A stretch of DNA of 64,000 bases, taken from positions 300,405 through 364,404 of the IMG/VR virus record IMGVR_UViG_3300031787_007614; one strand, 5' to 3'. The notes beneath the pieces are model-generated. The model did not search any database. It saw nothing but the letters and a program-made list of their open reading frames with translations, and was not told the origin of the DNA. How positions within the stretch are numbered: position 1 is the first letter of the stretch; every line of letters starts with the position of its first letter. Both the position numbers and the translations under genes were made by a program. Positions 1 to 64,000 of the stretch are shown in pieces.

Positions 1-3000
1 ACACTCTTCCATATGCCAACAGTTTGCTGTTTGGTGCAAAAGTTTGGGTTGACGACAATGGAGATGGTTTGTGGCAAGTGATTGAAAAACAAAACATTTT
101 CAGCGAAGTTACTTCAATTGCACCAGAGTATCTAGATGCCACAGAGGCATATGGATCAAGCGTATCTCAGGCCACTAATAGATTTGCTGCTTTAGTCGGC
201 AGCCCAAGATATGGATTTCCAACGTCTGCAAATCCAAAAGGCGGCGTTTACACTTATGTAAGAAGCACAAGCGATGTTTACCAGCCAGCTAGTCCTGTAT
301 CAAGCGGCGATGCGCTATTGACTTTGGATATAACTGGAGCAAGAGCGTATGGTACTTCAGTAAAATTTGGCAACAAAGACTGGGCAGTTGCAGGAGCACC
401 ATTGAGCTTGGGATCAGCCAGTCAAACCAATAACGGCTATGCCTGTGTAATCTATCGTGACACTGGATCTTATTTGCCAGACACCAACCCATATTTTAAT
501 TGGCAACTGTTGACCACTCCTGGTAGTGTGAGTGCAGACCAAGGAAGATTTGGCTATTCTGTAGCAATGAGTCTTGACGAACGTTGGATGTACGTTGGTG
601 CACCTGATGTAAACAAAGTGTATGCTTATGGCCGGGTTGACTGGGAAGATCAGTACTTTAGAACTGTAGGCAACGGATCTACAAAAGTATACTTGATCAA
701 TGATTACATCACTATAAGTGCAGCCACACAATTGCGTGTCACAGTTGATGGTGAGATTCAAACGTTGAACACAGATTACACAGTAAATGCTGCGTTGAAC
801 ACAGTGACATTTGTGTCTGCACCTGTAAGTGGATCTGATATTATCATTCGTCGTATTGCATTGCAAGATCTTGATGGCGCTGATTATTTCAGTGTAACAG
901 CCACTGGTGGATCGGGATCAGGAGCCTTGTTCACAGTTAGCAGACGTCGCGGAACTGTCACAGTTGGCGTTCAAGATGGCGGTACAGGTTATACTGTGGG
1001 CAATACATTGACTATTCCTGCTACCAGTTTTGGCGGCGGCACAGTGCCAGCCAATGATATTACATTTACGGTGGGCAGTGTAATAAGTGGTGAAATTATC
1101 ACTATTAGCACACCATCGTACACACCGCCAGCATTGGCAACTGTATTCTCATTAAATGAATATTTCTATCAAGTTGCACTGACAGACAGCACAATATACA
1201 GTTTTCAAATTGAAGTTGATGGAGTGCTTCAACGACCAAACATTGACTACACATTTAACACTTCAACCAAAGATGTTACCTTCTTGAATTCACCAGCCAG
1301 TGGCACCAGTATTTTGGCTCGAGCCAAAGACTATTGGTTGTATGTTGACACACTCACTGCTGGCGGTCTAGCTGCTGGCGCTCAATTTGGCTACAGCGTG
1401 AGTTGTAGTACTGATGGTCGTCAAGTCATGATTGGTGCGCCGTATGCCACTGCTGATGGAGAAACTGAAGCAGGTGTGGTATATGTGTTTGATCGCAATG
1501 TGCAAAAGTTTATCTGGAACAATGATCCAAGCTCGTCAAGTTTCACGGTGCTAGGTACACCAGTTGCGCCGGTGAGTGTGATTGTAAACAATCAGTTCTT
1601 GACCAATCAAAACTCCACCACACAAGATGCAAGCAATACCTTTACGGTCAATGGATCTACTGTGACTGTGAATCTTGCAAGCAATTTACAATCAGGTGAT
1701 ATTGTTGAAATTGAAACCAATCAGTTTGAACTGTTGCAAATCGTAACACAAGACGCTGTAGCTGAATTTAGCAACTTTGGGCAGAGTGTTGATCTCTGCA
1801 AATACAATTGCAGTCTATACGTTGGCGAACCGCAAAGCAGCATCCAGATTTACAAAGGTGGTGTGGTTGAACGAAGTCTAAATCAAAGCAGAGTGTATGG
1901 TGTAATTACTGCGCTGAATGCCAGTCCTGCCCTCACAGCTGGCAATACTTTGCGGGTGAACAATATGGATGTGGCGGTACCAACAGCACCCAACAACACT
2001 GTGTCTGGTTTGGCCGCAGCCATTAACGCTGCTGTGCCCAATGTAACAGCCACAGTGACCAGTGGCCTGCTCACACTCAGCGTGACAAATTTTGATTCTG
2101 CGCCTGCTGGAAACAAACTACAAGTGGCCCCAGGCAGCATAGGAGCAGCATTTGACAGTCTTGGATTTAACACATTTGAATGGACACAAACAATTCAAAG
2201 CCCGTACCCTGTAAAATTTGCTGGGTTTGGCTCCAGTATCAGCGTTGATGATACTGCAACCACTTTGGTAGTAGGTGCTCCTCGTGGAACCATGTACTTG
2301 ATCACAATATTTGATGACTATGTAGAGTTGTTTGATGCAGGTGCAACATCATTCTTTACCACTATAGATCAAAGTGGTGCTGTTTACACATATGATTTGT
2401 TGAACAGTGCCAACAGTAGCATAACCAATCCAAGCAAGTTTATTTTTGGTAATCAGATTGCCATAACTTCAATTGATTATCTGGATCAGTTGGGAGTTTC
2501 GGTTGACTACACATCTGGAGTGCTTTGGATGGGCGCACCTGGTACAGACTTCGGGGACAGTAGCAGTAGCAATTACGGTCAAGCTCATGTGTGGCAAAAT
2601 GCCACACGATCACCAGCTTGGGCTCCAATTAGAATTGAACAACCAGTTGTTGATGTGCGTCTGTTAAACAGCGTTTTCTTGTATGACAGAATATCATCGG
2701 CCACAACAGAATTTTTAGACTTCTTTAATCCATTGCAAGGCAAGATACTTGGTGCTGCTCGTCAGAACATTGATTACATTGGCGCAGTTGACCCTGGCAG
2801 TTACAATGTAGGACCAGTTGGAGTGCGCGGCACCACCTGGGGCGCAGAACATGTGGGAGAAATTTGGTGGGATATCAGTACAGTAAGATTTATTGATCCC
2901 AACCAAGACGATATTGTTTACGCCAGCCGACGTTGGGGACAAGTGTTTCCTGGCAGCTCAATTGATGTGTATCAGTGGATTGTGAGTTCTGTTCCACCTG

Positions 3001-6000
3001 CTAACTATGCTGGTCCTGGAACACCTTACAGCATATCTAGTTATACTATCAACACTGTGTTAAGTCGAGATGGCAACTTTAACACTCAATACTTTTTCTG
3101 GGTGCGTGGTATCACTGATGTGGCCACACAGAAAAATAAAACTCTTAGTGCAGCAACTATTTCTCAGTATATTGAAAATCCTCGATCAACTGGCATTGCA
3201 TATCTAGCACCAATTAATTCCAGCACAGTTGCATTATACAATTGTGAAACATTAATTGAAGCTGAAGATACCATACTCCACATTGAATTTGATAAAGAAC
3301 TAACCAATGCCAATGTTCACGTGGAATATGAACTGATAGCTCAAGGGCGTGCTGATGGCTTCTTGAGTGATAATCTCTATAGAAAACTACAAGATTCATT
3401 CTGCGGAGTTGACACAGCAGGTAATATAGTGCCAGACATTAATCTGGGGCCAGCTGAACGTTACGGAGTACAATTCCGTCCTCGACAGTCAATGTTTGTT
3501 GATAGATTTGCGGCACTAAAAAATTACATTGTTCGAGCCAATACTGTATTAAAACAGTACACAATAAGTGAAAGCCGTAGCTTTGCTTTGTTAAACAGTG
3601 CTGAACCTGAACTGCCATCTACAACGATAGTTAATGGAGCAACAGTAATTAACTGGAACAAGCGGATACCTAACTTAGAAATTTTAACTTATAATTTTGA
3701 AGCACCTGGCGGCGACGCCATTGGTTACAAATATCTTGTGGTTAGCGACAGTGACAATCGAGGTCTTTGGACAATTTACACTGTAGAAGAAAATCCAAAC
3801 ACTGGCAATCCAGAATTGGTATTGAGTCGAGTGCAAAATTATCGCACAACAGACTACTGGAGTTACATTGACTGGTATCGTCCAGGATACAATTCCAGTA
3901 TCAAACCTGTGGCAGAAGTTCCAACTTATTCTAGCTTGGCAACAATATCTGTGACCACAGGAGCCAGCGTAAAAGTAACTGCAAATGCACAAGGCAAATT
4001 TGAAATTTATCTAAAAACTGATCTTGGATTTGAGCGTGTGGGACTTGAAGATGGAACTATTGCAATTTCTGCAGAAATCTATGATTATGCTCTTGGAAGA
4101 TTTGGATTTGACGTTGAAGTGTTTGATGCACAATACTTTGACCAAGAACCTGTAATTGAAACAAGAAAAATTATCCAAGCTATCAATGAAGAATTGTTTG
4201 TGGATGATTTGGCCATTGAACGAAATCGCAGTTTGACTTTGATGTTTGACTTTATACTCAGCGAGTTTGCTGCTCCTGAATGGCTGGTCAAAACATCACT
4301 GATTGACGTTGATCACAGAATTCGAGAATTGCTGCCATTCCAGAATTACAGCCGTGACAATCAAGAATTTGTGATTGACTACCTTCAAGAAGTAAAACCA
4401 TATCACGTGCAAGTGCGCGAGTTCAATCTCACGTACTTTGGCAACGACTTGTACCAAGGAGATTTAACAGACTTTGACGTTCCAGCGTTTTATAACACCA
4501 CATTACCTGTACCACAATATACAAGTCCTATCTTGTTGCCGTACGCACACAGCGCGGCTCAAATTAGTAACACACTAAGTGATACTGAATCAACTGATCA
4601 AATTTGGACAGAGTGGCCTTACAGTCAGTGGTACAACAATTATCTGTTGAGCGTGGAAACAATTGTTGTTACATTCAACGGAACTGGATACACTACTGCA
4701 CCTCAGGTTACCATAGTAGGAGATGCGGTAACGCCCGCAGAAGCCACTGCTTTGATTAATTCAGCAGGACAAGTAGTAGCAATCAACGTAACCAATCCTG
4801 GCAGCGGATACCAAGCAACTCCCGCCATAGTGTTTTCAGGTGGTAACGGCACAGGCGCTCAAGCCTATGCCAACATGATTAACAGAAACTCAGCTGACTT
4901 TGATGCACAAGTTTACAACGTTAACCCTGCGGTAAATTTTGATCAATGGGAAATTGATACCAATAGCAACATACCTCTTACCACGGTGAGAGCATTCAAA
5001 ACAGTAATCAAGTACGACCGTTATCAGTATCAAACATCAGTACAAACTTGGAGTTCTACTGGAATTTACCTCAACGGAACTTTGGTACGTTATGATGATC
5101 GTGTGTGGAGTGCTGACAGTAGCGACGGAAGTTCAGCTGTGGTTGGCCCTACATTTGATCTTGAAGATTGGGTGGAAGTTGACCCGGGCACATTGAGTGG
5201 TGTAGACCGTACCATGGGCTACTATGTGTCTGGCATTAACTCGCCAGGACTTGAATTGCCTTTGTTGATTGATGGTGTTGACTACCCAGGAGTTCAAGTG
5301 TGGGGTGATTACTTCTTGGGCACAGAAATTGTTGATGCTCAATACGAAAGTGAATTTACAGACATTGAATTAGGGCTACGCAACACAGATGTCAATGTAG
5401 ACGGCGGCGAATTTATTGGGCCTTACGAAGGACATGCGCCAGAAGAATTGGTCAACGGATCAGAGTTTGATACATTGGACATAAGAGTTTATACTCGACC
5501 AGGATCTGACTGGCAAATGGACGGTCATGGATTCCAAATTGGTGTTATCAACTATGTGTACAACCCAGCAACATCTTATATTTTGAGCTGGAGCGGAGTG
5601 GTAGATCATCCAGTGCAAGTACTGGTTAGCAATCAAACGTCAGGGCGTACCATGACATTAGATGTGGATTACTACATCAATTGGGGCAACGAAACTGTAG
5701 AAATTGTTCCTAGCGAAGGATTTGCCACTGATGATGTTGTGAACATTTCAGTATATGAATTAGGTGGCGGCAACCAGTTGTATCGGGACAACTATACTGG
5801 TGCAGAAATTGGAAATTCAGTGATAATTCCAGTAGACGATGCAGAAATCTACACTGTGGCTATTTTTGTCAACGGCGAATCGTCTGCTGTCCCGTCTTGG
5901 GAACCATACTACGATGCAGATGCCTGGAACATTTTGCAAAGTTATCCAATCAACATGGTGGTTATTAATACCAGTGTTTACTACAGATCAATACAGGCAG

Positions 6001-7733
6001 TACCAGAAGGCACTGATATAACTGACACAACGTATTGGGAAGTGTATGTTCCCACATTGTTGACCAAAGTAACTTTGGCCAGTACACCCGGCGATGCTGA
6101 CGGTATCGCATTGGTAGCATTTGGAATTCAAACACCAACACAATACTCATGGTCTACTCCACAAGTTCAATATCAAGTGGTTGATGCAACAGTGATCAGC
6201 ACTAGTGGATTTACATTAGATAATTCTGTTGCAGGAACAAATCCTGCCAACATGATTGTAACAGTAAATGGACTGCGCTTGACTCCCCCAGCTGGCATTG
6301 AGTGGCAGGGAGACGACAGCTCAACCAGTTTTGGCCTGCCACAGAGATTGGGAAGTAGCTTTTTACAATCAACTATTAATGCCATAACAGATATACAAGT
6401 ATACAAAAACAGTGAGTTGCAAGTACAGAGCTTTGGTGCAACAGCTGGTGACTATTCTGTAACCAACTGGGACGGATCTAACACTCCAGGAAGACAAGTG
6501 GTGTTCAATGCTGCGCCAGCGGCTGGTGATACAATTTTAATTTCAGTAAGTACCCTGGCTGATTATAGTCTGGCAGGATCGTTATTGCAACTCAATACAA
6601 CACCACCATTGGATAGCATAATATCAGTAACCACATTCAATGAAACCACTCAGCAAAGTATTGCCACATTAGTGTTTGTTGGACCAATTGTTGAAGGTAT
6701 TACTATTGCAGAACCCTACGACAGCACTGATTTTGATACTGGATCAGTCAGCGGATTGCCAGGATCGTTTGACTACAGCGCAGGTACTGCTATCAGCAAA
6801 AATGATTTTTATCTAGATCGTCCAGGCATTGAAGCAGGCAGACTATGGGTAACATTAGATGGTTATCGTTTGTTTGAAGGTCAAGATTACACTGTGGTAG
6901 ACGACTACATAATTTTGGCCAGTGGTGCAATTGGCACATCTCAAATTTTAGCTGTTACAGAATTTACTGAAAGTCTAGTGCCCGAAGCATCCGCATTCCG
7001 CATATTCCAAGACATGCGTGGAGTTCAAGGAACTTACAGAATTACACCAGCAACCACAACCACGCTAACACAACCTTTGTTGGCTGCTGGCAACACAATT
7101 CATGTGGCTGATGCAAACGCATGTGCTGAACCCAATTTGCCAGAAGGTATATTTGGTATAATTACCATCGACGGTGAGCGAATCATGTACAGAGAGCGCA
7201 ATGTGGGCACACATACCTTGACAGGTCTGCGTCGCGGCACAGCAGGAACAGGTGCAGCCGACCATGAAACTGGCGCAGATGTGTATGACATGAGCCGCGG
7301 CAATTTGTTGGCCGAGCAGTATCAAAACTATGTGGTAAGTGATACCAGTGTTGGCGATGGTTCAACAACAATATTCTATGCCCCAAGTATTGATATCAGT
7401 GACTTTGGTGATTCCAGCAGCATTTACACAGAAACTATAGAAGTATATGTTGGAGGTGTTCGTCAGTATAACTACAGCGATAGTTCTGTATCAATTGAGC
7501 CCGGGCAATATCGTTGGATTGTAACTGATTTTGAACCGCTAGCAATTGAGTTTATTACTGATTCAAACCCAATTGATCCTATGTTAGCACCTCCTCCAGG
7601 CGTGGAAATAACCATATTGCAACGCCGCGGCTTGGGCTGGTACGGAACCGGAATCAAAGTCAATGACGGTTTGGCCCTGCAAGAAACTGACACACCGCAG
7701 GCAAGGTTCTTGACCGGGCGGAACGGAGCATAA
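1..7733 (+). CDS. Giant virion structural protein (baseplate/tail-associated) with FG-GAP-like propeller repeats; 5'-truncated
   Basis: Frame is open from the window start (act ctt cca tat gcc aac agt ttg...). Repeated FGxSVxxSxDxxxxxVGAP motifs, VDGxxQxxxxDYT repeats and GxGY beta-rich modules typical of large-phage structural proteins. Confidence 0.75.
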   Translation, partial: TLPYANSLLFGAKVWVDDNGDGLWQVIEKQNIFSEVTSIAPEYLDATEAYGSSVSQATNRFAALVGSPRYGFPTSANPKGGVYTYVRSTSDVYQPASPVSSGDALLTLDITGARAYGTSVKFGNKDWAVAGAPLSLGSASQTNNGYACVIYRDTGSYLPDTNPYFNWQLLTTPGSVSADQGRFGYSVAMSLDERWMYVGAPDVNKVYAYGRVDWEDQYFRTVGNGSTKVYLINDYITISAATQLRVTVDGEIQTLNTDYTVNAALNTVTFVSAPVSGSDIIIRRIALQDLDGADYFSVTATGGSGSGALFTVSRRRGTVTVGVQDGGTGYTVGNTLTIPATSFGGGTVPANDITFTVGSVISGEIITISTPSYTPPALATVFSLNEYFYQVALTDSTIYSFQIEVDGVLQRPNIDYTFNTSTKDVTFLNSPASGTSILARAKDYWLYVDTLTAGGLAAGAQFGYSVSCSTDGRQVMIGAPYATADGETEAGVVYVFDRNVQKFIWNNDPSSSSFTVLGTPVAPVSVIVNNQFLTNQNSTTQDASNTFTVNGSTVTVNLASNLQSGDIVEIETNQFELLQIVTQDAVAEFSNFGQSVDLCKYNCSLYVGEPQSSIQIYKGGVVERSLNQSRVYGVITALNASPALTAGNTLRVNNMDVAVPTAPNNTVSGLAAAINAAVPNVTATVTSGLLTLSVTNFDSAPAGNKLQVAPGSIGAAFDSLGFNTFEWTQTIQSPYPVKFAGFGSSISVDDTATTLVVGAPRGTMYLITIFDDYVELFDAGATSFFTTIDQSGAVYTYDLLNSANSSITNPSKFIFGNQIAITSIDYLDQLGVSVDYTSGVLWMGAPGTDFGDSSSSNYGQAHVWQNATRSPAWAPIRIEQPVVDVRLLNSVFLYDRISSATTEFLDFFNPLQGKILGAARQNIDYIGAVDPGSYNVGPVGVRGTTWGAEHVGEIWWDISTVRFIDPNQDDIVYASRRWGQVFPGSSIDVYQWIVSSVPPANYAGPGTPYSISSYTINTVLSRDGNFNTQYFFWVRGITDVATQKNKTLSAATISQYIENPRSTGIAYLAPINSSTVALYNCETLIEAEDTILHIEFDKELTNANVHVEYELIAQGRADGFLSDNLYRKLQDSFCGVDTAGNIVPDINLGPAERYGVQFRPRQSMFVDRFAALKNYIVRANTVLKQYTISESRSFALLNSAEPELPSTTIVNGATVINWNKRIPNLEILTYNFEAPGGDAIGYKYLVVSDSDNRGLWTIYTVEENPNTGNPELVLSRVQNYRTTDYWSYIDWYRPGYNSSIKPVAEVPTYSSLATISVTTGASVKVTANAQGKFEIYLKTDLGFERVGLEDGTIAISAEIYDYALGRFGFDVEVFDAQYFDQEPVIETRKIIQAINEELFVDDLAIERNRSLTLMFDFILSEFAAPEWLVKTSLIDVDHRIRELLPFQNYSRDNQEFVIDYLQEVKPYHVQVREFNLTYFGNDLYQGDLTDFDVPAFYNTTLPVPQYTSPILLPYAHSAAQISNTLSDTESTDQIWTEWPYSQWYNNYLLSVETIVVTFNGTGYTTAPQVTIVGDAVTPAEATALINSAGQVVAINVTNPGSGYQATPAIVFSGGNGTGAQAYANMINRNSADFDAQVYNVNPAVNFDQWEIDTNSNIPLTTVRAFKTVIKYDRYQYQTSVQTWSSTGIYLNGTLVRYDDRVWSADSSDGSSAVVGPTFDLEDWVEVDPGTLSGVDRTMGYYVSGINSPGLELPLLIDGVDYPGVQVWGDYFLGTEIVDAQYESEFTDIELGLRNTDVNVDGGEFIGPYEGHAPEELVNGSEFDTLDIRVYTRPGSDWQMDGHGFQIGVINYVYNPATSYILSWSGVVDHPVQVLVSNQTSGRTMTLDVDYYINWGNETVEIVPSEGFATDDVVNISVYELGGGNQLYRDNYTGAEIGNSVIIPVDDAEIYTVAIFVNGESSAVPSWEPYYDADAWNILQSYPINMVVINTSVYYRSIQAVPEGTDITDTTYWEVYVPTLLTKVTLASTPGDADGIALVAFGIQTPTQYSWSTPQVQYQVVDATVISTSGFTLDNSVAGTNPANMIVTVNGLRLTPPAGIEWQGDDSSTSFGLPQRLGSSFLQSTINAITDIQVYKNSELQVQSFGATAGDYSVTNWDGSNTPGRQVVFNAAPAAGDTILISVSTLADYSLAGSLLQLNTTPPLDSIISVTTFNETTQQSIATLVFVGPIVEGITIAEPYDSTDFDTGSVSGLPGSFDYSAGTAISKNDFYLDRPGIEAGRLWVTLDGYRLFEGQDYTVVDDYIILASGAIGTSQILAVTEFTESLVPEASAFRIFQDMRGVQGTYRITPATTTTLTQPLLAAGNTIHVADANACAEPNLPEGIFGIITIDGERIMYRERNVGTHTLTGLRRGTAGTGAADHETGADVYDMSRGNLLAEQYQNYVVSDTSVGDGSTTIFYAPSIDISDFGDSSSIYTETIEVYVGGVRQYNYSDSSVSIEPGQYRWIVTDFEPLAIEFITDSNPIDPMLAPPPGVEITILQRRGLGWYGTGIKVNDGLALQETDTPQARFLTGRNGA

Positions 7734-7736
7734 ATA
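7731..7736 (+). promoter_or_regulatory. TAAATA late-promoter-like motif
   Basis: Ends 7 nt before ATG 7744; the same hexamer recurs at a similar distance before many genes. Confidence 0.5.
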
Positions 7737-7743
7737 ATAGACC

Positions 7744-7893
7744 ATGTCAAATACCGAAGTTAATAAACCTCAGAATCCCAAACCCGCTGATCCACAGCGC
7801 CGCCCAAATGAGCAGGGCACTATTTCTGTGCAGGCTCACATGAGGATTTTTGATCCAAAAACCCAAAAAACTTATGTGGAGGGAAGAGCATGA
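7744..7893 (+). CDS. 49-aa hypothetical protein (not in ORF track)
   Basis: MSNTEVNKPQNPKPADPQRRPNEQGTISVQAHMRIFDPKTQKTYVEGRA; fills the gap exactly, with ATGA overlap onto the next gene. Confidence 0.7.
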   Translation: MSNTEVNKPQNPKPADPQRRPNEQGTISVQAHMRIFDPKTQKTYVEGRA

Positions 7894-8495
7894 TAGTACC
7901 AGGACTGTGCAAAATTGAAGGATTTGTAAAAATACATGACCCAGTTTCGGGCGAAATTTTACTAGATAAAAAGAACGCAATTCACTACGAAAATATATCC
8001 ATTGCCATGGCCCAAACACTGAGCAATAGAGGACTGGGTAGAATATACGAAATGGCATTTGGCAACGGCGGCAGCTCTGTAGATCCCACAGGCGTGATCA
8101 CTTACTTGCCCCCAAATACCACAGGACAAAACGCTGATCTTTATAACGAAACATACGCCAAGGTTGTGGACGATAATGATGCAGCAGACACTGACCCAAC
8201 CAATAATAAAATGACAGTGCTACACACATCGGGCACAGTGTACACAGATATCTTGGTAACTTGTTTGCTGGACTACGGCGAACCACCAGAACAACAGGCT
8301 TTTGATAATTCTACCAATTTCAATGGTGAATTTGTTTTTGACGAACTGGGACTCAAATCCTGGAATGGATCTGCTGACGATTTAAGATTGATTACACATG
8401 TGATTTTTCACCCTGTGCAAAAGAGCTTGAACCGTCAAATTCAGATTGACTACACACTGCGGATACAGACGCTGAGCAACATAAACGCTGTATAA
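7890..8495 (+). CDS. Hypothetical virion (baseplate/tail) protein
   Basis: 201-aa ORF coupled between structural genes; beta-rich composition. Confidence 0.6.
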   Translation: MIVPGLCKIEGFVKIHDPVSGEILLDKKNAIHYENISIAMAQTLSNRGLGRIYEMAFGNGGSSVDPTGVITYLPPNTTGQNADLYNETYAKVVDDNDAADTDPTNNKMTVLHTSGTVYTDILVTCLLDYGEPPEQQAFDNSTNFNGEFVFDELGLKSWNGSADDLRLITHVIFHPVQKSLNRQIQIDYTLRIQTLSNINAV

Positions 8496-8498
8496 ATA
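8491..8498 (+). promoter_or_regulatory. T4-type late promoter TATAAATA
   Basis: Exact TATAAATA upstream of the tail-fibre gene. Confidence 0.65.
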
Positions 8499-8523
8499 TT
8501 CGAACTAGGAACAGGTAACTGAC

Positions 8524-10305
8524 ATGGCATATACAATTACACTAACAGACGGCACAGTTTTTGCAACTATTGCTGATGGTGCAACAAACACCGCAAGCGC
8601 AATGACATTAGTGGGCAAAAACTACGCTGGATACGGTCAATTTTTGGACAATAACTTTGTTCGATTGTTGGAAAATGGATCTAACACTTCGGCGCCCGCT
8701 GCTCCGTTGACCGGACAGTTGTGGTGGGACAAAACCAACAACTTGCTGAAAGTTTACAATGGTTCTGTATTCAAAACTATTAGTGCTGCCACTGCAAGTT
8801 CTAGTGCTCCTGCATCAAACGTCACTGGCGACTTGTGGTATGATACCACTAACCAGCAGCTGAAAGTTTGGACTGGCGCTGCATTTATTGTGGTTGGCCC
8901 AGCATACAGTGCCAGCCAAGGAACGTCAGGTGCAATTCCTGAAACCATTACAGACTCAGTTGGTGGTACAAAATACATTACCAGTTTGTATGTAAACAAC
9001 AACCGTGTGGGTATTGTGTATGATACATCAAGTTTTGTTCCTCAAGCCAGCTTGCAAGCAACATTCCCCACAGTTTATCCTGGCATTACATTAACAGCTA
9101 CTAATAGCCCAATTTTTGCTGGTACTGCAAACAATGCCAGCTACCTTAACAGCTTGACCAGTTCACAATTCATGCGCAGTGATACCAATACTTCTACCAC
9201 TGGTATTTTGCGTGTGTTAAACAATTCAGGATTGTTTGTGGGTGCAACCAACGCATTCAGCGTAACACAAAGTTCAAATGATGCACAAATCCGCGGAGAC
9301 ATTTCAGGCGGCAATTTGATTATTCAAGCCAACGTGGGCGGAACTATCTACAACGTTGCTAGAGCATTAGGAGGCAATGGAACATTTGCAGTGGCCAATG
9401 CTGCCACAGTTGGCACCACACTTGGCGTTACAGGCAACGTCACAGGCGGTAACGTATTAACAGGCGGATTGGTCTCAGCCACAGGCAACGTCACAGGCGG
9501 TAACGTGATTGCAACCACCTTGGTACAAGGTGTCACAGTCAGTGCCAGCGGAAACGTACAAGCTGGCAACTTGCGTACTACTGGCCTGGTGTCGGCCACT
9601 GGTAACATTGATTCAGCTGGTAACATTGCTGGCACTTTCTTCCTTGGTAACGGCAGCCAGCTCACAGGGTTGAGCGCAGCGGTTAGCGTGACCAAGATTG
9701 TTAACGGATCCACTGAAGCCAACATTGGCGCACCAGGTGGTAACGCCAACATTTCTGTAGGCGGAACAGGAAACGTAGCAGTGTTTACAACTTCTGGTGC
9801 AATTCTTACAGGCCTAACTGTGCCTAGTATTGACAAGTCTGGCACAAACGCTGTAGGCAACATTGGGTCATCTGTGAATTATTTTAACCGTGTGTTTGCC
9901 ACAGCTACCACAGCCTTGTACGCTGACGTTGCAGAACGTTTTGAAGCAGACGAGTTACTAGAACCAGGCACTGTGGTTGAACTAGGCGGCACAAAAGAAA
10001 TCACTCGAGCACGTAAAGATCTAAGCGAAAATGTGTTTGGTGTGATAAGTACTAGACCAGCTTATACCATGAACGGTGGCGCAGGCGAGGACGATACACA
10101 TCCTCCAGTTGCAATGACTGGGCGTGTACCAGTTCAAGCAATTGGTGTAATACACAAAGGTGATAGATTGGTCAGCGCAGGCAACGGTGTTGCTCGTGCT
10201 GCACAAGCTGGTGAAGCCACAGCCTTCAATGTAATTGGCCGATCACTAGATAACAAACTAGACGCTGGATTGGGTACAATTGAAGCTATTGTGACAATAA
10301 AATAA
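8524..10305 (+). CDS. Tail fibre protein with C-terminal intramolecular chaperone/autocleavage (peptidase G2-like) domain
   Basis: GQLWWD/GDLWYD motifs; 17-aa ATGNVTGGNV repeats; C-terminal YADVAERFEAD..PGTVVELGG..GVIST.PAY.MN..VAMTGRVPV..KGDRLVS. Confidence 0.75.
   Translation: MAYTITLTDGTVFATIADGATNTASAMTLVGKNYAGYGQFLDNNFVRLLENGSNTSAPAAPLTGQLWWDKTNNLLKVYNGSVFKTISAATASSSAPASNVTGDLWYDTTNQQLKVWTGAAFIVVGPAYSASQGTSGAIPETITDSVGGTKYITSLYVNNNRVGIVYDTSSFVPQASLQATFPTVYPGITLTATNSPIFAGTANNASYLNSLTSSQFMRSDTNTSTTGILRVLNNSGLFVGATNAFSVTQSSNDAQIRGDISGGNLIIQANVGGTIYNVARALGGNGTFAVANAATVGTTLGVTGNVTGGNVLTGGLVSATGNVTGGNVIATTLVQGVTVSASGNVQAGNLRTTGLVSATGNIDSAGNIAGTFFLGNGSQLTGLSAAVSVTKIVNGSTEANIGAPGGNANISVGGTGNVAVFTTSGAILTGLTVPSIDKSGTNAVGNIGSSVNYFNRVFATATTALYADVAERFEADELLEPGTVVELGGTKEITRARKDLSENVFGVISTRPAYTMNGGAGEDDTHPPVAMTGRVPVQAIGVIHKGDRLVSAGNGVARAAQAGEATAFNVIGRSLDNKLDAGLGTIEAIVTIK
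9430..9506 (+). repeat. Two identical 26-nt coding repeats, 51-nt period
   Basis: acaggcaacgtcacaggcggtaacgt at 9430-9455 and 9481-9506. Confidence 0.9.
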
Positions 10306-10317
10306 CGGGATACAAGA

Positions 10318-11268
10318 ATGACATATTCATCAGGCGGCTTAATTCAGGCCACAGATTACAACGGTTTTGTTAGCACCACTGCTGGCGCCAACGTTAACGC
10401 CACCTGGAACACAACATATGGGCAAACAGCAGTAGGCACAGTGAGTGCTGCTGGCACAGTAACAGCCACACAATGGGCCAGCTTGGTAAACACTATCAGC
10501 TCGCAGGCCAGCCATCAAGGCACTACAATTACTGCCAGAAGTGCTCCGACCACAGGAACTCTTGTGAGTGTGTTGGCAGCAGTAAACACTGACCTTACCA
10601 ATACCTACAACAATCGATATCAAGCTGTGGCTGTTGGCTCGCAGTTTACTGGCTGGAGTGGTACAAATTCTAAAACAGCAGCCACATCAGGTGCTACCTG
10701 GACTATTACTTTTACTAATACTGTTACCTTTGCATCATCTGCTGCTGCTCAATATTTTTTCAATGCTGGAGGCTTGGTGAAAATTGACGTGGCCAAATCA
10801 GCAACAGGACAAACAGGCGATCCAGAATGGAATGACTTGGCCTCAACCCTGTGCGGCGATATTTGGATTTCAGGACTGGCATCAGCTCACTCCATCGCTG
10901 GTACATCATACACTGGTGTAACCAAAATTGGCGGAACTGGTACACCAAATACATTGACCACAGGCAACGGTTGGGATGCCCTAACCGCTGGTGGAGCTGC
11001 CGTGATAGTTTACAAACAATTTGCTGACACAGCACCTTACACTGCAAACTTCATTCAGCACTCGCTTGCTAAAAATGCAGGATCAACTGCATTGACTATC
11101 ACCACGCTTTGGTCAGCATCTGACGGCGACCCAATTTCAGGCGGTACGGCTGCTTCAGGTGCAACACCTGGCACAGCGCCTTGTACCATTGTGACCTACT
11201 ATCCACCTAGCACAACATATCTAAGCGCAAGTTGGGGAACCCCTTCAGTCGCCGCAACAACAGCTTAA
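10318..11268 (+). CDS. Putative virion structural/tail protein
   Basis: 316 aa, T/A/G/S-rich, follows the tail fibre. Confidence 0.6.
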   Translation: MTYSSGGLIQATDYNGFVSTTAGANVNATWNTTYGQTAVGTVSAAGTVTATQWASLVNTISSQASHQGTTITARSAPTTGTLVSVLAAVNTDLTNTYNNRYQAVAVGSQFTGWSGTNSKTAATSGATWTITFTNTVTFASSAAAQYFFNAGGLVKIDVAKSATGQTGDPEWNDLASTLCGDIWISGLASAHSIAGTSYTGVTKIGGTGTPNTLTTGNGWDALTAGGAAVIVYKQFADTAPYTANFIQHSLAKNAGSTALTITTLWSASDGDPISGGTAASGATPGTAPCTIVTYYPPSTTYLSASWGTPSVAATTA

Positions 11269-11277
11269 CCAAAAGGG

Positions 11278-11306
11278 TTGTAAACCCTTGCACTCTCTGT
11301 TATAAT
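11278..11306 (+). promoter_or_regulatory. sigma70-type promoter (TTGTAA-17-TATAAT, with TG extension)
   Basis: Read directly; -10 ends 5 nt before ATG 11312; the -35 overlaps the hairpin AAGGGTT-gta-AACCCTT. Confidence 0.6.
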
Positions 11307-11311
11307 TCAAT

Positions 11312-11617
11312 ATGGATACTGAAAACTTAATTGCTCATGCACGAGCAAGATTTGATCACGCCACCGCCAAACGTATTCTCCGAGAAAAATACGAAGCACG
11401 GATGATCTTTGCGCACGACGGCGGTATGTGGCGTGCTGGCCCTGAACTCATAAACATCTTGGCCACTGTGCCTCCGGGCAATGCAGTGTTATTGGACTTG
11501 TATGAAACTCCTGTACAAGTTAGACCCGAAGAATTGCGTGGTATGGCCATGACTCGCTGGCAAGAGCAAATGAATGCTTGGCTTGCAGAACACAACAAAC
11601 TTAGCAAAAAGAGATGA
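11312..11617 (+). CDS. Hypothetical protein
   Basis: 101-aa ORF, ATGA-coupled to the next gene. Confidence 0.7.
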   Translation: MDTENLIAHARARFDHATAKRILREKYEARMIFAHDGGMWRAGPELINILATVPPGNAVLLDLYETPVQVRPEELRGMAMTRWQEQMNAWLAEHNKLSKKR

Positions 11618-12411
11618 CCACTGGCGCACTGATATTTGCTTTTGACAACGAGCAAACTGATTATATTTCTATGGCAGCATGGTCTGCCAAAAACATACAC
11701 CGACATCTTGGAATTCCTGTGGCTGTGGTAACTGATTATGAAAACCCGCCAGGCGACTTTGATTATGTCATAAATTCTCAGGCACAAAGTGGTGGTACCA
11801 GATACTTTGAAGATTACAATCAAACTGTGACTTGGCACAATGCTGGTAGAGTAGATGCATATACACTAAGCCCGTGGGAACAGACCCTGGTACTAGATGC
11901 AGACTATGTTGTGGCCAGCTCAGACCTCAAAACTGTTTTGGCATGTGACACAGATTTCATGTGTCACAAAACTGCTGTAAATCTTGCTGGCGGCCATCCG
12001 TTAACAGGACTCAATGTATTTGGACGTCACAACATTCCCATGTATTGGGCCACTGTGATGATGTTTCGACGATCAAACACTGCACAGTACATTTTTGATT
12101 GTATGAACATGATTCGTGACAACTGGCAACACTACAGAGATCTCTATCAGATAGACAAGAAAACTTATAGAAACGACTTTGCGTTGACCATCGCCATCGG
12201 CATTGTAAGCGGGCACACTGGCTCAGTAGACCAAATTCCCTGGCCCTTGATGACTGCCATGCCCGACACTGTGTTGACCAGTAATAGCCCAGACTACTAC
12301 ACAATAAATTACATGGACGGTGATCAAAAGCACAAAACTCTGGGTTGGGCAGGTATGGATTTTCACGCCATGGGCAAACGTCATTTGGAGATGATAATTG
12401 CGTCCCATTGA
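11614..12411 (+). CDS. Putative GT-A-fold glycosyltransferase
   Basis: VLDADY DxD motif, N-terminal hydrophobic strand, RNDFA motif. Confidence 0.55.
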   Translation: MTTGALIFAFDNEQTDYISMAAWSAKNIHRHLGIPVAVVTDYENPPGDFDYVINSQAQSGGTRYFEDYNQTVTWHNAGRVDAYTLSPWEQTLVLDADYVVASSDLKTVLACDTDFMCHKTAVNLAGGHPLTGLNVFGRHNIPMYWATVMMFRRSNTAQYIFDCMNMIRDNWQHYRDLYQIDKKTYRNDFALTIAIGIVSGHTGSVDQIPWPLMTAMPDTVLTSNSPDYYTINYMDGDQKHKTLGWAGMDFHAMGKRHLEMIIASH

Positions 12412-13165
12412 TGAACAAGGTTATGTGATACTGGCTGTCAACTCTGACAAAGTTGACTACTTGGATTGTGCTAGAACATTGACCAAAACAATCAAACGTT
12501 GGGATCCAGGTGCAAAGGTTTGTTTGATCACAGATGCCAAGCAAAGCAACGATCCCGTATACGATCACTATCGAGTGATTGACAATGTGGATCGTGAAAA
12601 CCCTTGGGCCAATGATTGGCAGGTATTCAAGAACTCACCGTTTAGGGAAACCATAAAGCTAGAAGCAGACATGCTGATTGTGAGTGACATATCGCACTGG
12701 TGGACCTTGTTTAGGCATCGTGATGTTGTGGTATCAACTGGTTGCAGAAACTGGCAAGACCAAGTCAGTCTAGCTAGAAACTACAGATCAGTGTTTGATG
12801 CAAACAACTTACCAGATGTGTACAATGCCATAACTTACTGGCGATTGAGCCTCACAGCTCGAGAGTTCTTTATGTTAGTGCGTGATATATTTGCCAACTG
12901 GCCGCAATTCAGGCAACTGTTGAAGTTTGCACCCGAAACAGCAGATACTGATCTAGTGTATGCCATGGCAGCTGAAATAATGGGTGTAGAACGTGTGACC
13001 TTGCCATTTGTTTCATATCCAAAAATTGTACACATGAAACGGCACCACGCTGGCACTGAAACTGAACACTGGGGTCGTGAACTGGTATGGGAATATTCAG
13101 ACTGGCGCCTGCGTATCAACACAGTGGCACAGTGGGGTGCATTTCATTACGGGCGAGGCTGGTGA
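12398..13165 (+). CDS. Putative glycosyltransferase-like protein (paralogue of upstream gene)
   Basis: SPFRETIKLEADM aligns with SPWEQTLVLDADY of the upstream ORF. Confidence 0.5.
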   Translation: MRPIDEQGYVILAVNSDKVDYLDCARTLTKTIKRWDPGAKVCLITDAKQSNDPVYDHYRVIDNVDRENPWANDWQVFKNSPFRETIKLEADMLIVSDISHWWTLFRHRDVVVSTGCRNWQDQVSLARNYRSVFDANNLPDVYNAITYWRLSLTAREFFMLVRDIFANWPQFRQLLKFAPETADTDLVYAMAAEIMGVERVTLPFVSYPKIVHMKRHHAGTETEHWGRELVWEYSDWRLRINTVAQWGAFHYGRGW

Positions 13166-13494
13166 TGACACCTGAAGAATTTTTTGGCGCATTGGAACAC
13201 ATGCCTATGCCTATGCCTGTAACTTATCGACTGTATCACGATGACCAAGGTTGTCCTTTATTTTACAGCATGGAAGGTCTGCCTGGTACATACATAGAAA
13301 TTGATCAAGAAACATTTGCCAAAAATTCCACTCGTGTGCGTGTTCGAGATGGAAAAATTGTAGAAACAACTTGGAAAACCACACAAAAACTTGTACCACA
13401 AAATTCAGGCACAATGTGTCATCCTGATGATGTAACTATTGTGGTAAAAGAACACGGCACATATTGGAGCAAACAAACTTATGAAACAGATTGA
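13165..13494 (+). CDS. Hypothetical protein (start revised to MTPEEFF)
   Basis: TGATG stop/start overlap at 13163-13167. Confidence 0.6.
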   Translation: MTPEEFFGALEHMPMPMPVTYRLYHDDQGCPLFYSMEGLPGTYIEIDQETFAKNSTRVRVRDGKIVETTWKTTQKLVPQNSGTMCHPDDVTIVVKEHGTYWSKQTYETD

Positions 13495-14404
13495 CGTTGC
13501 AGACTTAGATTGCATATACTTGAGCTATGACGAACCACAACGAGAAGAATTTTGGGTCAAGATTAGGAATATGGTTCCTTGGGCACAACGGGTGGATGGC
13601 GTTAAAGGGAGCGATGCAGCTCACAAAGCGGCAGCCTCAGCGTCTAGTACGGATAGATTCATTCTCATCGATGGCGACAATCTCCCCGACCCGGCGTTTT
13701 TTAATCAGACACTTGTTTTTCCTAATGAAGAATATGAGAGTGCTGTGTTCCGGTGGCGGGCACGTAACCATATCAACGGACTGATGTATGGCAATGGTGG
13801 CCTGAGCTCTTGGACCAAAGACTTTGTGGGCAACATGCGTACACACGAAGCCACAGATGGTCGCGCAGAAACTGAAGTGGAGTTTTGCTTTGATCCATTG
13901 TACTGGCCCATGCATGACTGCTACTCCAATACCTATCCCAATGGATCACCATTCCATGCCTGGCGTGCAGGGTTCCGTGAAGGTGTCAAGATGTGCCTGC
14001 AACGTGGGCGCCGACCCACAGTGGAAGAATTTAAAAATCAGGTGCTACGTAATCTTGACAACTTGACTATCTGGCACAACATTGGCACAGACGTTGATCA
14101 TGGAGAATGGGCCATTGCTGGCAGCCGCCAAGGCACATACATGACCATGCTCACAAACTGGGATTACAAGCAGGTGCAAGATTTTGCTGCACTAGAGGCG
14201 CTGTGGAATACTGTGAAAGATTCAAACCCTCGCATACTCAGCAATCAACTGGGCCCAGAACTGGGCACACAATTGGATCTTCCAATGGGTATATTGGAAG
14301 CAGAACAATCAGCGTTCTTCAAATATCACTATCGGTCAGACTGGCGCAATCGTGGTGTTATGACACGCGAGATTGATGTAATTAGACAACAAGAAGGATG
14401 GTAA
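13481..14404 (+). CDS. GT2-like glycosyltransferase domain protein
   Basis: IYLSYDEP...RVDGVKG..AAHKAAA...FILIDGD; AWRAGFREGVKM. Confidence 0.55.
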   Translation: MKQIDVADLDCIYLSYDEPQREEFWVKIRNMVPWAQRVDGVKGSDAAHKAAASASSTDRFILIDGDNLPDPAFFNQTLVFPNEEYESAVFRWRARNHINGLMYGNGGLSSWTKDFVGNMRTHEATDGRAETEVEFCFDPLYWPMHDCYSNTYPNGSPFHAWRAGFREGVKMCLQRGRRPTVEEFKNQVLRNLDNLTIWHNIGTDVDHGEWAIAGSRQGTYMTMLTNWDYKQVQDFAALEALWNTVKDSNPRILSNQLGPELGTQLDLPMGILEAEQSAFFKYHYRSDWRNRGVMTREIDVIRQQEGW

Positions 14405-14405
14405 T

Positions 14406-15326
14406 ATGAAAAAATTAATCGCAACACTTTTGGCCGCACTGGCATTGCATGCTCAGGCAGAAGTAATCACAATCAAGTCTCCATATGGCGCACAGCATGC
14501 AGGGCATGCAGCATTGTATAAAATTATGGAAAAAGCCAATACTGCTCAAACTCAGTACGACTTTATACTAGAGTTAAAACCTGGTGCTAACGGAGTGTTA
14601 GCACTAAAAGATCTGGATCGTGCGCCAGCTACATCGCTGGGATTAATTCATGCTGGCTATGTGCAGAATACCATGGACAATTTGCTAAACGAAACAGACT
14701 ATGTTCCGGTTATGGCTCTTGGCGACGCCTGTTGGTTTGTTGCAAGCAACCAGGGTAATGAACAACAGGGTCTACGCAGTTTATATGGTAACCGTTTAGA
14801 TCTGGTCATGGGCGGTGTTGGCATTGGAACAGCAGCACATTTGACTTCTATGGAGATTGCTGAAAAAATAAATCACCCCATTAGGTTTGTTAGTTTTAAA
14901 TCAGGTGCAGAAGCAAATATTGTATTGGCTGGAGAAAACGGAGTACATGTCAGCATGATGTCAAGCAACGAATTTACAAATTTAAAAACACGGAACCCTC
15001 GCTTGCAAAGACTAGCTGTACATTGTGAACGCAGACTGCCCGAAGCTCCGGGAGTTGCTACCACAAAACAACAAGGCATCACAGCACCGTATGTCTTTAA
15101 CACAATTGTGGCCAATGTACACATGCCCGCAACCAAACTACAAGAAATCAAAGTTATATTAAACAATGCTGTGGTTGCAGTTGGTCAAGATCAAATACTG
15201 GCCATGAGCGATTTTAATCCTCCTAATTTTAGAAATCAAAGTGTTGATGACTATCACAAAGAAAAAGTGCGTGTTATGAAAGCAGCATTGATCAAACACC
15301 GTGCGGCAATTGAGGCTGCAAAATGA
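14406..15326 (+). CDS. Bug/TctC-like periplasmic substrate-binding protein
   Basis: Signal peptide MKKLIATLLAALALHAQA; KPGANGVLA, GxGTAAHL, V.FKSGAEA, VPT-like VATTKQQG motifs. Confidence 0.75.
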   Translation: MKKLIATLLAALALHAQAEVITIKSPYGAQHAGHAALYKIMEKANTAQTQYDFILELKPGANGVLALKDLDRAPATSLGLIHAGYVQNTMDNLLNETDYVPVMALGDACWFVASNQGNEQQGLRSLYGNRLDLVMGGVGIGTAAHLTSMEIAEKINHPIRFVSFKSGAEANIVLAGENGVHVSMMSSNEFTNLKTRNPRLQRLAVHCERRLPEAPGVATTKQQGITAPYVFNTIVANVHMPATKLQEIKVILNNAVVAVGQDQILAMSDFNPPNFRNQSVDDYHKEKVRVMKAALIKHRAAIEAAK

Positions 15327-16408
15327 AACGAGTGGTACTGGCTGTCGCTGACCCTTGGAACTATTTTAATCAATGGCCAGGATACAGCTTGTCCATTATC
15401 AATCCAGACGGCGATGCCAACCGCAAACAATATCTCTTAGACAATTTAGACTGGAGTTTGTTGGTCACATCTGATGGCGTACAACATCGTGATGGTGGTG
15501 ATTACGGCGACGAGAAAATGGTAATGTACACTTCAGGCACAACCGGAGATTCAAAGTTTTTTAGTTATTCCACCACTCAGGTACAGCATGTTGTTGATAA
15601 CATAATTGCCAGCTACGAATTAACAGCCAATGATCGATTTTTGAGCGTTATGCCACTGTGGCATGGCCACGGACATATCCTAAACTATGTTGTTGCAACC
15701 GCTGGCATGCAAGTACACCATGTTCGACCGCCTGACTTGAAAAAACAAATAGAATTCAGCCCAACCTGGGTGTCTGCAATTCCTGACATACTTAGAGTAA
15801 TGTCACGCACTCAAAAATTCCCCGACTTGCGATTTGCTAGATCAGCCAGTGTTGCATTGCCCAACCAAGTGTTTGATGATTTAAAAAGATCATTTAATAC
15901 CCCAATCATTGAATCGTTTGGCATGTCTGAAGCCTGTAGCCATTGCTTTACCAATCCGTTGTATGGTGAACAACGTATAGGAACCATTGGACTTCCTGAC
16001 GGGATTGACGCAGACATACGCAACGGTAGCTTATGGCTGCGCGGCCCACAATGTCACACATCAGATTGGTTTGATACTGAAGACTTGGCTGAGCAAGACT
16101 CTGCAGGATACTACAAAATACTAGGACGTAGATCAGATCGACTGACCTTGCATGGCATCAAACTAAATCCATTGAGCATAGAAAATCAACTGTACAATCA
16201 CATACCACAACTGGATGAAGTTGTGGTGTTTGGCGAAAACAAAATGATGTGTGTGTACACCGGCAATGTTTTGCCCAATCAAGTGCGACAAGCATTAACT
16301 GATATTTCCACACACTGTAACCCCAAGTTCCTTAAACAAGTTGAAAGCATACCTAAAAATACCGCAGGCAAAGTATCACGTTCACTGCTAAAGGAAATTT
16401 ACAATTGA
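15323..16408 (+). CDS. AMP-binding (acyl-CoA/acyl-AMP ligase) family enzyme
   Basis: YTSGTTGDSK P-loop, FGMSE, GRRSD, IPKNTAGKVSR. Confidence 0.85.
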   Translation: MKRVVLAVADPWNYFNQWPGYSLSIINPDGDANRKQYLLDNLDWSLLVTSDGVQHRDGGDYGDEKMVMYTSGTTGDSKFFSYSTTQVQHVVDNIIASYELTANDRFLSVMPLWHGHGHILNYVVATAGMQVHHVRPPDLKKQIEFSPTWVSAIPDILRVMSRTQKFPDLRFARSASVALPNQVFDDLKRSFNTPIIESFGMSEACSHCFTNPLYGEQRIGTIGLPDGIDADIRNGSLWLRGPQCHTSDWFDTEDLAEQDSAGYYKILGRRSDRLTLHGIKLNPLSIENQLYNHIPQLDEVVVFGENKMMCVYTGNVLPNQVRQALTDISTHCNPKFLKQVESIPKNTAGKVSRSLLKEIYN

Positions 16409-17115
16409 ATATCCTAGTGAACGGACCCAGTGTGTCACGAGGCCCTGGCAGTTGGCCGTACTTGTTGCAAGAGCACTACAACGCCGACCTTGTTAATTTG
16501 AGTCAGGCAGGGGCTGGAAATACTTACATTCATGAAACTACCGTGGCTGAACTTGCACAACGATCTTATGATCTAGTGGCAATCATGTGGGGAGATCAAC
16601 AACGACTAGATATCAAAGTAAAAAACATTGATTATTTTCATGATACTATCTACACCAGCAAATTCCAAAAGGCCATGAATGATTGGCCAGAGAAGATAGT
16701 AGAGCCTGTTAACGACCAAGACTATGTGCAAGACAACTGGGTGTTTGGTTGCGGATACATCAATACCAAAGATCCTTGTTTGGTAGAACTGTTTGATTCG
16801 TATTACCAGCATACTGACATTGACTCTCGATACTTTAGCAGTATTATCAAAATGATCAGTCTCCAGGGCGTACTTAAAAATCTTGGAATAAAATATGTAT
16901 TTTGCGGCACCCGCACATTGCCTTTGTTAAAACGCTACGAACATTTGTACAATCTATTAGATTGGAATTGTATAATCAATGATTTTACTCCCCATCACGT
17001 GGCCTACCGGGACAATTGCTGGGAAGCTGATCAACTACACCCTGGCCCGGCCGCACACCAAGAATTTGCCAAACACATGATTGCTCAACTTCAACAAAGA
17101 CATATACTTACATAA
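16405..17115 (+). CDS. SGNH/GDSL-like hydrolase
   Basis: NGPSVS block I, NLSQAGAGN block II, C-terminal DQLHPGPAAH. Confidence 0.6.
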   Translation: MNILVNGPSVSRGPGSWPYLLQEHYNADLVNLSQAGAGNTYIHETTVAELAQRSYDLVAIMWGDQQRLDIKVKNIDYFHDTIYTSKFQKAMNDWPEKIVEPVNDQDYVQDNWVFGCGYINTKDPCLVELFDSYYQHTDIDSRYFSSIIKMISLQGVLKNLGIKYVFCGTRTLPLLKRYEHLYNLLDWNCIINDFTPHHVAYRDNCWEADQLHPGPAAHQEFAKHMIAQLQQRHILT

Positions 17116-18101
17116 TGATTAATATTCCGCACATTGATCTTAAGATTTGGAATCCTGAATTCAAAACAATTGAAATTGTGTCAGAGTTACAACAGCACGG
17201 CAATGTGTCTATTGGCATTGACGGCGAAGGCAGTGATTGTGAAACGCTGGGCTTGTATAAACTATTGGATGCAGTATGCAGTAACTTAGGTTACACACCC
17301 GGCGCCATAAGCATACACACTTGCAATCAATTAGAACACCATTCTTGCTATAAAATTATTAAACATCCGCCGTTGTACATACCCAGCGGGCAACAGTTTG
17401 CATCTCAGCACACGCTACCTGAGAAACGCTGGGACGCAATCAAGCACTTTGGAATTTTTGTTGGACGTAGCAGTTGGCAACGATTGTGGATGGCCAGTCA
17501 CACATGGAGCAACTACGGCGACATAACCTCCATGACTTATCATTACGATAGTAGCGTCGATTATCATCGCACACACTTGAGCTTTGATGAACTAGCATAT
17601 CAAATAGGATTGCCTAATGCAGTTAACACAGCAGGCAAGTTCATGCAACAATTGCCCATCAAGAACGAATCTGTTGATAGCTATCCTATACTAACTCCAG
17701 CACACTTTGCTATTGCTAAACTGTATCCTGATTTTTTTGTGGAAATAGTATGCGAAACTTTTCTAAGCGGCAACAGCTTTTACCCCACGGAAAAAACCTG
17801 GAGACCGTTTATATGTCGTACACCGTTTTTGACTCTGGGCCCACGTGGCTTTTTGGCAAACTTACACAAGCTGGGATTTAGAACATTCTCTCAGTGGTGG
17901 GACGAAAGCTACGACCAAGATGCTGACCTAGACAATGGGCGAATAGCCATCAAGTGTATACAACAAACACAACAACGCTTGAGCATACTCAGCACACAGG
18001 AGCTTGAAGGCATGTACATTGACATGAAAGATACTTTAGAACATAACTATCAACACTTCATGCAGTTAAAAGAAACGGACTTTGTAAAAATATGGCCATG
18101 A
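17115..18101 (+). CDS. 'TEK-motif' putative glycosyltransferase (GT10-like C-terminus)
   Basis: EIVCETF...PTEKTWRP....PF......L..LGFRTF...WDESYD. Confidence 0.5.
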   Translation: MINIPHIDLKIWNPEFKTIEIVSELQQHGNVSIGIDGEGSDCETLGLYKLLDAVCSNLGYTPGAISIHTCNQLEHHSCYKIIKHPPLYIPSGQQFASQHTLPEKRWDAIKHFGIFVGRSSWQRLWMASHTWSNYGDITSMTYHYDSSVDYHRTHLSFDELAYQIGLPNAVNTAGKFMQQLPIKNESVDSYPILTPAHFAIAKLYPDFFVEIVCETFLSGNSFYPTEKTWRPFICRTPFLTLGPRGFLANLHKLGFRTFSQWWDESYDQDADLDNGRIAIKCIQQTQQRLSILSTQELEGMYIDMKDTLEHNYQHFMQLKETDFVKIWP

Positions 18102-19498
18102 ACAAAGGCGATGAAACAGTAGACAACAAGAGTCGGTTCCTAAACTCTGCTGAAAAAATGGCAGAGAACCTAGGCCCTGCGCTGTGCCTGGCCAAATGGA
18201 AGCAAGTGAGCCTGCACCTGCCCACAGGACTTAACAATAGTTGTTACCATCCGCCATTGCACAAGATACCCGTAGAAAACTTAGCTACCAATCCAGGATC
18301 CTTGCACAACACACCGCACAAGAAAGCGCAACGTGTGATGATGCTACGCAACGAAAAGCCCGCAGAGTGCGAGTACTGCTGGAACATGGAAGCGGAAAAC
18401 AAACTGAGTGACAGGCACTATCGTTCAGGCGAGCCTTGGGCCGCAGTGGACTTTGAAAAGATCCAGAACTCAACAGGAGAAGAAAGTGACGTTATCCCTA
18501 GCTACGTTGAGGTTAATTTTAATAATGTTTGTAATCTCATGTGCAGTTATTGCAGTCCGCAATTCTCTAGCAGCTGGCAACAAGAAGTGGATCGATCAGG
18601 CGGCTACCCTACTGCTCGTGTTCACAATGATCCTGGGCATTTTGGTGGAGATCGCCGGGTTATACCAGTTAGAGAGCATAACCCTTATGTAGACGCATTC
18701 TGGGAGTGGTGGCCTACTTTGTACCCAGAACTGGTGCATTTCCGCATGACTGGGGGCGAACCCTTGTTAGACAAGAACACATACAGAGTGTTTGATCATG
18801 TGTTGGAGAACCCATCTGCCAAACTACATTTGAATGTAACATCAAACTTCTCAGTGGATGAAAAGTCATGGCAGAAGTACTTGGGGTATGTCAAGCAGTT
18901 GTGCGACGGGCGCATAGAACACTTCATGCAGTACGTGAGTTTAGACGGCTGGGGCTCACAAGCAGAATACATGCGTCACGGTATGGACTTCAATTTACTA
19001 TGGGACAGGGTAAATCAATTTCTAACAGAAGTACCCAGCTACAACAGTCTAACGTTTATTGTGACCATGAACAATCTATCAGTAACCAGCTTGGAAAACC
19101 TGTTTGCTGGCATTCTAGGTCTGCGTAAAACCTATAGCAAAACCTATCAACGTGTGTGGTTTGATACACCTGTACTACGCGAACCGGCTTGGCAGAGTTT
19201 GCAAATACTGCCAGAAAGCTATGCTGAACGACTGGAATATCTCTGGGCGTGGATGATACGTTGGACAGAAACTGCCGAAGATCCATTCCACGGATTCAAA
19301 GACTACGAACTTGCTAGACTGGACAGAGACATTGCATGGATGCGAGCAGGCCAAGGACAAGATCATTCCGCAGCAAAGGCAGACTTTTATAGATTCTTTC
19401 GAGAACACGATCGCCGCAGAGGCACTGACTTTTTAAAGACCTTTCCAGAAATGAAAAGCTGGTGGGCAGAATGTGCATATCATGCTAGGAACACATAA
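18092..19498 (+). CDS. Twitch/SPASM-domain radical SAM protein
   Basis: CNLMCSYC, GGEP, N-terminal C..KW, CYH and CEYC. Confidence 0.85.
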   Translation: MAMNKGDETVDNKSRFLNSAEKMAENLGPALCLAKWKQVSLHLPTGLNNSCYHPPLHKIPVENLATNPGSLHNTPHKKAQRVMMLRNEKPAECEYCWNMEAENKLSDRHYRSGEPWAAVDFEKIQNSTGEESDVIPSYVEVNFNNVCNLMCSYCSPQFSSSWQQEVDRSGGYPTARVHNDPGHFGGDRRVIPVREHNPYVDAFWEWWPTLYPELVHFRMTGGEPLLDKNTYRVFDHVLENPSAKLHLNVTSNFSVDEKSWQKYLGYVKQLCDGRIEHFMQYVSLDGWGSQAEYMRHGMDFNLLWDRVNQFLTEVPSYNSLTFIVTMNNLSVTSLENLFAGILGLRKTYSKTYQRVWFDTPVLREPAWQSLQILPESYAERLEYLWAWMIRWTETAEDPFHGFKDYELARLDRDIAWMRAGQGQDHSAAKADFYRFFREHDRRRGTDFLKTFPEMKSWWAECAYHARNT

Positions 19499-20585
19499 GC
19501 TCATAGTAGACGAATGGGCCGAAGTCTGGGACTTGCTCAAGCCATATGCTGACAGCAGTTTTTGGCAGTTGCCCAGCTTGGATCCTGCCAATGTGTATGT
19601 TGTTGGCCGTGTGATATTGAAAGACAACTGGCAGACAATAACTGACTGGGCCACTCAGCACCCTGGACGCATTGTGTTCTCCAACCCTGCAGAAGGATCA
19701 GAAACCATACTGCTACAGCTCAAGCGACTGCGCATTGCTGACTTGGTCCAAGACGGGCGCATAGGACTGTTGACGTCTGGGGATTTAGAACCAGGGTGGA
19801 GCTATTGTAAAACAGACTGTTACTTTTCAAACATAGTGGAATACACAGAAAACAAATCGGCGCAACTACAAGCTGACATGGATTCAAAAGCGCATCGCCC
19901 ATATGATTTTCTTTTTTTAAATGGCCGCCTGCGCCCACATCGCAAAGCACTGATAGACGGCCTGCGTGAAAATCAGCTGTTGGATCATGCATTATGGACC
20001 AACCTGGGCAGTTCTGTTGAAATGGCATTTACTTCTGCACTGCAAACCAATCAGCTTGAGCCTATTAGACTGTTGCCCCCAGAATATGAAATTGAACGTG
20101 CTGTACCCAACATGGAATCAGCGTATGCACACAGTTTTTGCAAGCATCATTTGTTTGGCAATACCTGGGGCGATGCCATTGTTAATCCTGCTTGCTACAC
20201 AAGCACATGGTTCTCAGTGGTAACAGAAACCATATTTGATTACCCGCACACATTTAGAACAGAAAAGATATGGAAGCCCATATTAATGGCACACCCATTT
20301 GTGGCAGCTGCCAACAGGGGTTACTTGCGAGACTTGCGCAACGCAGGATTCCGCACGTTCCACAACTACATCGACGAATCCTACGACCAAATTGATTGTC
20401 CAAGCAAGCGAATAGATAGTATAATAGCAACAATTGGCGAGATCTGTCAGAACGGTGCTGCTGAATTCTGGACAGCCGCCCAGGATATCTGTAAATATAA
20501 TCAACAGCACCTAGTGGAGCACAATCAATTGGAACGTGCCCAACTCCCCATCAATTTAGAAAAGTATTTAGATGAACGATCTTGA
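19473..20585 (+). CDS. 'TEK-motif' putative glycosyltransferase
   Basis: SVVTET...RTEKIWKPI...HPF...GFRTF...IDESYD. Confidence 0.5.
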   Translation: MHIMLGTHKLIVDEWAEVWDLLKPYADSSFWQLPSLDPANVYVVGRVILKDNWQTITDWATQHPGRIVFSNPAEGSETILLQLKRLRIADLVQDGRIGLLTSGDLEPGWSYCKTDCYFSNIVEYTENKSAQLQADMDSKAHRPYDFLFLNGRLRPHRKALIDGLRENQLLDHALWTNLGSSVEMAFTSALQTNQLEPIRLLPPEYEIERAVPNMESAYAHSFCKHHLFGNTWGDAIVNPACYTSTWFSVVTETIFDYPHTFRTEKIWKPILMAHPFVAAANRGYLRDLRNAGFRTFHNYIDESYDQIDCPSKRIDSIIATIGEICQNGAAEFWTAAQDICKYNQQHLVEHNQLERAQLPINLEKYLDERS

Positions 20586-21903
20586 GTTCCGTCAGCAAGT
20601 ATTAGACCCTCTCTCAGCCAGCTTTTGTGCGGCAAAATGGTATAACGCAACCATTTGGTTAGGAAGTGGACAGACCACAAGTTGTCATCACCCGCCAGCT
20701 CATTTGATCGACAAAGATAAAGTCAGCATCAACCCTAGGCTACTGCACAATACTGATCAAAAGAAGGCAGATCGCCAACAAATGATCAACGGGGAGCGTC
20801 CCCCTGGCTGTGAGTACTGTTGGAAAATAGAAGACATGGGTCGCAATGCCATTTCAGACCGTGTGTATAAGAGTAAGATATATCCCATAGAGGCATTACA
20901 TGAAGCTAGAAATACACCATACACTGAAGACGTCAACCTCCGTACACTTGAGATCGCTTTTGATCGCACTTGTCAGTTTGCTTGTAGCTATTGTAATCCA
21001 GCTTTCAGTTCAACATGGGTTAAAGACATCCGACGCAACGGAGCTTACCAGAACTTGGTCAGTGATGGTCGCAACCATTTTACCCATGATCATGCTAACG
21101 CACAACTTTGGGATTATGGAGAACACAATCCTTACATTGATGCATTTTTTAAGTGGTGGGAGTCGGATCTGCATCGCACACTGCAAGAGCTCCGTATCAC
21201 AGGAGGAGAGCCCCTCATGTCTGGTCACACATGGAAGCTCATTGACTGGTTTCGAACAAATTCAGGCAAGAGTTCAACACGCCTGGCTATCAACAGTAAC
21301 CTAGGCACAGACGTAGACATTGACCGCTTGCTAGATGCAACGCAAAACATGGCAATTGACATATACACTTCAAACGAAGCTGTGGGTGTGCAAGCAGAGT
21401 ACATACGCGACGGGTTGGTCTGGGCGGACTGGATGAACAATGTCAACCGCTTGTTAAGTTCCAAGCAGTTCCGTAGCATACATGTGATGTGTACCATCAA
21501 TGCCCTGTGCCTAGACAGCTTGGATCAATTGCTAGAGTGCATAGTGAAATGGAAGCTGGAGTATGGGCGTGATGCTATATCATTCACACTAAACATCTTG
21601 CGTTTTCCCAGCTTTCAAAGTCCGTTGATACTGCCTGCGGAGTTGAAAACACACTACAAAACAGTGTTGGAAACTTGGCTCACAAATCACAGCCACAGTG
21701 AATACCTGCACGAACACGAAATCAATCATTTACAAAGATTGATTGATTACCTGGATGTGGTGAAAACACCGCATTCAGACACATTTGAAATGCCCAAGCT
21801 ATTGAATGATTTCAAACAATTCCACACACAGTATGACCAGCGTCGCAACAAAGACTTTGGCACAGCGTTCCCAAATCTGCAGGCCTGGTATAATTCACTA
21901 TAA
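20572..21903 (+). CDS. Twitch/SPASM-domain radical SAM protein
   Basis: CQFACSYC, GGEP, N-terminal CHH and CEYC. Confidence 0.85.
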   Translation: MNDLEFRQQVLDPLSASFCAAKWYNATIWLGSGQTTSCHHPPAHLIDKDKVSINPRLLHNTDQKKADRQQMINGERPPGCEYCWKIEDMGRNAISDRVYKSKIYPIEALHEARNTPYTEDVNLRTLEIAFDRTCQFACSYCNPAFSSTWVKDIRRNGAYQNLVSDGRNHFTHDHANAQLWDYGEHNPYIDAFFKWWESDLHRTLQELRITGGEPLMSGHTWKLIDWFRTNSGKSSTRLAINSNLGTDVDIDRLLDATQNMAIDIYTSNEAVGVQAEYIRDGLVWADWMNNVNRLLSSKQFRSIHVMCTINALCLDSLDQLLECIVKWKLEYGRDAISFTLNILRFPSFQSPLILPAELKTHYKTVLETWLTNHSHSEYLHEHEINHLQRLIDYLDVVKTPHSDTFEMPKLLNDFKQFHTQYDQRRNKDFGTAFPNLQAWYNSL

Positions 21904-21910
21904 TTCACTA
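21891..21910 (+). repeat. 10-bp tandem duplication TAATTCACTA x2
   Basis: Read directly at the gene junction. Confidence 0.9.
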
Positions 21911-21912
21911 TA

Positions 21913-23172
21913 ATGTCATATAATTACAACTCTACAGATCTAGTAAGACCCACAGAATTAACTGAGCGTGAGGAATTCTTACTAAAAGATTCAAAGACAT
22001 TTTGCATTTATCCCTGGATCCATTTGCACGCCTATCCCACAGGCGAGGCATATCCCTGCTGTCATGCTGAAATGAAGCCAGGCATAGTAGGCAACTGTAG
22101 AACAAATACCTTAGAAGAAATATGGCAGGATGCACCCATGCAGAAGCTACGTGCAGACATGCTGAGCGAAACGCCACACGCTGCCTGCACACGTTGTTAT
22201 GAGCAGGAAGAATCAGGATTCTTTTCAGGCCGTAAGAGTGCCAACAAACATCACGGACATCACATAAAGAAGCTGGATCAAAATCCTTTTGAAATGACCT
22301 ACTGGGACATTCGTTTCTCAAACTTGTGCAATCTAAAATGCCGTAGCTGCGGATACATATTCAGCTCACAATGGTATCAGGATCAAGCCAAACTTGCTGG
22401 CGGCGACTGGAAAGCCCGCAACACAGTGCTAAACTATGCAGGGCGTACTGAAACTGACATGTGGGAACAATTAAAGCCTCATTTGGACTATGTGGAACAG
22501 ATCTACTTTGCTGGCGGTGAACCCTTGCTTATGGCGGAACACTACAATATTCTAGACGAGCTGGTGCGAAGAAAACGCTTTGACGTTAGACTCATATACA
22601 ACACCAACTTCACACACACGGATCTCAAGGGTCGTTCAGTATTTGAATACTGGCGCCAGTTCGATTCAGTTGCTGTGGGTGCCAGCCTGGATGCGTCGGG
22701 CGCACGTGGGGAATACATTAGAAAAGGCACAGACTGGGCCGTAGTAGAACAGAACAGACGTGATATGTTGCGTGTGTGCCCTGAAGTGGATTTTTACATT
22801 TCACCTACCTTGAGCATAATGAATGCCTGGCACCTGCCTGATTTCCACCGTGACTGGGTGGAAAAAGGCCTGATCCGCGCACAGGATTTAAATATAAATA
22901 TCCTACAAGATCCTGCGCACTATAGAATAGACATTGCCACAGCCGAATACAAACACTCACTCACAGCACTGTATCAAAATCATATCCATTGGCTTAAAGG
23001 TCAGGACCCGCTAAATCGTGCCACACAAGGCTTTGAATCAGCCATTACCTTTATGATGGCCACAGACAACACACACTTGATAGATACATTCTGGCGCAAA
23101 ACAAATGAACTAGATTCAATAAGAAATGAATCAATATTGGATATAATTCCAGAATTGGCGGCACTAAAATGA
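21913..23172 (+). CDS. Twitch/SPASM-domain radical SAM protein
   Basis: CNLKCRSC, GGEP, N-terminal PCC and CTRC. Confidence 0.85.
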   Translation: MSYNYNSTDLVRPTELTEREEFLLKDSKTFCIYPWIHLHAYPTGEAYPCCHAEMKPGIVGNCRTNTLEEIWQDAPMQKLRADMLSETPHAACTRCYEQEESGFFSGRKSANKHHGHHIKKLDQNPFEMTYWDIRFSNLCNLKCRSCGYIFSSQWYQDQAKLAGGDWKARNTVLNYAGRTETDMWEQLKPHLDYVEQIYFAGGEPLLMAEHYNILDELVRRKRFDVRLIYNTNFTHTDLKGRSVFEYWRQFDSVAVGASLDASGARGEYIRKGTDWAVVEQNRRDMLRVCPEVDFYISPTLSIMNAWHLPDFHRDWVEKGLIRAQDLNINILQDPAHYRIDIATAEYKHSLTALYQNHIHWLKGQDPLNRATQGFESAITFMMATDNTHLIDTFWRKTNELDSIRNESILDIIPELAALK

Positions 23173-24386
23173 ATATTCCACACGATCAATTTTGCGTATT
23201 GCCCTGGGTGAGTTTAGAAGCCTCTCCCATTGGCACTGTACGCCCATGTTGTCTGGCAGATGATGAACTGACGGATGACTCTGGCACAAAGTTCTCGCTA
23301 TTGAATGCTAACTTTGCTGACATACAAAACTCACGTGCAATGACACGCCTGCGTGAACAGTTTCTTGCAGGCGAAAAGCCACAGACCTGCCGCAAGTGCT
23401 GGATGGAAGAACGTGCTGGCCGCACATCAAAACGCATGCACACCTTGGACAGAATGAAACACATGGGCATATCAGGAGAATGGACCACTGACGCCAAGCC
23501 GCTGATGTTCCTGGATTTGAAGCTGGGCAACATCTGCAATTTAAAATGTCGTATATGCGGATCATGGTCATCAAGCCAATTTGCCACAGAAGAATTAAAT
23601 GACATGCATCCAGATGACGATAAGAAAAAGACATTTCCCTATCAGATGCTGCGAGCAGGTGCGTGGCCCAGGGAAAATCAATCATTTTGGACAGAAATTG
23701 ATGCCTGTTTAAATGACATACGCTACATTGAATTTACAGGTGGCGAGCCATTCATGATTGATCAGCACTTTGACATGTTGCAGGGCATTGTGGATCGCGG
23801 AATTGCACATCAAGTGGAAATACACTACAACACAAATGGCACACAATGGCCTGCTCGCGGCCCGGACATCTGGCGCCATTTTAAAACAGTAGAAGTGGCG
23901 TTCTCAATAGATGATGTGGGTGAACGCTTTGAATATCAACGCACCAATGCAGACTGGGCATTGGTGCTGGACACAATCACAAGTTTTCAATATCTTAGAG
24001 ATCAACTGCCCAACCTGCGTTTACAATGCTGTAGTACCGTGAATGTGTTTAATGTGCGGTACATTGATCAACTAGCACACTGGATAGCACTGCAACGCTT
24101 TGACTTTGTGTACTGGAACATGATGCATGATGCCTGGTACTTTTCAATTGCCACACTGCCTGACACAGCCAAAGCTGCTGTCACAGAACACCTACGTTCA
24201 GCAGATGTGCCCGCACAATATCGTGAGGAGTTTGATAGAATCACAGACTTTATGAATGGGGGTGCGTCAACGGACGGCTTTATGTTGCGAATGAAAGTAC
24301 GTGATTTAGATCGCAAAAGAAAACAAAATTTACGTGATGTAGCGCCAGAATTTGCTGAAATAATTGGGTATGACTATGACCAGTAA
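23169..24386 (+). CDS. Twitch/SPASM-domain radical SAM protein
   Basis: CNLKCRIC, GGEP, N-terminal PCC and CRKC. Confidence 0.85.
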   Translation: MNIPHDQFCVLPWVSLEASPIGTVRPCCLADDELTDDSGTKFSLLNANFADIQNSRAMTRLREQFLAGEKPQTCRKCWMEERAGRTSKRMHTLDRMKHMGISGEWTTDAKPLMFLDLKLGNICNLKCRICGSWSSSQFATEELNDMHPDDDKKKTFPYQMLRAGAWPRENQSFWTEIDACLNDIRYIEFTGGEPFMIDQHFDMLQGIVDRGIAHQVEIHYNTNGTQWPARGPDIWRHFKTVEVAFSIDDVGERFEYQRTNADWALVLDTITSFQYLRDQLPNLRLQCCSTVNVFNVRYIDQLAHWIALQRFDFVYWNMMHDAWYFSIATLPDTAKAAVTEHLRSADVPAQYREEFDRITDFMNGGASTDGFMLRMKVRDLDRKRKQNLRDVAPEFAEIIGYDYDQ

Positions 24387-25383
24387 TCTGGTATTGATGC
24401 ACGACACCAGACTGGTTCCTGCCAATTTGTCAAGGCATTTTCCTGTGGACTATGAGTTTTTTGATCCTGGCAAAACATATCCCAGCAACACAGTTTTTGT
24501 TTATGATCATTATCTCAGTGAAATTGCAGTCAAACAGCATCTTGACAGTCATCTGCAAGCTGGCTACAGAGTAATATACGACAACAAAAATGAACATTGG
24601 TTTACCACTGACCAATGGTGGATTGTTGAGCTGCTACAAAAATATCCACAACAACACCTTTTGTTTAGTTTGGGATCACAGCCTGGCGCATTGCCTGGAC
24701 TCAGAGTGCAGGCTGTGCCTGCTTGGATATGGCTGCGTTGCCGAGACTATTGGGAAAAATTGAACTATCACAATATTGCATATACTCCAACTGCACGGTA
24801 TAAAACATTGTGTATGATCAACTACACACGACCCTGGCGAGACCTGGTGTGGCAAGCATTGAATCCCATGGAGGCAGATGTGATGCGTAGTTATTTGTCC
24901 CAGGGGATCAGCATGCCCGACGATGTTACAGGTGATGGACACTTGTGGCAGGTAAATCCACGTTGGTTTCATATTTCTGCAATGAGCTTGGTGTGCGAAA
25001 GTTCAATTGGTGCTGTTTCTGGAGAAATTTCAGTCACTGCACCGTCAGGTGTGTTTGTGAGCGAAAAAAGTCTAAAGCCCATGGCCATGCAACATCCATT
25101 TATTGTGGTAGCAACCCCGGGTACCCTAGCAGAGATACAGAGTTTTGGATTTGAAACATTCCCAGAGTTATGGGACGAAAGCTACGATTCAATTGTGGAC
25201 TTTGGTCAGCGATTAAACGTCATTATGCAACAAGTGCAACAGTTTGATACAGCACAATTAAACCAGCTGGTAGTGCAACAAAAACTCCAACACAATCAGC
25301 ACAGGATTTTTGATCCTGCGGTAACACAGCAATTGCTACAGCAACAGGTGTTGGATCCCATATTAGAATTTTTAAATGAATAA
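24364..25383 (+). CDS. 'TEK-motif' putative glycosyltransferase
   Basis: VCES...VSEKSLKPM..QHPF...GFETF..LWDESYD. Confidence 0.5.
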   Translation: MGMTMTSNLVLMHDTRLVPANLSRHFPVDYEFFDPGKTYPSNTVFVYDHYLSEIAVKQHLDSHLQAGYRVIYDNKNEHWFTTDQWWIVELLQKYPQQHLLFSLGSQPGALPGLRVQAVPAWIWLRCRDYWEKLNYHNIAYTPTARYKTLCMINYTRPWRDLVWQALNPMEADVMRSYLSQGISMPDDVTGDGHLWQVNPRWFHISAMSLVCESSIGAVSGEISVTAPSGVFVSEKSLKPMAMQHPFIVVATPGTLAEIQSFGFETFPELWDESYDSIVDFGQRLNVIMQQVQQFDTAQLNQLVVQQKLQHNQHRIFDPAVTQQLLQQQVLDPILEFLNE

Positions 25384-26665
25384 ACCTGATACCATGTGCC
25401 TGGCACCTTGGGTGCATACCTATCTAAGCCCGCAAACTGAACGGCGCATGTGCTGTGCGTCACGCGAGCCTGCACAGAATTTTCGGCAGTACATAGACAC
25501 TGAGTCAGGTACTGGTCAGTATATTCCTGTCACACTTGAAGAACATTGGAATTCAAATCACATGCGATCAGTGCGTCGCAGAATGATGGCCGGAGAAACT
25601 TTACCTGAATGCGAAGTATGCAATGACCGACTCCTTAACACTAGCGTTTACCGCACCTACTTCGATCATTTATTTCAGCACAAACTGCCAGAAGTATACG
25701 CTAACACACAGCCCGATGGCACTACGACTATGGAACCTGTTTCATGGGATTATAGGTTCTCAAACTTATGTAACTTCAAATGCAGAACCTGCGGAGATAT
25801 GCTTTCAAGTGCCTGGGAGAGTGAACAAAAACAGAACAACATGGTCAACTGGGCTGATCCTAAAAACAATTGGATGCGAGACAGTATACGTGACAGCATC
25901 TCCCAATTTCAGGATAGTCAAATTGAAGCCGAATTTGCTGCCGCCGTTGAACAACATCGTGTAGAAGAAATCTACTGGGTGGGCGGAGAGCCGCTAATGT
26001 ACGAACAGCATTGGCGCCACATGAAAAGAATTGTTGAACTAGGAGATGGACCACGTGTTTATGCTAGATATAATACTAATCTCAGCCGTGTGCGTTACGG
26101 CGGTGTGGATCTATTTGATGATATCCTGGCGCACATTCGCGATTGGCAAATATGTGCTTCCCTGGATGGAACTGAGCAGATCGGGGAATATATTCGTACA
26201 GGATTGGATTATGCACAGTTCTGTCGTAATTTTGAACACGGACTCAAATACGCTACCAACCCTAGACAGATGCGTCTTGACTTTACCCTCACACTGCCCG
26301 GCATGTTCGAGACTGGCGCAATGGAAAAGTTATCACAGACGTATGGGGTACAATTGTTAGCCAAAGTGATATTCAGCTTTAGTCCAGACATTGTTATGAG
26401 TCCACTTGCGCTGCCCAGACACTTGTTGGATCCATGGGTTGACGAACTAGCAGGCCGCTCCGCAGGTGACATGCGTGATGTACTGCTACAATTAAAGAAC
26501 CGTCCATGCTTTGAGGAACAATGGCCGGATACATATCGCGCAGGACTTGCAAAAGGCAAAGCTCGTGTGTTACAATTAGAAAGCATACGCACACAGAAGA
26601 TTACTATGGCAGAAATACTTGCTCAAAGACCAGCAGTGCTAGAATGGTGGAATAAAATTGCTTGA
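25376..26665 (+). CDS. Twitch/SPASM-domain radical SAM protein
   Basis: CNFKCRTC, GGEP, N-terminal MCC and CEVC. Confidence 0.85.
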   Translation: MNKPDTMCLAPWVHTYLSPQTERRMCCASREPAQNFRQYIDTESGTGQYIPVTLEEHWNSNHMRSVRRRMMAGETLPECEVCNDRLLNTSVYRTYFDHLFQHKLPEVYANTQPDGTTTMEPVSWDYRFSNLCNFKCRTCGDMLSSAWESEQKQNNMVNWADPKNNWMRDSIRDSISQFQDSQIEAEFAAAVEQHRVEEIYWVGGEPLMYEQHWRHMKRIVELGDGPRVYARYNTNLSRVRYGGVDLFDDILAHIRDWQICASLDGTEQIGEYIRTGLDYAQFCRNFEHGLKYATNPRQMRLDFTLTLPGMFETGAMEKLSQTYGVQLLAKVIFSFSPDIVMSPLALPRHLLDPWVDELAGRSAGDMRDVLLQLKNRPCFEEQWPDTYRAGLAKGKARVLQLESIRTQKITMAEILAQRPAVLEWWNKIA

Positions 26666-27719
26666 TCACATTGAAATAGACCTACGCGGACAAAACAGCC
26701 TACTAACTGTGCATATAGATGTGGCGGACAACACACTAAGTCGCAAATGGCTAACCGCGCTAAATGACATCATTAGAACTGATCTTCATTTGGAAAAGAA
26801 TTACTGTTGGATGGGATGGACTGAAAGTGAACGAAATGCACAATACCTTTGTGAGCAAATTAATGCTAGTATTGATCACATCAATCGAAGTGGTATTGGC
26901 TATTGTATTGATTGTGATGCTTATACTGTAGAGAATACCATTGAGCCAGGAATCATTGGCACCAATCTAATCATCGGTGGCGTGGTGCATGAAAAAATGA
27001 ACAATCTACACAGGTATTTTGAAGACCTACAAGGGTGGTCAGGTGGCATTTCAAATTATTATACTCGTGCAGATCCTGCTACACGCTGGCACATACGTCA
27101 ACTAAATCTCCTGTGTCATGAATATGAAAGTCTTGTATTGAGCATGCGCAAGGCTGTGCATGCCCCTGAATGGCGCAGACCCTCACAGTTGATGTGTTGG
27201 CTTAATGCACCGCGTTTTGCACTAGAACCCGCGGACTATGAATTGTTTGGCGTAGAAACCATCAACAGAACTCTAGGCGGTGTTTATTTGGGTGTAAATA
27301 AAGCAGTTGGCAAACATCACTGGGAGGTGTTCAATGATGAAGGTAGGGATTCGCGTGTTGGCGAGCTTGTTACTACAGGACTGCGTGCTCAAACTGAAGC
27401 CGCTGGCGACTTTGATATCGAATGGGCCCGTGACCCAGGAGCATATCACTGGCAAATCAAAAAGTTACAAGAATTCCGCGCCTGGCTATTGGACAATGGG
27501 TTTGATCCAGAGGACAAAAGTCTCACCATTGGTCACCCAAAGGTGGCACAAGTTGACGTGATGCGAACATTTGGAACAACGGATTATGAAAAGATTTGGG
27601 CGCAGTTGGCTCAACATCTTGATGTGTTGAGCATACGTACCGGGTGGGGCGAAGCTACATACAACTATCGCTGGAGCGATCCAGACTATCATGAACAGCA
27701 AATAAGGAGATTGAAATGA
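26658..27719 (+). CDS. Hypothetical protein
   Basis: 353-aa coupled ORF; no recognised motif. Confidence 0.7.
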   Translation: MLDHIEIDLRGQNSLLTVHIDVADNTLSRKWLTALNDIIRTDLHLEKNYCWMGWTESERNAQYLCEQINASIDHINRSGIGYCIDCDAYTVENTIEPGIIGTNLIIGGVVHEKMNNLHRYFEDLQGWSGGISNYYTRADPATRWHIRQLNLLCHEYESLVLSMRKAVHAPEWRRPSQLMCWLNAPRFALEPADYELFGVETINRTLGGVYLGVNKAVGKHHWEVFNDEGRDSRVGELVTTGLRAQTEAAGDFDIEWARDPGAYHWQIKKLQEFRAWLLDNGFDPEDKSLTIGHPKVAQVDVMRTFGTTDYEKIWAQLAQHLDVLSIRTGWGEATYNYRWSDPDYHEQQIRRLK

Positions 27720-27817
27720 ATTGGATTAGACAAATTTGGGATAGAATTACACTAGAGTATCGTTATCGTAAAAAACTAAAAGAGCTACGCAAAAGAGATC
27801 CTTTTATCTACAAATGA
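27716..27817 (+). CDS. 33-aa basic peptide (not in ORF track)
   Basis: MNWIRQIWDRITLEYRYRKKLKELRKRDPFIYK; ATGA overlaps at both ends. Confidence 0.75.
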   Translation: MNWIRQIWDRITLEYRYRKKLKELRKRDPFIYK

Positions 27818-28461
27818 AAAATCAGTTACTCACAATAGGTGATAGCTTTACACATGGTGACGAATTGTCAGATGTGTATCAAGCCTGGCCCTATCGTCTG
27901 TCAGACAAACTAGGATACGAAGTCCACAATCTTGGACAGTCAGGGTGCAGTAACGCTAGTATTTTGCGTAGAACATTAGAAGAACTTGCGACCAATCATT
28001 ATGATTTAGTTATTATAGGGTGGACTTATCCGGGTAGAATTGAATGGAAAGATGACATTGGCATAGCGTATGATTTATGGCCAGGTGTGCCCAACGATAC
28101 TAAATTTTTTAAAGATCATCCTTGGAGAGTTGATTTTTTAAACTTTATAAGTCAACATCACAATTCTGCTTATCTATACCAACAGTATCTGATACAAACA
28201 ATTTTGTTGCAATCGTTTTGCCAAGTCAACAGCATTGATTATAGAATGTTAGATGTACAATGGCACAATTACTACAGAAAAGTTGGATCAGAAATGCATG
28301 ATAAGTTAGAAGCAAAAATAGATACAACAAAATTTATAGGTTGGCAAAAGTTTGGTATGAGAGAACTAGTGGCTGATTTACCAAAAGGTCCTCAAAATCA
28401 TCCGCTAGAACAAGGACATGAGAGAATAGCAAATGAAATCGCAAAACATATTGGGAATTAG
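27814..28461 (+). CDS. SGNH/GDSL-like hydrolase
   Basis: IGDSFTHG, NLGQSGCSN, NHPLEQGH. Confidence 0.7.
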   Translation: MKNQLLTIGDSFTHGDELSDVYQAWPYRLSDKLGYEVHNLGQSGCSNASILRRTLEELATNHYDLVIIGWTYPGRIEWKDDIGIAYDLWPGVPNDTKFFKDHPWRVDFLNFISQHHNSAYLYQQYLIQTILLQSFCQVNSIDYRMLDVQWHNYYRKVGSEMHDKLEAKIDTTKFIGWQKFGMRELVADLPKGPQNHPLEQGHERIANEIAKHIGN

Positions 28462-29923
28462 TGCAGGCTTTCATGACGCTGCCTTGACCTTGTTAGACCA
28501 GCACGGCAAGATTGTGTTTGCCGGCCATTCAGAACGTTACAGCAAGCAAAAAAATGATGCTGATATTTCATCAGCCATGCTTGACGAAATTGACATGAGT
28601 CAGGTAGGTACCATTGCGTACTACGAACGTCCGTGGATGAAACAACTGCGTCAATGGTATGCAGGACAGGGTATTGAGTGGAACAAAGTAACCACAAGAC
28701 AAATACTAGAGCAACAGCTTGGCGCTGACCAAGTCAATGGCAAACGCATTAAAAACTACAATCATCATTTGTGTCATGCTGCTGCTGGTTTTCAAACAAG
28801 CCCTTATCCCATAGCCACAGTGGTTGTGATAGATGCTGTGGGCGAATGGGACACAGTGTCAATCTGGGGAGCAATGTATGATAAAAATCTTAAAGCAACG
28901 TATACTCGACTTTGGTCGCAGAGTTATCCACATTCAATTGGATTATTCTACAGTGCTATTACTAAGCGCATTGGCCTACACCCACTAGACGAAGAATACA
29001 TCACCATGGGCATGGCCGGATGGGGAACACCTCGATGGACCGAAGTCATGCGTGATGTACTCGTGGACAATCCAGAACAACTGCGGTTTAGATCAAACTT
29101 ACACACAGGACTTGATTCAAGTTTTTTAGATTGTGCAACCAATGAAGATATTGCTGCTTCGGCACAACAACTCACAGAGTATCTAATACACCAAGTTATG
29201 ACCAAGGCCAAAAACTTTGGGTGGAGTGACAACTTGGTTTACATGGGCGGAGTGGCGCTAAACTGTTTGGCCAATAGGAGGTTAGGTGAATACTTTGATA
29301 ACATATGGATTATGCCTTGTCCTGGTGATGCTGGCAGTAGCCTGGGCGCCGCCGCTCTTGCACACGGCGGTTGTGTTCAGTGGACTAGTGCTAGTCTTGG
29401 CCATAATATACCTGGTGATTACCCTGTTTACAATGCCATGGCTGCTCTTCTCACTGATCGTATTGTGGGTGTGGCATCGGGCCGAGCAGAATTCGGACCC
29501 AGAGCCCTAGGCAATAGATCATTGCTAGCAGACCCCCGTGGCGCTGACATAAAAGACCAAGTGAATTCGATCAAACGCAGACAAAAATTTAGACCTTTTG
29601 CCCCAGTTATTCTGGAGGAGTTGGCTGACGATTACTTTGATATGCCTCGTTGCTGGAGTGACAGTAGGTATATGCAAATTGTCGCTCGTTGCCGGCATCC
29701 TGACTTATTTCCCGCTGTTATTCATGTTGACGGCACTAGTCGTGTACAGACTGTGCCCCGCGACGGATCAGGCATAAGAAAGCTGTTGGAAGCATGGTAC
29801 GCCGAGACAGGTTGCCCTATGTTGCTTAATACAAGTTTAAACATACGTGGGGAGCCAATGGTAAACGACAGAGCAGACGCAGACCGATTTGAAACACTGT
29901 ATGGTGTAAAGGTATGTTCATGA
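28433..29923 (+). CDS. O-carbamoyltransferase (NodU/CmcH family)
   Basis: FHDAA, HHLCHA, GGVALNC, GDAGSSLGAA, EFGPRALGNRSLL, FRPFAP, HVDGTSRVQTV, LNTSLN. Confidence 0.92.
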   Translation: MKSQNILGISAGFHDAALTLLDQHGKIVFAGHSERYSKQKNDADISSAMLDEIDMSQVGTIAYYERPWMKQLRQWYAGQGIEWNKVTTRQILEQQLGADQVNGKRIKNYNHHLCHAAAGFQTSPYPIATVVVIDAVGEWDTVSIWGAMYDKNLKATYTRLWSQSYPHSIGLFYSAITKRIGLHPLDEEYITMGMAGWGTPRWTEVMRDVLVDNPEQLRFRSNLHTGLDSSFLDCATNEDIAASAQQLTEYLIHQVMTKAKNFGWSDNLVYMGGVALNCLANRRLGEYFDNIWIMPCPGDAGSSLGAAALAHGGCVQWTSASLGHNIPGDYPVYNAMAALLTDRIVGVASGRAEFGPRALGNRSLLADPRGADIKDQVNSIKRRQKFRPFAPVILEELADDYFDMPRCWSDSRYMQIVARCRHPDLFPAVIHVDGTSRVQTVPRDGSGIRKLLEAWYAETGCPMLLNTSLNIRGEPMVNDRADADRFETLYGVKVCS

Positions 29924-30606
29924 TTATAATTATGGGCGATAGTTGGGGCGTGGGAGAATGGGGATCGGATAAAGATCGCAGTTGTTGTTTAACGGGTCCG
30001 GGAATAGGTCAATTGTTTTCTTTGCATGGCAAAGTAATAAATTTTAGTCAGGGCGGTGCTAATAATTTTGAACAACAACAGGAGTTTGAACGGTTGTTGG
30101 CAAAATTCAAACCAGATGACAATGATCAATTTTATTGGATAGTTACAGATCCTTTAAGAAATGTTGTACCTAGCACGTTACTAGAAACTGCTTCAAGTAT
30201 TGAATCTGCCGCACAAGAACTGTTAAATTTGTTTTTTAAAAATATTAATTTCATTGCAACTAGTCGCAATATAACCATTAGGTTAATTGGAGGGCTCTGT
30301 GATCTTGAACCTATATCTTACAGCCATTTAAAAGTGGTTGTTCCAAGTTGGTGCAAAATGCTTAATGCAACTCATACATCATCAATTTTTGTAGATGACA
30401 CAATTAAAGAGCTTGCACCATATATTGCAGCGCATAGGCCTGATTTAAAACATGAATGGACAGAAATAGCCAAAACTGCATTGGACAAAAGAAAAAGTGT
30501 TAAGTACTTAGAATCTTGTGGGCTAATAGTGGCAGACCATCCTTCAAGACAAGCGCACAGATTACTAAGAGATTATTTGTCACCGGGCAACGAAAATGTT
30601 TTTTAA
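29914..30606 (+). CDS. SGNH-like hydrolase
   Basis: MGDSWG block I, NFSQGGANN, DHP. Confidence 0.6.
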   Translation: MFMIIIMGDSWGVGEWGSDKDRSCCLTGPGIGQLFSLHGKVINFSQGGANNFEQQQEFERLLAKFKPDDNDQFYWIVTDPLRNVVPSTLLETASSIESAAQELLNLFFKNINFIATSRNITIRLIGGLCDLEPISYSHLKVVVPSWCKMLNATHTSSIFVDDTIKELAPYIAAHRPDLKHEWTEIAKTALDKRKSVKYLESCGLIVADHPSRQAHRLLRDYLSPGNENVF

Positions 30607-30625
30607 AAACATTGGTGTTAATATA

Positions 30626-30751
30626 ATGCTAATTCAATCAGTTGATTCTTGTGGGAGTTTGACCTTGCACATACGTGGTGAGCCCATGGTCAACGATAGA
30701 GCAGATGCAGATAGATTTGAACGTGAGTATGGTGTCAAGGTCTGTTCATGA
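30626..30751 (+). pseudogene. Remnant duplicate of the carbamoyltransferase C-terminus (41-aa ORF)
   Basis: LHIRGEPMVNDRADADRFEREYGVKVCS* vs LNIRGEPMVNDRADADRFETLYGVKVCS* at 29837-29923. Confidence 0.85.
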
Positions 30752-31293
30752 ATGTGCATGCAATTCATTTGCCCAATCAGGCTCGATGTTTTTTAATTGA
30801 CAGCTTTTTCCCACAAAGTCATCTAGCCAGCATACATGAAATATGTGAGGCTTTCAGCAAAGAGTCTGTGGCCTGGCAGCATCCTGAGTGGACCACGTAT
30901 CGTTACATATATCAAAACTGCTCACCTGAATGGCAGTCAGTTGTGGACTATCTAAAAGTTCCCAACCCAGAACTCACTCAAGCACTGGGCTATGCTGTGA
31001 CATGTGATGAAGTGTTGTTATGGGCAGAGTTTCAAGGCATTGGAATATTGCAACCGCATGTTGAAATACCCGGCGGTAAAAATCTCAGTCAGTTGTATAT
31101 TACCAAACAGCCAGTGCCCAATAACGGCACTACCATCTATACCGATCAAAAAGAAATATTATGCTTGTTGCCGTATCGTGACAACTTTGGATGGTTCTTT
31201 GATGACAGTGGTCGAGTCATGCATGGGCGTGACAATGACGTACCACCAGACATCATACGTTTTACCATGATGATGCACTGGTCTAAAGTGTAA
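30748..31293 (+). CDS. Putative 2OG-Fe(II) oxygenase-like protein
   Basis: PHVE ... MHG ... RFTMMMHW jelly-roll-type pattern. Confidence 0.5.
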   Translation: MNVHAIHLPNQARCFLIDSFFPQSHLASIHEICEAFSKESVAWQHPEWTTYRYIYQNCSPEWQSVVDYLKVPNPELTQALGYAVTCDEVLLWAEFQGIGILQPHVEIPGGKNLSQLYITKQPVPNNGTTIYTDQKEILCLLPYRDNFGWFFDDSGRVMHGRDNDVPPDIIRFTMMMHWSKV

Positions 31294-32334
31294 TTACAGA
31301 TAAGTTTCTAAACCGCCACGACGGCGGATATCCTGTGTGCAACAAGATATACCGCCGTCCCAGAAGTAGCTGTGACGCAACTCACATATAATGGGTTCAA
31401 TCCCATGCTTCCTACAGTAATCAAAAACTTCTTTGTTGTACGCACTAAAGATCACGTGCGATTCATCTAACACAAGACAGTTGACATCAAACACAGTTTC
31501 GGCCACAAAGCCAGTCCATTTGGTCAGATAAGTGTTCACAAAGTCTGTGAACTCAGGTGTGGGTGTTTGGCCTTGCACATACCATGCGCCAGGTGATTGT
31601 TCGTACTTGAACTTGCCCACTTCCATAGCGGCCCAGATTGAACTGTCCCAGATCTTACATACGTCCCAGCCAGGAAAGTCTTTGGCTAGATCCAAGTTAA
31701 CATCGTGCTTGCTGGACAGTAACACACCGGGTTTGAGAATAGCAAACACAGCATCACCGTGTCCATCTGTAACAGCTTCGTGTATGCGATACTCTGGACC
31801 TAGGCAATTGTCCACAATCCAACGAGTTTGATCAGGACGCAAAAAGTCTGAGTTGTCAAAGAACACATCACGCCCCACACGCACAATACAACTTGCACTT
31901 GCACCATTTAGTATGCAATCTGGATCCCAGGCGCTTTTGTGTGGGTTAATGACTGCATCTCCGTAGCCTCGGCAAACGTTATCCAGTTCAGGCATGGCCA
32001 ACACACGCAACAATTTGCCGCCCAAGGTGATTTGCCAGTCGCGTGGTGTGAGTGGCGGCAGCGGAGCACCTCCTCCTTCAGTTTGGAACCATACAAATTG
32101 ATCTTTTGCAGGTAGATCTGGACGACGAACTTGAGCTCCAAACTGCTCAATGGTCTTGGACAAGTTAGCAAGATCTTCTTCAGTTTCATGGAGAATCTGT
32201 TGCAGTTGATTGCGCACTTGTGGATTGTCTATGAAATCAAAGTAGTCAGGCGAGTAAGCACGACCCACAATTACTTCTTCAAGTGGTTGCCAGCTGGTGT
32301 AGGAGTTAACGATATTGCTCATGTATTTTCTCAA
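31294..32334 (-). CDS. Amidinotransferase (glycine/inosamine-phosphate amidinotransferase family)
   Basis: SWQPLEEVIVGRA, TPRD, GHGDAVF, DVN, DGGISCCTQDIRR. Confidence 0.85.
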   Translation of the reverse strand: MRKYMSNIVNSYTSWQPLEEVIVGRAYSPDYFDFIDNPQVRNQLQQILHETEEDLANLSKTIEQFGAQVRRPDLPAKDQFVWFQTEGGGAPLPPLTPRDWQITLGGKLLRVLAMPELDNVCRGYGDAVINPHKSAWDPDCILNGASASCIVRVGRDVFFDNSDFLRPDQTRWIVDNCLGPEYRIHEAVTDGHGDAVFAILKPGVLLSSKHDVNLDLAKDFPGWDVCKIWDSSIWAAMEVGKFKYEQSPGAWYVQGQTPTPEFTDFVNTYLTKWTGFVAETVFDVNCLVLDESHVIFSAYNKEVFDYCRKHGIEPIICELRHSYFWDGGISCCTQDIRRRGGLETYL

Positions 32335-33496
32335 TCAAGCTATTTAAACGCTTGCTCTTGTTGGCAACAAATAATTGCTGGTTGTGTTCTATGTCTGCTC
32401 TGGCAGCTTCGAACAACTGCGGTAACCTGGGTTGAGCGGCTGCTATGCTGTCACGCAAGCTCTCCCAACGCTGTGTGTGGTTTGCAATTTTATCGTAACT
32501 GTTATCCAGTATGCCATCAAACACACGATAGCCCAGATCACGCAACACTTGCAAACTACCAGCACCACCGCCCACAAAAAACAACTGCCCGTGTTTGATA
32601 GGTTTGAATGTTTTTTCTGTAACAAATGCACCATTTGACTGATCCACATCAAATTGACTTTCCAACACTATGTTACAGTATGCGTTTGCAAAATATTTTG
32701 GTTCCATTACAGAATGATTGTTGCGATCGCTATCACTTAGTTCATCGCTGATGTAAGGTGCCTGATCCAGGAACCGTTTGCGATCATAACGCAGCTGACT
32801 GATCATATCTACTTCTATTGGGCAGTCGGTATCTTCACCGTAAGGTTCTTCACAATAACTCCAATAACTGTTGCTCAGTATACCAGAGCGATGCAGGTCT
32901 GCCATGGCAGTGGCCCGCCACCATTTGTGCAGTCTGCTCAAACAAGTAAAATCTCGTTCTCGTGGCAAGTTGTGAATTTCTAAAGGCGCACTGTTGATGT
33001 TGCGCTGATAATACCACAGTTCAAAGTCGTGAAATGTAACAAAGCCGGGCAACTGGTCTGCGGATGTATTACTGCTGACAAATATATAACAGTCTGGTGG
33101 CAACAGGTGTTGTTCGGCTAATGCGTCCAGTCTGTTTTTGATTCGTCTAGGACTGTCACCTTCGTGGTACATGAACAACACACGTAACTCACTGCGGTGC
33201 AGTTTTTTTCTTACAGCAACTGTCATTAATTCAAAGTAGTCAATGTCAAAGTCAAAGAATCCCAAGCAAACAGGATAGTATGTGTTGGCTGGCAAGCTGT
33301 GGTCGATGTTGTGAACTGTTAAATCAATACCATGTTGACCACAGTATTCTTGTATTCGCACAGGAGTAGTGTATGGCCAGTGCTCGCCAAACTGTCTCCA
33401 GCCGGGAGTGTAAGGTCTAGCTTCGTGCCGTGCCAGGGCAGGATATATTTTACCTTTGATGGTTTGATCAGCAACAAGATTAAGTTTGTAATTCAT
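32306..33496 (-). CDS. 'TEK-motif' putative glycosyltransferase
   Basis: NIVLES...VTEKTFKPI...LRDLGYRVF...DNSYD. Confidence 0.5.
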   Translation of the reverse strand: MNYKLNLVADQTIKGKIYPALARHEARPYTPGWRQFGEHWPYTTPVRIQEYCGQHGIDLTVHNIDHSLPANTYYPVCLGFFDFDIDYFELMTVAVRKKLHRSELRVLFMYHEGDSPRRIKNRLDALAEQHLLPPDCYIFVSSNTSADQLPGFVTFHDFELWYYQRNINSAPLEIHNLPRERDFTCLSRLHKWWRATAMADLHRSGILSNSYWSYCEEPYGEDTDCPIEVDMISQLRYDRKRFLDQAPYISDELSDSDRNNHSVMEPKYFANAYCNIVLESQFDVDQSNGAFVTEKTFKPIKHGQLFFVGGGAGSLQVLRDLGYRVFDGILDNSYDKIANHTQRWESLRDSIAAAQPRLPQLFEAARADIEHNQQLFVANKSKRLNSLIEKIHEQYR

Positions 33497-34676
33497 ACAA
33501 CATGTTTTGTAGTTCAGGCCAAAGTATGCTAGTCAATCCGCCTTGGTAAAAATGATGAAAGTTGTGTTCTACTAAGGGCACACATGCACGATGAATTTGC
33601 TCACGTTCTTTCAACGACAAACTGTCAAGGTCCTTGAGTAATTTTACTACCTTTTCCACACGCAGTTGATCATCGGTTTCTTGGTCGTAACTTTCGTCAA
33701 ACACAGAATCAAATGTTTTGAAACCATAACTGCGCATGTATTCCAAACTGCCAGCAGGCGCCATCAACACAAACGGCATTTCTAATGCAATGGCCTTGAA
33801 TGTTTTTTCAGTAATGTGCAATCGACGTCCAAAATAAACTGTTTCAGTTGGCACATACACAAGAGAATCCTGCGCTTCTGTAAAATTGGTAAGCCAACAG
33901 CTGGCCATCTGTTGAGTTTCTTCGCCAGCAAACAGTCTAGGCAATTCAGCAGTTCGAAACACTTGCTCAATGTCTGGATATATGTTATTATACTTCTTAG
34001 CAATGTCAACAATGTCAACATTTTCATACACACAGACTCGTGGAGCTGAAATGTGATTGTGTTCCAATTGCTGTTTGAACACATGATACAAAAACAACAC
34101 TCGATGATCACGTTTGCCAGCAACAATCCGATTGGGACTCATGAACGTTTTGGTAGGAGCACGATCACGTGCTCTAGGAATCAAAAAAGACTTATCGTAT
34201 CCACGAAACCAATCTTGACAGGCCCATCCATGATAAAAATAGTAATGACTTTTCCAGCCATATATATCACACAACTGTTCAACTTGTTCTCCATGCTCGC
34301 TAACAATAACATGTCCTTGTGATGTTTTTATTTGTTTGTTTTTAATAATGTTTGCTAAATTTAGATCAGTATAATTTGCAATTAAAAAATCAGCCATGTT
34401 AATGTAGTTGCTGTCAGGATCGTTAAGTCTGTACACAACATCAGCCATGCGATCTAACACTTCGTTAAACAATCCTCCATGTGCATCTAAATGAACTGGT
34501 TCTTGATCATGAAAAAATATATAATCTTCTTCCTCGATGCCATCATACCCAAAATTCAACAATGCGTTGGGGCTGGTATCACCAGGTGGATCACAAAAGA
34601 ACATGCGTGTGCCAGGAACATTTTGCTTGATCCAAGGCCAAAATGTATTGTTGTAAATTTCGTCTATTCTAATCAT
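33480..34676 (-). CDS. 'TEK-motif' putative glycosyltransferase
   Basis: VPTET...ITEKTFKAI...MPF...GFKTF...FDESYD. Confidence 0.5.
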   Translation of the reverse strand: MIRIDEIYNNTFWPWIKQNVPGTRMFFCDPPGDTSPNALLNFGYDGIEEEDYIFFHDQEPVHLDAHGGLFNEVLDRMADVVYRLNDPDSNYINMADFLIANYTDLNLANIIKNKQIKTSQGHVIVSEHGEQVEQLCDIYGWKSHYYFYHGWACQDWFRGYDKSFLIPRARDRAPTKTFMSPNRIVAGKRDHRVLFLYHVFKQQLEHNHISAPRVCVYENVDIVDIAKKYNNIYPDIEQVFRTAELPRLFAGEETQQMASCWLTNFTEAQDSLVYVPTETVYFGRRLHITEKTFKAIALEMPFVLMAPAGSLEYMRSYGFKTFDSVFDESYDQETDDQLRVEKVVKLLKDLDSLSLKEREQIHRACVPLVEHNFHHFYQGGLTSILWPELQNMLYELQT

Positions 34677-37600
34677 GTTTGATGTTTTTTATTCGGGGAA
34701 AAAACCCAATGTTGTGGTGGGAGTACAAGAAGCTGAATCGATTGATCATGCACGTCAGTTGAGTCGCACACGATATTTTTGGTGGATACACTACTTAGCA
34801 GATCTCGAGCACTGGGATTTTTCTTGGGAGCCTGTACCGTGGCAAAGTCACCAACGCCACGCCTGGGCCAACCAACATCAACCTGACGCTGGCATATATC
34901 TTGTGCCTGCAAACTGGGATGGGCAAGAAACCAATTATCACTCTGCTCCTGCAATACATCACGGGGTTGATGCAAACTACTGGCACATTCCCGGCTGGAT
35001 TGATGCTACCAGCATAGATCCACAATGGAGTCCAGACCCAATGGATCCACCTTATATCTACGAGTTTCCTGTGGAGTGGGGATGGGATAGAATTGGTGGG
35101 CCACAGTATCGAGTTCCTGGTGCTAGTGAAATCAAATACGTCAACGCTTTTGTAACAAAAACTCAGCACAATCCATTGCCTTGGTTTCAGCATTGTGAGT
35201 TTAACTGGACTGACGAAGCCTATCGTTGGCGCCCATGTCCCGAAGATCCTCCTTACATCTATGTGTTTGGTAATCAATGGTATCCAGCTGAAGTCATGCC
35301 TACTGTGGAATATCGAGTTCCTGGCGCCACAGAACGCAAATACATGGATCTGCGTGTGCAGTTACCAGAACGTCACACTAACCACTGGCACACTTTGCAT
35401 GATTGCGAATGGGATTATTCATGGGTGCCAGACCCAGGAGATCCACCTTATATCTATGTTTTTGGCAATCAACATTGGCCTGCTGAAAAAATGCCCACAG
35501 TGGAATATCATGTGCCAGGCGCTACCGAGCGCAAGTACATGCACATGACTGCAAGATTACTCAGTGACAAAACCAATTGGACCATACACGAATACATCAA
35601 ACGATGGGACTATTCATGGGTGCCGGATCCAGGAGACCCACCATACATCTACATATGGGGCAATCAACATTGGCCCGGCGAGATCATGCCCACCTTAACA
35701 TATACAATGCCTGGTGCAACAGATATCAAATACGTAGATGGACCACAACCTGAGTTGGGCAGTTGCATGGGCAATTGGGAATGGTGCGAAGATATCAACG
35801 ACAGTGAGTGGGATTGGACGTGGGTACCCAACCCCAAGGACCCTCCCTATATCTATGTGTTTGGCAATCAATGGAATCCGCCAGAATTAAAAGCCAGTAT
35901 CAAGTATCATGTAGATGGTGCTACAGAAGTCAAGTATATGGATCGACGCACCACAAGATTGCCGCAGCCTGATCTTTTTACTAATGTTCTTCCAGTGACG
36001 CAGTTTGATTACTCTTGGGAACCTGATCCCACAGATCCGCCAATGACCTATGTGTTTGGTAGTCAGTGGAATCCTGGTGTGCTAGAACCCGCTGTAACAT
36101 ACAGCACTGGAGGCACAGAAATCAAGTATGTAGACAACATAATTGCTCAAGTGGCACCAAACCCTGAGTCCTGGACACTGCTGGACGATGTGATAGAGTT
36201 TGACTACAGTTGGAGACCAAATCCCACAGATCCCCCTTACATTTATGTGTTTGGTAATCAATGGCTAAGTGCAGAAGTCCGACCTGCACTAGAGTATCAT
36301 GTGCCAGGTGCTACAGAACGCAAGTACATGGATCATCCACGGGCTCAACGTCGTGGCAACCCAGAGTTATTTGTGAAGTTACATCCTTGTGCGTTTGATT
36401 GGTCGTGGGAACCAGAACCAGGATCGCCTCCTTACAAGTATGTGTTTGGTAATCAATGGCACGCCGCAGAAATCATGCCCACAGTTGAATACAACATGCC
36501 AGGTGCTACTGAACTCAAGTATATGGACGAGCCAAAAGCTAAACTACCCGAAAACCCCAATCGACCTTGGTACAATGTAGTTGAGAGCGACATGGATTAT
36601 TCATGGGTACCGGATCCCGGAGATCCTCCATATATCTATGTGTTTGGCAATCAATGGCACTCAGCTGAAATCATGCCCACAGTAGAATATCGCATGCCCG
36701 GCGCTACAGAACGCAAGTACGTGGATATATCCGCACAATTGCTACCTGACTTGACACACTGGCACATACCTGATCATGTTGATGTCACGGACATGGACTT
36801 CTCTTGGGTACCTGATCCAGGTGAGCCGCCCTACATCTATCAGTTTGCCACACAGCACCAAAAAACAGGCGGCCCGCAATATCGGGTGCCATGTGCTAGT
36901 GAAGTCAAGTATGTGGATATGATGCGAGCCGAAGTCAAACGTGAGGCTGTGCCTATTTTTGAAATTGATCACATGGACGGCAATGCTGGTCAGATCCCTA
37001 ACGTGGTCAAAAAGATTCGATATTTTGACAACTATAGAGACACTCTAATACGTCTGGCCAAGAGTCTAGTGGGCGAATACGAGCATGTGTGGGTGTGTAG
37101 CAGTATATGCGATTACACTGACTTTGATTTTTCATGGCATCCAGAAACATGGCAAAGCACCATGCTCCATGTGTTCCCTAGCAACAAACAAAAGTTTGGG
37201 GACACATTCTACATGCATGTGCCTACCTTTGCTGAACGAGCAGAAAAGAAACAGTTGTTAGAATGGTATTCGGTAAACTATGTGTCACGACGGGCAGTGC
37301 CACGCAGACCTATGCCTGTGATTGTGCATGATGGCGACAGTCAAGTTGATGCTGTAAAGTCACAAGACTTTGTGGGTCCATTGGCCATGTTTACCAATCA
37401 TGACTATGTGCCTAGCGACCTTGTTACAGTGCCCTTGTGGCGGCAAGAAACCAAGACTATTGTGCCTGTAAGTTCAGGCGCTGGCAGTGTAGTTGTGCCT
37501 AAAGTGGCTGTGCCCTTTATCAAGACACAGTTGTATGACTATCCGCACATAGACAAAACACAACGAATGTTGAAAGACAAGCCATTAGACATTGTGTTTA

Positions 37601-38274
37601 TCAGCAATGGTGAAATCAACGCTAATCGACACTTTGAACATCTAGCCAGTGCGACTTGTAATTTAAAAAATAAACTGCATCGTGTGGATGGTGTGAATGG
37701 ACGTGTGGCTGCTTATCATGCTGCCGCACAGGTCAGCGGTACACCTTGGTTCTTTGCAGTATTTGCTAAGTTGCAGGTCAATAAAGAATTTGACTGGAAC
37801 TGGCAACCTGACCGCATGCAACAGGCCAAACACTATATCTTTCATGCCAAGAATCCTCTCAATGGACTGGTATACGGACACCAGGCCATGATTGCATACA
37901 ACAAGAAGTTAGTGCTAGAGAACAAAGGTCTGGGCCTAGACTTCACACTAGACCAGCCACACGAAGTAGTACCCATCTTGTCAGGCACAGCATGGTACAC
38001 TGACTCACCGTGGATGGCCTGGCGTACTGCTTTCCGTGAAGTAATTAAACTGATGACCACTTTGCCTGATGTGGAAAGTGAATACCGCTTGAACAAATGG
38101 CTTGATATCAACAGCGACGAAGCGGACCCGCAGTGGAGTCGACTTGGTGCAGAAGATGCTGAGGAATATTACAACTCAGTCAACGGAGACTTTGCAGAAC
38201 TGCGAAAGAGTTATGATTGGGCTTGGCTGGCTAGCTATGCGTTTATTAAACGATCTCTAACAACTGATCAATAA
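34675..38274 (+). CDS. 1199-aa protein: ten ~65-aa W/P/Y-rich repeats plus GT2-like C-terminal domain
   Basis: Repeats DxSWxPDPxDPPYIYVFGNQW..ExMPTVEY..PGATExKY; the C-terminus matches ORF 13481 (RVDGVNG..AAYHAAA; AWRTAFREVIKL). Confidence 0.7.
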   Translation: MFDVFYSGKKPNVVVGVQEAESIDHARQLSRTRYFWWIHYLADLEHWDFSWEPVPWQSHQRHAWANQHQPDAGIYLVPANWDGQETNYHSAPAIHHGVDANYWHIPGWIDATSIDPQWSPDPMDPPYIYEFPVEWGWDRIGGPQYRVPGASEIKYVNAFVTKTQHNPLPWFQHCEFNWTDEAYRWRPCPEDPPYIYVFGNQWYPAEVMPTVEYRVPGATERKYMDLRVQLPERHTNHWHTLHDCEWDYSWVPDPGDPPYIYVFGNQHWPAEKMPTVEYHVPGATERKYMHMTARLLSDKTNWTIHEYIKRWDYSWVPDPGDPPYIYIWGNQHWPGEIMPTLTYTMPGATDIKYVDGPQPELGSCMGNWEWCEDINDSEWDWTWVPNPKDPPYIYVFGNQWNPPELKASIKYHVDGATEVKYMDRRTTRLPQPDLFTNVLPVTQFDYSWEPDPTDPPMTYVFGSQWNPGVLEPAVTYSTGGTEIKYVDNIIAQVAPNPESWTLLDDVIEFDYSWRPNPTDPPYIYVFGNQWLSAEVRPALEYHVPGATERKYMDHPRAQRRGNPELFVKLHPCAFDWSWEPEPGSPPYKYVFGNQWHAAEIMPTVEYNMPGATELKYMDEPKAKLPENPNRPWYNVVESDMDYSWVPDPGDPPYIYVFGNQWHSAEIMPTVEYRMPGATERKYVDISAQLLPDLTHWHIPDHVDVTDMDFSWVPDPGEPPYIYQFATQHQKTGGPQYRVPCASEVKYVDMMRAEVKREAVPIFEIDHMDGNAGQIPNVVKKIRYFDNYRDTLIRLAKSLVGEYEHVWVCSSICDYTDFDFSWHPETWQSTMLHVFPSNKQKFGDTFYMHVPTFAERAEKKQLLEWYSVNYVSRRAVPRRPMPVIVHDGDSQVDAVKSQDFVGPLAMFTNHDYVPSDLVTVPLWRQETKTIVPVSSGAGSVVVPKVAVPFIKTQLYDYPHIDKTQRMLKDKPLDIVFISNGEINANRHFEHLASATCNLKNKLHRVDGVNGRVAAYHAAAQVSGTPWFFAVFAKLQVNKEFDWNWQPDRMQQAKHYIFHAKNPLNGLVYGHQAMIAYNKKLVLENKGLGLDFTLDQPHEVVPILSGTAWYTDSPWMAWRTAFREVIKLMTTLPDVESEYRLNKWLDINSDEADPQWSRLGAEDAEEYYNSVNGDFAELRKSYDWAWLASYAFIKRSLTTDQ

Positions 38275-39361
38275 TGTATTCTACCTCTAAGTCTGTAAGC
38301 TCAGGGTAGATAGGCAAACTCAAACATCTGCGGCTAAGTGCATAACTGGCACTCAACATGTCTGGCCCTTGGTACTGTTGGAATACAGGCAGTTCCTGTA
38401 GTGGTTCGGCATAGTGGATCTTGGTTTCAATCTTGCGCAAAGAGAGATTGCGTTGCACAATGTCACGTTGATCCACTTCAATCACAAACTTGTGATAGCA
38501 ATGTTTGTCAAAATTGCTTTTGTCAATCAATGATCGTATGGGTGACTTTTCCAAGCGGTTCATCCAATAGGCAGCAATAGTACTTCTACGACTTTGCCAT
38601 GCAGCCAAGTGCCGGGTCTTGATCATCATTTGCGCACAGTCCACCTCACTCATGCGTGAGTTGGTGCCTATTTCGCTGTGCTTGAGATACTTGCCGTTGT
38701 TTACATAGTCTCTAGCAAACTCTTGCAGTTCATACCTGTTGGTCACTACAGCACCACCGTTGCCGTAGTTGGCAAAGTTTTTTGTAGGGTCAAAACTTAT
38801 AGCGGCTGATTCGCTATGTCTATGGCATTTGTCGGCCAACCAGTGCTGTGCGGCATCTTCCACAATGATGTCGCCGTGATTGCGCCAGTGCTGATGAACA
38901 CTCTGTCCATACAGGCCAACAAGGCACACTGCTTGATAACTTAGGTCTCGAGGCAACTTTCTATAGTCCATTTGCCCATAGTTGTCTGTGTCCAAGATGT
39001 AGATATTCCAGCCGGCTCGAATCCAAGCATTGGCAGTGGCTGGATAGGTCAGCGCAGGTATGACCACTGTGGGTGGTGTGATGCCGATCTTGCTTCTAAA
39101 GTATTCAGCAATGATCTCTAGGGCATGTGTGCCTGAGTGACACAAGGTAGCATACTTGACACCGTTCTTTCTGCTGATCCAATGCGCAAACTCAGCAGTA
39201 TAGTTGCCATCCATCAGTTGTCCCGAACGCAACACTTCATCAGTCACGTCCAGGATTTCCTGTCGGAGATTGTTATACTGCTTGCGGAGACCAGTAAACG
39301 GAATTGTTAAGCCAGTGGTAGTAATTTTCAAATCCTTCTTGAACATCAACCCGGGGATCAA
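38246..39361 (-). CDS. DegT/DnrJ/EryC1/StrS PLP aminotransferase (start probably TTG near 39330)
   Basis: SGTHALE, TYPATA, EDAAQ, SFDPTKNF catalytic Lys, GNGGAVVT, G.NSRM. Confidence 0.92.
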   Translation of the reverse strand: MIPGLMFKKDLKITTTGLTIPFTGLRKQYNNLRQEILDVTDEVLRSGQLMDGNYTAEFAHWISRKNGVKYATLCHSGTHALEIIAEYFRSKIGITPPTVVIPALTYPATANAWIRAGWNIYILDTDNYGQMDYRKLPRDLSYQAVCLVGLYGQSVHQHWRNHGDIIVEDAAQHWLADKCHRHSESAAISFDPTKNFANYGNGGAVVTNRYELQEFARDYVNNGKYLKHSEIGTNSRMSEVDCAQMMIKTRHLAAWQSRRSTIAAYWMNRLEKSPIRSLIDKSNFDKHCYHKFVIEVDQRDIVQRNLSLRKIETKIHYAEPLQELPVFQQYQGPDMLSASYALSRRCLSLPIYPELTDLEVEYIIDQLLEIV

Positions 39362-40241
39362 AGCCTAATACTTGTCTGGCCTTGTCGATATTTAGTGCGC
39401 CACGGCTGGGAAAGTCTGCGTCTTTGTCTTTTACTTCTATTGAGCCCGAGCCCACAATGTCAACCACCATTTGGGCGGCCTGGAGGAGTGAGACTGAATG
39501 AGATTTAGTGATATTGTAAGTGTCGTTCGCAGCACCCACTTCCAATGCAGCCGCCACAATGCCATCCGCAGCGTCATCAACATAGGTAAAGTCAAGAGTC
39601 TCTCCCGCTCCGTTGACATTGAGAACTTGACCACGCATGGCTCGGAGCATAAATTTTGCCACAACACGATCTTCAACATCCAACGGACCGTATACCGCTG
39701 AGGGGCGTATAATAACATATTCCATTCCTGTTCGACGAGCATAATCTTTTACCAGCCATTCTCCTGCAAGTTTCATGATGCCGTATTGTCCAATTGGATT
39801 GCACGGAGCATCCTCAGTTACCTGATCGTCGAAGTCTCCGTACACCATTGAGCTTGAGATGTACACAAAGCGTCTAACACCGTATCTTTTGGCACTCTCA
39901 AGAACGTTGATCAGGCCACGCATCATTACATCAGCGCCGTGTGCAGGATTGGCGTTGACAACTTTCTGACGTGGAAATGAGGCCATATGGACAATCACTT
40001 CAGGCTGTTGAACTCTGATCACATAGTCAATGGTGTCCGCAGTTTCAATTGAGGCTGCATACAAAGGATGCCGATCAATCTTGACGGCTCGTTCTTCCAT
40101 CAAGTAGTCTAATTCGGCCTGTGGAATAATGCCATAGTTGGTTTTGTTGTCAATGATGCTGACTGTGTGACCCTGGCGTTTGAGCCTTTGCACCACATTG
40201 TGTCCAATTAGGCCGTAGCCACCAGTTGTTAGTATTTTCAT
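39273..40241 (-). CDS. NAD-dependent sugar epimerase/dehydratase
   Basis: MKILTTGGYGLIG, SSSMVYG, YGIMK (YxxxK), RPSAVYGP, LDFTYVDD. Confidence 0.92.
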   Translation of the reverse strand: MKILTTGGYGLIGHNVVQRLKRQGHTVSIIDNKTNYGIIPQAELDYLMEERAVKIDRHPLYAASIETADTIDYVIRVQQPEVIVHMASFPRQKVVNANPAHGADVMMRGLINVLESAKRYGVRRFVYISSSMVYGDFDDQVTEDAPCNPIGQYGIMKLAGEWLVKDYARRTGMEYVIIRPSAVYGPLDVEDRVVAKFMLRAMRGQVLNVNGAGETLDFTYVDDAADGIVAAALEVGAANDTYNITKSHSVSLLQAAQMVVDIVGSGSIEVKDKDADFPSRGALNIDKARQVLGFDPRVDVQEGFENYYHWLNNSVYWSPQAV

Positions 40242-40537
40242 TTGTTTCTCCACTTCATTTGATACCACATATAGACTCGTTCGTCCATTATGGTAAAGTT
40301 GCCTGCTCTACTGTAGTCCCAAAAACGCCCATTGATATATTGTCCTGGATAGCCATAAGTTTCGATCAACCAACGCTCTTGCTCTATAGTATGCACACCT
40401 TTGTGTTTGTACAGTGTCATTGGCACAAACTTTTCACCATCCCATACCTGCTTGCGCACCGGAGGTGGGAGAACTATATCTGACTCGTCGGCATATTCTA
40501 TTACTGGTTGCCACCCCATTTGAGCCTCCAGAAACAT
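40238..40537 (-). CDS. Hypothetical protein
   Basis: ATGA-coupled ORF; start may be 40519. Confidence 0.55.
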   Translation of the reverse strand: MFLEAQMGWQPVIEYADESDIVLPPPVRKQVWDGEKFVPMTLYKHKGVHTIEQERWLIETYGYPGQYINGRFWDYSRAGNFTIMDERVYMWYQMKWRNK

Positions 40538-40830
40538 TCATTCTGTTCGCTGAGTCTGGCCACAATATCATAACGATGCCCGTAACTGGCATAGTCAGTA
40601 GTTCTGTGCCAGTAAGGTTTTTCCACAGCATGTTCCATGACGAATTTACCAGCATCACTTTCTTGCCATTCGTAAATGGGCTGTGCCACAAACAGGTCTG
40701 GATCTTCAACATCGCCCATGCGGATGGTGTGTACTATAACATCACGGAAACTGATCCATTTACCATCAACCCATTTGGTTTGAGATGGTTGCCAGTGAGT
40801 GGGTTTGGTATGATCTTGTGTGATGCCCAT
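40501..40830 (-). CDS. Hypothetical protein
   Basis: 109-aa ORF in the minus-strand operon. Confidence 0.6.
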   Translation of the reverse strand: MGITQDHTKPTHWQPSQTKWVDGKWISFRDVIVHTIRMGDVEDPDLFVAQPIYEWQESDAGKFVMEHAVEKPYWHRTTDYASYGHRYDIVARLSEQNECFWRLKWGGNQ

Positions 40831-40850
40831 GTGCTAGTATAGCACACCGA

Positions 40851-41543
40851 CTATGATTGTGCAACCAAGTCTGCAGCCATTGGAAAGATTGCAGTAATGG
40901 CCTGGGCACAAGCACGGGCAATATCCATGTGTTCTTTTTGGGTGCCATTGCTGGCACGAAGTTCGATGTAATGTATCCACGAGCGCAATGTACCGTTCAT
41001 GTACATGCGGCTAACAGTGAGACCTTCGGGCAACACTGCACGAGCTTGTTCTTTGGCAATACCGTTGTCAATAGCCCACTTGTACTCTTTCTTCACAGCA
41101 TACAACACACGCTTTTGAGCACGTTCCCACTCGTAAGCAAGAAGCTTCTGCTCCTCATCCTCCATGTCCAAGTCTACGCTGTTCTGTCTATTCCGGGTGT
41201 CTTGGAATCGTGCCTCACGTAACACAAACGCCTCATCGAGTTCAGCTGTAGGATCAGCATATCGCTGGGAGAACTCTTGAAAGCTGAAACTTCTGTGACG
41301 TAGAATCTGTCGCGCAATGTCACGGGTGGTGACAATTTCCATGCAGGCAGAGACCATTTCGAGTGGGCTCCAGTGCTGGTGCTTGATAAGGTATCTGATG
41401 AGTCGTTCGCTTGTGTCTGTGTTGAATTGATTGGCTGGGTTGGACACACGGGCGCAATACGCAATGAGTTCCTGAGCGTCATCAACACCTTGGGATCTAA
41501 ATGATTCAGTTGGTTGACTGTAGGAAAGTAGCTTAACATTCAT
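40851..41543 (-). CDS. thyX: FAD-dependent thymidylate synthase
   Basis: HWSPLEM, ARQILRHRSFSFQEFSQRY signature, EQARAVLP, QKEH. Confidence 0.95.
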   Translation of the reverse strand: MNVKLLSYSQPTESFRSQGVDDAQELIAYCARVSNPANQFNTDTSERLIRYLIKHQHWSPLEMVSACMEIVTTRDIARQILRHRSFSFQEFSQRYADPTAELDEAFVLREARFQDTRNRQNSVDLDMEDEEQKLLAYEWERAQKRVLYAVKKEYKWAIDNGIAKEQARAVLPEGLTVSRMYMNGTLRSWIHYIELRASNGTQKEHMDIARACAQAITAIFPMAADLVAQS

Positions 41544-41845
41544 TTTAATTTGATAAGAATTTTATCAGTTTCGGGTTGTACAATTTCGGCAACAGCCGCG
41601 GCATCAACAATAAAGTTAACGGTATGAAGATCAGCTTCAATTTCACTAAGTGTGCGGCCCACAACAATCTCTAGTTCTTCACTGTCGAGACCCTGGCGCC
41701 GCAGTGTCTGCAGATTGATGGTTTTCTGTTTGCCACCTTTCTGCCGAATCACCACTTTTTTAATACATTCAAGTGGAATTTGTGTTTTGGTAACCTCATC
41801 AATGAGGTGCTCCCACTTGGCTAGAAATTCGTCACTGAACGGCAT
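41540..41845 (-). CDS. Hypothetical protein
   Basis: 101-aa coupled ORF. Confidence 0.65.
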   Translation of the reverse strand: MPFSDEFLAKWEHLIDEVTKTQIPLECIKKVVIRQKGGKQKTINLQTLRRQGLDSEELEIVVGRTLSEIEADLHTVNFIVDAAAVAEIVQPETDKILIKLK

Positions 41846-42560
41846 GTGCGGTTACCTTGGCAGGTCGACCACGTTTCTTTGCTGGTGCAGCCACAGGTGC
41901 TTGCACGGTGTTGTTTACAACCACTCCAGGAAACATACGTTCAGCTTCTTTTTTCATTCTAGCAGCTTCGTTGATCAAGCCCTGTGCGTCAGCTTCCATG
42001 CGCTTGGCTTGCGTTAACATATTTGATGCAAGTGTTTTGTCATCCAGTGCATTGGAGGCATCGGCTTGCATGACTGGCATGCCGGCACGTTGTTGAGCAG
42101 CTTCTTGTTCTAAACGTTGACGTTTGAACTCTTGCTCGGCCTGGCGCTTTTGCGCAGGATCAACCAAGCCAGAATTTGAATCTAGATCAGCCATGCGTTT
42201 GGCAGCATCTTGACCTGATTCCATTTCTTTGACCAGTCGATTGAGTTCGTCTAGCTTGACTGAACTGGTTGTGGTAGGAGTAACAATAACTTGATTGGTA
42301 GGAATCTTTTTAAGCATGCCTTCTTTGTGCAATGCTTCAAGGATTGCACGACCATCAGGCAGCAAGCTACGATGTAATGCATTGGCTAATGAAGTTTCTT
42401 GTTGTCCTGTTGGACTTTCTAACACTCTCATTACGGTATCATGAATGTGTGTGGGCAACACATCTGGATAAATTACAAGGCACATGTGATCTTCGCCAGG
42501 TATCTCTCTGAATATAATTGCGACCTTTCGATCGCCGTGACGTCCTACGTGTTTAAGCAT
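41832..42560 (-). CDS. Hypothetical protein (start revised to MLKHVGRHG)
   Basis: GGAG SD before ATG 42560; coiled-coil C-terminus. Confidence 0.7.
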   Translation of the reverse strand: MLKHVGRHGDRKVAIIFREIPGEDHMCLVIYPDVLPTHIHDTVMRVLESPTGQQETSLANALHRSLLPDGRAILEALHKEGMLKKIPTNQVIVTPTTTSSVKLDELNRLVKEMESGQDAAKRMADLDSNSGLVDPAQKRQAEQEFKRQRLEQEAAQQRAGMPVMQADASNALDDKTLASNMLTQAKRMEADAQGLINEAARMKKEAERMFPGVVVNNTVQAPVAAPAKKRGRPAKVTAHAVQ

Positions 42561-42747
42561 TTTGATCTCCTTGTGCTTGTTGTGCTTGTAGTTGAGCTTG
42601 ACTATGGTCGAGAAACTTAGACAGTTTGTCATAGAGTCCACCAACAGTGCTCATTTCGGCTGCTTTGAATGCACCCCGATTGCAAGCCGCTTCGAGAAGC
42701 GACTTCATTGAAGCCATATCGGCTAGGGTAAGTTGTACATTTTCCAT
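42553..42747 (-). CDS. Hypothetical protein
   Basis: 64 aa, preceded by TAAATA 5 nt upstream. Confidence 0.65.
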   Translation of the reverse strand: MENVQLTLADMASMKSLLEAACNRGAFKAAEMSTVGGLYDKLSKFLDHSQAQLQAQQAQGDQNA

Positions 42748-42785
42748 ACAGATATTTAATATATAAACATCTGACGGAAATGTTT

Positions 42786-42992
42786 TTATGGGGTATTTTG
42801 GAAGAATTTGTTGGCCTTTTGGACAGCCTCTTCAATGGTCAGCGCAGGCACTATCACAAATGCCTGGTTGCTCACTATCTCCATGTCGTAAGGTATGCTA
42901 CCAGTAAAACAAAAATCTTCTGGCACTTCCACCTGCACTTCAAAGTCCTGCATGCGGCGTGCTCGATCAATTACGTCAAGATGATCGCTCAC
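42786..42992 (-). CDS. Hypothetical protein
   Basis: 68-aa acidic ORF, coupled to the upstream gene. Confidence 0.55.
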   Translation of the reverse strand: MSDHLDVIDRARRMQDFEVQVEVPEDFCFTGSIPYDMEIVSNQAFVIVPALTIEEAVQKANKFFQNTP

Positions 42993-43177
42993 AGGATCTT
43001 ACGCTCGTGGATCAGTGTTTCAAAGGTATCCCAGACTTTTTGGAACTTGCGTTCGTAGTAGTCAATCAGGACCTTGGTGTCTTCAATGCTGGCACCTTGA
43101 TCAATGTACATTTGCAAATCATTCGTGATCTTCCAGCACTCCATAATTTCTTGCTCAAAATCAAAACGGTCACTCAT
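42989..43177 (-). CDS. Hypothetical protein
   Basis: 62-aa coupled ORF. Confidence 0.6.
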   Translation of the reverse strand: MSDRFDFEQEIMECWKITNDLQMYIDQGASIEDTKVLIDYYERKFQKVWDTFETLIHERKIL

Positions 43178-43413
43178 TTGAACTCCTTTAGTTCTTTGGG
43201 TTTCACAAAAATAAAATTATGCACTCGGCCATCCAGCTTGATAGGCAAATCCAAATGCACACTCACACGCGGACCTTCTACTAAGTTTATCTGCGTGTCA
43301 TTGCCTACAGTGCCTCGGAATGGAATTTTGTTCCAAGTGCCTTGCACACGGTCTCCTATAAACCAAGTTGGCTTATATCCCACACGATTAAAATAATCAG
43401 TTTGATTACCCAC
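43174..43413 (-). CDS. Hypothetical SH3-like small protein (GTG start proposed)
   Basis: WFIGDRVQGTWNKIPFRGTV; a start at 43413 avoids a long overlap with the upstream ORF. Confidence 0.5.
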   Translation of the reverse strand: MGNQTDYFNRVGYKPTWFIGDRVQGTWNKIPFRGTVGNDTQINLVEGPRVSVHLDLPIKLDGRVHNFIFVKPKELKEFK

Positions 43414-43549
43414 GGGGCTGACTCCATTCATCACGTGCCAGTTTGAACTCTGCATACACTCGGCGGAGCATGGTCACCACAGGAATAAAGAAAAAGCCCG
43501 CAATAAATCCATACAGCAACCACTTTACGGCTTCCCATAAATCCATCAT
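43406..43549 (-). CDS. 47-aa membrane peptide (not in ORF track)
   Basis: MMDLWEAVKWLLYGFIAGFFFIPVVTMLRRVYAEFKLARDEWSQPRG; one hydrophobic segment; overlaps the upstream stop. Confidence 0.65.
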   Translation of the reverse strand: MMDLWEAVKWLLYGFIAGFFFIPVVTMLRRVYAEFKLARDEWSQPRG

Positions 43550-43779
43550 ACAATTTGTCCTAGTCCTGCATAGATAAGTTGATCCAGCTCTGTTTGATAA
43601 TCTGTACGACCCATTCTGCGTTTAAGCCAAATAGCGTTCAACAAATCTTTGGCACCATGCGAACTGTCAACAGGCAACTCGGCTCTAGACTCTAGTTCTT
43701 CTAAGAGATCTTCAGTATCAAAGTCACCAAGATCAACATCTACTTCTACTTCTGTGGTAATAGTTCTATACATCTTCAA
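43546..43779 (-). CDS. Hypothetical protein
   Basis: 77-aa acidic ORF. Confidence 0.6.
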   Translation of the reverse strand: MKMYRTITTEVEVDVDLGDFDTEDLLEELESRAELPVDSSHGAKDLLNAIWLKRRMGRTDYQTELDQLIYAGLGQIV

Positions 43780-43990
43780 TTCCTAATGTTGCAGGAGCAT
43801 GATCCAACACATCTTGATCATCGCGGCGATAAAAATGCGCATCTGGATCTGTTATGGTCACACACAAATCACTGTGAGCGATGTCGTAGTCAACAAAGTC
43901 TCCACTGCTATTGTATACTCTAAACAAATAGGTGTCAAGTAATGCACTGTAGATCAAATGCCCTTCCACGCCGTTTGCAGATTGTGTCAT
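43766..43990 (-). CDS. Hypothetical protein (start revised to MTQSANG)
   Basis: ATG 1 nt after the stop of the VWA gene. Confidence 0.6.
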   Translation of the reverse strand: MTQSANGVEGHLIYSALLDTYLFRVYNSSGDFVDYDIAHSDLCVTITDPDAHFYRRDDQDVLDHAPATLGIEDV

Positions 43991-43991
43991 C

Positions 43992-45302
43992 TTACTTTTC
44001 CTCGTAGTAGGCGTATTGACCCCAGGGCGGAACAATGCTGTCGGTGCCATGCAGTATCCATACAGTGTCTGCATAATTCTCATCACCCCACGAACCAAAC
44101 GGGTAGCCGTCTGTAAACACAACCAGACGCTTGGGCTCAATTTCATTTTCTTTGAGATAGCGGAAGATAGCATCAAAGTCTGTTCCGCCGCCACCTGCGA
44201 CTTCGTAATCACAAATACCGTCCAAATTGTCCGAGTCGTATTGTGCAGGGTTATAACACTCGGTATCAAAGGTAACCACATGGATTCGGTATGCAGGGAA
44301 CGATTCCATGATGCCTTGGATTTCGCTTAAGAAGTCCTTGAGCATGCTCTCGCTAATGGATCCACTTGCATCCAACGCCACTGCAATATCAATCATAGGA
44401 TCCAGCTTCATGCCTGGCATCACAGCATCCATGTGCCAACCTTTGCGGCTGGCTCGCATCCATGTGTAGTCTGACTTGATGGTTGACTCCAATTGCATAC
44501 GGAGCAATTCGCGCCAGTTCATCTTGGGCTCGGTCAAGTCCTGAATCAGACGTTTGACACCTGCGGGCAAGTTACCTGCTCCATCCACTGTAGCGGCAGC
44601 CGCTAACATGGCTTCCTTGATCTCGTCCTTAATTGCTTGACGCTCTTCGGGTGTGAGTTTGGGGCGACCCTTGCCTTTGCCTTCCTCGTCTCCGTCTCCG
44701 TCACCATCTGCGGGATCGCCATCACCGTCCAGATGGTCGTCCAACAACTTGTCAACAAGGTCGCTCAAGTTAATTTTCTTGGCGTTCTTCATCAAGTCAT
44801 CATACACTTCCTCCGAACTCATACCCTCATACTTCTTGTCATACAGGCAAGGCACGGAAGTAATGAACTCACCCACATTGTGCTTTTTCAAGTCTGCGTT
44901 AACACAGAAGTCATTGGCAACGTTCCAAATCTGCGGGTCCCGCTCGCCACGGCGTCCAAAGTGGTCATACACACAATGCAACACCTCATGTCCAAACAAG
45001 AATTCAACTTCTTTGGGCTTGAGCAATTTAATGAACTTGCAGTTATAGTAGAAATTGCGTCCATCCGTTGCGGCAGTAGGACACCATTCGTCAGCGTTCA
45101 CCAACTTCAAACGAGTAGCAAGATTGCCAAAGAAACTGGCCTTAAGCAACAAACCCACACGGGCAGTAATCAATTGTTCACGCACCTCGCGATCCAGTTT
45201 GGGATCCATCTTGCCCAATAGATTTTTAAACTTGTCTGCTTCTTTGGAGTCAGCAGTGGTGCCTGCTTTGGCATATAACATGTCTGGATTGAAATATTGC
45301 AT
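43992..45302 (-). CDS. Putative metallopeptidase (DUF2201-like) + VWA domain protein
   Basis: TAATDG, HEVLH (HExxH), DASGS MIDAS motif, GGGTDF, VFTDG; AAGGA SD before ATG 45302. Confidence 0.85.
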   Translation of the reverse strand: MQYFNPDMLYAKAGTTADSKEADKFKNLLGKMDPKLDREVREQLITARVGLLLKASFFGNLATRLKLVNADEWCPTAATDGRNFYYNCKFIKLLKPKEVEFLFGHEVLHCVYDHFGRRGERDPQIWNVANDFCVNADLKKHNVGEFITSVPCLYDKKYEGMSSEEVYDDLMKNAKKINLSDLVDKLLDDHLDGDGDPADGDGDGDEEGKGKGRPKLTPEERQAIKDEIKEAMLAAAATVDGAGNLPAGVKRLIQDLTEPKMNWRELLRMQLESTIKSDYTWMRASRKGWHMDAVMPGMKLDPMIDIAVALDASGSISESMLKDFLSEIQGIMESFPAYRIHVVTFDTECYNPAQYDSDNLDGICDYEVAGGGGTDFDAIFRYLKENEIEPKRLVVFTDGYPFGSWGDENYADTVWILHGTDSIVPPWGQYAYYEEK

Positions 45303-45327
45303 GGGCTGTTCCTTAGTTGATGTGTAT

Positions 45328-45356
45328 ATTATAGCAAAAGATGATTTATTCGTCAA
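45328..45356 (-). promoter_or_regulatory. sigma70 promoter TTGACG-17-TATAAT
   Basis: Read directly; upstream of the VWA gene. Confidence 0.85.
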
Positions 45357-45661
45357 CTTACGACTTCAGTATTAGTTGTGGGTCTGTTCAGGTATTTGAG
45401 CTGGAACCAACTTTGTGCGGCTTCGCTAAAGAAGTCAACATGCACTTGCTGTTCGTAGTGCATGCTGGGACCGTCTTTGTATGGATGCTCGTTTGCAACC
45501 AAGCCACGATGGTGCCGATACGTGAAACCCATCTCTTTTCGAAGCTGAGTCCGCAGTGCCATTTTCATGCCAAAGTCTCGAAGAATCATGGCATAGATGT
45601 CCGACCACTCTCCGGGGTTGTGAAAGATGATCAAGTTCTTTTTGACAGTTACTTTGGACAT
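45353..45661 (-). CDS. Hypothetical protein
   Basis: 102-aa ORF between moxR-like and VWA genes. Confidence 0.6.
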   Translation of the reverse strand: MSKVTVKKNLIIFHNPGEWSDIYAMILRDFGMKMALRTQLRKEMGFTYRHHRGLVANEHPYKDGPSMHYEQQVHVDFFSEAAQSWFQLKYLNRPTTNTEVVS

Positions 45662-45666
45662 ACTCT

Positions 45667-45724
45667 AAAAAGAGAGAGCCGTGTAGTCCACAGCCCGTGT
45701 ATTTAATCTACACAGCCCTCTCTT
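45667..45724 (-). terminator. 17-bp stem-loop (2 G-U pairs) followed by short U run
   Basis: AAGAGAGGGCUGUGUAG / CUACACGGCUCUCUCUU with a 21-nt loop, downstream of the moxR-like gene. Confidence 0.55.
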
Positions 45725-45727
45725 ATA

Positions 45728-46813
45728 TTAGGCTGATGCCTGCAAGATGTACTTGCCGTATTTGCTGTGGAACTCGTCAAAGTTCTTGAGCTTGGTGGGC
45801 AAGAACGGCAAGTCGTATGTGGTAAGTGCAATACGAGCACCCATCACAGTGAGCTCAGTCTCAAAGTTCTTCATCATGAAACCCAGGAAGTTATCCGCCA
45901 TCTCATGGAACTTCTTGTCCTCAACCTTCTTCTCCACTGCATCCTTGAGCTCATAGCACATGGAGATAACCAGTGAGTACATGGCACTGACCTCTTTCAC
46001 GTTCAAGTCCTTGACCTTGCCTGCCAACACATCTGCAGGGTTGGGCATCTTGCTGGACACCTTGCGGTGGGCCATGAACTTAACTGCAAGACCTTCGCCC
46101 ACAGTACCAGCAATCAAGTTGGTAAGGGTATCATTGTCTCCATCCTCGTCCTCCAACAGCTGGCTCACAAAGGTCCAGGTACGTGGAGTAGCAAAGGCAC
46201 GGCTAGAACTCTTGGCATCAAAGTCGTACAAGTCCTGCTTGGCAAAACTCAAGTAACCCACCACGTCCTTGTGGATTTTGTTTTTAACAGCCCAGTCTTG
46301 GTAGCTGGCAAAGTCCACTTTCATTTCCTGGTGCAGGAAACGGTTTGCAAGCGGAGTAGGCATGCGGTAGGTAACACCCTTGTCCGACTCACGGTTACCT
46401 GCGGCAACCATCACAACGTTCTTGGGCAAGTGGTACTTGCCAATGCGTCGATTCAGAATCAACTGGTATGCGGCACTCTGCACTGACGGAGCCGCAGAGT
46501 TGAGCTCGTCCAAGAACAGTACCACAATGGGATACTGGCTGGCAGTAGCCTCATCAGGCAATTCCACAGGAGGTGCCCAATCCATGACACCTTTGTCTTT
46601 GTTGTAATAGGGAATGCCACGGATGTCTGTGGGCTCCATCTGACCCAAGCGGAGGTCAATCATGAGTCCGTCAAGTTCTTTAGTAATGCCCTCAACCAGC
46701 TCTGACTTGCCGATGCCGGGAGGACCCCACAGGAACAACGGACGCTGAACTTTAAATGCTTTGAGCAGGCTTTTACGTGCCTGGACGGAATTGACGGTGC
46801 GGGTATCTGACAT
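45728..46813 (-). CDS. MoxR-family AAA+ ATPase
   Basis: GPPGIGKS Walker A, LFLDELN Walker B, AAGNR sensor, PLANRF. Confidence 0.9.
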   Translation of the reverse strand: MSDTRTVNSVQARKSLLKAFKVQRPLFLWGPPGIGKSELVEGITKELDGLMIDLRLGQMEPTDIRGIPYYNKDKGVMDWAPPVELPDEATASQYPIVVLFLDELNSAAPSVQSAAYQLILNRRIGKYHLPKNVVMVAAGNRESDKGVTYRMPTPLANRFLHQEMKVDFASYQDWAVKNKIHKDVVGYLSFAKQDLYDFDAKSSSRAFATPRTWTFVSQLLEDEDGDNDTLTNLIAGTVGEGLAVKFMAHRKVSSKMPNPADVLAGKVKDLNVKEVSAMYSLVISMCYELKDAVEKKVEDKKFHEMADNFLGFMMKNFETELTVMGARIALTTYDLPFLPTKLKNFDEFHSKYGKYILQASA

Positions 46814-46847
46814 GGGCTGTGTCCTTAAAATGTGTTAGTAAGCCGTT

Positions 46848-46876
46848 AGTATAACTGAAGTTGATTTATTGGTCAA
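46848..46876 (-). promoter_or_regulatory. sigma70 promoter TTGACC-17-TATACT
   Basis: Read directly; upstream of the moxR-like gene. Confidence 0.8.
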
Positions 46877-47049
46877 CTATTGCAAGTCTCAAAAGGACTA
46901 AACAATTCTTCGTGATTGTCGCTTTCTTGCGACAGTTGTTCGTAGACCCACTCCACAGGGATCTCAAGATATCGTGCAATGGCACGAGGTTCGTGGCCTT
47001 CTTCCAGCATGGATTGGATGTCAATGCTAAGTTCGCTCATTCTACTCAT
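46873..47049 (-). CDS. 58-aa hypothetical protein (not in ORF track)
   Basis: MSRMSELSIDIQSMLEEG...PFETCNS; TAATG coupling with the upstream ORF. Confidence 0.7.
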   Translation of the reverse strand: MSRMSELSIDIQSMLEEGHEPRAIARYLEIPVEWVYEQLSQESDNHEELFSPFETCNS

Positions 47050-47330
47050 TATACAGTTCCTTCAAGGTAAGGTTGAATTCGTTTGGCTTGACGGAAATCT
47101 TTTTCGGTCCACAACAGCCAGCTGTCAATGTCTTTTCTAGAGTCAGACAGTGTCATGTAATAACAAATATGGTGTCCACTGGGTGATTTGGCAAGCAGAG
47201 TATTTTTATAATCTTCGTATGTGACAGCGGCTGGATTAAACACCTTGACAAGGCGAGTGTAAGGATCGTAAAAATGCGTCTGTGTGACCAGCTCCACGTA
47301 GAAATCTCTTAGTTCAGAAAAATTACTCAT
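47049..47330 (-). CDS. Hypothetical protein (start MSNFSEL)
   Basis: TAATG coupling. Confidence 0.55.
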   Translation of the reverse strand: MSNFSELRDFYVELVTQTHFYDPYTRLVKVFNPAAVTYEDYKNTLLAKSPSGHHICYYMTLSDSRKDIDSWLLWTEKDFRQAKRIQPYLEGTV

Positions 47331-47593
47331 TATGCAGTCTCCTTCATGCAATATTCAAACAAAACCCACTTGGCGCGGTTCAAAAATTGACGAGCATAGT
47401 CGGCACGCTTGGCGTTAACCTTACCATATTCCGAGTCGATCATTTCCTGGGCATCACTCATCAAACTGGCTACCAACGTAGCAGGACTAGAATAACGATA
47501 GATCAGGTCTTGCTCAACTTCTTCGCGCAATTCTGCTTCGGTCATGCCATACATGTGGATATCGCGTTTTTGACTTTCATTTAGTTGCTTCAT
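47330..47593 (-). CDS. Hypothetical protein
   Basis: AAGGAG SD; first gene after the 47624-47652 promoter. Confidence 0.7.
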   Translation of the reverse strand: MKQLNESQKRDIHMYGMTEAELREEVEQDLIYRYSSPATLVASLMSDAQEMIDSEYGKVNAKRADYARQFLNRAKWVLFEYCMKETA

Positions 47594-47623
47594 TCCAGGC
47601 TCCTTTTTGCTTTGTATGCCACT

Positions 47624-47652
47624 ATTGTAGCAGATAGGGATTTATTGGTCAA
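47624..47652 (-). promoter_or_regulatory. sigma70 promoter TTGACC-17-TACAAT
   Basis: Read directly. Confidence 0.85.
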
Positions 47653-47655
47653 ACC

Positions 47656-47684
47656 AAAAAAAAAGCCCTACATGTTGTAGGGCT
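47656..47684 (-). terminator. Intrinsic terminator
   Basis: AGCCCTACA-aca-TGTAGGGCT then a T run. Confidence 0.85.
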
Positions 47685-47729
47685 ATTGTAACACTTGAGT
47701 ATTACCTTTTGAAATGTAGTACTCTAGTA

Positions 47730-48461
47730 TTACATTGGGATCAAATGCTCCAGCTCGCTTTGCCCATGCACATCAATGATAAAGTGCAGTCTTGGATGTG
47801 GGCTGTTATTTTTTACCCAGTGCTTTAGACCTGCGTTGAAAAAATAAACACGACCGTCTGCTGGTAGGTGCTGTTCTTGTATGCCTTGTTTGGTTAGCAT
47901 AAACATACTGACGTCAGGGTGAGTCAGCACAGGAATGTGAAACCTTGTGACATAACTGGGGTCATAATCAAAGTGCGGTTTGATTTCGTGACCTGCTCCT
48001 AGGTATGCCAGTCTTGCTCTAGTAATTCGACTGGTAAACATGTCAAAAATCCGTTCAATCTCACCAGTCACCATGTTGGTGCGTACTCCGTAGTTGAGAT
48101 CGTCAGCTTCGGGCACATACCGAGGATCATTGGGATCCTGACGCTTGACTCGTTCTATCATGGTTGTGGCTTTAACTTCCACAGGCCCACGGCTTTTTGA
48201 TTTGTCAAACTCAGTAAGTTGTATCTGTCTAAATTTTTCACTTTCCAAACTGGGTGCATCTGCTTCTTTAAACAAATTATCCAAGGTCCATTGGTTGGCT
48301 TTGATGAATGGAGTGAATGCACCATCAGTACTGGCCTTGACATCAACATAGTGATCCCAGTCTAGGAGACTGTTGTCTTTCAAGTGTTTGATCAATTGTG
48401 GTGTGTCTATGTGAAAATTGTTCAGATAGCCAAACGCTGGAAGTTGTTTTCGTGTTTTCAT
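47730..48461 (-). CDS. Aspartyl/asparaginyl beta-hydroxylase-like 2OG-Fe(II) oxygenase
   Basis: IKPHFD, RFHIPV, G.VYFFN..LKHWVKN....RLHFIID. Confidence 0.8.
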   Translation of the reverse strand: MKTRKQLPAFGYLNNFHIDTPQLIKHLKDNSLLDWDHYVDVKASTDGAFTPFIKANQWTLDNLFKEADAPSLESEKFRQIQLTEFDKSKSRGPVEVKATTMIERVKRQDPNDPRYVPEADDLNYGVRTNMVTGEIERIFDMFTSRITRARLAYLGAGHEIKPHFDYDPSYVTRFHIPVLTHPDVSMFMLTKQGIQEQHLPADGRVYFFNAGLKHWVKNNSPHPRLHFIIDVHGQSELEHLIPM

Positions 48462-49189
48462 TGTTTGACCAGTCTAATTAAATATCCAGCAACATCAATT
48501 TGCCACCACTTTAGTCCAAAGCGCCAGTCACTGGGATTGGCATGATGATTGTTGTGCCATCCTTCGCCCCACACAAGTACACCTAAAATAGGATTGTTAA
48601 CACTGGTATCTTTGCCAGGATAATCTTGCCAGCCTATGGTGTGACCAATGTTGTTGATCAAACCGCCTGCATGGAATAAAAACAAAGCAGGCACCAAGTG
48701 AGCATAGACCACAGCCATTGGATCTATAGCATACAGTATCACAGCATACGCACCGTGTATGGCCCAATAGTAATTGTGCATGAATGCATGAAATCTACTG
48801 CGCATGAGATCAGTAACCATTCTAAGACTGGGCTGATTGAACATGATTAAAAATTGCACACGGAAGAATCCTTTGTGCAAGGGACTGTGGGGATCGCGTT
48901 CGGTATCCACAAATTTATGATGTTCACGATGTATGGCAACCCAAGCAATACTAGAGCCCACTCCACCGAGAGTGCCAATTATGGTGCCAAGGTATTCCCA
49001 CCAAGCAGGTGCTTTATAACTTCTATGACTCAATAGTCTGTGAAAAGTTGCACTGGCACCAATACTGCCAGTTACAACGTATACGCCAAACGCTACGGCC
49101 CATTGCCACCATTCACCATTCACCATTAGGCACACCAAGGCAGCTATGCACATGGTTTGAAAAACAAACAACCAGTTTATGCGTTTCAT
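48458..49189 (-). CDS. Membrane fatty-acid (delta-9-like) desaturase
   Basis: His boxes HRLLSH, HREHH, HNNHH; DPHSP; GEGW. Confidence 0.9.
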   Translation of the reverse strand: MKRINWLFVFQTMCIAALVCLMVNGEWWQWAVAFGVYVVTGSIGASATFHRLLSHRSYKAPAWWEYLGTIIGTLGGVGSSIAWVAIHREHHKFVDTERDPHSPLHKGFFRVQFLIMFNQPSLRMVTDLMRSRFHAFMHNYYWAIHGAYAVILYAIDPMAVVYAHLVPALFLFHAGGLINNIGHTIGWQDYPGKDTSVNNPILGVLVWGEGWHNNHHANPSDWRFGLKWWQIDVAGYLIRLVKQ

Positions 49190-49887
49190 GATCTTACTAC
49201 CTCGCCATAGATTCTTCTAGTGTTGTTGCCACCAGCCAAAGAAACAATCTCTCCCGGTTCTACATCTCTAGTAACAGTGATTCGAGGATGTAGTTCAGCA
49301 TTACTACCAATATTTGGTCCGCGCTCATTGTTAAATTTGCCGTACCCTACAATTGCAGTGTCAGGGTGAATTAACACATTGTCACCTAATGTTACTCTAC
49401 TACAAATTTTTACAAATTCATGTAGGATGCAATTTTTTCCAATAGTGGTATGATGCGCAACAGTAGTAGAATTATGTATTCGGCTGTGAGCACCAATCTT
49501 TGTATAATGTGCTACTCCGGCGTTGAATCCAATATAGCACCCTGGGCCAATTTCTGCTTCGTCATACACCTCACTGGCTGGATGTATCAGCGTTGCACAG
49601 TTGAGTTTATGTTGATCAATCAGATCAATATACGCAAGTCTTTTGGATTTCGATCTTAGATCAAGACTTGACCAAGACATTCCAACAAAAAAATCATACT
49701 GGTCTCGAGCAGCCTCAAAATCAAACGAGTCTTCGCTTCCAATCACAGGCAATCCATTTTTAGTATCAGTGTTCCTGTAATAATCACTGTCAACAATACC
49801 TGCAACGGGTATGTTACGAAGAGTACACACTCTTATAAAAATTTCTAAGTTTGTACTGGTGCCTAAAAAAACAATTGGTTTGTGCAT
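49186..49887 (-). CDS. Hexapeptide-repeat O/N-acetyltransferase (PglD/NeuD-like)
   Basis: N-terminal Rossmann-like segment, TLIHPA, left-handed beta-helix repeats with H residue; start MHKPIV. Confidence 0.75.
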   Translation of the reverse strand: MHKPIVFLGTSTNLEIFIRVCTLRNIPVAGIVDSDYYRNTDTKNGLPVIGSEDSFDFEAARDQYDFFVGMSWSSLDLRSKSKRLAYIDLIDQHKLNCATLIHPASEVYDEAEIGPGCYIGFNAGVAHYTKIGAHSRIHNSTTVAHHTTIGKNCILHEFVKICSRVTLGDNVLIHPDTAIVGYGKFNNERGPNIGSNAELHPRITVTRDVEPGEIVSLAGGNNTRRIYGEVVRS

Positions 49888-49892
49888 GCGAT

Positions 49893-49922
49893 TATTTAAG
49901 TTAGTGTGCGAGCAAATAAATA
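49893..49922. promoter_or_regulatory. Back-to-back TAAATA motifs driving divergent genes
   Basis: Minus TAAATA at 49893-49898 (5 nt to ATG 49887); plus TAAATA at 49917-49922 (6 nt to ATG 49929). Confidence 0.55.
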
Positions 49923-49928
49923 TTTCAT

Positions 49929-50711
49929 ATGAAAATCTCTCGCTCCTTGATCGACCCAGTGGCACTCAGTTCCGTTGGCATGTTATTTCCAATTTGGACA
50001 GTGATCTGGTTGACAATAAACTGGTCATGGACTACATTTTTTGTTGTGCTATTGACCAGTTGGTTTATGGGAATTCACATCACTATGTTTGCGCATCGCG
50101 CCTGGTGTCATCGCGCCTGGAAACCTAGTTCAGTAGTTGATTTGTATGGACTTGTTGTATTTACCTTGTGCCTAGTAGGCAACAGCATTGGATGGGTGGG
50201 AATTCATCGCGAACATCATGCACATTGTGACACTGACCGTGATCCACATTCTCCATATCATAAGAGTCGGTGGGCTATTCAATTTTTGAGCTATTTCAAT
50301 CAAGTCAAAACCAAATACATTGTGGACCTTGGTAGAGATTCTCGCCATCTTTGGTTTTATCATTGGTACTGGGCCCTCAACATAGTTTGGTTTGCATTGT
50401 TATTTGCAATTGATCCTGCCCTGGTAGGATTATGGATAGCAGTAATTGGACTCACAGTGTTCAAACTTCACACAATCAATTCATTGTGTCATCGCACACC
50501 TTGGTTCTTGCTACCTATACACAATGATGACACCAGCAGTAACAGTGTGCTGATGGTGTTATTAAACATCAACAATGGCGAAGCTTGGCACAAGAACCAT
50601 CATCAAAATGCAGCCAACTATAGATTCAGTCAACGCTGGTATGAAATTGACCCACCTGCCAGAATAATTGAACTACTGGCGCAATTCAAGCTGGCCAGTA
50701 TCAATCGCTGA
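49929..50711 (+). CDS. Membrane fatty-acid desaturase
   Basis: HRAWCH, HREHH, HKNHH; DPHSP. Confidence 0.9.
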   Translation: MKISRSLIDPVALSSVGMLFPIWTVIWLTINWSWTTFFVVLLTSWFMGIHITMFAHRAWCHRAWKPSSVVDLYGLVVFTLCLVGNSIGWVGIHREHHAHCDTDRDPHSPYHKSRWAIQFLSYFNQVKTKYIVDLGRDSRHLWFYHWYWALNIVWFALLFAIDPALVGLWIAVIGLTVFKLHTINSLCHRTPWFLLPIHNDDTSSNSVLMVLLNINNGEAWHKNHHQNAANYRFSQRWYEIDPPARIIELLAQFKLASINR

Positions 50712-51584
50712 CCCATCAAATGGGCTAACATAGCCCATGGCTCTCCACAACAGACGGTTTTCAATATTTTCAAATGCAGGACGAGCATGCATGCTCAACC
50801 ACTGGCAATTGATAATTATTTCATAGTCTTGCCAATGATGAGCGTACTGGTACTTGGGCTGAGTTAGAAATTTGTACAGATAACTGAACCATGCTTGTTG
50901 TCCAGCGTTTGGAACTGGTGTTTTGCCAATATAGAATATTGGATTTTGCATGGGTGACCAATGGATGCCCGTGGCCCCTGATTTGTTTTGAGTAACAAAT
51001 TTGTTAAATCCTGTTCTGCCTTGATAGTTAACGTCTGCAGCCATAGGCCCGTTATCTGTACTGCCTGAGTAATTGTAATAACACATGAGCTGATCCAGAC
51101 TTCTTAATAGTCCAACTGGTGTATCGGTTGCTTGCCTAAGATCGTTTAATGCTTGTATGCTGTTGGTAAATCCTGTGATGCTGCCTTCAGTATGTTCTAC
51201 CCCGTACAAACACAAAGCATCGGGACGTTCTGCGGCAGTTCTTCCTGGTTCGTTGCAGTGCCAAGGCAAATCATCTGGCATGCCAAATAATCCAGTGATT
51301 TCACCGTGGACATCTTTCTTACCAGTGACTCTGATAATTTCTTTGTTGGTTTGTTCGACAAATATTTTTTCTTTGGCTGGAAGATCGTTATTGAGATCAT
51401 CAAACACACCAGAAGTAAATTGATGATATTGATCAATGGTTAACGGTTGCGTGTTATGGATTACAACCAGCAAGTTGGTATAAGGTAGCGTTCTTAATTG
51501 ATCGCGTTCGGTGCTGTTTACATCTAGCACGTTTAGTTGATCTACATGCACTACCCAGCCGTTTGGATCTAAAGTTAATTTCAT
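50673..51584 (-). CDS. TauD/TfdA-family dioxygenase
   Basis: GWVVHV, WHCN, T.F.N...A, Y.HHWQDY.....NQW.SMHAR. Confidence 0.75.
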   Translation of the reverse strand: MKLTLDPNGWVVHVDQLNVLDVNSTERDQLRTLPYTNLLVVIHNTQPLTIDQYHQFTSGVFDDLNNDLPAKEKIFVEQTNKEIIRVTGKKDVHGEITGLFGMPDDLPWHCNEPGRTAAERPDALCLYGVEHTEGSITGFTNSIQALNDLRQATDTPVGLLRSLDQLMCYYNYSGSTDNGPMAADVNYQGRTGFNKFVTQNKSGATGIHWSPMQNPIFYIGKTPVPNAGQQAWFSYLYKFLTQPKYQYAHHWQDYEIIINCQWLSMHARPAFENIENRLLWRAMGYVSPFDGSAIDTGQLELRQ

Positions 51585-51599
51585 AATTGTAATAAAATT

Positions 51600-51703
51600 A
51601 CCGGTTACGACTCCGGTGCTGAACTATGGTGTCAGCCGTTCTGATCTGTACCCTATCACTTCACCATACTTTCACAAGCAGAGGGCTAGGCAGAAAGCCG
51701 CCT
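51600..51703 (-). ncRNA. Candidate structured RNA with pseudoknot
   Basis: Four hairpins/stems plus 7-nt loop complementarity UAUGGUG/CACCAUA. Confidence 0.45.
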
Positions 51704-52324
51704 TTAATCTACATGATGCTCAGTTTTGAAATTGCCGTTTTGCAAGCCAATCCGTCCACCTTCTGCTTCAATGCGTTTGTACACATCTTCCAACAAGATA
51801 GGCGCAAAATCAGTCTGCTCCACACATACGCAATGATACCGCACATCCAGTTCTGTGCCATACAAGATCTCTCCTGTACGGGCATCAACACCACGAGCTT
51901 TCTTAACTCGAGTGGCGTGCAAGTGTCCGTGGATGTTTACACCAAAGCGACCCAAGCTAGATTCATGCACAGGAATGTGACTCAAGATCATTCCGTTCAA
52001 CACATGATATGCTCGCAATTCACGAAAGTACCTGCGGTACTCATCATCACGGAAGATATCATGGTTGCCGCGGATCAATACCTTGTCGCCGTTCAAGCGA
52101 TGTAACGTAGGCAATGCCTTGCGGTTAATAACCACGTCACCCAAATGGTAGACCTTGTCTGATGGACGAACACGGTCGTTCCAACGGCGGATCATTTCCT
52201 CATCCATCTCTGCAGGATCATCCCACGGACGCAATTTCACAGTGTCATCATCTGGGTGTGTAAACTTGCACACGCCAACATGACCAAAATGCGTGTCGCT
52301 TACCAAAAATGTTGCTGGCATCAT
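51704..52324 (-). CDS. Calcineurin-like metallophosphoesterase
   Basis: DTHFGH, LGDV, GNHD, SHIP, HGHLH; AGGAGG SD. Confidence 0.9.
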   Translation of the reverse strand: MMPATFLVSDTHFGHVGVCKFTHPDDDTVKLRPWDDPAEMDEEMIRRWNDRVRPSDKVYHLGDVVINRKALPTLHRLNGDKVLIRGNHDIFRDDEYRRYFRELRAYHVLNGMILSHIPVHESSLGRFGVNIHGHLHATRVKKARGVDARTGEILYGTELDVRYHCVCVEQTDFAPILLEDVYKRIEAEGGRIGLQNGNFKTEHHVD

Positions 52325-52335
52325 GTGCCTCCTTT

Positions 52336-52569
52336 TTATTCTACTACTTTACAATAACGGCACTGAAATGCAAATGCTAATTTTTGATGAGTTTTTCTCT
52401 CACCATTGTCTTGCCATTCGTATTCAATCCAGTCACCGTCTACTGTGACAATTTTGACTTCGCGGTTACTGCCGTCGGCAGGTGCCCAGCGTTGACCGCT
52501 TGCAAGCTCGTCGGCCGGGAAGAAGTGGCCACAAACAAGGTTGCGACCGTTTACAGTTTCAATTCTCAT
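52336..52569 (-). CDS. Hypothetical protein
   Basis: AAGGAG SD; downstream of promoter 52596-52624. Confidence 0.65.
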   Translation of the reverse strand: MRIETVNGRNLVCGHFFPADELASGQRWAPADGSNREVKIVTVDGDWIEYEWQDNGERKTHQKLAFAFQCRYCKVVE

Positions 52570-52595
52570 TTTGCACTCCTTTCTGTTAATGTGTA

Positions 52596-52624
52596 ATTAT
52601 AGCAGATCAGGAATTTTTGGTCAA
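52596..52624 (-). promoter_or_regulatory. sigma70 promoter TTGACC-17-TATAAT
   Basis: Read directly. Confidence 0.85.
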
Positions 52625-53494
52625 TCACACTAAAGTATTAGAAATGTTGCAGTGATCAAAGTTAAGAGCAATGCGATGCACCACTCGATTCTGAATGTTT
52701 TCACAGCGCCATCTTTTGTGAATACTTAACCATTGTTCACTTAACACAATGTCACCGTCTTGCCAATCGTGGTGATATGTGTATTTTTCTTGCTCCACAT
52801 GTTGTCGTAATTTTTGAATTAGGGCATCGCTTTTGTCTTTGTCAAAACCCAGTATCTGATGAATTTGTAAAAACGAAAAAAACATGCCTGTGACACCAGC
52901 CTGGTTGGTGTGTAACAAACTTGGATACCAATTGTGGTTGATGGCATTTGAATCTCGACTGGTGATTGTGTAAGTGTCTTCAGAGATCACCCTAGCATCA
53001 AACCCCATGACCAGTTTTAAATCTTTGATTTGTTCTTTGAGTTCTTGGTCAAGATCTTGATAACTCAAAATGTTGTTGATCCAACTGGTTCGGCTGCCAA
53101 CAGAATCTTTTACTGAATACAACCAAATCAACGGATCTCGGTCTTCACTACCGGTTCTATTGCAGTGCCAATCTAGATCACTCACATGTTCAAACACACC
53201 TGGTTGTCCATGATGGTGACCACCGCCACCTACTCTGACAATTTTACCACGCCCGCCTTGTACTAATTTTGTGCCCGGTGTTGGCGTATTAGCCGGCGCC
53301 ACTTGCTCACATGCACCAATTTTTTCACAGATGTCAACTTCGTCTCCGGGCAAAAGGTGTTGATCGCGTATCACAACCACGGTGTCTTTGGCAGCAAGCC
53401 AAGCAATGGTATTCATCTCTTGCTGTGAAGCAGAACGTAAATCAATATCAGTAATGATTGAAGTCCAACCATTTTCGTGTAGTTGTATTTTCAT
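52625..53494 (-). CDS. TauD/TfdA-family dioxygenase
   Basis: VVIRDQHL, WHCN, Y.HDWQDGDIVL.EQW.SIHKR, RVVHRI. Confidence 0.8.
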   Translation of the reverse strand: MKIQLHENGWTSIITDIDLRSASQQEMNTIAWLAAKDTVVVIRDQHLLPGDEVDICEKIGACEQVAPANTPTPGTKLVQGGRGKIVRVGGGGHHHGQPGVFEHVSDLDWHCNRTGSEDRDPLIWLYSVKDSVGSRTSWINNILSYQDLDQELKEQIKDLKLVMGFDARVISEDTYTITSRDSNAINHNWYPSLLHTNQAGVTGMFFSFLQIHQILGFDKDKSDALIQKLRQHVEQEKYTYHHDWQDGDIVLSEQWLSIHKRWRCENIQNRVVHRIALNFDHCNISNTLV

Positions 53495-53916
53495 GTGTCT
53501 AATTGCACTTCTTGCCAGGTCGAGTCGCCGAGCATTTTAACTGCCATCACGTAGGTGTGCTGTTCTCCAGGGCCAGCGCACCAGTGATGCGGATGATTCA
53601 TACTCAACCAATGCTCGTTTTTTATTGAGTTAAAATACACATAGTAAGTTTTACCATGTCGAGGTTGTAAGCCGTACTTGACGCCGTGCATGATCTCACT
53701 AACATGCAGGCGTTGTTGAAGTGCGTCGGCCTGTTGTTTTAACACTTCAACTTGTTGCATGATCCTGTCATATTCTTGTTGAGCATGCATTCGCCCTACA
53801 TTGAGTATGACATCTTTTTCTCGTTCAACAGGAACAGGGGCAAACGCAGGACTGCCCAACTCCATTGGGTAAGGCAGACTGTTTCTTCTATCTCCGTCTT
53901 CTTTAGATAGATCCAT
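53491..53916 (-). CDS. Hypothetical protein (DUF2452-like)
   Basis: LPYP..LGSPAF, coiled coil, P.HGKTYYVY. Confidence 0.5.
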   Translation of the reverse strand: MDLSKEDGDRRNSLPYPMELGSPAFAPVPVEREKDVILNVGRMHAQQEYDRIMQQVEVLKQQADALQQRLHVSEIMHGVKYGLQPRHGKTYYVYFNSIKNEHWLSMNHPHHWCAGPGEQHTYVMAVKMLGDSTWQEVQLDT

Positions 53917-54172
53917 TGGTTCTACGTCTACGTCGGGGTTCTAAATCTTGTTCGCGATAGAGATAGTCTCTTGTGATTTTGCCTTGTTCAATTTCTTCAA
54001 GTACTGCCACTGAGTTGCTGTTTTTACTTGCAACTTTTCGCATGTCGCCGCGATTGAGTTCGCGCAATCGTCGAGAAGCCACTAGCACCAAGTCATAGCG
54101 ATTGCCAATTGCGGCTACTGCGGCTTCGCTGGTCAACCCGGCTGTTCTGTCGTTACTGTGAATAATTTTCAT
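53903..54172 (-). CDS. rpoZ: RNA polymerase omega-subunit-like protein
   Basis: SEAAVAAIGNRYDLVLVASRRLREL...AVLEEIEQGKI matches the omega pattern NR(F/Y)xLVxxAxxRAxQL...ALxEIxxG. Confidence 0.75.
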   Translation of the reverse strand: MKIIHSNDRTAGLTSEAAVAAIGNRYDLVLVASRRLRELNRGDMRKVASKNSNSVAVLEEIEQGKITRDYLYREQDLEPRRRRRTNGSI

Positions 54173-54458
54173 TGTTGTTTCCGTTTGAGTGATGGTGGTT
54201 GAGGGAATCTAAATCTTGAAATAGTTTTTTCTCTTGGGCTGTAAGTTTGTCTTTATGTGTCTTACGTGGATTGCCACACAAGTAACATGCAGGATTGCCG
54301 CAGTCCATGGCATGATGTTTGGCCAGGCGATGTGTTTGCCTAATGCTTCGTAAGTTGTAGGTGCTATGACTTTTGGCAATTTTGACTTGTCTAGCAATTG
54401 CAACATCTGTTTTATGACGGCGAGCTGAGTTTTTGAATTTAGCAAAGTCGTTAGCCAT
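54153..54458 (-). CDS. Hypothetical basic protein with CxxxxCxxC motif
   Basis: CGNPACYLCGNPR. Confidence 0.6.
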   Translation of the reverse strand: MANDFAKFKNSARRHKTDVAIARQVKIAKSHSTYNLRSIRQTHRLAKHHAMDCGNPACYLCGNPRKTHKDKLTAQEKKLFQDLDSLNHHHSNGNNNENYSQ

Positions 54459-54631
54459 CAGCCACCTCTTCCGCTGGCTTTTCTAACAGGTGCTCCTTTG
54501 ATCATTGGTGCGCCGTAGTTTTGTTTGGTCTTGGTAGTTTTGGTTTTTACTGTGGGTCGAGCAGCCTCATGCTTTTTGGCAAGAGCCTCTCGCACAGCGT
54601 CAGTGAGTTTGGAAGATTTTGGATCGTTCAT
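54458..54631 (-). CDS. 57-aa basic hypothetical protein
   Basis: Start MNDPKS, 5 nt after TAAATA. Confidence 0.55.
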   Translation of the reverse strand: MNDPKSSKLTDAVREALAKKHEAARPTVKTKTTKTKQNYGAPMIKGAPVRKASGRGG

Positions 54632-54655
54632 ATAACTATTTAACAATGTAGAACC

Positions 54656-54684
54656 AGTATAACACAGTTCTACATTGTTGTCAA
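54656..54684 (-). promoter_or_regulatory. sigma70 promoter TTGACA-17-TATACT
   Basis: Read directly. Confidence 0.8.
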
Positions 54685-54685
54685 G

Positions 54686-54814
54686 TTACATTGCCTGGAA
54701 TTCTTCCTTACCGCAACCACACTCTGGACAGTTATAGTATTTTGGCAAATCGTCAAATTTACCATCTGTCTCTTCATTGTGGACATGGCCACATACAGTG
54801 CATACGTATTCCAT
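54686..54814 (-). CDS. Rubredoxin (42 aa)
   Basis: MEYVCTVCGHVHNE...FDDLP..YNCPECG.GKEEF; GGAG SD. Confidence 0.9.
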   Translation of the reverse strand: MEYVCTVCGHVHNEETDGKFDDLPKYYNCPECGCGKEEFQAM

Positions 54815-54824
54815 TTCCGTCTCC

Positions 54825-55262
54825 TTATTGTGCTTCTTTGTGAGCAGCCAGGGCTTTGGTGAAACGATTGGCATGTGAGCGTTCGGCTTTGGCCAGTGTT
54901 TCAAACCAGTCAGCAATCTCGTCTAAGCCTTCGTCTCTGGCAGTTTTGGCCATGCCAGGATACATGTCAGTGTATTCATGTGTTTCGCCATGAATAGCAC
55001 TTTCCAGAGCCTGCTCAACAGATTTGGCACTCATGCCAGTGGCGGGATCTCCAGCACCACCTTCGATCAAGTATTCCATATGACCGTGTGCATGTCCAGT
55101 TTCGCCTTCGGCAGTTGAACGGAACAAGGCAGCAACGTCATTGTCGCCTGCTACGTCGGCCATGTTTGCGAAATACAAGTATCGACGATTGGCTTGCGAT
55201 TCTCCGGCAAATGCCGCCTTCAAGTTTTCTTCGGTACGGGTACCTTTTACAGATTGTGTCAT
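54825..55262 (-). CDS. Rubrerythrin (four-helix diiron domain)
   Basis: [35 protein letters not shown]; GGAGG SD. Confidence 0.92.
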
Positions 55263-55364
55263 GTTTCCTCCTATAGTGACATCACTAGTATATAGTATAG
55301 AACATACCTAAGTCAAGGCATTTTGCTATTGTATTTTTCTATGACGGAGTTTGAGGTTTTTTAT

Positions 55365-55439
55365 TGGCCGGCCCTGAGAGGATCGAACTCCCACCGCTTG
55401 TTTCGAAGACAAGCATGATATCCATTTCACCAAGGGCCG
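55365..55439 (-). tRNA. tRNA-Arg(UCG)
   Basis: Cloverleaf; CTTGT-CT TCG AA-ACAAG; CCA end. Confidence 0.9.
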
Positions 55440-55444
55440 AGAAT

Positions 55445-55518
55445 TGGTGCTCCCAACTGGTAACGATCCAGTGTTTCTACATTACCAATGTAGTGTAATG
55501 CCTTTATACTATGAGAGC
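55445..55518 (-). tRNA. tRNA-Thr(GGU), non-canonical T-loop AUCGUUA
   Basis: CTACA-TT GGT AA-TGTAG; CCA end. Confidence 0.85.
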
Positions 55519-55522
55519 TAAG

Positions 55523-55596
55523 TGGAGCAGGATACCAGAATCGAACTGGTGACTGGACCTTGGCAAGGTTCTATTTTACCCCTAAACTAATCCTGC
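55523..55596 (-). tRNA. tRNA-Gly(GCC)
   Basis: GAACC-TT GCC AA-GGTCC; U73, CCA. Confidence 0.9.
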
Positions 55597-55609
55597 ATTC
55601 CGTTACTTA

Positions 55610-56086
55610 TTAGGCAGCTCGTAAACTCTTAAATCTATCTGCCGCGTATGATGCTGCAAATGCTTCTGGCTTCACAAACGGAATCACATTGCATGTTCCT
55701 TTGATGTAGCCCACAGCTTGCGAGATCACACAACTTGAACCGTATTGTTCGTCTGGGTTGATGTCCAAGTGAACTTCAACTTGACGGCCTTCTAGTACGT
55801 CAGCCAGTTTCAAATACAGTTCTGAAACCTTGTACACTTCGGTCATCAAACGCATGGCAGGTTTGCCTGGTTTCACGTCCCACACACGCTCGCGTTGAAC
55901 TTCGCCAAACAGTTTGCAGCCGTTGTTGCCGTTGATGTGTACCACAATGGCCAACACATAGTCGGCATACCAGGTACCGTCAATTTTGATTCGTTCAGAG
56001 TCGCAGCCAAGGTAGATGCGAGTTTCGGGCGTTTGTTTCTGGATAAATTCTGCTACTGATGCTATATCGAGCTTTTTCATTTTCAA
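55610..56086 (-). CDS. RNase H-like YkuK/DUF458 family protein
   Basis: IYLGCDS, RL..EV..., EVHLDIN, KPEAFAASYAAD. Confidence 0.8.
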   Translation of the reverse strand: MKMKKLDIASVAEFIQKQTPETRIYLGCDSERIKIDGTWYADYVLAIVVHINGNNGCKLFGEVQRERVWDVKPGKPAMRLMTEVYKVSELYLKLADVLEGRQVEVHLDINPDEQYGSSCVISQAVGYIKGTCNVIPFVKPEAFAASYAADRFKSLRAA

Positions 56087-56109
56087 CTTTCAAAAATATT
56101 TATTGATAG

Positions 56110-56186
56110 TGGTACCCCAGGAGGGATTCGAACCCTCAGAATTCTCCTTTTGAGAGAGACACGTATTCCAGTTCCGTCACCGGGGC
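56110..56186 (-). tRNA. tRNA-Leu(CAA), short variable loop
   Basis: TCTCT-CT CAA AA-GGAGA; 5-nt V region; A73, CCA. Confidence 0.88.
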
Positions 56187-56192
56187 ATTTGC

Positions 56193-56227
56193 AAAAAAAA
56201 AAACAGTAGGACTGGCCTACTGTTTTT
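56193..56227. terminator. Bidirectional intrinsic terminator
   Basis: A11-CAGTAGG-actgg-CCTACTG-T5. Confidence 0.8.
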
Positions 56228-56257
56228 ATAACTTGTGTCAGACAATCTGATCATGCG

Positions 56258-56557
56258 TTATTCTGTATAATCTTCTACAGTAAATGACACAGGAACAACA
56301 CTAAAAGTTGAAAGTTGTGCAGTCATCCATTCAACAAAGTCTTCTGCATTTTTTTTGTTTTCCCATTTTCGAGTTACAGTTAAATGGGTGGGACCTAGTT
56401 CTGACGGGTCGAGACCTGCGGTACCAACCACAGTAAAGTCATCATGCCCACCGTCTCCAACAATTTGTAAATAATTACTCCAAGGGATAATAGTTCTTGC
56501 TGTTTCTCGATCTTCTACAGACGCATACACCAACACAGTTTTAGCAACTATAGCCAT
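56258..56557 (-). CDS. Hypothetical protein (start MAIVAK)
   Basis: AAGGAG SD and upstream TAAATA. Confidence 0.65.
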   Translation of the reverse strand: MAIVAKTVLVYASVEDRETARTIIPWSNYLQIVGDGGHDDFTVVGTAGLDPSELGPTHLTVTRKWENKKNAEDFVEWMTAQLSTFSVVPVSFTVEDYTE

Positions 56558-56576
56558 AATAATCTCCTTTTTGTAT

Positions 56577-57350
56577 TTATTGCTTTGCGGCAATCACGCT
56601 TAAATGCCAACCTAGCTGTTGATTGACAGCCTGGCGTTGTGCATCGCTCATGGCAGCAAACCATGGTTCCAACACATAATTTCCTTGTTTGTACTGCTCT
56701 ACATTGTACATAAAACAGTAATCTTGCTTGATGCTTTTGATATCAAAGTGTACGTCCAGCAGTTTTTGTATTTCTCCTTGACTGTAAACTCTGGCATATG
56801 GGCAGTTGTCTTGCGCTTCAAACTGGTCCAGCCCAGACTGAATCATTGCCCATTTCCAACTGTTGCGAGCATACACTAGGAAACGAAACTCCCCATCAGA
56901 TGCTAGACTTGCGTAAGCATTGCTGACCACTTGTTCTACATTGGGATAGTGATGCAATACACCACAAGCATACACCATATCAAATTGTCCTAGCCCTGCA
57001 ACACGCTGACTGTCGCCTGCGTCCATGTGATAGAATTCAGCATCTAATCCCATAACAGTAAATCTCTGCTCACAAAGTTCTATGCTACGACTGCTAAGAT
57101 CAATCCCAACGTATTCAGCACCATGCCGTACAAATTGTTCAGCATCAGATCCAATGCCGCATCCTAGTTCTAGCACCCGCCGTCCCTTGCAGTTTTCAAA
57201 GTCGGCCAACTGCCACAAATGCGGCCCAACAAACCATCTACGACGATTGATGTTGTTCCAAAATTCTTCTGTGCCTTCTGGTGCCAACCCATGCTTTATA
57301 TTACAAGGTTGTTGATCCCAGTACTGTTCTATTTGAGTAATTGTAGCCAT
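56577..57350 (-). CDS. Class I SAM-dependent methyltransferase
   Basis: VLELGCGIGSD, GIDLS, FDMVYACGVLHH. Confidence 0.9.
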   Translation of the reverse strand: MATITQIEQYWDQQPCNIKHGLAPEGTEEFWNNINRRRWFVGPHLWQLADFENCKGRRVLELGCGIGSDAEQFVRHGAEYVGIDLSSRSIELCEQRFTVMGLDAEFYHMDAGDSQRVAGLGQFDMVYACGVLHHYPNVEQVVSNAYASLASDGEFRFLVYARNSWKWAMIQSGLDQFEAQDNCPYARVYSQGEIQKLLDVHFDIKSIKQDYCFMYNVEQYKQGNYVLEPWFAAMSDAQRQAVNQQLGWHLSVIAAKQ

Positions 57351-57388
57351 ACAGTGTATTTAAAAGTCTGTGCAAGCTACATTAAATT

Positions 57389-57465
57389 TGGTGCCCCAGA
57401 GGAGACTCGAACTCCTAAAATTTGGCTTCTAAGACCAACACGTATACCAATTCCGTCACCGGGGC
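57389..57465 (-). tRNA. tRNA-Leu(UAG), short variable loop
   Basis: TTGGT-CT TAG AA-GCCAA; 5-nt V region; CCA. Confidence 0.88.
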
Positions 57466-57476
57466 TTAAATACATC

Positions 57477-57680
57477 ATGCAAACCAAACAAGACTCCATC
57501 AAAAAAATAGAGCGTTTGCTTGCAATGGAAACATTGGGCAAAACGTTTGTGACCAAACAACAACAGTTGGCCTACGAGCGCGGATATCTAACAGGCTTGC
57601 TGGCTGCTATGGCCTACAACGACAATTCAGTCGAGCATGTGGTGAATCAACGCATCAAACATCTTACACCTAAAATCTAA
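57477..57680 (+). CDS. 67-aa hypothetical protein on the strand opposite the tRNAs
   Basis: MQTKQDSIKK...; TAAATA 4 nt upstream; fills a tRNA spacer. Confidence 0.6.
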   Translation: MQTKQDSIKKIERLLAMETLGKTFVTKQQQLAYERGYLTGLLAAMAYNDNSVEHVVNQRIKHLTPKI

Positions 57681-57681
57681 C

Positions 57682-57757
<76 letters not shown>

Positions 57758-57762
57758 ATGAA

Positions 57763-57837
57763 TGGTGGGTGATGAGAGGATCGAACTCCCGACAAACTGC
57801 GTGTAAGGCAGCGACTCTACCGCTGAGCTAATCACCC
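57763..57837 (-). tRNA. tRNA-Val(UAC)
   Basis: Canonical cloverleaf, CCA. Confidence 0.95.
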
Positions 57838-57842
57838 GTATA

Positions 57843-57933
57843 TGGTGGAAGTGGTGAGATTCGAACTCACGGACCCCTTTCGGAGCCGGCAGTTTTCAAG
57901 ACTGCTGCAATCAACCAACTCTGCCACACTTCC
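57843..57933 (-). tRNA. tRNA-Ser(UGA)
   Basis: Long V arm; GCAGT-CT TGA AA-ACTGC; CCA. Confidence 0.95.
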
Positions 57934-57949
57934 TAAAAAATTAAAAAAG

Positions 57950-58100
57950 ATACTGCTTTGCGTTTAAAGGTACTGAACATCCTTTCGGGTAGCTCACATC
58001 CTTCCTGGCACATGGTTCGACTGTGACTAGCAGTCTGGAACTTAATCCCAGCGGCACCTGGATAACGTTAAGGTCCCTAGCAGTTGGGCCCATAGTCAAT
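57950..58100 (-). ncRNA. Candidate structured spacer RNA
   Basis: Possible closing helix ACUGCU/AGCAGU, CC-GAAA-GG hairpin, CTAGCAGT repeated twice; no ORF called. Confidence 0.3.
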
Positions 58101-58127
58101 GAGTTTTTCACACATCTTTTCTAAACT

Positions 58128-58203
58128 TGGAGTAGGTGACAGGACTCGAACCTGCATTATACGGATTTGCAATCCGGCGCCTAGCCATTCGGCACACACC
58201 TAC
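58128..58203 (-). tRNA. tRNA-Cys(GCA)
   Basis: U73, CCA; TT GCA AA loop. Confidence 0.92.
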
Positions 58204-58209
58204 ATCTAT

Positions 58210-58286
58210 TGGTCGGAGTACGAGGGTTCGAACCTCGGACCTCCTGGTCCCAAACCAGGCGCACTACCAGGCTGTGCTATACTCCG
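58210..58286 (-). tRNA. tRNA-Pro(UGG)
   Basis: C1-G72; CCTGG-TT TGG GA-CCAGG. Confidence 0.95.
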
Positions 58287-58292
58287 TGTATT

Positions 58293-58511
58293 TTATTTTA
58301 CTTTGGGTTCTTGACTTTTGTCAAGTTCATGGGGTTCAGCAAATCTTGTGCCGTGGCCCAGATTCCAACTGTCTGCTGTGAAAATTTTTACAGGCTTCCA
58401 GTAACGACTTATGATGTTGTTGACAGCAACAGCCGCCGCCACAATCACTACAAATCCTATTGCTGTCAAAATACTACCAGCTAAGAATACAGCCGCTTGA
58501 TCCATGTCCAT
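58293..58511 (-). CDS. Small membrane protein
   Basis: One hydrophobic helix; fills the spacer between tRNA-Gly and tRNA-Pro. Confidence 0.6.
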   Translation of the reverse strand: MDMDQAAVFLAGSILTAIGFVVIVAAAVAVNNIISRYWKPVKIFTADSWNLGHGTRFAEPHELDKSQEPKVK

Positions 58512-58524
58512 TGTTTGTTCCTTG

Positions 58525-58598
58525 TGGAGCAGGGTAGGGGAATCGAACCCCTCGCTTTAGCTTGGAAGGCTAAGGTATTACCACTATACGAACCCTGC
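58525..58598 (-). tRNA. tRNA-Gly(UCC)
   Basis: TTAGC-CT TCC AA-GCTAA; CCA. Confidence 0.95.
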
Positions 58599-58610
58599 GT
58601 TAAAATACTT

Positions 58611-58639
58611 ATTATACAACACTCAGACACTGTTGTAAA
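58611..58639 (-). promoter_or_regulatory. Internal sigma70 promoter TTTACA-17-TATAAT
   Basis: Read directly; just upstream of tRNA-Gly(UCC). Confidence 0.65.
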
Positions 58640-58646
58640 GATCATT

Positions 58647-58721
58647 TGGTTGCCATGGACAGTTTCGAAATGTCGACCTATCGCTTATCAAGCGATTGCT
58701 CTTCCTCTGAGCTACACGGCA
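58647..58721 (-). tRNA. tRNA-Ile(GAU)
   Basis: ATCGC-TT GAT AA-GCGAT; CCA. Confidence 0.9.
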
Positions 58722-58727
58722 AAAACT

Positions 58728-58801
58728 TGGCACGGGTACTAGGGCTCGAACCTAGAATGACAGAGTCAAAGTCTGTAGTGTTACCATTACACTATACCCG
58801 A
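58728..58801 (-). tRNA. tRNA-Gln(UUG)
   Basis: ACAGA-CT TTG AC-TCTGT; G73; U1-U72 mismatch. Confidence 0.92.
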
Positions 58802-58813
58802 ACAAAAACTATT

Positions 58814-58888
58814 TGGTGGATGTAAGTAGAGTCGAACTACCACTTGACTCCGTATGAAGGAGGCGCACTACCATTATGCTATACATCC
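58814..58888 (-). tRNA. tRNA(CAU): elongator Met or Ile2
   Basis: G1-C72, A73, loop TT CAT AC; identity not resolvable by eye. Confidence 0.85.
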
Positions 58889-58892
58889 ATGT

Positions 58893-58984
58893 TGGTACCC
58901 CCACCGGGAGTCGAACCCAGATGAACCAATTATCTGTTGCTTACGGGATATAAATCCGCCGTTTTACCATTAAACTATAGGGGC
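58893..58984 (-). tRNA. tRNA-Ile(UAU)-like with 22-nt variable arm
   Basis: Loop TT TAT AT, A31-C39 mismatch, canonical T-arm, CCA; 92 nt. Confidence 0.7.
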
Positions 58985-58989
58985 ATGTC

Positions 58990-59064
58990 TGGGGTGTCGT
59001 ATGAGAATCGAACTCATGACAGCGGAATCACAACCCGCGGTTTTGCCACTAAACTAACGTCACC
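58990..59064 (-). tRNA. tRNA-His(GUG)
   Basis: G-1:C73 encoded; TT GTG AT loop. Confidence 0.92.
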
Positions 59065-59153
59065 ATATAGGAACACACTCAGGCGTAGTAGTTCGTTAGC
59101 CCACTAAGATACACGGCTACCACCCGTGTCATTAGTTGAATGTGTTTTTATAT
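59065..59153 (-). ncRNA. Closing-stem spacer element A
   Basis: 16-nt arms AUAUAAAAACACAUUC / GAGUGUGUUCCUAUAU filling the whole Lys-His spacer. Confidence 0.55.
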
Positions 59154-59227
59154 GGTAGGGGCGCCGGGATTCGAACCCGAAATTGGCAGATTAAAAGTCT
59201 GCTGTGATACCGTTTCACCACACCCCC
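59153..59227 (-). tRNA. tRNA-Lys(UUU)
   Basis: GCAGA-CT TTT AA-TCTGC; CCA. Confidence 0.95.
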
Positions 59228-59288
59228 GGTATCTTGTCACTCTTGTCACTATTCATGACAGACTCTCCTTTTTAAAATAAGTATTTGA

Positions 59289-60413
59289 ATGAACAAATAT
59301 TGTCCAAAACCATTTGTTAGTATTCATATGTATACTGATAAAGATCTCAATCCAACTGTTAGGCCTTGTTGCAATTACAAACCTATCAAGCAGTACGCAA
59401 CGATTAATGATTATTTGCAATCATCTGAACTAGCGTCTCTTCAGCAACATTTGCTTACAAAAGAATCATTGCCAGATGGATGCAAGGCATGCAAAGTAGA
59501 CGAAGATAATAACTTGCCTAGTATCCGAAACAAGTATATTAAAGTGTTTGAGCATGAAACCAAAACTAAAATTGTTGACTTGGAAATTTTCCCTGGCAAC
59601 GCATGTAATCTCAGTTGCTTGTCGTGCAATCCTTCTCATAGTACCAAATCAGGTCAGGAATATGCCAAACTTGGATGGATTAAACAATCAATAGTGATCA
59701 ATCACGAAGATCATGCACTTGAAGTTATTAAACAGTTGCCAGACCTTAAATCAATAGGTTTTATTGGCGGCGAATTTTTTGTAACCAAACACAATATTGA
59801 ATTGCTCGATGCGGTTATTGAAAAAAATCTTAAAACACGAATTATTACCAATGCCACTCAACTAACCAAAAAACATCTTGAGCGGTTACAAAAAATATCT
59901 GACCTTGATGTGATGGTTAGTGTAGACGGTACTGGGCCAACATTTGAATTTTTACGCTATCCGGCACAATGGTCAGTTGTGCAATCAAACATTGTTGCAC
60001 TACAACAGGCATTGCCCGGAGCAAAGATACATTTGTCGGCAGTGTTGCAATTTTTAAATTTGCAAAATATCATTGAACTGTTTGAATACGCCAATGTCCG
60101 TCGACTGCCATTTAATGTGATCCCTTTATCTTATCCTGTTTGGCTACAGTCAGAAGTGCTTACCACTCTCGAACGTCAGCAGTTGATTGCAGTTATACAA
60201 AAACAACTAACAGTTGCAAAACTTACCAAAACACAAAAACAGTTAATGACTGATACATGTAGTATGCTAGAAACAATACAGCACTCACCTGCTCAACGAG
60301 AACAGTTTGTGTCTCGAACAAGCCAGCTGATTCGACTGCGCAACATCACACAACACACAATCAACTCAGTGTTTGGTGTGCTAGAAAATTTAGCGCAAGA
60401 AGTTATACAATAG
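59289..60413 (+). CDS. Twitch/SPASM-domain radical SAM protein inserted in the tRNA array
   Basis: CNLSCLSC, GGEF, N-terminal PCC and CKAC; TAAGTA 5 nt upstream. Confidence 0.85.
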   Translation: MNKYCPKPFVSIHMYTDKDLNPTVRPCCNYKPIKQYATINDYLQSSELASLQQHLLTKESLPDGCKACKVDEDNNLPSIRNKYIKVFEHETKTKIVDLEIFPGNACNLSCLSCNPSHSTKSGQEYAKLGWIKQSIVINHEDHALEVIKQLPDLKSIGFIGGEFFVTKHNIELLDAVIEKNLKTRIITNATQLTKKHLERLQKISDLDVMVSVDGTGPTFEFLRYPAQWSVVQSNIVALQQALPGAKIHLSAVLQFLNLQNIIELFEYANVRRLPFNVIPLSYPVWLQSEVLTTLERQQLIAVIQKQLTVAKLTKTQKQLMTDTCSMLETIQHSPAQREQFVSRTSQLIRLRNITQHTINSVFGVLENLAQEVIQ

Positions 60414-60453
60414 CCAGGGACCTAACTCGTCAAGGGAGAGTATGGCTATGTGT

Positions 60454-60531
60454 TGGTACCACCTGAGAGATTCGAACTCCCCGCCCCTGCGTTCGTAGCA
60501 CAGTGCTCTAATCCAAATGAGCTAAGGTGGT
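60454..60531 (-). tRNA. tRNA-Arg(ACG)
   Basis: CTGTG-CT ACG AA-CGCAG; CCA. Confidence 0.92.
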
Positions 60532-60539
60532 GTATTGAA

Positions 60540-60739
60540 TTTGAGAGTAGTAGCATCACTGTTATTGCTACCATTGACCCGTGTAATAAAGCCGGCCGGG
60601 AGGGTGATACGTCACTTGGAATACTTAACACACAGATTGATTACTTAGTTGTGTACGGAATCACGCCGCCCGTGCTTTACACTAGGTTGACCTTCGAAGA
60701 ATCTTCCTAGCGTGTCTTTCTCTTGCTGACACTCTCAAA
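60540..60739 (-). ncRNA. Candidate ~200-nt multibranched RNA
   Basis: Perfect 9-bp terminal stem UUUGAGAGU/ACUCUCAAA enclosing at least six hairpins. Confidence 0.6.
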
Positions 60740-60742
60740 ACT

Positions 60743-60816
60743 TGGTGCCCCACGACAGAATCGAACTGCCATCACAGGATTACAAAACCAGTGTACTACC
60801 ATTGTACTAGTAGGGC
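60743..60816 (-). tRNA. tRNA-Thr(UGU)
   Basis: TT TGT AA loop; weak anticodon stem; CCA. Confidence 0.85.
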
Positions 60817-60822
60817 GAATTG

Positions 60823-60912
60823 TGGTGGAAGACTAGGGAGTCGAACCCTATGACCCTATTACTAGAATCTACAGATTAGCAATCTGCTGCATTACCGTCC
60901 TGCCCGTCTTCC
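60823..60912 (-). tRNA. tRNA-Ser(GCU)
   Basis: Long V arm; TT GCT AA; CCA. Confidence 0.93.
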
Positions 60913-60917
60913 TGACT

Positions 60918-60993
60918 TGGCTCCCCAGCGTGGGATCGAACCACGGACACCTTGATTAACAGTCAAGTGCAACTACCGCTGTGCTACTAGGGA
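60918..60993 (-). tRNA. tRNA-Asn(GUU)
   Basis: CTTGA-CT GTT AA-TCAAG; G73. Confidence 0.95.
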
Positions 60994-61033
60994 ATAATCT
61001 ACTTAGTAGGCACTCGAGCCTACTACAAAAATA

Positions 61034-61126
61034 TGGTGGAGCAACTTGGAGTCGAACCAAGAATGTTTACCACGAGGGGACGGATTTACAGTCCGCCGAT
61101 GCACACGCCATAGCATCAATTGCTCC
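61034..61126 (-). tRNA. tRNA-Tyr(GUA) with extended D-arm
   Basis: GCGGA-CT GTA AA-TCCGT; D stem GATGC/GCATC; 18-nt V region. Confidence 0.85.
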
Positions 61127-61131
61127 ATATT

Positions 61132-61206
61132 TGGTGGACCGGCGGGGGATCGAACCCCGACTAAAGGCTTGCAAAGCCCCTGTGCTCCCATTATCACTAC
61201 CAGCCC
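61132..61206 (-). tRNA. tRNA-Ala(UGC)
   Basis: G3-U70 identity pair; TT TGC AA. Confidence 0.93.
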
Positions 61207-61212
61207 AAATTT

Positions 61213-61286
61213 TGGCATCCCGGGAGGGACTCGAACCCCCACGAACGGTTTTGGAGACCGTCATGCTGCCATTACACCACCGAGAC
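61213..61286 (-). tRNA. tRNA-Trp(CCA)
   Basis: ACGGT-CT CCA AA-ACCGT; G73. Confidence 0.93.
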
Positions 61287-61294
61287 ATAATTTT

Positions 61295-61370
61295 AACACA
61301 CTCTTGCGAATGTGTGTATTAAAACATTCTAAACTACTTAGGCTGCCTGTTTGTAAAGAATGTTTTAATA
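61295..61370 (-). ncRNA. Closing-stem elements B and C (tandem)
   Basis: ACACAUUC-GCAA-GAGUGUGU hairpin, and a perfect 14-bp inverted repeat UAUUAAAACAUUCU/AGAAUGUUUUAAUA. Confidence 0.55.
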
Positions 61371-61468
61371 CGCTCGGATTTTTTTATGTACAAGAACATA
61401 AGCCATCCCCGAGGCCGCCCATTTGTAGTTTAGAGTGATACAGGCTCGCGTTGCCGTTGCACTAAATG

Positions 61469-61496
61469 AAAAAACCCAGGGTTTTTACGCCTGGGT
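61469..61496 (-). terminator. Attenuator terminator
   Basis: ACCCAGG-9nt-CCUGGGU followed by U5. Confidence 0.8.
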
Positions 61497-61524
61497 CCTT
61501 GGGTAAGATACGGTTGTATACTAC

Positions 61525-61632
61525 TTAGGACCCTCTGCCTCCTGGAATGCTATTCATGCGACCATAGGCGTGTGACCAAACTGGTGTCTGGGCAAACTTG
61601 GGTAGCAGTGAACAATATTGTGTTTTCATCAT
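61525..61632 (-). CDS. Putative 35-aa leader peptide (leaderless)
   Basis: MMKTQYCSLLPKFAQTPVWSHAYGRMNSIPGGRGS*; the stop codon overlaps the antiterminator 5' strand. Confidence 0.6.
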   Translation of the reverse strand: MMKTQYCSLLPKFAQTPVWSHAYGRMNSIPGGRGS

Positions 61633-61639
61633 AAGTCCT

Positions 61640-61668
61640 ATTGTACAGTATTTACCTTTTGAGGTCAA
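61640..61668 (-). promoter_or_regulatory. sigma70 promoter TTGACC-17-TACAAT (nested TAAATA in spacer)
   Basis: Read directly; the -10 lies 7 nt before the leader ATG. Confidence 0.85.
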
Positions 61669-61704
61669 CCACTGTGTTAAAGTTATTTAGCCTTTCGGCT
61701 GAAT

Positions 61705-61779
61705 TGGTTGCGGGGGAAGGAATCGAACCTCCGTCTCCCAGGTTATGAGCCTGGTGGTCTACCGCTGACGTACCCCGCG
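61705..61779 (-). tRNA. tRNA-fMet(CAU)
   Basis: C1-A72 mismatch; CT CAT AA; CCA. Confidence 0.9.
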
Positions 61780-61790
61780 ATTGAATTATT

Positions 61791-61872
61791 TATATAGAAA
61801 CACACTCTATGCTTGGGGAACAATTCATTGAATTGAGCAACCACCAACGGGTACGGAGTGCGTTTGTATATA
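61791..61872 (-). ncRNA. Closing-stem spacer element D
   Basis: 17-nt arms UAUAUACAAACGCACUC / GAGUGUGUUUCUAUAUA. Confidence 0.55.
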
Positions 61873-61875
61873 AAG

Positions 61876-62774
61876 TGGCGGACTGAGAATACATCCTAAC
61901 CCAGTAACACCTCGGACATTATTACAAACCTTGCGAGTCTGCTTTCTTCCGATTTCCACTGCAACCATATTGCTATGTATCACAGTCTGTTACCAGTATC
62001 GCCGTTTTTAAAGACAGGCAGTAGTCTTGTCATCACATGCTACTCTACACCATCTATCCCGTTGACCTTTAGAGCCATTCACTGTCGCTAAACAGTTACG
62101 AAACTTCCAGTATAAACAGATTTCACCTTGCGAGTTACGTCTGACTGTATTGCCTTGCGGCTACAGCATTAGATACTTTTCACACATGACCGAGTCAGTC
62201 TTTGCTTTTATGTTAGATAGTGGTTTTGAAGCCACAGCCTATTCCTTAACAGGGAATTGCTCTACGATGAGCTATATCAACCTACTGCGATGTGCTGACT
62301 CAGTTGCTTCATACTCTTTTGGAATACAAAATACAACACACCACGTTCCTTTTGTCTTGCGAACTACTCAGACGTCTTTTGCGATCAGTGTCGGGTCTCG
62401 GCTTTCGCGTACCTCCACCAACCACTCAAACTGCATACGAGCCCTTGGGTGCAACCCCTCGGACCGATACGCTACCCTTTCTCATACCAATTAACTGGGC
62501 TGGTTTTGTATAGAAGTCAGCACCACCTGTTACTTTTCTGCAACTCCGGTTACCCTTGCGGGCCGGTAAGTTACAGCTCTTTCCTATACTCCCAGCGTCA
62601 TTGTTACAACCACCGGTCTTATCAGTGATCGGATCCTCACGGACCTGAGCAGGCTTGTTTACATGAACCATTGCTGGCGGACTTATGTAGGCATACATCC
62701 TTTGGCTGGGTCACCCCAGTTATTCTTCGTACAGCTGGGCGAACCATACTGCACAGGACAATAAACTGCCCTAT
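61876..62774 (-). ncRNA. ~900-nt highly structured ncRNA, GOLLD-like candidate
   Basis: Own consensus promoter, many GCAA/GAAA tetraloop hairpins on the minus strand, long-range complementarities, no credible ORF, heads a phage tRNA array. Confidence 0.65.
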
Positions 62775-62780
62775 GTATCT

Positions 62781-62809
62781 ATTGTAAGACAAACGTCTTT
62801 TGTTGTCAA
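62781..62809 (-). promoter_or_regulatory. sigma70 promoter TTGACA-17-TACAAT
   Basis: Read directly. Confidence 0.9.
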
Positions 62810-62900
62810 ACAGTTTTGGATAAATTTGTTGTTTATCTATCCAAAATAGTCTGTAACAGTTTTCTGCAGTCGTGTTACAGTGGGCAAATAAGTACCCCAC

Positions 62901-63872
62901 ATGATCACTGAAATCTTAACCTATCACCACAGTCTCGACTGGAACATTGAACAATTCGTTGATAGCACATGTCTAGCAAACATTGTTCAGCCACACTGGC
63001 CAATGGTAACTTCTTCCAAAGGAGGATTGATACCAACAAATAAACCCAGCCGAGACTTTTTTGAGCTCAATAAAAAACGAGGACGTCCTACTGAACTTAG
63101 GAACAGTACCATTGACGCCTTGGTCAGTCTTGTGGCAACAAAATTGCATCTCAACGGATTTGTTACGAATGTGGTAGCAGAATGCAGTGGAAGCATGCAT
63201 GCCTTGTACACTGCATCCATGGTGAGCTTGCAACACCAATTACCAGTGATTGTTTTTTGTGCTGATAATTTAGTTGATGACGAACTTCACATGTGGCGAT
63301 TTGCCAGTATGGGTGCATTGGATCAATCCTCAGGAAGAGCATTTGACTCAACCAGTACTGGATTTCGAATGGGTAGAGGCATGGCTGCAATGTTGATAAA
63401 ACATCCAAGTGTAAAATTCAACATGAGTGCATTTGCCACAATCAGCAATTATATCTTTCGTACCAACCCCACACTCATAGCCAATCCAGGTGATGCGCAC
63501 CAATTGGCCAGAGATATTTCTGGCATCAATTTTGACACCATTGATTTTTGGAATGCACATGCAACAGGCACTCCAGTGGGAGATCAATTTGAGTACAATG
63601 TTTTTAATTCTTTAGTTCACAAAGACATACCTATTGTCAGCTACAAAAGCCGCATAGGGCACTGTATCTCAGCCAGCGGCGCCATTGAAATGTGCATGAG
63701 TTTTGACGATTACCGTGCAAAAACCCTAAGACCCAATGTGTTAGCTGGTGATCTCATAGTCAAAGATTCAAGGATCATCGTAGATGCTGTGCCGTTTCCG
63801 GGCAAACGCATACTCAAGGCCAATTTTGGATTTGGCGGCAAAAACAGTTTTTGCCAAATTGACATTGAATAG
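62901..63872 (+). CDS. Beta-ketoacyl synthase (FabF/FabB-like, short)
   Basis: AECSG catalytic Cys, NAHATGT, SYKSRIGHCISASGA, NFGFGGKN; TAAGTA 6 nt upstream. Confidence 0.88.
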   Translation: MITEILTYHHSLDWNIEQFVDSTCLANIVQPHWPMVTSSKGGLIPTNKPSRDFFELNKKRGRPTELRNSTIDALVSLVATKLHLNGFVTNVVAECSGSMHALYTASMVSLQHQLPVIVFCADNLVDDELHMWRFASMGALDQSSGRAFDSTSTGFRMGRGMAAMLIKHPSVKFNMSAFATISNYIFRTNPTLIANPGDAHQLARDISGINFDTIDFWNAHATGTPVGDQFEYNVFNSLVHKDIPIVSYKSRIGHCISASGAIEMCMSFDDYRAKTLRPNVLAGDLIVKDSRIIVDAVPFPGKRILKANFGFGGKNSFCQIDIE

Positions 63873-64000
63873 ATTCTATAGTCAAGCACCGAGAGATGCT
63901 CAATTTATGCGTCCTCCGCTAAGAGTGCAATAGCCGATAGCAGTTATATTAGGATCCGTTCCCGGCCGGTTGGACCCGAATAGCGTAAGCGTCCTTACAC

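What the first reader, a model, noticed from the sequence alone, without database searches (positions are those of the whole stretch)
59065..61872. Family of four spacer elements sharing one closing helix around different cargo
Elements at 59065-59153, 61295-61317, 61317-61370 and 61791-61872 share the stem AA/ACAC(A)UUC...GA(G/A)UGU(G)UU, with A/U-rich outer pairs in three of them. Inserts are 57, 4 (GCAA), 26 and 48 nt. G-U wobbles favour the minus (tRNA) strand. The first fills the Lys-His spacer exactly, so tRNA processing would release it. It could be a double-strand RNase processing signal, a protein-binding carrier stem for small RNAs, or a miniature mobile/recombination site.
Basis: partly seen in the sequence, partly recalled or inferred. 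Interest (0 to 1): 0.65.

Follow-up and report, generated by a model that had tools for sequence, protein, structure and literature searches.

The report
Carrier hairpins in phage tRNA arrays
Two of the four elements belong to a large family of phage RNA hairpins, absent from Rfam 15 and from the papers searched, that sit between tRNA genes, keep a nearly invariant 17-base-pair closing stem and carry many unrelated small structured inserts that are swapped between phages; what the inserts do is unknown.

Summary
All four stems exist, but they are not one family. El.1 (59061-59157, minus) and El.4 (61788-61875, minus) belong to a large phage-specific family. Its consensus is CCAUAUAAAAACACAYU, then 30-110 nt of cargo, then ARUGUGUUUCUAUAUGG.

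- **Size and specificity:** an IMG/VR scan hit its 120-locus limit, and I mapped 217 copies. A scan of 596 Gb of cellular genomes gave chance-level hits only.
- **Helix:** it covaries at 15 of 17 positions. Its outer three pairs are the CCA of the upstream tRNA paired with U-1, G+1 and G+2 of the downstream tRNA.
- **Upstream tRNA:** 76% of the tRNAs immediately upstream are Lys(UUU), Gln(UUG) or Glu(UUC).
- **Cargo:** 79 clusters among the first 111 distinct cargos. Cargos are structured, fold better on the tRNA strand, and their identity is uncoupled from the identity of the flanking tRNA. A contig 99.8% identical in its flanks to the window carries a different cargo in El.1's arms.
- **El.3 and El.2:** these are helices P2 and P3 of a separate conserved ~150-nt structured RNA upstream of tRNA-Trp. 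El.2 reuses the same invariant inner helix, ACACAUU/AGUGUGU.

Best reading: these are co-transcribed carrier hairpins that tRNA-processing nucleases release as capped small RNAs. Release is inferred and cargo function is unknown. Rfam 15 and the literature I searched contain nothing like them. The cultured cyanophage BUCT-ZZ01 carries two copies and could serve as a test system.

The parts
59061..59157 (-). El.1: canonical carrier hairpin between tRNA-Lys(UUU) and tRNA-His.
   Evidence: Model R1 scores it at 56.8 bits, E 3.8e-10. It is inverted repeat I5. Fold energy is -36.1 kcal/mol, z -4.2. The same cargo type occurs in at least 12 IMG/VR contigs in different contexts.
61788..61875 (-). El.4: variant carrier hairpin directly 3' of GOLLD RNA and 10 nt 5' of tRNA-Met. 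Outer pairs are UUA/UAA instead of CCA/UGG. The cargo is the conserved motif CGUAYCCGUUGNUGGUYGCU, a hairpin, then UUCCCNAAGCAUA.
   Evidence: R1 scores it at 37.8 bits, E 6e-6. In an RNAalifold of 7 relatives, 17 of 30 pairs show compensatory changes while the internal-loop sequence stays invariant. The same cargo occurs in three kinds of carrier.
61292..61442 (-). Separate conserved structured RNA, probably the 5' leader of the Trp-Ala-Tyr-Asn-Ser-Thr tRNA sub-cluster. It has a 6-bp helix P1, then P2 (El.3), then P3 (El.2), with conserved single strands GGGCGG, GGAUG and AAAAAU.
   Evidence: Alignment and RNAalifold of 9 loci give 19 of 33 pairs with compensatory changes. Rfam has no match at E <= 1.
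61316..61371 (-). El.3: helix P2 of that RNA. It is a 15-bp covarying carrier helix, GUAUUAAAACAUUCU/AGAAUGUUUUAAUAC, around a 26-nt insert that differs between relatives.
   Evidence: Inverted repeat I12 is 100% complementary. Covariation is shown. R1 scores it at only 18-19 bits, E about 0.1. In L079/L204 this helix holds the El.4-type cargo.
61296..61315 (-). El.2: helix P3 of that RNA, ACACAUUC-GCAA-GAGUGUGU. The 7-bp core with its U.G wobble is identical to the inner helix of the carrier family.
   Evidence: The core is invariant in 9 of 9 relatives, while the closing pair next to the loop covaries G-C/C-G/A-U. Recurrence in other loci is shown. R1 does not detect it.
59153..59227 (-). 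tRNA-Lys(UUU). Its 3' CCA (59155-59153) forms the three outer pairs of El.1.
   Evidence: ARAGORN and Rfam. In 136 of the 140 family copies with a tRNA immediately upstream, the hairpin overlaps that tRNA by exactly 3 nt.
58990..59063 (-). tRNA-His. G-1 and G+1 (59064, 59063) pair with the CC of tRNA-Lys's CCA.
61880..62344 (-). GOLLD RNA with an embedded tRNA-like domain at 62211-62281. El.4 begins 5 nt after the end of the GOLLD match.
   Evidence: Rfam RF02032, 204 bits, E 5e-57. The same GOLLD-then-hairpin order occurs in L044.

Best explanation
El.1 and El.4 are transcribed 'carrier hairpins' that belong to the phage's polycistronic tRNA transcript. A 17-bp helix, conserved in sequence, closes over an exchangeable structured RNA module of 30-110 nt. 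The outer half of the helix is A/U-rich and the inner half is ACACAYU/ARUGUGU.

In the precursor, the three outermost pairs clamp the CCA end of the upstream tRNA to U-1, G+1 and G+2 of the downstream tRNA. The upstream tRNA is mostly Lys(UUU), Gln(UUG) or Glu(UUC).

**Inferred order of events**
1. RNase P cuts at the 5' end of the downstream tRNA and removes the GG partners.
2. The weak A/U-rich outer helix frays next to the CCA.
3. An endonuclease cuts there. This could be RNase E in the A/U-rich strand, or RNase III across the helix.
4. The cut matures the upstream tRNA and frees a small RNA. The stable inner helix caps the ends of that RNA, and its apical module is the working part.

The same invariant inner helix is reused as El.2 in a different leader RNA. 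This points to a factor acting in trans that reads this helix.

At the DNA level the near-invariant arms and the flanking tRNAs act as recombination handles. Cargos are therefore swapped horizontally between phages.

**Shown:** the family, its helix, its restriction to phages, its co-orientation with and exact abutment to tRNAs, the structure of the cargos, and cargo exchange.

**Inferred:** transcription, the cleavage order, the nucleases involved, a binding factor, and any cargo function.
For: **Family and specificity**
The flanks that the pattern did not specify are almost invariant: CCATAT upstream in 128 of 153 sites and ATGG downstream in 129 of 153.
- The same pattern in 596 Gb of cellular genomes gave 57 hits, of which only 1-2 have the family flanks.
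- A relaxed search found 217 sites, 1-7 per locus.

**Helix**
- 95 distinct arm pairs show compensatory double changes at 15 of 17 positions.
- Where no tRNA flanks the element, the outer pairs change from CCA/UGG to UUA/UGA or UCA/UGA.

**RNA strand**
- The model prefers the tRNA strand.
- G.U pairs favour the tRNA strand 72 to 18 outside the two fixed odd positions.
- Cargos fold better on the tRNA strand in 77% of 111 cases, p = 5e-10.

**Relation to tRNAs**
- 136 of 140 upstream tRNAs are overlapped by exactly 3 nt.
- 64 downstream tRNAs are overlapped by 1-2 nt.
- 107 of 140 upstream tRNAs are Lys(UUU), Gln(UUG) or Glu(UUC), although these make up only 13.5% of the tRNA genes in the loci.
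- Tandem runs occur, for example Lys followed by five hairpins and then Arg in L090.

**Cargo is structured RNA**
- The El.4 type has 17 of 30 pairs compensated and invariant internal loops.
- The El.1 type shows a CACGG/CCGUG to CACAG/CUGUG change.

**Cargo exchange**
- L008 has El.1's arms and 99.8%-identical flanks but a different cargo.
- Among site pairs whose tRNA-Lys is at least 97% identical, 22 of 27 have cargos at shuffled-level identity.
- 20 pairs with less than 80% tRNA-Lys identity share cargos at least 85% identical.

**Shared inner helix:** El.2 is invariant in 9 of 9 relatives.
Against: - No expression or end-mapping data exist, so release as a discrete RNA is inference only.
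- In the commonest variant, an A.C mismatch at position 8 would be a G.U pair on the opposite strand. Single copies therefore do not settle the strand.
- A 17-bp helix is short for a canonical RNase III site, and no nuclease or binding protein has been tied to it.
  - The array-resident YkuK-like RNase H-fold gene is near only 32 of 121 loci. It also occurs in phage DLP6, which has no hairpins.
- The strong conservation of arm sequence could result from frequent recombination rather than from a reader protein.
- The enrichment for Lys, Gln and Glu is inflated by shared ancestry and by how the loci were found.
Confidence: 0.55

Rival explanations
1. The element works mainly at the DNA level. 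The conserved inverted arms would be recombination hot-spots, like the PeSL cassettes of T4-type phages or, more loosely, integron attC sites. They would shuffle tRNA genes and short inserts between co-infecting phages, and the inserts themselves would have no function.
For: - Cargo identity is uncoupled from the identity of the flanking tRNA.
- The same arms hold different cargo in a 99.8%-identical relative.
- The same cargo occurs next to different tRNAs and in different carriers.
- Near-identical contigs differ by indels the size of a tRNA.
- HNH endonuclease genes lie near 20 of the 121 sources.
Against: - Cargo types keep their helices through compensatory changes and keep their internal loops invariant. 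Junk DNA would not do this.
- Pairing of the arms is preserved by compensatory changes, including G.U pairs biased to the tRNA strand. Homology alone does not need pairing.
- The element is always co-oriented with the tRNAs.
- The arms contain no sigma-70 promoter, which is a defining part of a PeSL.
- There are no GTTRRRY boxes, and no integrase among the ten most frequent neighbouring protein clusters that I annotated.
- The indels seen do not end at the arms.
Confidence: 0.2
2. The element is a cis-acting maturation clamp for particular tRNAs. Only the helix would matter: it would hide the CCA end of tRNA-Lys, Gln or Glu and the 5' end of the next tRNA. This would time or order their processing, or protect the precursor. 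The insert would be a neutral loop free to drift or be replaced.
For: - The helix overlaps the CCA by exactly 3 nt and the next tRNA by 1-2 nt.
- 76% of the upstream partners are the three tRNAs that share a U34 wobble base.
- The outer pairs covary when the flank is not a tRNA.
Against: - Cargos are not neutral: their structure covaries and their loops are invariant.
- Hairpins also occur in tandem with no tRNA between them and directly after GOLLD.
- 77 of 217 copies have no tRNA immediately upstream.
- The same inner helix occurs as El.2 in a leader RNA, where it clamps nothing.
Confidence: 0.15
3. The hairpins are Y-RNA-like scaffolds for the phage's own Ro60 protein. The conserved stem would be the Ro60-binding site, and the variable module would tether other factors.
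For: - A DUF2828+DUF7788 protein (phrog_850) sits in the same tRNA arrays. Its model matches Ro60/TROVE structures over its full length (Foldseek E 2e-8 to 2e-4).
- 31 of 79 loci found through that protein carry hairpins, and 53 of those 54 hairpins lie on the gene's strand.
- A few long cargos contain T-arm-like sequences.
Against: - The arms lack the Ro60-binding motif GGUCCGA or GNCGAAN(0-1)G described in PMC4201824.
- The Rfam YrlA and Y_RNA models do not hit the hairpins.
- Hairpins mostly lie 1-10 kb from the Ro60-like gene.
- A separate YrlA-like RNA lies about 260 nt upstream of that gene in L213.
- The window's 64 kb has hairpins but no Ro60-like gene.
- Phage DLP6 has the gene but no hairpins.
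Confidence: 0.06

Closest known systems
Phage T4 stable RNAs species 1 and 2 (rnaC, rnaD) in the T4 tRNA cluster (from my own knowledge; I did not retrieve the papers)
   Same: They are small structured non-tRNA RNAs encoded among phage tRNA genes. They are co-transcribed with the tRNAs and cut out by host tRNA-processing nucleases, and their function is still unknown.
   Different: I did not test for sequence similarity. T4 has two fixed RNAs, not a conserved closing helix with hundreds of interchangeable inserts. Pairing of a CCA end with the next tRNA's 5' end is not described for them.
tRNA-linked pre-miRNA hairpins (TMERs) of murine gammaherpesvirus 68 (from my own knowledge)
   Same: One or more hairpins directly follow a viral tRNA-like gene and are released by tRNA 3'-end processing.
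   Different: That system is eukaryotic and uses Pol III, tRNase Z and Dicer. Its hairpins are miRNA precursors. Here the cargos are structured domains rather than 22-nt duplexes, and the stem sequence is conserved across phages.
PeSL promoter/stem-loop cassettes of T4-type phages (PMC2839356, PMC4122927)
   Same: They are short conserved intergenic motifs containing a stem-loop. They are repeated in T4-like genomes and associated with modular swapping between close relatives.
   Different: A PeSL is a short terminator-like stem-loop plus a sigma-70 or Mot-type promoter, and it flanks ORFs. The carrier hairpins have no promoter. They span 70-130 nt, enclose structured inserts, overlap tRNA ends and covary as RNA.
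Y RNAs and YrlA with Ro60 (PMC4201824)
   Same: Their ends pair into a conserved stem and they carry a variable module that is sometimes tRNA-like. They can occur in tandem, are found in phages, and a Ro60 homologue lies in the same arrays.
   Different: The Ro60-binding motif is absent, the Rfam models do not match, the hairpins are not adjacent to the Ro60 gene, and a separate YrlA-like RNA is present.
GOLLD and ROOL RNAs (Rfam RF02032; PMC5737381; bioRxiv 10.1101/2024.12.08.627333)
   Same: They are phage-encoded structured RNAs of unknown function that lie in or beside tRNA islands. GOLLD is directly followed by a carrier hairpin in the window and in L044.
   Different: GOLLD and ROOL are single large RNAs of 400-800 nt with one conserved fold. 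The hairpins are small and modular, and they lie outside the GOLLD model, which ends at 61880.
Integron attC sites, REPINs/BIMEs and Neisseria Correia elements (from my own knowledge; attC is also discussed in PMC5737381)
   Same: They are imperfect inverted repeats with conserved ends and a variable middle. They fold as hairpins, and Correia elements are cut by RNase III when transcribed.
   Different: The hairpins have no attC R/L boxes and no integrase or RAYT gene was seen nearby. There are only 1-7 copies per genome, at tRNA junctions. The internal sequences are unrelated to one another yet each is conserved and structured.

Membership tests
Any Rfam 15 family | A covariance-model match at or near the family's gathering score | tested here: not met
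   cmscan of window 54000-64000 at E <= 1 found nothing over 59061-59157, 61788-61875 or 61292-61442. A scan of 13 related loci at gathering scores found only tRNA, GOLLD and tmRNA.
GOLLD RNA (is El.4 its 3' end?) | The element lies inside the conserved GOLLD model | tested here: not met
   The full-length GOLLD match (model positions 1-416 of 416) ends at 61880 and El.4 starts at 61875. The same cargo and helix occur without GOLLD after tRNA-Lys in L026.
Y RNA / YrlA | A Ro60-binding motif (GGUCCGA or GNCGAAN0-1G) in or near the terminal stem | tested here: not met
   The consensus arms CCAUAUAAAAACACAYU/ARUGUGUUUCUAUAUGG lack the motif described in PMC4201824.
Y RNA / YrlA | Encoded next to a Ro60 (TROVE) gene | tested here: inconclusive
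   A Ro60-fold protein lies in the same arrays. Hairpins are mostly 1-10 kb from it, and a separate YrlA-like match lies directly upstream of the gene.
RNase III processing stalk | A double-stranded helix of roughly two turns formed by sequences flanking the released RNA | tested here: inconclusive
   The helix is 17 bp, conserved and covarying, and often carries one A.C mismatch. That is shorter than the roughly 20-22 bp of classical sites.
RNase III processing stalk | Staggered cleavage by RNase III | not testable with these tools
   This needs an in vitro cleavage assay or end mapping.
PeSL cassette | A sigma-70 or Mot-type promoter joined to the stem-loop | tested here: not met
   The promoter scan found no site in the arms of El.1 or El.4. 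The one promoter-like site over El.2 (61318-61290) coincides with an RNA helix that is conserved as structure.
PeSL cassette | Association with modular replacement between close relatives | tested here: met
Integron attC | R''/R' core sites (RYYYAAC ... GTTRRRY) and an integron integrase nearby | tested here: not met
   The arms do not fit the core sites. There is no integrase among the ten most frequent neighbouring protein clusters that I annotated.
MITE / REPIN | Many copies per genome that share internal sequence as well as terminal repeats | tested here: not met
   There are 1-7 copies per locus, with unrelated insides: 79 clusters among 111 distinct cargos.
Intrinsic terminator | A G+C-rich hairpin followed by a run of U | tested here: not met
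   None of the four elements is in the terminator scan. The arms are followed directly by a tRNA, not by a T-run.

The most novel reading that the evidence does not exclude
The carrier helix is the handle of a modular RNA-cassette system. A dedicated factor, from the phage or the host, would read the invariant ACACAUU/AGUGUGU helix. Phages would trade a large repertoire of small structured RNA modules on that handle, such as decoys, aptamers or mimics. These modules would be placed preferentially behind tRNA-Lys(UUU), Gln(UUG) and Glu(UUC), which are classic targets of anticodon nucleases. They would serve as fast-evolving counter-defence or host-takeover RNAs. In effect this would be an RNA analogue of an integron or CRISPR-like exchangeable array.
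Probability: 0.22. Interest if true: 0.92.

Novelty: new variant of a known kind. Interest (0 to 1): 0.8.

Why it matters
Phage tRNA arrays are usually read simply as lists of tRNAs. This work shows that in a large group of uncultured T4-like phages the spacers hold a conserved, modular RNA element; the environmental clues available point to fresh water. It combines three properties:
- a nearly invariant closing helix that is physically tied to tRNA ends;
- dozens to hundreds of distinct structured inserts;
- clear horizontal exchange of those inserts.

If the inserts are effectors, this is a large untapped repertoire of phage small RNAs with a natural release mechanism built in. If only the helix matters, it is a new signal for ordering tRNA maturation.

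Either way it adds two new RNA families beside GOLLD, a phage Ro60 homologue with a YrlA-like RNA, and tmRNA, all in the same arrays. It also names a cultured system, cyanophage BUCT-ZZ01 on Synechococcus elongatus PCC 7942, in which this can be tested.

Tried and rejected
1. **BLAST against cultured phages.** The 3.5-kb region matched only tRNAs. A 106-nt hairpin query found nothing, because the arms are too short for BLAST.
2. **A sigma-70 promoter (TTGTAC, 17 nt, TATTAA) over El.3's 5' arm.** I rejected this reading. In relatives the '-35' lies in a variable hairpin and the '-10' is part of a covarying helix. A MotA-box reading of TGCTTTA also fails, because the spacing to any -10 element is wrong.
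3. **A codon-in-arm idea.** I asked whether the 5' arm carries the codon of the upstream tRNA. The arm variants show no such pattern and simply track the tRNA slot.
4. **Antisense targets.** Cargos blasted against about 1.3 Mb of held phage DNA hit only other hairpins or tRNA T-arms.
5. **The Y RNA hypothesis.** The Ro60 homologue is real, but the motif, the Rfam models and adjacency all fail.
6. **YkuK-like RNase H-fold gene as a dedicated nuclease.** It is near only 32 of 121 loci, and it also occurs in DLP6, which has no hairpins.
7. **Pair counting on the model-fitted alignment A2.** This was uninformative because its top 150 hits are nearly all canonical arms read on both strands. The relaxed arm set was used instead.
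8. **Precise excision.** tRNA-Lys genes without a hairpin have ordinary 5-10-nt spacers and no arm remnants.
9. **Metagenome scan.** I did not use it because the viral scan already hit its limit.

Full report
**Setting.** The window ends in a minus-strand array of 25 tRNA genes at 55365-61779. A GOLLD RNA lies at 61880-62344 (Rfam RF02032, 204 bits) and contains a tRNA-like domain. Three genes sit inside the array: a radical-SAM gene on the opposite strand, a SAM methyltransferase, and a YkuK-like RNase H-fold gene. No cultured phage resembles the region at the DNA level apart from the tRNAs. The identical radical-SAM protein is encoded on at least 24 metagenomic contigs that are 97-100% identical to the window.

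**The observation.** All four stems are real.
- Three are long-range inverted repeats of 15-20 nt with 85-100% complementarity. The fourth is an 8-bp hairpin with a GCAA loop.
- Each folds much better than shuffled sequence, with z from -4.2 to -6.7.
- El.1 fills the Lys-His spacer exactly. Its outer pairs use the CCA of tRNA-Lys and G-1/G+1 of tRNA-His.

**El.1 and El.4 belong to a large family.**
- I scanned IMG/VR for the part shared by El.1 and El.4: AAACRCAYT, then 30-60 nt, then RTGTGTTYCTAT.
- The bases next to the pattern, which the pattern did not specify, are almost invariant. CCATAT lies upstream in 128 of 153 sites and ATGG downstream in 129 of 153.
- The same pattern in 596 Gb of bacterial and archaeal genomes gave 57 hits. 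That is no more than the roughly 140 my own rough calculation predicts by chance for unbiased base composition. Only one or two of those hits have the family flanks, and one of them is a 1.5-kb contig binned into a MAG. The element is therefore specific to phages.
It found 217 sites in the 120 loci plus the window, 1-7 per locus.

**The helix.**
- The consensus on the tRNA strand is CCAUAUAAAAACACAYU, cargo ending in A, then RUGUGUUUCUAUAUGG.
- Among 95 distinct arm pairs, 15 of 17 positions show changes on both sides that keep the pair. One example is AUAUA.A/U.UAUAU changing to AUAUU.G/C.AAUAU. Others are A-U to G-C at positions 9 and 11 and C-G to U-A at positions 12 and 14.
- Position 16 alternates between U.G, U-A and C-G.
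- Position 8 is A.C in the commonest variant but G-C or A-U in others, so the mismatch is not essential.
- Where the element is not next to a tRNA, the outer CCA/UGG becomes UUA/UGA or UCA/UGA. The helix is therefore selected for in its own right.

**Which strand.**
- The fixed A.C at position 8 and U.G at position 16 cancel each other out.
- Across the family the answer is clear. Outside those two positions, G.U pairs favour the tRNA strand 72 to 18 (tally).
- The covariance model prefers that strand for El.1 (56.8 against 43.7 bits) and El.4 (37.8 against 33.4 bits).
- Cargos fold better on that strand in 77% of 111 cases (Wilcoxon p = 5e-10).

**Relation to tRNAs.**
- Of the 217 sites, 140 have a tRNA immediately upstream on the same strand. 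In 136 of those the element overlaps the tRNA by exactly three bases, the CCA.
- 64 sites overlap the downstream tRNA by one or two bases.
- The upstream tRNA is Lys(UUU) in 71 cases, Gln(UUG) in 20 and Glu(UUC) in 16. Together that is 76%, although these three make up only 13.5% of the 1944 tRNA genes in the loci.
- Shared ancestry and the way the loci were found inflate this figure. Even so, the Lys junction persists while the cargo and the downstream tRNA change (Met, His, Ser, Ala, Asp and others).
- Arm variants follow the upstream tRNA. The Glu slot uses CCAUAUUA/G....
- Hairpins also occur in tandem. L090 has Lys, five hairpins, then Arg. BUCT-ZZ01 has Lys, two hairpins, then Met.
- Hairpins directly follow GOLLD in the window and in L044.

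**The cargo.**
- The first 111 distinct cargos fall into 79 clusters. Lengths run from about 30 to 110 nt.
- They are not junk. El.4's cargo type was found in seven distinct sequence contexts. Its apical hairpin and its carrier helix covary (17 of 30 pairs with compensatory changes). The internal-loop sequences CGUAYCCGUUGNUGGUYGCU and UUCCCNAAGCAUA stay invariant.
- That cargo sits in three kinds of carrier: canonical arms after tRNA-Lys (L026), arms with different outer halves (L205, L206, L209), and the El.3-type helix of the leader RNA described below (L079, L202).
- El.1's cargo type occurs in at least 12 contigs: between Lys and His, between Lys and other neighbours, and inside tandem hairpin runs. 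It shows one compensatory pair change.

**Cargo exchange.**
- Contig L008 is 99.8% identical to the window on the tRNA-Lys side and keeps El.1's arms, including the rare UUCC variant of the 3' arm. It nevertheless holds a different 45-nt cargo, and the break lies exactly at the arm-cargo borders.
- More generally, among pairs of Lys-hairpin sites whose tRNA-Lys is at least 97% identical, 22 of 27 have cargos at the identity level of shuffled sequence (median 0.34 against 0.33).
- Conversely, 20 pairs with less than 80% tRNA-Lys identity share cargos that are at least 85% identical.

**El.3 and El.2 are something else.**
- The family model gives El.3 only 18-19 bits (E about 0.1) and does not detect El.2.
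- Searching the loci for El.2's hairpin showed that it recurs with a conserved upstream context.
- Nine loci align over about 150-175 nt. The aligned RNA contains:
  - a conserved CACUNUAAA box, possibly a promoter -10 element (inference);
  - the single strands GGGCGG, GGAUG and AAAAAU;
  - helix P1, 6 bp, covarying and enclosing a variable hairpin;
  - helix P2, which is El.3: 15 bp, covarying, with a variable insert;
  - helix P3, which is El.2.
- 19 of 33 pairs show compensatory changes.
- In the window this RNA lies at 61292-61442, after a terminator-like hairpin near 61465-61500 and just before tRNA-Trp. It looks like the structured 5' leader of a tRNA sub-cluster.
- El.2's seven core pairs, ACACAUU/AGUGUGU with the U.G wobble, are invariant in all nine, while the closing pair next to the loop covaries. 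This is the same sequence as the inner helix of the carrier family.
It looks like a motif constrained in sequence, which suggests a factor acting in trans. I could not identify such a factor.

**Phage group and neighbouring genes.**
- Genes near the hairpins include T4 RegA, dCMP deaminase, an RNA polymerase omega-like protein, Hsp20 and HNH endonucleases.
- The closest cultured relative carrying the array's YkuK-like gene together with hairpins is Synechococcus phage BUCT-ZZ01. It belongs to the Kyanoviridae, came from a lake, and infects S. elongatus PCC 7942. Model R1 finds a hairpin directly after its tRNA-Lys(UUU) (27.4 bits) and another near its tmRNA (29.1 bits). Reading the sequence shows a second hairpin in tandem before tRNA-Met.
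- Stenotrophomonas phage DLP6 has the gene but no hairpins.

**A Ro60 side-track.**
- A 477-aa DUF2828+DUF7788 protein (phrog_850, annotated 'RNA-binding protein') recurs in these arrays.
- Its AlphaFold model (pLDDT 69) matches Ro60/TROVE structures over its full length. Matches include the phage phiLo Ro60 (E 3e-7), Deinococcus Rsr and Xenopus and human Ro60.
- At least 555 IMG/VR contigs encode relatives. Of 79 loci fetched through that protein, 31 carry hairpins, and 53 of those 54 hairpins lie on the gene's strand. The share rises to 61% for loci of at least 15 kb.
- The hairpins nevertheless lie 1-10 kb from the gene. They lack the Ro60-binding motif described in PMC4201824. A separate YrlA-like RNA lies about 260 nt upstream of the gene in L213 (Rfam 37.7 bits, below the gathering score).
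- I therefore do not classify the hairpins as Y RNAs.

**Mechanism.**
- The data show a structured element on the tRNA strand that is tied to tRNA ends, carries conserved structured modules and is exchanged horizontally.
- I infer that it is co-transcribed with the tRNAs, because it overlaps them on both sides.
- I infer this order of cleavage: RNase P cuts at the downstream tRNA and removes the GG partners. The A/U-rich outer helix beside the CCA then opens. An endonuclease cuts there, either RNase E, which prefers A/U-rich single strands just after tRNA 3' ends in E. coli (established knowledge), or RNase III across the helix. This would mature the upstream tRNA and leave a small RNA whose ends are protected by the stable inner helix.
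- The function of the cargos is unknown. Their diversity, their exchange between phages and their position behind Lys, Gln and Glu tRNAs fit an arms-race role. Lys(UUU) is the classic target of anticodon nucleases such as PrrC and PARIS (established knowledge; PMC11464382 for PARIS). That role is speculation.

**Novelty.** Rfam 15 has no matching family. Seven full-text searches found no description of the element. The nearest concepts are listed below, and none shares the defining anatomy.
- T4's stable RNAs in its tRNA cluster
- herpesviral tRNA-linked pre-miRNA hairpins
- PeSL cassettes
- Y RNAs

I rate it a new variant of a known kind (small structured RNAs co-transcribed with phage tRNAs), with an unusual modular design.

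Noticed in passing
window 61880-62344 (-), with 62211-62281: A full-length GOLLD RNA (204 bits) contains a tRNA-like domain that Rfam scores at 50.6 bits and ARAGORN does not call. Contig L007 has a 35-nt tandem duplication inside it at about 62110, and L005 has deletions at 62140-62210.
   Followed up: partly
window 61292-61442 (-): A conserved ~150-nt structured RNA, not in Rfam, lies upstream of tRNA-Trp. It has helices P1, P2 and P3, with 19 of 33 pairs compensated across 9 loci. It probably starts just after a conserved CACUNUAAA box that may be a promoter -10 element.
   Followed up: partly
window 61794-61787 (-): The 3' arm of El.4 contains TATAAATA, the consensus of T4-type late promoters, 7 nt before tRNA-Met. 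It could give that tRNA a late start site. Canonical arms do not contain this sequence.
   Followed up: no
window 59289-60413 (+), 56577-57350 (-), 55610-56086 (-): Three protein genes sit inside the tRNA array: a radical-SAM enzyme antisense to the tRNAs, a SAM methyltransferase (a PHROG 'tRNA methyltransferase' is its second-best hit), and a YkuK/PF04308 RNase H-fold protein. In phage DLP6 the YkuK-like gene directly follows tRNA-Lys(UUU).
   Followed up: partly
window 58500-58661, 59045-59177, 60850-60997, 62664-62821 compared with L001-L010: Contigs 97-100% identical to the window differ by indels the size of a tRNA. L002 lacks El.1 together with parts of tRNA-Lys and tRNA-His. L008 has an HNH endonuclease gene and a different set of tRNAs after 60816. 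Some of these differences may be assembly artefacts.
   Followed up: partly
window 58893-58984 (-): tRNA-Ile(UAU) is 92 nt long, about 17 nt longer than normal. Phage DLP6 has a tRNA-Ile-TAT of the same odd length (L211 11650-11741).
   Followed up: no
window 61525-61668 (-), 61668-61640, about 61465-61500: A 47-codon ORF sits between tRNA-Met and the leader RNA. It has its own promoter-like site (TTGACC, 17 nt, TACAAT) and a terminator-like hairpin followed by a T-run.
   Followed up: no
window 60532-60742 (-): The 211-nt Thr-Arg spacer is closed by another long-range helix (60540-55 with 60724-39, 81% complementary). Its 3' end is followed by AAUUCAAU, the same sequence that follows El.4. 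It is not a member of the carrier family by the model.
   Followed up: no
L059 3658-5091; L213 9641-9739 and 10001-11425; L210 23320-24720: A phage Ro60 (TROVE+vWA) homologue, annotated as DUF2828/DUF7788, lies inside tRNA arrays of at least 555 IMG/VR contigs and of cultured phages BUCT-ZZ01 and DLP6. In L213 a YrlA-like RNA lies about 260 nt upstream of it.
   Followed up: partly
L017 13913-14302, L044 754-1160, L210 19068-19486: The same tRNA arrays contain phage-encoded tmRNA genes. In BUCT-ZZ01 the 3' arm of a carrier-like helix (L210 18976-19102) overlaps the start of the ARAGORN tmRNA call.
   Followed up: no

What the first reader, a model, noticed from the sequence alone, without database searches (positions are those of the whole stretch)
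60540..60739. ~200-nt multibranched RNA between tRNA-Thr and tRNA-Arg
Terminal 9-bp stem, plus internal GUGUC/GACAC, CUAGG/CCUAG, CACG/CGUG, UACACA/UGUGUG, GUGA-CGUA-UCAC and GUAGCA/UGCUAC helices and a longer-range GUGUAA/UUACAC pairing. Not tRNA-, tmRNA- or 6S-like by eye.
Basis: partly seen in the sequence, partly recalled or inferred. Interest (0 to 1): 0.6.

Follow-up and report, generated by a model that had tools for sequence, protein, structure and literature searches.

The report
New self-pairing RNA in phage tRNA arrays
The 200-base gap between two tRNA genes of this 364-kb phage encodes a member of a large, previously undescribed family of highly structured non-coding RNAs. The family sits in a "tRNA slot" of phage tRNA arrays and carries a loop that always stays self-complementary, the signature of an RNA that pairs with a second copy of itself.

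Summary
Window 60540-60740 (minus strand, the tRNA strand) is one copy of a conserved RNA family about 195-230 nt long. There is one copy per genome in 6 of 6 large phage records. The family has no Rfam 15 match, no GenBank phage match, one pattern match in 185,579 prokaryote species genomes, and no paper carrying its motifs.

A covariance model scores the window copy at 156 bits. The comparative structure is 96% paired, against 77% when shuffled and about 40% when slid, and 48 pairs show compensatory changes. A held-out metagenome set repeats this.

Four local helices are contradicted by family covariation, and the long-range pairing is unsupported.

In most copies the RNA starts 1-6 nt (mode 2, usually AG) after an upstream tRNA's encoded CCA, and in about half it ends 6-11 nt (mode 8) before the next tRNA. 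This points to excision by tRNA-processing nucleases.

The loop closed by helix P8 begins with a perfect palindrome of at least 6 nt in 92 of 93 and 63 of 64 unique copies. At least 13 different palindromes occur, which is evidence for a symmetric intermolecular kissing loop of the kind seen in OLE and GOLLD.

The biochemical function is unknown.

The parts
60540..60740 (-). Whole RNA element (201 nt), a member of the new family. It is a full-length match to covariance model R1.
   Evidence: cmsearch gives 156 bits, E 3e-48, model positions 1-214. It is the only copy in the 364-kb genome.
60743..60816 (-). Upstream tRNA-Thr(tgt) with an encoded CCA (60743-60745). A 2-nt AG spacer (60741-60742) separates it from the element.
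   Evidence: ARAGORN and Rfam. The CCA-AG junction recurs across the family: 78 of 99 copies start 1-6 nt after a tRNA, with a mode of 2 nt.
60532..60539 (-). Conserved 3' tail (UUCAAUAC here, family consensus UUCAAUAU). It runs up to the 5' end of the next tRNA.
   Evidence: Flank listing. The next tRNA lies 6-11 nt downstream in 49 of the 99 copies measured, with a mode of 8 nt.
60454..60531 (-). Downstream tRNA-Arg(acg). Its RNase P site would set the 3' end of the element.
   Evidence: ARAGORN and Rfam. The processing step is inferred.
60731..60739 (-). P1 5' strand (UUUGAGAGU). It pairs with 60540-60548.
   Evidence: 99% of cells are paired and 8 of 9 pairs have compensatory changes.
60540..60548 (-). 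P1 3' strand (ACUCUCAAA).
60727..60730 (-). P2 5' strand (GUCA). It pairs with UGAC at 60611-60614.
   Evidence: 99.7% paired and nearly invariant, with only G.U variants. Two compensatory cells appear in the held-out set.
60611..60614 (-). P2 3' strand (UGAC), inside the highly conserved CCAAGUGACGUA motif.
60717..60726 (-). Highly conserved single-stranded segment GCAAGAGAAA.
   Evidence: Identical or differing at one position in nearly all of the 93 unique copies. Its sixth base covaries with a base of the AAGUAU segment (AU 69, UA 16), a candidate tertiary pair.
60714..60716 (-). P3 5' strand (GAC). It pairs with GUU at 60627-60629.
   Evidence: The middle pair is UA in 66 and AU in 25 sequences, and 98% of cells are paired.
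60627..60629 (-). P3 3' strand (GUU).
60682..60710 (-). P4 hairpin: CUAGG/CCUAG base, GA/UC and UCU/AGG upper stem, and a UCGA tetraloop at 60694-60697.
   Evidence: All 11 pairs show compensatory changes. The loop is UCGA in 88 of 93 copies.
60670..60675 (-). P3c 5' strand (GCACGG). It pairs with CUGUGU at 60630-60635.
   Evidence: Compensatory variants in the short subfamilies: CAACG:CGUUG, CAAUG:CAUUG, CACAG:CUGUG, UAGG:CCUA, GAACG:CGUUC.
60630..60635 (-). P3c 3' strand (CUGUGU), directly 5' of the P3 3' strand.
60655..60669 (-). P5 hairpin GCGG[CGUGAUU]CCGU. It corresponds to the T-arm-like hairpin of the family, but the T-loop consensus is lost in this copy.
   Evidence: 4-bp stem, 99% paired and covarying. 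The 7-nt loop is UUCRAnn in 79 of 93 copies and CGUGAUU in 3.
60636..60654 (-). A-rich 19-nt linker. It replaces the two variable hairpins (P6, mostly GNRA-capped, and P7 with a GG loop) found in the main subfamily.
   Evidence: Alignments.
60604..60607 (-). Pseudoknot 5' strand (UCAC). It pairs with GUGA at 60556-60559 in the P9 loop.
   Evidence: The family-level pseudoknot is 97% paired and all 3 of its pairs have compensatory changes. The window carries U:A and A:U where the consensus has C:G and G.U.
60556..60559 (-). Pseudoknot 3' strand (GUGA) in the P9 loop.
60597..60600 (-). P8 5' strand (CCCG). It pairs with CGGG at 60578-60581.
   Evidence: 98% paired. The inner two pairs covary (CG/UA; GC/AU/UA).
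60578..60581 (-). P8 3' strand (CGGG).
60591..60596 (-). Palindrome GCCGGC at the start of the 15-nt P8 loop. This is the proposed intermolecular (kissing-loop) pairing site.
   Evidence: A perfect palindrome of at least 6 nt sits at this spot in 92 of 93 unique copies and in 63 of 64 held-out copies. The innermost 'pair' joins adjacent bases and is standard in 100% of cells.
60566..60571 (-). P9 5' strand (GUAGCA). It pairs with UGCUAC at 60550-60555.
   Evidence: 97% paired and 5 of 6 pairs compensatory.
60550..60555 (-). P9 3' strand (UGCUAC).

Best explanation
Window 60540-60740 (minus strand) encodes a stable, highly structured non-coding RNA of a new family specific to phages.

Shown:
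- The RNA belongs to a family with more than 160 distinct copies.
- The family always lies on the tRNA strand inside phage tRNA arrays, with one copy per genome.
- The fold is conserved. A terminal stem P1 closes a junction that holds three parts: a long arm (P2-P3-P3c carrying the P4 hairpin with a UCGA loop and a T-arm-like hairpin P5), a hairpin P8, and a hairpin P9 whose loop forms a pseudoknot with the P2/P8 linker.
- About 60 junction nucleotides are nearly invariant.
- The P8 loop always begins with a perfect palindrome of 6-8 nt, and its sequence changes freely while staying self-complementary.

Inferred:
1. The RNA is transcribed as part of the polycistronic tRNA precursor and occupies a 'tRNA slot'. 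Its 5' end is made by the endonuclease that matures the 3' end of the upstream CCA-encoding tRNA. The CCA-AG/UUUU junction fits my recollection of the RNase E preference RN/WUU. Its 3' end is made by RNase P cutting at the next tRNA, followed by trimming.
2. Two copies pair through the palindrome as a symmetric kissing loop or short intermolecular duplex. This would give a homodimer, or a larger assembly if the conserved self-complementary UUCGAA tip of P4 is a second interface.
3. The folded, self-associated particle acts in trans on some part of the tRNA or translation machinery during infection. The target is not known.
For: Family and structure:
- A homologue in a related phage already shows compensatory changes.
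- Pattern scans gave about 120 loci.
- Model R1 finds 98 copies at 93-232 bits in 100 loci. It finds nothing above 16 bits in 0.71 Mb of control phage DNA.
- The structure is 92.8% paired on the structure-blind MAFFT alignment and 96.2% on the model alignment. Shuffled controls give about 77% and slid controls 35-44%. 42-48 pairs have compensatory changes.
- A held-out metagenome set gives 95.7% paired and 41 compensatory pairs.

Strand:
- Abundant G.U pairs, such as UG 70 and GU 63, would be A.C mismatches on the other strand.

Slot position:
- 78 of 99 copies start 1-6 nt (mode 2) after a tRNA end. CCAAG precedes P1 in most copies. The next tRNA follows 6-11 nt (mode 8) downstream in about half.
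- The upstream tRNA varies (Asp 24, Thr 10, Phe 8, Met 7 and others), so the junction is kept, not one particular neighbour.
- No promoter-like or terminator-like site lies between 61290 and 59600 on the minus strand.

Self-pairing:
- Palindromes occur in 92 of 93 copies, with 15 different sequences counting two poorly aligned copies, and in 63 of 64 held-out copies.
- The central tetranucleotide switches among CCGG, UCGA, CGCG, AGCU, CUAG and UGCA.
- 'Pairs' between adjacent bases are standard in 100% of cells. Such pairs cannot form within one strand.
- Kretsch et al. (PMC12286853) used the same argument for the OLE L9.3 and GOLLD L21a bridges seen by cryo-EM.
- The duplexes are predicted at -5 to -18 kcal/mol, and palindromes with AU-rich centres are mostly 8-mers.

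Copy number: one per genome in 6 of 6 records of 229-364 kb.
Against: - No expression or end-mapping data.
- Dimerisation rests on sequence logic alone.
- The palindrome directly abuts the P8 5' strand, an unusual geometry for a kissing loop.
- The P4 UCGA loop hardly varies, so it gives no covariation evidence for a second interface. Three of its five variant loops (UAGA in two copies, UCAA in one) are not self-complementary.
- The homologues were collected with two exact 15-mers from the element, so conservation of those two motifs is overstated.
- The parsimony count of palindrome switches (at least 36) rests on a tree from a short alignment. The safe lower bound is the number of types minus one.
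- The comparative nested structure of the window copy is much less stable in the nearest-neighbour model (-35.9 kcal/mol) than the MFE fold (-57.3 kcal/mol).
- The function is not known, and no linked protein was found.
Confidence: 0.6

Rival explanations
1. A monomeric RNA whose palindrome is read at another level. It could be the binding site of a dimeric protein, on the RNA or on the DNA, or a DNA-level signal. The RNA would then not pair with itself.
For: Palindromic hexamers are classical sites for dimeric DNA-binding proteins. No physical evidence of RNA dimers exists here. The palindrome abuts the stem, which is not the usual kissing-loop layout.
Against: A protein site would keep its sequence. 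Here at least 13 different palindromes replace each other while only self-complementarity is kept. The closing stem P8 covaries as RNA, including G.U pairs. No protein gene is consistently linked; the best candidate occurs in 20 of 115 loci.
Confidence: 0.12
2. A tRNA-elbow mimic or decoy. The T-arm-like hairpin and a GG-containing loop would imitate the tRNA elbow and bind, titrate or recruit a tRNA-binding factor. Candidates are a host anticodon nuclease or other defence protein, a modification enzyme, RNase P or the ribosome.
For: 79 of 93 copies have a 7-nt loop UUCRAnn on a G-C-rich stem, the T-loop consensus. The P7 loop carries GG, like a D loop. Loss of P7 goes together with loss of the T-loop consensus in the short subfamilies. 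The RNA sits among tRNAs. tRNA-modification-type genes (radical SAM, methyltransferase) lie in the same array.
Against: The window copy and its subfamily lack both the T-loop consensus and P7, yet they keep the whole core, so the elbow is peripheral. There is no acceptor end and no anticodon-like arm. ARAGORN and the Rfam tRNA-clan models do not match. This reading is compatible with the best explanation and does not exclude it.
Confidence: 0.12
3. A ribozyme. One version is self-cleaving and cuts at its own 5' edge, freeing the upstream tRNA's 3' end. Another would be some other catalytic RNA that uses the invariant junction core.
For: About 60 nearly invariant junction nucleotides and a pseudoknot are typical of catalytic or ligand-binding cores. 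The 5' boundary sits at a fixed distance from the tRNA, with a conserved AG before it.
Against: No Rfam ribozyme model matches at E<=10. Only one tRNA per array would profit, while all other tRNAs are processed without it. Host RNase E and RNase P explain the ends without new chemistry.
Confidence: 0.08
4. A cis-acting element of the tRNA operon with no function as a free RNA. It could be a processing insulator, an attenuator or a folding spacer.
For: It always lies within the transcription unit and is flanked by tRNAs.
Against: It occurs once per genome, while arrays hold 20-30 tRNAs. A spacer role does not need 200 nt with a pseudoknot, an invariant core and a self-complementary loop. Its position in the array and its neighbouring tRNAs vary.
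Confidence: 0.05
5. Not an RNA gene at all: chance structure in a spacer, a small protein gene, or a MITE-like mobile DNA with terminal inverted repeats.
For: The single-sequence fold z-score is only -2.4. The terminal stem looks like inverted repeats.
Against: Hundreds of homologues carry compensatory changes and strand-specific G.U pairs. No ORF fills the gap; the only ORFs there run into the tRNAs. The terminal stem covaries instead of keeping a transposase site. There is one copy per genome and no target duplication in the flanks.
Confidence: 0.01

Closest known systems
GOLLD RNA (Rfam RF02032)
   Same: It is encoded by phages in or next to tRNA islands, and a GOLLD copy lies 1.1 kb away in this very array (61880-62344). 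Its function is unknown. It has a loop whose palindrome covaries, which cryo-EM showed to be a symmetric intermolecular kissing loop (PMC12286853).
   Different: No sequence or model similarity: the GOLLD model does not match the element. This RNA is 200 nt, against about 800 nt for GOLLD. GOLLD also occurs in bacteria and prophages, whereas this family gave one pattern match in 185,579 species genomes and none in GenBank phages. No GOLLD was found in 20 other loci that hold the element, so the two are not obligately linked.
ROOL RNA and OLE RNA (homo-oligomeric 'ornate' RNAs)
   Same: They are structured RNAs whose quaternary structure is built from kissing loops. ROOL is also found near phage tRNA islands. 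The OLE L9.3 loop switches between palindromes exactly as the P8 loop does here.
   Different: They are about 580-600 nt long with unrelated folds, and there is no Rfam match here. Oligomerisation of the present RNA is inferred, not seen.
HIV-1 dimerisation initiation site (a mechanistic analogue, from my own knowledge)
   Same: A hairpin loop with a 6-nt GC-rich palindrome that pairs with the same loop of a second molecule.
   Different: That loop is 9 nt, with purines flanking the palindrome. Here the loop is 15-17 nt, the palindrome abuts the 5' strand of the stem, and a conserved U/A-rich 9-mer follows. The biology is unrelated.
Phage T4 RNAC and RNAD (species 1 and 2 RNAs)
   Same: They are small stable RNAs transcribed from a phage tRNA region, and their biological roles are unknown (PMC3014915). 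From my own knowledge, they are co-processed with tRNAs.
   Different: No sequence similarity to any GenBank phage record. The T4 RNAs are shorter (about 120-140 nt, from my own knowledge) and are not known to carry a palindromic loop.
tRNA (T arm and elbow) and tRNA-like modules such as bacterial Y-RNA-like YrlA
   Same: Most family members carry a hairpin with the T-loop consensus and a GG loop. The RNA occupies a tRNA slot, and its ends are probably set by tRNA-processing enzymes.
   Different: There is no cloverleaf, acceptor end or anticodon arm. The window copy has lost the T-loop consensus. The phage has no Ro/TROVE gene.

Membership tests
New family defined here (covariance model R1) | A full-length match to the model, covering P1, P2, P3, P4 with the UCGA loop, P5, P8, P9 and the conserved junction motifs | tested here: met
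   156 bits, E 3e-48, model positions 1-214. Control phage DNA (0.71 Mb) gives at most 16 bits.
New family defined here (covariance model R1) | A perfect palindrome of at least 6 nt at the start of the P8 loop | tested here: met
   GCCGGC at 60591-60596.
New family defined here (covariance model R1) | A 'tRNA slot': same strand as the array, starting 1-6 nt after an encoded CCA, with the next tRNA about 8 nt downstream | tested here: met
   2 nt (AG) after the CCA of tRNA-Thr and 8 nt before tRNA-Arg.
New family defined here (covariance model R1) | A pseudoknot between the P2/P8 linker and the P9 loop | tested here: met
   UCAC 60604-60607 pairs with GUGA 60556-60559. The changes are compensatory relative to the consensus CCG:UGG.
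tRNA (RF00005) / tmRNA | A cloverleaf, or a tRNA-like domain with an acceptor end, detected by ARAGORN or the Rfam models | tested here: not met
   ARAGORN finds no gene in 60532-60742. No tRNA-clan or tmRNA match inside the element at E<=10.
GOLLD (RF02032) / ROOL | A match to the family covariance model at the gathering score | tested here: not met
   The GOLLD model matches 61880-62344 only. Nothing matches in the element at E<=10 or in the elements of 7 other loci at E<=1.
GOLLD / ROOL / OLE kind (self-assembling RNAs) | Homo-oligomer formation shown physically | not testable with these tools
   Only the sequence signature, palindrome covariation, could be tested. It is met.
RNase P RNA | The conserved regions CR-I, CR-IV and CR-V forming P4, and a match to the Rfam RNase P models | tested here: not met
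   No Rfam match at E<=10. Strings that look similar by eye (AGUCCCGG, CCGGCUU, GUGAAUG) pair differently: CCCG pairs with CGGG (P8), and CCGGCU is only one of many palindromes.
Group I intron, known self-cleaving ribozymes, 6S RNA, SRP RNA, riboswitches in Rfam 15 | A match to the family model | tested here: not met
   cmscan of 60400-60900 against all 4227 families at E<=10 returns only the flanking tRNAs and chance hits of 16 bits or less inside the element.
Y-RNA-like (YrlA) RNAs | A Ro (TROVE) protein partner, and a Ro-binding terminal stem plus a tRNA-like module | tested here: not met
   No TROVE domain in the 364-kb phage genome, while the control genomes ring. No Rfam Y RNA match. A host-encoded Ro cannot be excluded.
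Phage T4 RNAC/RNAD | Sequence homology to the T4 tRNA-region RNAs | tested here: not met
   blastn of the window region and of a consensus-like copy against 50,697 GenBank phage records finds only tRNA matches or nothing.

The most novel reading that the evidence does not exclude
This is a previously undescribed class of phage RNA. After GOLLD and ROOL it would be the third RNA class tied to phage tRNA islands, and by far the smallest. It would be cut out of the tRNA precursor like a tRNA and assemble through a symmetric palindromic kissing loop into a dimer or higher-order particle. Its invariant pseudoknotted core would carry out a function not yet known for any RNA, either catalysis or capture of a tRNA/translation or defence factor. 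It appears confined to uncultivated, mostly large phages. One contig name (TBL_comb48_EPI) suggests a freshwater lake.
Probability: 0.45. Interest if true: 0.85.

Novelty: new variant of a known kind. Interest (0 to 1): 0.72.

Why it matters
Phage tRNA islands are already known to hold two giant RNAs of unknown function, GOLLD and ROOL. Both turned out to be self-assembling cages.

A third family, unrelated in sequence, sits in the same place and carries the same kind of evolutionary signature for RNA-RNA self-pairing. This suggests that self-associating RNAs are a recurrent product of these 'RNA operons'.

At about 200 nt the RNA is small enough for quick tests by native gels, mass photometry, crystallography or cryo-EM, and for compensatory-mutation tests. 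A strong covariance model is now available for it.

The family is abundant in metagenomes but absent from cultured phages, from bacterial genomes and from Rfam. It is therefore a blind spot of current annotation. In this window it would otherwise be left as an empty gap between two tRNAs.

The fixed CCA-AG junction also offers a clean case for asking how non-tRNA RNAs borrow the tRNA-processing machinery.

Tried and rejected
- Rfam 15 at E<=10 on the element, and at E<=1 on seven homologous loci, gave nothing.
- GenBank phages gave only tRNA hits for the window (blastn) and nothing for a consensus-like copy.
- The literature gave no paper with the motif strings and no description in searches on phage tRNA-island RNAs. 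The 2023 IMG/VR catalogue of candidate structured RNAs (PMC10690425) lists motifs of at most 151 nt, and its supplements are not held. A partial overlap with one of its unnamed motifs therefore cannot be excluded.
- Linked protein partner: clustering of ORFs within 5 kb of 115 copies gave no family present in more than 20 loci.
- Ro/TROVE and RtcB are absent from the phage genome.
- RNase P resemblance by eye is rejected (see Membership tests).
- The long-range GUGUAA/UUACAC pairing shows no excess complementarity within sequences over between sequences.
- An obligate link to GOLLD is not supported: none was found in 20 loci scanned, although at least 12 loci resemble the region 5' of the window's GOLLD match.
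- The protein-coding, MITE and chance-structure readings are rejected (see Rival explanations).
- The thermodynamic MFE fold agrees with the comparative structure only in P1, P4 and P9.
Full report
**Where it is.** The window is the last 64 kb of a 364,404-bp virus record with direct terminal repeats. From about 55.3 to 61.8 kb it carries 25 tRNA genes, all on the minus strand. A GOLLD RNA lies at 61880-62344 on the same strand. The finding is the 211-nt gap between tRNA-Thr(tgt) 60743-60816 and tRNA-Arg(acg) 60454-60531. Neighbouring tRNAs in this array are otherwise 4-12 nt apart, so a 200-nt gap without an ORF stands out. The only ORFs in it run into the tRNAs.

**Relatives.** The neighbouring radical-SAM gene led to a related phage contig (L004). 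It carries the same element in a different place in its array, after tRNA-Asp. The terminal stem and the last hairpin both show double changes that keep the pairs.
- Two invariant 15-mers from that pairwise alignment were scanned against IMG/VR.
- About half of the hits are chance matches. The other 120 or so loci hold the element by nhmmer, and 86 are distinct full-length copies.
- I built a covariance model (R1) from the MAFFT alignment of these copies, using a structure derived from covariation.
- R1 finds 98 copies at 93-232 bits in 100 loci. It finds nothing above 16 bits in the 86 chance-hit loci, which serve as 0.71 Mb of control phage DNA.
- The window copy scores 156 bits and is the only copy in its genome.
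- Five other phage records of 229-364 kb also hold exactly one copy each.
All 80 loci returned are hit by R1.
- The same pattern found a single 549-bp MAG contig among one genome each of 185,579 prokaryote species.
- blastn found nothing in 50,697 GenBank phage records.
- No paper in the library holds the motif strings, and none describes such an RNA.

**Structure.** On the structure-blind MAFFT alignment my structure is 92.8% paired. Shuffling the 3' partners gives 77.8%, and sliding them gives 35-44%. 42 of 58 pairs show changes on both sides. On the model-fitted alignment the figures are 96.2%, 76.7% and 35-43%, with 48 of 59 pairs compensatory. On the held-out metagenome set they are 95.7%, 77.5% and 32-43%, with 41 of 54 compensatory.

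The fold, 5' to 3', is as follows.
- P1 is 9 bp.
- P2 (GUCA:UGAC) stacks directly on P1.
- An invariant single strand GCAAGAGAA follows.
- P3 is 3 bp, and its middle pair is UA in 66 sequences and AU in 25.
- The P4 hairpin carries a UCGA loop in 88 of 93 copies.
- A second short helix follows on the same 3' strand as P3. It is UAG:CUG in the main subfamily and P3c in the short ones.
- A hairpin P5 has a 7-nt loop that reads UUCRAnn, the T-loop consensus, in 79 of 93 copies.
- The main subfamily has two variable hairpins, P6 and P7. P6 is mostly GNRA-capped (GGAA in 41 copies). The P7 loop holds GG.
- The invariant segments AGUAUCCCAAG and GUA come next.
- P8 (CCCN:NGGG) closes a 15-17-nt loop.
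- GUGAAUG follows.
- P9 is 6 bp and strongly covarying. Its loop (AUAAnnnUGG) pairs with the CCG just 5' of P8, forming a pseudoknot that is 97% paired with all three pairs compensated.

Frequent G.U pairs fix the strand as that of the tRNAs.

**The window copy.** It belongs to a short subfamily that lacks P6 and P7 and has lost the T-loop consensus (its loop is CGUGAUU). By homology with its nearest relatives, its central part is P3c GCACGG:CUGUGU around the hairpin GCGG[CGUGAUU]CCGU, followed by a 19-nt A-rich linker. P3c is compensated as CACAG:CUGUG, CAACG:CGUUG, CAAUG:CAUUG, UAGG:CCUA, UAGA:UCUA, GAACG:CGUUC and GAAUG:CAUUC in other short copies. All helices are mapped to window coordinates.

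Four are local alternatives that the family contradicts. The long-range GUGUAA/UUACAC pairing has no support. The thermodynamic MFE fold shares only P1, P4 and P9 with the comparative structure, which scores -35.9 against -57.3 kcal/mol.

**A tRNA slot.**
- In 78 of 99 copies the element starts 1-6 nt after the 3' end of a same-strand tRNA. The mode is 2 nt.
- The apparent 4-nt cases have a P1 that is 2 bp longer.
- Several of the exceptions still have a T-arm-like sequence upstream that ARAGORN missed.
- The junction reads CCA-AG-UUUUG in most copies.
- The 3' side reads CAAA-UUCAAUAU, and in about half of the copies the next tRNA follows 6-11 nt downstream (mode 8).
- The upstream tRNA differs between phages (Asp 24, Thr 10, Phe 8, Met 7, and 16 further kinds). 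Selection therefore keeps the junction, not one particular neighbour.
- No promoter-like or terminator-like site separates the element from the six tRNAs upstream or from tRNA-Arg downstream.

From this I infer co-transcription with the tRNAs and release by the tRNA-maturation nucleases. The AG/UUUU junction fits the RNase E preference as I remember it (RN/WUU; my own knowledge, not tested). RNase P at the next tRNA would set the 3' side.

**The palindrome.**
- In 92 of 93 distinct copies the P8 loop begins, directly after the 5' strand of the stem, with a perfect Watson-Crick palindrome of 6 or 8 nt. The one exception has a 4-nt palindrome, shifted by one base.
- The palindromes are GCCGGC (30, including the window), CUCGAG (22), UCCGGA (19), CCCGGG (6) and GUCGAC (4). 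GCAGCUGC, ACCGGU, GCCCGGGC, CUCGCGAG, UAGCUA, GCCUAGGC, GCGCGC and UGUGCACA are rarer.
- In the held-out set 63 of 64 new full-length copies obey the rule. The exception is one base off.
- A hexamer palindrome cannot fold on itself. The inner 'pairs' join neighbouring bases, yet they are standard pairs in 100% of cells (CG 62 / UA 27 / GC 1, and CG 86 / AU 2 / GC 1 / UG 1).
- A protein site would keep its sequence. Here only self-complementarity is kept across at least 12 changes of type, the strict lower bound. Parsimony on a rough tree gives 36.

Kretsch et al. used this same reasoning to support the symmetric kissing loops OLE L9.3 and GOLLD L21a that they saw by cryo-EM (PMC12286853). I therefore propose that two copies of the RNA pair through this loop. 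The predicted duplex energies are -5 to -18 kcal/mol, and palindromes with weak centres tend to be 8-mers. The tip of P4 (UUCGAA) is also self-complementary, but it is almost invariant, and three of its five variant loops break the symmetry. A second interface is only a possibility.

**What it does.** This remains open.
- No protein gene is consistently nearby.
- The phage has no Ro or RtcB.
- The T-arm/GG-loop module of the main subfamily looks like a tRNA elbow. It is dispensable for the family core, since the window's subfamily lacks it.
- The many invariant junction bases and the pseudoknot point to a compact tertiary core of the kind seen in ribozymes and ligand- or protein-binding RNAs.

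My best account is a stable, processed, self-pairing ncRNA that acts in trans on the tRNA or translation machinery. The rivals are a monomer with a protein-read palindrome, an elbow decoy, a ribozyme and a purely cis element. They are ranked in Rival explanations.

**Comparison with known systems.** In context and in the self-pairing signature the RNA works like GOLLD, ROOL and OLE. It is not a member of any of them, because the models do not match. It is also four times smaller and appears confined to uncultivated phages. It resembles T4 RNAC and RNAD in being a non-tRNA RNA of a phage tRNA region with an unknown role (PMC3014915), but it shows no sequence similarity to any GenBank phage record, which should include T4.

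**Caveats.**
- The homologues were gathered with exact motifs from the element itself. The family is therefore wider than sampled, and the two motifs look more conserved than they may be.
- Alignments A3 and A4 are fitted to the model.
- The E-values of R1 are rough.
- The 2023 catalogue of IMG/VR structured-RNA candidates (at most 151 nt each) could not be checked for a partial overlap.

**Compliance with the operators' notes.** No alternative genetic code was used. The large protein searches were not used.

Noticed in passing
window 61287-61445 (-): A second conserved, structured, non-Rfam element lies directly 5' of tRNA-Trp. Its fold z-score is -5.06, with 0 of 200 shuffles as good. blastn finds homologous stretches in more than 25 of the related loci. 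A 6-sequence alignment shows compensatory changes in the first hairpin and a 15-bp hairpin, followed by a GC-poor terminal hairpin. There is no Rfam match at E<=1.
   Followed up: partly
window 61880-62344 (-), probably extending to about 62900: A GOLLD RNA (RF02032, 204 bits) has a tRNA-like Rfam match nested inside it at 62211-62281. The 550 nt on its 5' side are 73-86% identical in at least 12 related loci. This may be the less conserved 5' half of GOLLD, which the Rfam model does not cover.
   Followed up: partly
window 59064-59152 (-): The 89-nt spacer between tRNA-Lys and tRNA-His is 96-98% identical in two otherwise diverged phage loci, L210 and L071. It folds with z = -2.7. It has no Rfam match beyond a 22-bit chance-level hit. 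It could be another small RNA or an atypical tRNA-like gene.
   Followed up: partly
window 55610-56086 (-), 56577-57350 (-), 59289-60413 (+): Protein genes are embedded in the tRNA array. They are an RNaseH-like PF04308 protein (its family recurs near the arrays of 16 related loci), a SAM-dependent methyltransferase and a radical SAM protein. They may be RNA-modification or RNA-processing enzymes.
   Followed up: partly
window 58893-58984 (-): ARAGORN calls a 92-nt tRNA-Ile with anticodon UAU. That is unusually long for an Ile tRNA. It may carry an insertion or a long extra arm.
   Followed up: no
L051 3623-3900 (+): A related phage tRNA array holds a circularly permuted tmRNA (RF04321, 97.7 bits).
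   Followed up: no
L255 2355-2506 (-) and 1186-1418 (-): One metagenome contig has a normal but divergent copy of the element (101 bits). About 1 kb away it has a second, weak match (43 bits) without the palindrome. This may be a decayed duplicate or a distant subfamily.
   Followed up: no
L057 and L022, downstream of the element: ARAGORN calls a tRNA with anticodon CUA (labelled Pyl), that is an amber-suppressor-type tRNA, 22 nt after the element in two related phage arrays.
   Followed up: no

What the first reader, a model, noticed from the sequence alone, without database searches (positions are those of the whole stretch)
61469..61668. Leader-peptide attenuator controlling the phage tRNA operon: a possible pan-amino-acid sensor
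Seen directly: a consensus promoter; a 35-codon ORF starting at about +1; GGGUCCU (61527-61533, overlapping the stop codon) complementary to AGGACCC (61493-61499), which overlaps the 5' arm of a U-tailed terminator, giving mutually exclusive hairpins; then 24 tRNA genes downstream (with an internal promoter and terminator further on). This is the classic ribosomal attenuation layout, where a stalled ribosome allows read-through. The peptide contains 18 amino acids and lacks only Asp and Glu, the two with no tRNA in the array (counting the CAU tRNA as Met). Inference: the phage raises tRNA output when translation of any covered codon slows, for example under host anticodon-nuclease attack or starvation. 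Caveat: about 17 distinct residues are expected in 35 random codons, so the D/E match could be chance.
Basis: partly seen in the sequence, partly recalled or inferred. Interest (0 to 1): 0.82.

Follow-up and report, generated by a model that had tools for sequence, protein, structure and literature searches.

The report
Leaderless leader-peptide attenuator before phage tRNAs
A freshwater giant phage, and many of its relatives, carry a conserved promoter, a tiny translated reading frame and a terminator/antiterminator RNA switch just upstream of a structured RNA and a tRNA gene cluster, so output of the phage's tRNAs probably depends on how well ribosomes are translating; the claimed match between the peptide's amino acids and the tRNA set is a coincidence.

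Summary
The sequence features are real and lie at the stated coordinates on the minus strand. They are a sigma-70 promoter (61668-61640), a 35-codon ORF starting 7 nt after the -10 (61632-61525), GGGUCCU/AGGACCC pairing, and a U-tailed terminator (61496-61469). Twenty distinct relatives from viral and metagenome contigs keep all of them. The ORF stays open in only one frame, and all its indels are multiples of three. The -10-N7-ATG spacing is fixed. Terminator pairs covary. The antiterminator is always an extended hairpin (z -2.9 to -7.3) that is more stable than the terminator, and it always contains the stop codon. A conserved structured RNA follows the terminator with no room for a promoter, so read-through must occur. 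This supports a ribosome-dependent transcription attenuator. First, the element is not at the head of the tRNA genes: GOLLD RNA, an initiator-like tRNA-Met, tRNA-Asp/Glu and a tmRNA lie upstream. Second, the "18 amino acids, no Asp/Glu" match is not conserved. Most homologous peptides contain Asp or Glu, and their amino-acid diversity is ordinary. Instead the peptide has a conserved core, W-S...N-S-I-P-G, which may be regulatory codons or an arrest motif. No transcription or translation data settle the mechanism.

The parts
61640..61668 (-). Sigma-70-type promoter: -35 TTGACC (61668-61663), 17-nt spacer, -10 TACAAT (61645-61640).
   Evidence: 10 of 12 matches. In relatives, TTGAC is invariant, the spacer sequence varies at a fixed length of 17, and the -10 toggles between TACAAT and TATAAT.
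61525..61632 (-). Leaderless 35-codon leader ORF (MMKTQYCSLLPKFAQTPVWSHAYGRMNSIPGGRGS, stop TAA 61527-61525). The ATG lies 7 nt after the -10.
   Evidence: In 17-19 distinct homologues the ORF is open only in this frame. All ORF indels are multiples of three. The -10-N7-ATG spacing is kept even where no AGGA is present (L043/L044). L042 has a 46-nt leader plus an SD instead. Seventeen 50%-identity clusters of such peptides exist in 1.84 billion proteins.
61540..61578 (-). Conserved peptide core: W19-S20 (61578-61573) and N27-S-I-P-G31 (61554-61540).
   Evidence: W, S, N, S, I, P and G are conserved in 17-19 of 19 homologues, with synonymous variation at S, S, P and G. AAT and ATT are invariant. 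pN/pS elsewhere is 0.4-1.1.
61493..61533 (-). Antiterminator hairpin: 5' strand GGGUCCU (61533-61527, last two sense codons plus the first stop base), inner stems, 3' strand AGGACCC (61499-61493).
   Evidence: -17.5 kcal/mol, z -3.3; relatives -16 to -30, z to -7.3. The core GGGUC/GACCC is invariant whatever the reading frame (L020/L029). The flanking pair changes C-G to U-A in two lineages and to U-G in one.
61469..61496 (-). Intrinsic terminator: ACCCAGG (61496-61490), 9-nt loop, CCUGGGU (61480-61474), U-run to 61469. It shares ACCC (61496-61493) with the antiterminator.
   Evidence: It is 100% paired in 20 sequences, with pair types AU/UA/CG/UG at one position and further covarying pairs. 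Energy is -14.9 kcal/mol.
61296..61462 (-). Conserved structured RNA ('RNA X') between the terminator and the first tRNA. Helices: P1/P1a (loop AACGCGA), P2, P3 (16 bp), P4 (GCAA tetraloop).
   Evidence: There are 34 pairs, 98.9% paired, 12 pairs with compensatory changes, and 0 of 500 shuffles reach the observed value. No Rfam match.
61213..61286 (-). tRNA-Trp(CCA), the first gene of the downstream tRNA cluster (Trp, Ala, Tyr, Asn, Ser, Thr, Arg ...).
   Evidence: In relatives, Trp or Ala is usually the first tRNA after the leader.
61705..61779 (-). Upstream neighbour: tRNA-Met(CAU) with a C1xA72 acceptor end (initiator-like), 73 nt before the leader ATG.
   Evidence: non-canonical first pair. 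It is present 73-276 nt upstream of the leader ATG in most relatives.

Best explanation
This is a conserved, ribosome-dependent transcription attenuator.

Proposed mechanism:
1. A sigma-70 promoter starts an mRNA at, or within 1-2 nt of, the AUG of a 35-45-codon leader ORF, so the mRNA is leaderless.
2. The RNA behind the ORF can fold in two ways. One is a long three-tier hairpin, the antiterminator, whose 5' half is the end of the ORF and contains the stop codon. The other is a shorter hairpin plus U-tract, the terminator, which reuses ACCC(N) from the 3' strand of the first.
3. Without a ribosome, the antiterminator is the more stable fold. RNA polymerase then reads on into a conserved structured RNA and the tRNA-Trp/Ala... 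cluster.
4. A ribosome that has kept pace with the polymerase unwinds or occupies the 5' half of the antiterminator. The shared segment then folds into the terminator and transcription stops.
5. Slow or failed translation of the leader therefore raises read-through. The cause could be too little charged tRNA, poor initiation, or a programmed arrest at the conserved W-S...N-S-I-P-G core. That core ends 7 nt (6 in some relatives) before the antiterminator strand.

Shown: the anatomy, its conservation, the coding constraint, covariation, and the energetics.
Inferred: the start site, that the ribosome decides the fold, the direction of regulation, and what is sensed.
For: - Promoter conserved in the way promoters are.
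- ATG exactly 7 nt after the -10 in all relatives but one. Two relatives (L043, L044) have no SD-like AGGA at all. The exception, L042, has a 46-nt leader and has acquired AAGGA-N6-ATG.
- ORF open only in frame 0 in all distinct homologues, and at least 7 indel events are all multiples of three. In flanking non-coding DNA 3 of 13 indels are.
- Conserved residues show synonymous variation.
- Terminator 100% paired with 4 pair types at one position (alifold).
- Antiterminator register gives 92% paired against 58% or less when slid. C-G changes to U-A in two lineages. A G/C co-insertion occurs in all three strands in L017/L021.
- The antiterminator hairpin folds as one stem-loop in 12 diverse variants (z -2.9 to -7.3). 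It is always more stable than the terminator (-16 to -29 against -13 to -19 kcal/mol).
- RNA X starts about 6 nt after the U-tract and shows strong RNA-level covariation. It must therefore be transcribed through the terminator.
- Synteny leader-RNA X-tRNAs holds in every relative with enough sequence.
- Metatranscriptome contig depth rises across the promoter (X15: 0.02, 2.2, 10.5). It falls after the terminator in one run (X7: 39 to 9.5) and stays flat in another (X15). This fits partial termination only loosely.
Against: - There are no direct data on the start site, translation or termination. The RNA evidence is assembler contigs at very low depth, possibly from relatives or DNA.
- There is no run of regulatory codons as in classical attenuators.
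- No clear pause hairpin exists to synchronise ribosome and polymerase. The small CCAG...CUGG hairpin in the ORF is only weakly supported.
- Leaderless initiation is inefficient in many bacteria, which could make read-through constitutive.
- The antiterminator core (5 bp) never varies, so covariation support rests on flanking pairs and on the distal stems.
- In long-tailed variants the base-helix 5' strand is outside the footprint of a ribosome sitting at the stop codon. The argument there is energetic rather than simple masking.
- Strong promoter-like sites inside the array (58639-58611, 58324-58295) limit what the switch can control.
Confidence: 0.68

Rival explanations
1. Nascent-peptide arrest sensor. 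This is a sub-variant of the attenuator. The conserved W-S...N-S-I-P-G peptide stalls the ribosome from inside the exit tunnel, possibly in response to a ligand or factor, as TnaC, SpeFL, SecM or Erm leaders do. The stalled position, a fixed 6-7 nt before the antiterminator strand, sets the RNA fold. It would not be a general read-out of aminoacyl-tRNA supply.
For: Selection acts at the peptide level on about 9 residues with synonymous codon variation, while the rest of the peptide drifts (pN/pS 0.4-1.1). The distance from the NSIPG codons to GGGUCC is nearly constant, while the stop codon moves by 0-8 codons. Peptide length (35-45 aa) is like SpeFL and TnaC (my knowledge).
Against: There is no similarity to any known arrest motif or family. 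AAU and AUU never change to AAC/AUC, which could equally point to codon-level or RNA-level constraint. No stalling data exist.
Confidence: 0.25
2. A stand-alone micro-protein (or dual-function small RNA) gene with its own promoter and terminator. The 35-45-aa product acts in trans, for example with GOLLD, tRNAs or ribosomes. Downstream RNA X and the tRNAs would be made by unregulated leak-through or by another promoter.
For: The peptide motif is conserved and the family is widespread. Leader peptides and terminated attenuator RNAs with trans functions are known (peTrpL/rnTrpL, PMC7298713, PMC6614838). Weak promoter-like matches exist just before tRNA-Trp (61318-61290).
Against: An ordinary gene terminator would not be undercut in every lineage by a stronger, conserved hairpin that shares 4-9 nt with it and contains the stop codon. 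The -10-like element before tRNA-Trp is not conserved, and its -35 lies in a covarying RNA helix. RNA X abuts the U-tract. Most of the peptide is weakly constrained.
Confidence: 0.12
3. The terminator/antiterminator switch is set by a trans-acting factor rather than by the ribosome. Candidates are a phage or host RNA-binding protein, an uncharged tRNA in the manner of a T-box, or a small molecule. The ORF would be translated but incidental.
For: Many attenuators are protein- or RNA-controlled (PMC12591593). The invariant GGGUC/GACCC and the conserved nucleotides around it could be a binding site. tRNA genes are the cargo, so tRNA sensing would make sense.
Against: There is no T-box or other Rfam match in the window or in five relatives at permissive thresholds. 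The distal part of the hairpin, where a ligand pocket would sit, is not conserved in sequence. The conserved ORF always ends inside the hairpin and keeps its start signals, which a ribosome-independent switch would not need.
Confidence: 0.08
4. Chance: a spacer that happens to contain a promoter-like site, an open frame and a hairpin.
For: Taken alone, each single-sequence feature is only mildly unlikely.
Against: All features are conserved with covariation and frame preservation in 20 distinct relatives at 50-90% identity.
Confidence: 0.01

Closest known systems
Ribosome-mediated attenuators of amino-acid operons (E. coli trp, his, leu, thr, ilv, pheA leaders)
   Same: A short leader ORF, an intrinsic terminator, a competing antiterminator that shares a segment with it, and a ribosome reaching the end of the ORF that favours the terminator.
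   Different: The cargo is a structured RNA plus tRNA genes in a phage, not biosynthetic enzymes. There is no run of cognate codons and no region-1/pause hairpin that I could support. The mRNA is leaderless. The peptide has a conserved sequence core.
Leaderless leader peptides of Corynebacterium glutamicum attenuators (trp, ilvBNC, leuA; PMC3890552, PMC11857589)
   Same: The leader peptide is translated from a transcript that starts at its start codon, followed by terminator/antiterminator hairpins.
   Different: Those are actinobacterial amino-acid operons with cognate codon runs. The host here is probably proteobacterial (beta-type permuted tmRNA in relatives), and the target is tRNA genes.
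Nascent-peptide sensors TnaC, SpeFL, SecM and Erm leaders
   Same: A short upstream ORF with a conserved residue pattern, acting in cis on downstream expression.
   Different: Those act through Rho access or SD exposure, and their arrest is experimentally shown. Here an intrinsic terminator is involved and arrest is only conjecture. There is no sequence similarity.
T-box riboswitches
   Same: Terminator/antiterminator control tied to the state of tRNAs.
   Different: T-boxes bind uncharged tRNA directly, have no ORF, and control synthetase and transporter genes. No T-box match was found here.
pyrBI attenuator
   Same: The outcome depends on how closely the ribosome follows RNA polymerase.
   Different: In pyrBI a close ribosome prevents the terminator. 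Here a close ribosome is predicted to favour it.
Sinorhizobium rnTrpL / peTrpL
   Same: Shows that a terminated attenuator RNA and its leader peptide can have functions of their own, a possibility for the conserved peptide here.
   Different: No evidence for trans action here.

Membership tests
Ribosome-mediated (leader-peptide) transcription attenuator | Short ORF with working start signals at the 5' end of the transcript | tested here: met
   ATG lies 7 nt after a conserved -10 in 19 of 20 variants. L042 has an SD plus ATG instead. The ORF is open only in this frame and all indels are multiples of three.
Ribosome-mediated (leader-peptide) transcription attenuator | Intrinsic terminator between the leader ORF and the regulated genes | tested here: met
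   A 7-8 bp GC-rich stem plus U-run, 100% paired in 20 sequences with covariation.
Ribosome-mediated (leader-peptide) transcription attenuator | Alternative antiterminator that shares nucleotides with the terminator's 5' arm | tested here: met
   Overlap of 4-9 nt in all variants. The antiterminator hairpin is always more stable, z to -7.3. Flanking pairs covary.
Ribosome-mediated (leader-peptide) transcription attenuator | ORF end placed so that a terminating ribosome disrupts the antiterminator | tested here: met
   The 5' strand lies inside the ORF in all variants. The stop codon sits directly after the base helix or in the apical loop, and 19-31 nt before the 3' strand.
Ribosome-mediated (leader-peptide) transcription attenuator | Tandem regulatory codons for the sensed amino acid | tested here: not met
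   No codon run. Composition and diversity are ordinary. Only single conserved W, S, N, S, I, P, G codons are present.
Ribosome-mediated (leader-peptide) transcription attenuator | Pause or anti-antiterminator element (region 1) that synchronises ribosome and polymerase | tested here: inconclusive
   AGGACUU:GGGUC pairing was suggested by alifold but is not kept in L038-L044. The small CCAG..CUGG hairpin shows only partial covariation.
Ribosome-mediated (leader-peptide) transcription attenuator | Read-through changes with leader translation | not testable with these tools
   Only assembled metatranscriptome contigs at depth up to 39 were available.
Leaderless mRNA | Transcription start at or within a few nt of the start codon | tested here: inconclusive
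   The conserved -10-N7-ATG geometry, including variants without any SD, argues for it. No 5'-end data exist. Depth rises across the promoter in two runs.
Nascent-peptide arrest sensors (TnaC/SpeFL/SecM type) | Conserved peptide residues under amino-acid-level selection | tested here: met
   W, S, N, S, I, P, G are conserved with synonymous codon changes.
Nascent-peptide arrest sensors (TnaC/SpeFL/SecM type) | Demonstrated ribosome arrest, or similarity to a known arrest motif | tested here: not met
   No Pfam or Atlas relative. Arrest itself is not testable here.
T-box riboswitch | Stem I/specifier and T-box sequence in the antiterminator | tested here: not met
   No Rfam hit at E up to 10 in the window, or up to 0.1 in five relatives.
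GOLLD RNA (upstream neighbour, RF02032) | Score above Rfam's gathering threshold over the full model | tested here: met
   204 bits against 150, model 1-416, E 5e-57; 198-209 bits in L011 and L041.

The most novel reading that the evidence does not exclude
The element is an autoregulatory gauge of translational capacity for a phage-borne translation kit. The leaderless ORF sits directly behind the phage's own initiator-like tRNA-Met. It is translated with conserved single codons (UGG, UCA, AAU, AGY, AUU, CCA), and the tRNAs that decode them sit at the head of the downstream cluster. In relative L041 the first six tRNAs are exactly these decoders. When host or phage tRNAs for these codons, or initiation on the leaderless mRNA, become limiting, the ribosome lags. 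Limitation could come from host shut-off or anticodon nucleases. The antiterminator then forms and the phage makes more RNA X and tRNAs. Alternatively, the W...NSIPG peptide is a new ligand-responsive arrest peptide.
Probability: 0.3. Interest if true: 0.9.

Novelty: new variant of a known kind. Interest (0 to 1): 0.76.

Why it matters
Phage tRNA arrays are common, but how their expression is controlled is largely unknown. In the literature I could search I found no report of a leader-peptide attenuator in front of tRNA genes, in phages or in cells.

If the mechanism holds, a virus couples production of its own tRNAs, and of an unknown structured RNA, to the performance of the ribosomes it depends on. 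That would be a feedback loop relevant to host shut-off, codon-usage mismatch and tRNA-targeting defences.

The element is compact (about 200 nt) and uses a sigma-70 promoter, so it could be tested in vitro or in E. coli without culturing the phage. It also adds two conserved, unannotated elements next to GOLLD RNA, whose function is an open question: the leader peptide family and RNA X.

Tried and rejected
1. D/E coincidence and 'pan-amino-acid' composition. Rejected: homologues contain D/E, diversity is ordinary, and AGA has no cognate phage tRNA.
2. AGGACUU before the AUG as an anti-antiterminator (region 1) for transcripts coming from GOLLD/tRNA-Met. Alifold suggested it, but that stretch was fixed by my search pattern. 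Independently found relatives have AGGAAAC, AGGACAC or TGATACT. Dropped.
3. A second promoter just before tRNA-Trp (61318-61290). Its -35 lies in a covarying RNA helix and its -10 is not conserved. A weak promoter cannot be excluded.
4. The terminator as merely the end of the GOLLD-tRNA-Met unit. This is possible as an additional role, but it does not explain the conserved promoter, ORF and antiterminator.
5. Known RNA families for the leader or RNA X: none.
6. Known protein families for the peptide: none.
7. GenBank phages: only tRNA-level hits for the region. The nearest protein relative of the array's methyltransferase is 40% identical.
8. The four IMG/VR copies of the phage are 100% identical, so useless for covariation.
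9. MAFFT alignments of the switch region are out of structural register. I therefore counted pairs with anchored scripts rather than with the count of structure pairs.
10. Metatranscriptome contigs: informative for GOLLD, too thin for the leader.
11. Enrichment of decoders of the conserved codons among the proximal tRNAs: striking in L041, weak in the window. Left as unexplained.

Full report
**What is in the window**

All 25 ARAGORN tRNAs lie on the minus strand, so the finding must be read on that strand. Going 5' to 3', the layout is:

- A strong promoter-like site: 62809-62781, TTGACA-17-TACAAT.
- A GOLLD RNA. The Rfam hit covers 62344-61880 at 204 bits against a threshold of 150. Exact metatranscriptome contigs cover 62751-61885.
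- A tRNA-like insert inside GOLLD with anticodon GUU (62281-62211).
- A tRNA-Met(CAU) at 61779-61705. Its first acceptor pair is C1xA72, the mark of bacterial initiator tRNAs.
- A GNRA hairpin.

The element itself reads as follows:

- -35 TTGACC 61668-61663, a 17-nt spacer, -10 TACAAT 61645-61640.
- Seven nucleotides, then ATGATG at 61632.
- A 35-codon ORF ending in TAA at 61527-61525.
- GGGUCCU at 61533-61527, complementary to AGGACCC at 61499-61493.
- A terminator: ACCCAGG 61496-61490, a 9-nt loop, CCUGGGU 61480-61474, and a U-run to 61469.
- 24 tRNA genes downstream, starting with tRNA-Trp at 61286.

The statement that this heads the tRNA operon is not.

A longer contig of the same phage is 100% identical over the last 9 kb of the window. 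It shows tRNA-Asp, tRNA-Glu and a tmRNA a further 3-5 kb upstream on the same strand. The phage is a roughly 364-kb freshwater jumbo phage known only from metagenomes.

**Is it more than chance?**

In the single sequence, only mildly:

- The promoter scores 10 of 12. Such sites are no more frequent here than in shuffles.
- The 7-mer complement has roughly a 3% chance.
- The 170-nt transcript folds with z = -3.55.

The case rests on relatives. A diverged contig (L011) has GOLLD 91% identical, the spacer 70% and the radical-SAM gene 80% at the amino-acid level. It keeps every feature. An exact 20-mer from the -10/ATG region then found 2 further viral and 18 metagenome loci with tRNAs. Two other hits were chance.

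To escape the bias of that pattern, I searched a profile of the peptides against 1.84 billion representative proteins. It returned 17 short (35-44 aa) cluster representatives. I fetched seven loci (L038-L045) for six of them, together with their DNA. In all I had 20 distinct versions of the switch.

**Promoter and start**

- TTGAC of the -35 is invariant.
- The 17-nt spacer changes sequence but not length.
- The -10 alternates between TACAAT and TATAAT.
- The ATG lies exactly 7 nt after the -10 in 19 of 20 versions.
- In L043 and L044 those 7 nt are TGATACT, with no Shine-Dalgarno-like AGGA and a single ATG.
- In L042 a 46-nt insertion separates promoter and ORF, and there the ORF has AAGGA-N6-ATG.

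Start signals are thus maintained in two different ways. This argues that the ORF is translated and that the common form is leaderless. No 5'-end data exist.

**The ORF is under coding constraint**

- In every distinct homologue only this frame is open. The other two frames have 1-4 stops.
- At least seven indel events inside the ORF are all multiples of three, against 3 of 13 in the flanking non-coding alignment.
- Overall pN/pS is 0.4-1.1, so most of the peptide drifts as in regulatory leader peptides.
- A core is conserved: S8, W, S, then N-S-I-P-G and a G three residues later.
- Synonymous variation occurs at S (TCA/TCC), S (AGC/AGT), P (CCA/CCG) and G (four codons). AAT and ATT never change.
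- The C-terminus after G-[SP] varies from 0 to 10 residues.
- All stops are TAA.

**The RNA switch**

*Terminator.* All 20 sequences pair at all 7-8 positions. One position carries A-U, U-A, C-G and U-G, and two others carry two pair types each. Sliding the partner drops pairing from 100% to 71% or less.

*Antiterminator.*
- The core GGGUC/GACCC is invariant. It is kept as nucleotides even where it is read in another frame (CAG GGU CCG in L020/L029), so the constraint is on the RNA.
- The next inward pair is C-G in 11 sequences, U-A in three (two lineages) and U-G in one.
- In L017 and L021 an extra C in the shared segment is matched by an extra G in both the antiterminator 5' strand and the terminator 3' arm.
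- In-register pairing is 92%, against 58% or less when slid.
- The distal two-thirds of the hairpin differs completely in sequence between clades. Even so, it folds into the same three-tier stem-loop in all 12 variants tested (z -2.9 to -7.3).
- The antiterminator (-16 to -29 kcal/mol) is always more stable than the terminator (-13 to -19), and it is part of the full-length minimum-energy fold in 14 of 16 versions.
- The two structures share 4-9 nt.
- The stop codon lies directly after the base helix (short forms, including the window) or in the apical loop (long forms). It is 19-31 nt before the 3' strand.

**What lies behind the terminator**

Six nucleotides after the U-run begins a 167-nt conserved structured RNA (61462-61296). 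It has five helices and 34 pairs, of which 98.9% are paired. Twelve pairs show compensatory changes, 0 of 500 shuffles reach the observed values, and slid controls give 28-48%. It ends about 10 nt before tRNA-Trp and has no Rfam match.

Its RNA-level covariation shows that it is transcribed. There is no room for a promoter between the terminator and its first helix. The promoter-like match at 61318-61290 sits in a covarying helix, with a -10 that is not conserved. The terminator must therefore be read through at least some of the time, which is what an attenuator does.

**Mechanism, and how sure I am**

The simplest reading is classical ribosome-dependent attenuation without a region 1:

- With no ribosome, or a lagging one, the antiterminator forms as soon as it is transcribed, and the polymerase continues.
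- A ribosome that is translating or terminating inside the 5' half of the hairpin removes most of the antiterminator's stability. The local terminator then wins.
- Slower translation of the leader therefore gives more RNA X and more tRNAs.

This is inference from anatomy. I give it 0.68, including the variant in which the conserved peptide acts as an arrest sequence.

What is sensed is open. The conserved N-S-I-P codons sit 10-20 nt before the antiterminator strand. A stalled ribosome there would just leave that strand free, as with regulatory codons in trp. Alternatively, the W...NSIPG peptide could be an arrest motif.

Weak points:
- There is no codon run.
- There is no supported pause element.
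- Leaderless initiation may be inefficient.
- Promoter-like sites exist inside the array.
- There are no functional data.

The metatranscriptome contigs show GOLLD at depths of thousands to tens of thousands in the two largest runs (X7, X15), but the leader only at 2-39. There is a rise across the promoter and, in one run, a drop after the terminator. This is compatible with the model but not evidence for it.

**The 'pan-amino-acid sensor' claim**

- The window peptide does contain exactly the 18 amino acids whose tRNAs lie downstream.
- Eighteen kinds in 35 residues is ordinary (P 0.10-0.16). The exact set has P about 0.0002-0.001, but it was found post hoc.
- It is not conserved. Homologues lack C/D, E/Y, E/H/Y, C/E/Y or nothing at all.
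- Most carry D or E in their C-terminal tails (SIEGAGYA, SRGDKV, SFEGWDG), although tRNA-Asp/Glu sit upstream of the leader where the context is visible.
- L033 has Val in the peptide but ARAGORN finds no downstream tRNA-Val.
- AGA in the window peptide has no cognate phage tRNA.

I therefore treat the match as coincidence. A device of this design would still respond to slow decoding of any codon in its first 30 or so positions.

**Comparison with known systems**

- It works like the trp/his/leu class of attenuators and meets four of their structural criteria. It lacks the codon run.
- Leaderless leader peptides are known from Corynebacterium attenuators (PMC3890552).
- GOLLD next to phage tRNA islands, and tRNAs inside GOLLD, are known (bioRxiv 10.1101/2024.12.08.627333).
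- I found no report of a leader-peptide attenuator controlling tRNA genes, nor of this peptide family or RNA X.
- I rate it a new variant of a known kind.

Noticed in passing
window 61880-62751 (-), promoter-like site 62781-62809 (-): Full GOLLD RNA (Rfam 204 bits). A tRNA-like insert with anticodon GUU lies at 62211-62281; ARAGORN misses it here but calls it tRNA-Asn in L011. Relatives carry Lys or Thr tRNAs at that place. In two large freshwater metatranscriptomes its contig depth is 100 to more than 1000 times that of the flanks, falling to 0 at 61792-61878.
   Followed up: partly
window 61296-61462 (-): Unannotated conserved structured RNA ('RNA X') between the terminator and tRNA-Trp. It has five helices, 12 of 34 pairs with compensatory changes, a conserved hairpin loop AACGCGA (palindromic CGCG) and a GNRA-capped last helix. 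No Rfam match.
   Followed up: partly
window 61705-61779 (-): tRNA-Met(CAU) with a C1xA72 acceptor end like bacterial initiator tRNA. It sits directly upstream of a leaderless ORF that starts AUGAUG, and this neighbourhood is conserved in most relatives.
   Followed up: partly
L004 344-862, 2327-2401, 2605-2679 (same phage, beyond window position 64000): A phage-encoded tmRNA, tRNA-Glu(UUC) and tRNA-Asp(GUC). In relatives L017 and L044 the tmRNA scores as a permuted, betaproteobacterial-type tmRNA, a hint at the host group.
   Followed up: no
L041 3377-4024: In this relative the first six tRNAs after the leader are Ser-UGA, Ile-GAU, Trp-CCA, Pro-UGG, Ser-GCU and Asn-GUU. These are exactly the decoders of the conserved leader codons UCA, AUU, UGG, CCA, AGY and AAU. 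In the window only Trp, Asn and Ser-GCU are proximal.
   Followed up: partly
protein P0001 (224 aa): A predicted protein containing five tandem copies of a leader-peptide fragment (FQTPVWSRHYGHV). It may be a tandemly repeated leader region or an assembly artefact.
   Followed up: no
L042 1400-1460: One relative has a 46-nt insertion between the conserved -10 and the ORF. It has a canonical AAGGA-N6-ATG in place of the leaderless arrangement.
   Followed up: yes
window 59289-60413 (+), 56577-57350 (-), 55610-56086 (-): Protein genes interrupt the tRNA array. They are a radical-SAM protein on the opposite strand, a methyltransferase (phrog_22502; tRNA-methyltransferase-like; 40% identical to Synechococcus phage Bellamy) and a phrog_11311 protein.
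   Followed up: no
window 58893-58984 (-) and 61034-61126 (-): Unusually long tRNAs: tRNA-Ile(UAU) of 92 nt and tRNA-Tyr of 93 nt. The latter scores weakly as tRNA-Sec in Rfam.
   Followed up: no
window 56199-56227 (-); 58611-58639 (-); 58295-58324 (-): Inside the array there is a strong 12-bp terminator with a long T-run and two 11-of-12 promoter-like sites. The array is probably several transcription units.
   Followed up: no
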